NCBI GenBank assembly: GCA_049968235.1
Contig: JBMFRC010000062.1
Location: 1 to 526 of the forward strand
DNA: 526 nucleotides
Direction of reading: 5' to 3'
Source of the DNA: Candidatus Hydrogenedens sp.
GTDB taxonomy: Bacteria > Hydrogenedentota > Hydrogenedentia > Hydrogenedentales > Hydrogenedentaceae
Shown: positions 1 through 526 of the stretch, in pieces
How positions within the stretch are numbered: the stretch's first letter is position 1
Layout of the letters: every line of letters starts with the position of its first letter
Translations under genes and position numbers: made by a program
Notes under the pieces: generated by a model
Databases searched by the model: none
Told to the model about the DNA's origin: nothing
Seen by the model: only the letters and a program-made list of their open reading frames with translations

Positions 1-271
1 TATCATCAACTACATTATATAACTTATAATAAAAATCTACTGGCTTAGATAAAATAACATAATCATCAAAATATTGTATCGTGTTATAATTCTCAAGCAT
101 ATATTCAATATTATTTAAAATAGGTATTGCATTTTCATCTGCAATTAATTTCCAGTTTGGTGTTAATTCTTTTAATTGATTAATACAAGAAGAACTTAAT
201 TGTTTTAATGCAAGTAGATAAGTAATACTTTCTAGTAAATATATATTTGGTTTAAATTTTACATTTAACAT
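1..271 (-). CDS. Hypothetical protein, N-terminal 90 aa, with the 3' end beyond the window start. Translation from ATG 271-269: MLNVKFKPNIYLLESITYLLALKQLSSSCINQLKELTPNWKLIADENAIPILNNIEYMLENYNTIQYFDDYVILSKPVDFYYKLYNVVDD...
   Basis: The minus-strand frame is open for 90 codons from ATG(271-269) to the window edge. I checked that no plus-strand triplet at positions 2-4 through 269-271 is tta, cta or tca. At about 21% GC, roughly 9% of random codons are stops, so a 90-codon open frame arises by chance with probability of order 1e-4. The opposite strand in this phase is full of taa/tag, the usual antisense signature. Codon use is strongly A/T-ending, and the product is rich in N, Y, I, L and K. 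No Shine-Dalgarno precedes ATG-271. An alternative in-frame ATG at 334-332 lies just after the in-frame stop TAA at 340-338. Confidence 0.7.
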   Translation of the reverse strand, partial: MLNVKFKPNIYLLESITYLLALKQLSSSCINQLKELTPNWKLIADENAIPILNNIEYMLENYNTIQYFDDYVILSKPVDFYYKLYNVVDD

Positions 272-278
272 GAAAATT

Positions 279-307
279 AATTTAATAATATTGCAAAAAA
301 ATACCAA
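279..307 (-). promoter_or_regulatory. Candidate sigma-70-type promoter for the minus-strand gene: -35 TTGGTA (plus coords 307-302), 17-nt spacer, -10 TAAATT (284-279), ending 7 nt upstream of ATG-271, which implies a leaderless or near-leaderless transcript
   Basis: On the minus strand the sequence reads TTGGTA-tttttttgcaatattat-TAAATT-aattttc-ATG. The -35 matches TTGACA at 4/6 and the -10 matches TATAAT at 4/6. The -10 to ATG distance is typical of leaderless mRNAs, which fits the absence of any SD upstream of ATG-271. A second -10-like hexamer, TATTAT (290-285), is also present. Confidence 0.25.
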
Positions 308-314
308 CTTTAAT

Positions 315-344
315 TTCACGTTTTTAAGATGCATAAATTAATAT
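315..344 (+). promoter_or_regulatory. Candidate sigma-70-type promoter for the plus-strand gene: -35 TTCACG (315-320), 18-nt spacer, -10 TAATAT (339-344), predicted TSS near 351
   Basis: This is a by-eye hexamer match: -35 4/6 to TTGACA and -10 4/6 to TATAAT, with the TA...T positions kept. It would give a roughly 22-nt leader carrying the SD. Many near-equivalent AT-rich hexamers exist in this region, so the assignment is weak. Confidence 0.3.
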
Positions 345-362
345 TCGTAATCAAAAAATTTT

Positions 363-368
363 AGGAGG
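363..368 (+). promoter_or_regulatory. Shine-Dalgarno ribosome-binding site (AGGAGG) for the plus-strand CDS
   Basis: A perfect AGGAGG lies 5 nt upstream of ATG-374 and is immediately preceded by an A6T4 tract (353-362). Confidence 0.8.
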
Positions 369-373
369 ATGCC

Positions 374-526
374 ATGTTAAAAGAAGCACTTTTAGAACTT
401 ATCAAAGAATTAAAAATGTCTGGTGTTTTGAAAAGAGCAGAGGTCAAAAACAGTCGCCTAGTTATCATTGAGTTAAACAGAGGAATTGAGGAGATCAACG
501 AGACTTTATACTGGAGAATTATGGAT
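374..526 (+). CDS. Hypothetical protein, N-terminal 51 aa, with the 3' end beyond the window end. Translation: MLKEALLELIKELKMSGVLKRAEVKNSRLVIIELNRGIEEINETLYWRIMD...
   Basis: ATG at 374 is the first start codon after the in-frame stop TAG (362-364) and is preceded by AGGAGG (363-368) with a 5-nt spacer. The frame stays open for 51 codons to the window end. The N-terminus is E/K/L-rich and predicted helical. I recognise no family motif. Confidence 0.8.
   Translation, partial: MLKEALLELIKELKMSGVLKRAEVKNSRLVIIELNRGIEEINETLYWRIMD

What the first reader, a model, noticed from the sequence alone, without database searches (positions are those of the whole stretch)
1..526. Sharp codon-usage and composition break between the two divergent genes
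Counting third codon positions directly: the minus-strand gene has only about 6 of 87 non-Met/Trp codons ending in G or C (about 7% GC3), and its overall GC is about 21%. The plus-strand gene has about 16 of 46 G/C-ending codons (about 35% GC3) at about 33% GC, using gag, atc, aac, gtc and cgc. The proteins differ too. The minus product has the N/Y/I/K-heavy bias of extremely AT-rich genomes (N 13/90, Y 11/90), while the plus product is E/K/L-rich. A difference this large is unlikely from sampling noise even over 46-90 codons. It suggests the two genes have different evolutionary histories, for example a junction inside a horizontally acquired accessory or defence island, or one gene recently inserted beside the other. 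Alternatively the plus gene may be codon-optimised for high expression, which would fit its perfect SD.
Basis: seen in the sequence. Interest (0 to 1): 0.5.

Follow-up and report, generated by a model that had tools for sequence, protein, structure and literature searches.

The report
Swappable gene cassette beside phage helicase
The sudden change in base composition is real: it marks where a conserved phage helicase gene and its control region meet a small exchangeable gene, one of a class that uses different codons and a different translation start signal from the rest of this very AT-rich, T4-like virus.

Summary
The composition break is real. GC3 is 6/87 in the minus gene and 15/47 in the plus gene (Fisher p=3e-4). 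The best GC change-point is at position 363 (permutation p=0.0065).

The minus gene is the N-terminus of a 564-aa DnaB-like helicase. It belongs to an uncultured phage of about 24% GC, probably T4-like, on contigs of 111-125 kb. The plus gene belongs to a rare ORFan family of about 70 aa.

In related contigs the helicase is followed by an array of small genes. Each has a conserved leader of about 90 nt, an AGGAGG SD, an ORF of 60-85 aa and a GC-stem terminator. A near-identical relative matches the window with 1 mismatch in 121 nt up to position 357. After that it carries an unrelated gene. The compositional break therefore coincides with a recombination breakpoint, as in the PeSL cassettes of T4-type hyperplastic regions.

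The higher GC3 is a property of the whole cassette class: 20-45% against 4-19% in core genes. It is codon-specific: more NNC, less ATA, and little change at fourfold sites. It is confined to ORF bodies and persists through synonymous saturation. That fits a distinct translation regime better than recent import from a GC-rich donor.

Core genes lack SDs (0/32). Many carry TAAATTA-N6-ATG, a leaderless-type start.

The parts
2..271 (-). First 90 codons of a 564-aa DnaB-like replicative helicase (core phage gene). GC 20.7%, GC3 6.9%.
   Evidence: Translation. 99% aa identity to the full-length ORFs L001 1451-3145 and L002 31-1725. Pfam DnaB_C 7e-11 and phrog_19 6e-27.
272..301 (-). Start signal of the helicase: TTTTTTTGC (301..293), N8, TAAATTA (284..278), N6 (277..272), then ATG. 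There is no Shine-Dalgarno. This looks like a -10-type TAnnnT element placed for a leaderless or near-leaderless mRNA.
   Evidence: The same architecture precedes 17 of 32 core genes in L002, L005 and L007, and also occurs in L008. TAAATTA-N6-ATG occurs 8 times in L005 against 0.54 expected.
307..346 (+). Conserved core of the repeated cassette leader, ACTTTAATTTCA..G..TTTAGATGCATAAATTAATATTC. It contains TAAATTA at 334-340. This is the presumed promoter of the plus gene, with an inferred transcription start near 346-347.
   Evidence: Eight copies aligned, with 26 invariant columns. Repeat families in L001 and L003. Secondary blastn matches of window 274-368 to other cassettes. No canonical sigma-70 match. 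No RNA structure, z = 0.75.
357..363 (.). Homology breakpoint (357/358) together with the GC change-point (363). To the left the sequence is shared with relatives. To the right it is a different ORF.
   Evidence: Window 237-357 equals L004 1-121 with one mismatch at 333, and mismatches accumulate from 358. Identity to L001 is 97% over 1-271, 81.5% over 272-362 and about 50% over 363-526. Change-point.
363..368 (+). Shine-Dalgarno AGGAGG, 5 nt before the ATG.
   Evidence: An SD is present in 10 of 11 genes in the array positions and in 0 of 32 core genes.
374..526 (+). First 51 codons of an ORFan cassette gene of about 70 aa. GC 33.3%, GC3 31.9%. The predicted fold is a small alpha-beta-beta-alpha-beta domain. 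Function unknown.
   Evidence: The only homologue among 1.84 billion representatives is P0001 (70 aa, 52% identity, E 2e-6). A distant paralogue is L003 122-337. The AF2 model of P0001 has pLDDT 93.4. No significant PDB or BFVD match.

Best explanation
The window spans a divergent junction in an uncultured, very AT-rich phage that is probably T4-like. On one side is a core replication gene, a DnaB-like helicase. On the other is the first unit of a hyperplastic array of small accessory genes.

Each unit is a self-contained expression cassette. It has a conserved leader of about 90 nt carrying a TAAATTA promoter-like motif, a perfect AGGAGG Shine-Dalgarno, an ORFan of 60-85 aa, and a GC-stem/T-run terminator. 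The repeated leaders serve as recombination sites, so ORFs are deleted, inserted or replaced between related genomes. This is the behaviour described for the PeSL regulatory cassettes of T4-type phages. In the window the exchange point lies at 357-363, which is why the composition changes there.

The size of the change has a second cause. Cassette ORFs as a class use a different codon dialect from the core genome: C-ending NNY codons, few ATA codons, and more AAG and GAG. They also use SD-dependent initiation. Core genes have no SD, and many start 6 nt after a TAAATTA motif, which is the leaderless type.

The most likely reason for the dialect is sustained selection on these SD-led mRNAs for decoding by the unmodified host translation apparatus. 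Recent arrival from a GC-rich donor is less likely.

Shown: the gene identities, the repeat structure, the breakpoint, the class-wide codon shift and the SD dichotomy.

Inferred: promoter function, timing of expression, recombination as the mechanism, and selection as the cause.
For: (1) Identity and context. The helicase hits Pfam and PHROG models. Neighbours include a 5'-3' exonuclease, a DNA ligase (1e-43) and a T4 gp63-like RNA ligase (2.5e-47). Precomputed Pfam hits give Phage_T4_gp13 and a weak Gp23. Contigs are 111-125 kb.

(2) Cassette anatomy. Repeated leaders are documented. A terminator follows each cassette gene: 6 terminator-like sites at three positions in L004, one after each cassette gene, against 0.4 expected; and in L005 the strongest ones (5 G-C pairs), three in number, sit in the array. 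All 4 AGGAGG sites in the 15 kb of L005 lie in the array.

(3) Breakpoint. The window matches L004 with 1 mismatch in 121 nt up to position 357 and is unrelated afterwards. L004 and L001 carry a 62-aa gene in this position. The plus-gene homologue is the second cassette in L004 and the fourth in L003/L005, and is absent from L001.

(4) Different histories. The 62-aa alleles of L001 and L004 share 60% aa and 67% nt identity. Only 54% of conserved residues keep the same codon. The adjacent helicase stretch is 97% identical in nucleotides between the window and L001/L002.

(5) Class-wide shift. Core GC3 is 4-19%, against 20-45% for SD-led cassettes (Mann-Whitney p = 2.5e-4 and 2.5e-3).

(6) Codon specificity:
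- NNC/NNY rises from 19% to 56% (p = 1e-12).
- ATA/Ile falls from 51% to 11%.
- NNG/NNR rises from 13% to 28%.
- Fourfold GC rises only from 6% to 18% in one lineage, and from 10% to 13% (not significant) in the other.

(7) The elevation is limited to ORF bodies. Cassette non-coding DNA is 21-27% GC. Codons 2-16 have GC3 of 20% against 34% for the rest.

(8) Internal control. The one small gene in the array that has a core-type TAAATTA-N6 start and no SD also has core-type GC3 of 13.7%.

(9) Precedent. PeSL-mediated shuffling is described in PMC2839356 and PMC4122927. Differences in codon usage between temporal gene classes of phages are described in PMC5683454.
Against: - No transcription data exist. 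The conserved leader does not match the sigma-70 consensus, so its promoter role and the early timing are inferred.
- The leader and the core genes share the TAAATTA motif. Temporal class alone may therefore not separate the two gene sets.
- The host is unknown, so 'host-adapted codons' is untested.
- FYMINK residues are fewer in cassette proteins (34% against 45%), and fourfold GC is somewhat higher in one lineage. Some contribution from a less AT-biased source pool is therefore not excluded.
- The assignment as T4-like rests on a few hits. The gp13 hit was not reproduced by my own Pfam scan, and the helicase has no tblastn match in 50,697 phage records.
- Only about 40 kb of related sequence and 9-11 cassette genes were available.
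Confidence: 0.65

Rival explanations
1. Recent horizontal acquisition. The plus gene, and cassette ORFs in general, were imported from a GC-richer donor (the host or another phage) and have not yet drifted to the composition of the recipient genome.
For: The homology breakpoint lies exactly at the composition break. The cassettes are ORFans that differ between close relatives. Cassette proteins have fewer FYMINK residues, and fourfold GC is higher in lineage A. The SD usage is foreign to the style of the core genes.
Against: The elevation persists in alleles that are saturated at synonymous sites. It is concentrated at NNY and ATA codons, not spread across all synonymous sites, and in lineage B fourfold GC is not significantly raised. 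The non-coding parts of the cassettes are as AT-rich as the core. No donor was found: there were no hits among 5.8 billion protein clusters, and only one hit (P0001, from a related phage contig) among 1.84 billion representatives.
Confidence: 0.2
2. A pure expression-level effect with no mosaicism. The plus gene is simply a highly expressed resident gene with optimised codons and a strong SD.
For: A perfect SD goes together with the NNC-rich, ATA-poor codon pattern. The AT-rich 5' codons are typical of efficiently initiated mRNAs.
Against: Mosaicism is directly observed. Near-identical flanks carry unrelated ORFs. The putative major capsid gene, expected to be among the most highly expressed, has GC3 of 11.8% and 11/14 ATA codons. 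High expression as such therefore does not raise GC3 in this phage.
Confidence: 0.08
3. An artefact of sampling, amino-acid composition or strand. Short ORFs, different protein compositions or strand asymmetry could produce the apparent break.
For: The plus ORF has only 47 informative codons in the window. GC1 also differs.
Against: Fisher p = 3e-4 and change-point p = 0.0065. The contrast is replicated in 8 further SD-led cassette genes from 3 related contigs. The tests are synonymous, within amino acids. Core genes on both strands are equally AT-rich.
Confidence: 0.02

Closest known systems
PeSL (promoter-early stem-loop) regulatory cassettes in the hyperplastic regions of T4-type phages (Arbiol et al. 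2010, PMC2839356; Comeau et al. 2014, PMC4122927)
   Same: Both have repeated intergenic modules of about 100 nt that combine a terminator stem-loop, a promoter, an SD and a start codon. The modules sit upstream of small ORFans and cluster in a variable region between core genes. Indels and replacements between closely related phages end in the repeats.
   Different: The conserved motif here is not a sigma-70-like -35/-10 pair. It is a 40-nt motif of this phage lineage built around TAAATTA. The phage clade is very distant from the published T4-likes (no tblastn hit). The cassette ORFs form a distinct codon-usage and SD class against an SD-less core, which neither PeSL paper mentions in a term search. 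Mini-circles were not tested.
Temporal-class codon usage in phages: early versus late genes and phage tRNAs (Mioduser et al. 2017, PMC5683454; Cowe & Sharp 1991 on T4, from memory)
   Same: Two sets of genes within one phage genome differ systematically in synonymous codon choice. The AT-rich ATA codon is concentrated in core and structural genes.
   Different: Timing is not known here. The helicase, typically an early or middle gene, shares the TAAATTA motif with the cassettes yet has core-type codons. The split follows the translation start signal rather than a demonstrated temporal class. No tRNA genes lie in the sequence available.
Leaderless bacterial genes recognised by a -10 TAnnnT element about 7 nt upstream of the start codon with no SD (general knowledge, e.g. 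Zheng et al. 2011, from memory)
   Same: The core genes, including the window's helicase, have TAAATT(A)-N6-ATG and no SD.
   Different: This applies to a phage clade with AT-rich genomes, not to Actinobacteria or Deinococcus hosts. No TSS data exist. The motif could instead be a non-SD translation signal.
Phage morons and integron gene cassettes
   Same: These are small accessory genes, each a self-contained unit with its own regulatory signals, of atypical composition, variably present between relatives.
   Different: No integrase or attC sites are present, and there is no lysogenic context. Exchange appears to go through homologous leader repeats. The atypical composition is confined to the ORFs and is codon-specific.

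Membership tests
PeSL-type regulatory cassette array (T4-type hyperplastic region) | Repeated conserved intergenic motif of about 100 nt upstream of small ORFans, clustered between core genes | tested here: met
   Eight leader copies were aligned. Repeat families were found in L001 and L003. The arrays lie between the helicase and the next core gene.
PeSL-type regulatory cassette array (T4-type hyperplastic region) | Motif contains a strong sigma-70-like early promoter (-35/-10) | tested here: inconclusive
   The consensus scan finds no sigma-70 site in the conserved core. A TAnnnT-like TAAATT element is invariant. Promoter activity was not tested.
PeSL-type regulatory cassette array (T4-type hyperplastic region) | Stem-loop terminator or attenuator associated with each motif | tested here: met
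   GC-stem plus T-run hairpins follow each cassette gene in L004 and L005, well above shuffle expectation. None lies inside the window, because its cassette is the first one and faces the helicase.
PeSL-type regulatory cassette array (T4-type hyperplastic region) | SD and start codon at the 3' end of the motif | tested here: met
   An AGGAGG-type SD precedes 10 of 11 genes in the array positions. In the window it is at 363-368.
PeSL-type regulatory cassette array (T4-type hyperplastic region) | Differences between closely related genomes end within the motifs | tested here: met
   Window and L004 differ by 1 mismatch in 121 nt up to position 357 and are unrelated afterwards.
PeSL-type regulatory cassette array (T4-type hyperplastic region) | Excision as mini-circles carrying one ORF and a chimeric motif | not testable with these tools
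   This needs PCR or read-level evidence.
T4-like myovirus | T4 core genes present (gp23 capsid, gp13, gp41-type helicase, RNase H, ligases) on a genome larger than 100 kb | tested here: inconclusive
   Hits: DnaB-like helicase, 5'-3' exonuclease, DNA ligase, gp63-like RNA ligase. Precomputed Pfam gives Phage_T4_gp13 and a weak Gp23 on contigs of 111-125 kb. My own Pfam scan did not reproduce gp13, and only 145 aa of the capsid candidate were available. The helicase has no tblastn hit in known phages.
Horizontally acquired island of foreign base composition | Composition deviates at all synonymous site classes and in the flanking non-coding DNA | tested here: not met
   Fourfold GC is only weakly raised, or not significantly raised. 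The shift is concentrated in NNY and ATA codons. Cassette non-coding DNA is 21-27% GC.
Translationally selected (host-adapted) codon usage | Preference for NNC in two-fold pyrimidine boxes, avoidance of ATA, strong SD | tested here: met
   NNC/NNY is 56% against 19%. ATA/Ile is 11% against 51%. SD present in 10/11 against 0/32.
Translationally selected (host-adapted) codon usage | Match to the codon usage of the host's highly expressed genes and its tRNA pool | not testable with these tools
   The host is unknown. No tRNA genes lie in the loci held.
Leaderless genes | -10 TAnnnT element 6-8 nt upstream of the start codon and no SD | tested here: met
   TAAATTA-N6/7-ATG precedes 17 of 32 core genes, and 0 of 32 have an SD. 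The motif occurs 8 times against 0.54 expected in L005. This holds at sequence level only.
Leaderless genes | Transcript 5' end at or within a few nt of the start codon | not testable with these tools
   This requires dRNA-seq or 5' RACE.

The most novel reading that the evidence does not exclude
This phage clade runs two translation regimes. Most of its genes are expressed from leaderless mRNAs that lack an SD (TAAATTA-N6-ATG) and use extreme AT codons. A swappable set of SD-led, host-codon-adapted cassette genes is translated by the untouched host machinery. These would be the first proteins made, and they might help switch the cell towards translation of leaderless mRNAs and AT-rich codons, for example by acting on the anti-SD, on IF3 or S1, or on the tRNA pool. 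The composition break in the window would then mark the boundary between the two regimes.
Probability: 0.15. Interest if true: 0.85.

Novelty: new variant of a known kind. Interest (0 to 1): 0.55.

Why it matters
A composition break visible in 526 bases turns out to mark a recombination joint in a modular accessory-gene array of an undescribed phage lineage. That extends PeSL-type modular shuffling to a very distant, extremely AT-rich clade.

There is also something that I did not find in the two PeSL papers consulted. The exchangeable genes form a separate class in codon usage and in translation initiation, set against a core genome that lacks Shine-Dalgarno sequences and appears to start many genes without leaders.

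If confirmed experimentally, this would be a clean natural system for two questions. One is how phages partition their genes between host-mode and phage-mode translation. The other is how selection, rather than foreign origin, can create island-like composition signals that mislead HGT detectors.

Tried and rejected
Searches that found nothing:
- blastn of the window against phage and plasmid collections.
- Exact-pattern scans of IMG/VR and GTDB genomes.
- The search for related loci in viral contigs with both proteins, with the full-length helicase and with the family alignment, and in genome contigs.
- Word-indexed protein searches with the two window fragments.
- tblastn of the helicase and of the plus fragment against 50,697 phage records.

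Family and fold searches on the two window fragments:
- Pfam, PHROGs, NCBIfam and PADLOC gave only sub-threshold noise, such as Cdc6/ORC winged-helix at E about 0.01-0.02. I do not rely on these.
- The fold of the 70-aa family has no significant PDB or BFVD match. The best results were E about 0.03-0.04 with TM no higher than 0.58, with only a vague KH-like resemblance.

Ideas tested and dropped:
- The conserved leader as an RNA structure: z = 0.75.
- The leader as a canonical sigma-70 promoter.
- A T4 MotA-box reading of TTTTTTGC. The spacing to the -10-like element is 8 nt, not the 11-13 nt expected; this was my own inspection.
- The short ORF MHKLIF... inside the leader. It is best explained as the conserved DNA motif read in frame, and it probably lies upstream of the transcription start.
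- Strand asymmetry as the cause.

Other points:
- The JGI product name for P0001, 'spore coat polysaccharide biosynthesis protein SpsF', looks wrong for a 70-aa ORFan.
Full report
**1. The observation**

The window holds two divergent ORFs that both run off its ends. The minus-strand ORF starts at ATG 271..269 and continues to position 2 (90 codons). The plus-strand ORF starts at ATG 374, five bases after AGGAGG (363-368), and continues to 526 (51 codons).

My recount:
- Plus gene: GC 33.3%, GC3 15/47 = 31.9%.
- Fisher exact p = 3e-4.
- The residue counts were slightly overstated. N is 10 and Y is 9 in the minus product.

A likelihood change-point analysis of GC puts the break at position 363, with 19.6% GC to the left and 35.6% to the right. 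Only 0.65% of permutations do as well. A secondary optimum lies near 417. The first 20 codons of the plus gene are still AT-rich.

**2. What the two genes are**

Neither fragment matched Pfam, PHROGs, NCBIfam or PADLOC at a meaningful level. Neither had a word-indexed homologue. The DNA had no match in the phage, plasmid, IMG/VR or GTDB collections.

A back-translated scan of metagenome contigs found three loci. In L001 and L002 the minus ORF is the N-terminus of a 564-aa protein with a Walker A motif. It matches DnaB_C (7e-11) and phrog_19, 'DnaB-like replicative helicase' (6e-27).

Its neighbours and relatives point to a phage:
- a 5'-3' exonuclease (phrog_107, 1e-16) and a weak Rz-like spanin;
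- in relatives found with the full helicase, an ATP-dependent DNA ligase (1e-43), a T4 gp63-like RNA ligase/tail-fibre attachment protein (2.5e-47) and a virion structural protein;
- precomputed Pfam hits to Phage_T4_gp13 and, weakly, Gp23, on contigs of 111.6 and 125.7 kb.

This is therefore a large phage of 24-28% GC, probably a distant T4-like myovirus. It is very far from sequenced phages. The helicase has no tblastn hit in 50,697 phage records. My own Pfam scan did not reproduce the gp13 hit. I hold the T4-like label with moderate confidence only.

The plus ORF has a single homologue among 1.84 billion representative proteins. That is P0001, 70 aa, 52% identical over residues 1-50, E = 2e-6. 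A more distant paralogue of 71 aa lies in L003/L005. The family is thus a rare ORFan of about 70 aa. AlphaFold predicts a confident small alpha-beta-beta-alpha-beta domain for P0001 (pLDDT 93.4). It has no significant match in the PDB or BFVD. Its function is unknown.

**3. The surroundings: a cassette array**

In L001, L003/L005 and L004 the helicase is followed, on the opposite strand, by three or four small genes. In all but one of them (see section 6), each small gene has four parts:
- a conserved leader whose core is ACTTTAATTTCA.G..GTTTAGATGCATAAATTAATATTC;
- an AGGAGG-type SD 5-8 nt before the ATG;
- an ORF of 60-85 aa;
- a GC-rich hairpin followed by a T-run.

The small proteins fall into several families: two cytoplasmic families of 62 and about 70 aa, a secreted family of about 80 aa, a lipoprotein, and tiny hydrophobic peptides.

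The hairpins are well above chance. L004 has 6 terminator-like sites at three positions, one after each cassette gene, against 0.4 expected. In L005 the strongest ones (5 G-C pairs), three in number, lie in the array. The window's intergenic region 272-373 is one such leader. Its bases 274-368 also hit other cassette leaders in L001 and L003.

The leader does not fold as RNA (z = 0.75). It does not match a sigma-70 consensus.

**4. The break is a recombination joint**

L004 starts inside the helicase gene. It is identical to window 237-357 apart from one mismatch at 333. From 358 onward the two are unrelated. L004 continues with a 62-aa gene whose homologue also occupies this slot in L001.

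The homologue of the window's plus gene is the second cassette in L004 and the fourth in L003/L005. It is absent from L001.

Against L001, identity is 97% over the helicase part (1-271), 81.5% over the leader (272-362) and about 50%, which is random, beyond 363. The homology breakpoint (357/358) and the GC change-point (363) therefore coincide.

The cassette alleles are also much older than their flanks. The 62-aa genes of L001 and L004 share 60% aa and 67% nt identity. Only 54% of conserved residues keep the same codon, and the positions of G/C-ending codons are essentially independent between the two. The adjacent helicase stretch is 97% identical in nucleotides and 99% in amino acids between the window and L001/L002.

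More distant relatives have no array next to the helicase. These are L007 (helicase 54% identical) and L008/L009 (40%).

This is the pattern described for the PeSL regulatory cassettes of T4-type phages. Those are promoter, stem-loop and SD modules repeated in hyperplastic regions, and recombination between them deletes, inserts or replaces ORFans (PMC2839356, PMC4122927).

**5. Why the composition differs**

The difference is not peculiar to the window.

- GC3 of core genes is 4-19% in L001, L002, L005 and L007. GC3 of SD-led cassette genes is 20-45%. Mann-Whitney p = 2.5e-4 and 2.5e-3 in the two lineages.
- The shift is codon-specific. C-ending NNY codons rise from 19% to 56% (p = 1e-12). 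ATA falls from 51% to 11% of Ile codons. G-ending NNR codons rise from 13% to 28%.
- GC at fourfold sites rises only from 6% to 18% in one lineage. In the other it goes from 10% to 13%, which is not significant.
- GARP residues are unchanged. FYMINK residues are somewhat fewer.
- The non-coding parts of the cassettes are as AT-rich as the core (21-27% GC). The first 15 codons after the ATG are less GC3-rich than the rest (20% against 34%, p = 0.002).
- Synonymous sites between alleles are saturated, yet every allele keeps the elevated NNC usage. The elevation therefore looks like an equilibrium maintained by a continuing force, not the fading trace of a GC-rich donor.

It is also not a generic high-expression signature. 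The 145 available codons of the putative major capsid gene have GC3 of 11.8%, NNC 6/25 and ATA 11/14.

**6. A second dichotomy found on the way**

None of 32 core genes has an SD-like tetramer in the 22 nt before the start. Ten of the 11 genes in the array positions do. All four AGGAGG sites in the 15 kb of L005 lie in the array.

Instead, 17 of 32 core genes carry TAAATTA exactly 6-7 nt before the ATG. The window's helicase is one of them: tttttttgc-aatattat-TAAATTA-attttc-ATG, positions 301..269 on the minus strand. The motif is often preceded by TTTTTTGC at a fixed 8-nt distance. TAAATTA-N6-ATG occurs 8 times in L005 against 0.54 expected. It is also present in L007 and L008.

A TAnnnT element about 7 nt upstream of an SD-less start is the recognised sequence signature of leaderless genes (general knowledge). 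The cassette leaders contain the same TAAATTA, but about 30 nt upstream of the ATG and followed by the SD.

There is a telling internal control. One small gene in the array has the core-type start and no SD (L005 3078-3308). It also has core-type GC3 of 13.7%. Codon usage thus tracks the type of translation start. It does not track gene size, strand or position.

**7. Interpretation**

*Best explanation (confidence about 0.65).* The window is the joint between the conserved part (helicase plus leader) and a swappable SD-led ORF in a PeSL-like hyperplastic array of a phage that is probably T4-like. The compositional contrast reflects a class-wide codon and translation regime of the cassette genes. 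That regime is most simply maintained by selection for decoding by the host's own apparatus. The mosaic history is shown. Promoter function, timing and selection are inferred.

*Rivals:*
- Recent import from a GC-richer donor (0.2). The breakpoint and the ORFan nature favour it. The codon-specific pattern, the AT-rich non-coding parts and the persistence through saturation disfavour it.
- Pure expression optimisation without mosaicism (0.08). The observed replacement and the capsid gene contradict it.
- Chance, amino-acid composition or strand artefact (0.02). Replication in related contigs contradicts it.

The two genes do have different histories and the region is accessory. But it is a phage array and not a defence island, and the GC shift itself is not evidence of foreign origin.

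**8. Novelty and score**

PeSL-type shuffling is known. Differences in codon usage between temporal gene classes of phages are also known (PMC5683454). Three things are new here: the phage clade; the non-sigma-70 leader motif; and the coupling of cassette identity to SD use and codon dialect, against an SD-less core that looks leaderless. I classify it as a new variant of a known kind, with interest 0.55.

The most novel reading not excluded is a two-regime translation strategy linked to host takeover. I give it a probability of about 0.15. It would be of high interest if true.

Noticed in passing
window 269-301 (minus strand); L005 548-563, 975-990, 1628-1643, 3306-3321, 3415-3430, 9162-9177, 11460-11475; L002 3-33, 5709-5739, 6866-6896; L007 2055-2085; L008 upstream of genes at 833, 874, 2498: Core genes of this phage clade lack Shine-Dalgarno sequences (0/32). 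Many start exactly 6-7 nt after TAAATTA, often with TTTTTTGC 8 nt further upstream. This is a leaderless-type start signal conserved across relatives whose helicases are only 40-54% identical.
   Followed up: partly
L005 14676-15110: The putative gp23-like capsid gene fragment uses ATA for 11 of 14 Ile codons and has GC3 of 11.8%. This suggests dependence on an ATA-decoding tRNA, possibly phage-encoded. No tRNA genes lie in the 15 kb held.
   Followed up: partly
L005 3078-3308 (= L003 1205-1435): A 76-aa lipoprotein gene sits in the array position next to the helicase. It has the core-type TAAATTA-N6 start, no SD, no conserved leader, and core-like GC3 of 13.7%. It serves as a natural control linking start-signal type to codon usage.
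   Followed up: yes
L003 320-404 and 677-761 (= L005 2193-2277, 2550-2634): Two adjacent cassettes share a 99% identical 85-nt stretch that covers the leader, the SD and the first six codons (MHELIN). They then diverge completely. Exchange points can therefore lie inside the 5' coding region.
   Followed up: partly
window 330-362: A short ORF, MHKLIFVIKKF*, lies inside the leader and ends at the TAG that overlaps the SD. In L003/L005 the same ATGCAT... reads in frame into the downstream gene and inflates the ORF calls (86 and 76 aa instead of 71 and 61). It is probably just the conserved DNA motif, upstream of the inferred transcription start.
   Followed up: partly
L001 1159-1347 vs L004 144-332: The 62-aa cassette proteins are only 60% identical, although the flanking helicase and leader DNA is 93-99% identical across these genomes. 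This indicates either very fast turnover or allele exchange in the accessory genes.
   Followed up: yes
L004 512-724 (P0001): The source annotation of this 70-aa ORFan is 'spore coat polysaccharide biosynthesis protein SpsF (cytidylyltransferase family)'. That looks like a mis-annotation.
   Followed up: no
P0014: A helicase relative at 34% identity, on a 34.7-kb contig, is labelled in NCBI as a Candidatus Aenigmarchaeota MAG protein. It may be a phage contig mis-binned into an archaeal MAG.
   Followed up: no
L001 936-1007 and 312-380 (minus strand): Some cassettes in L001 encode only tiny hydrophobic peptides of 22-23 aa behind a full leader and SD (GGAGG or GGGGG). They may be degenerate or micro-protein cassettes.
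   Followed up: no
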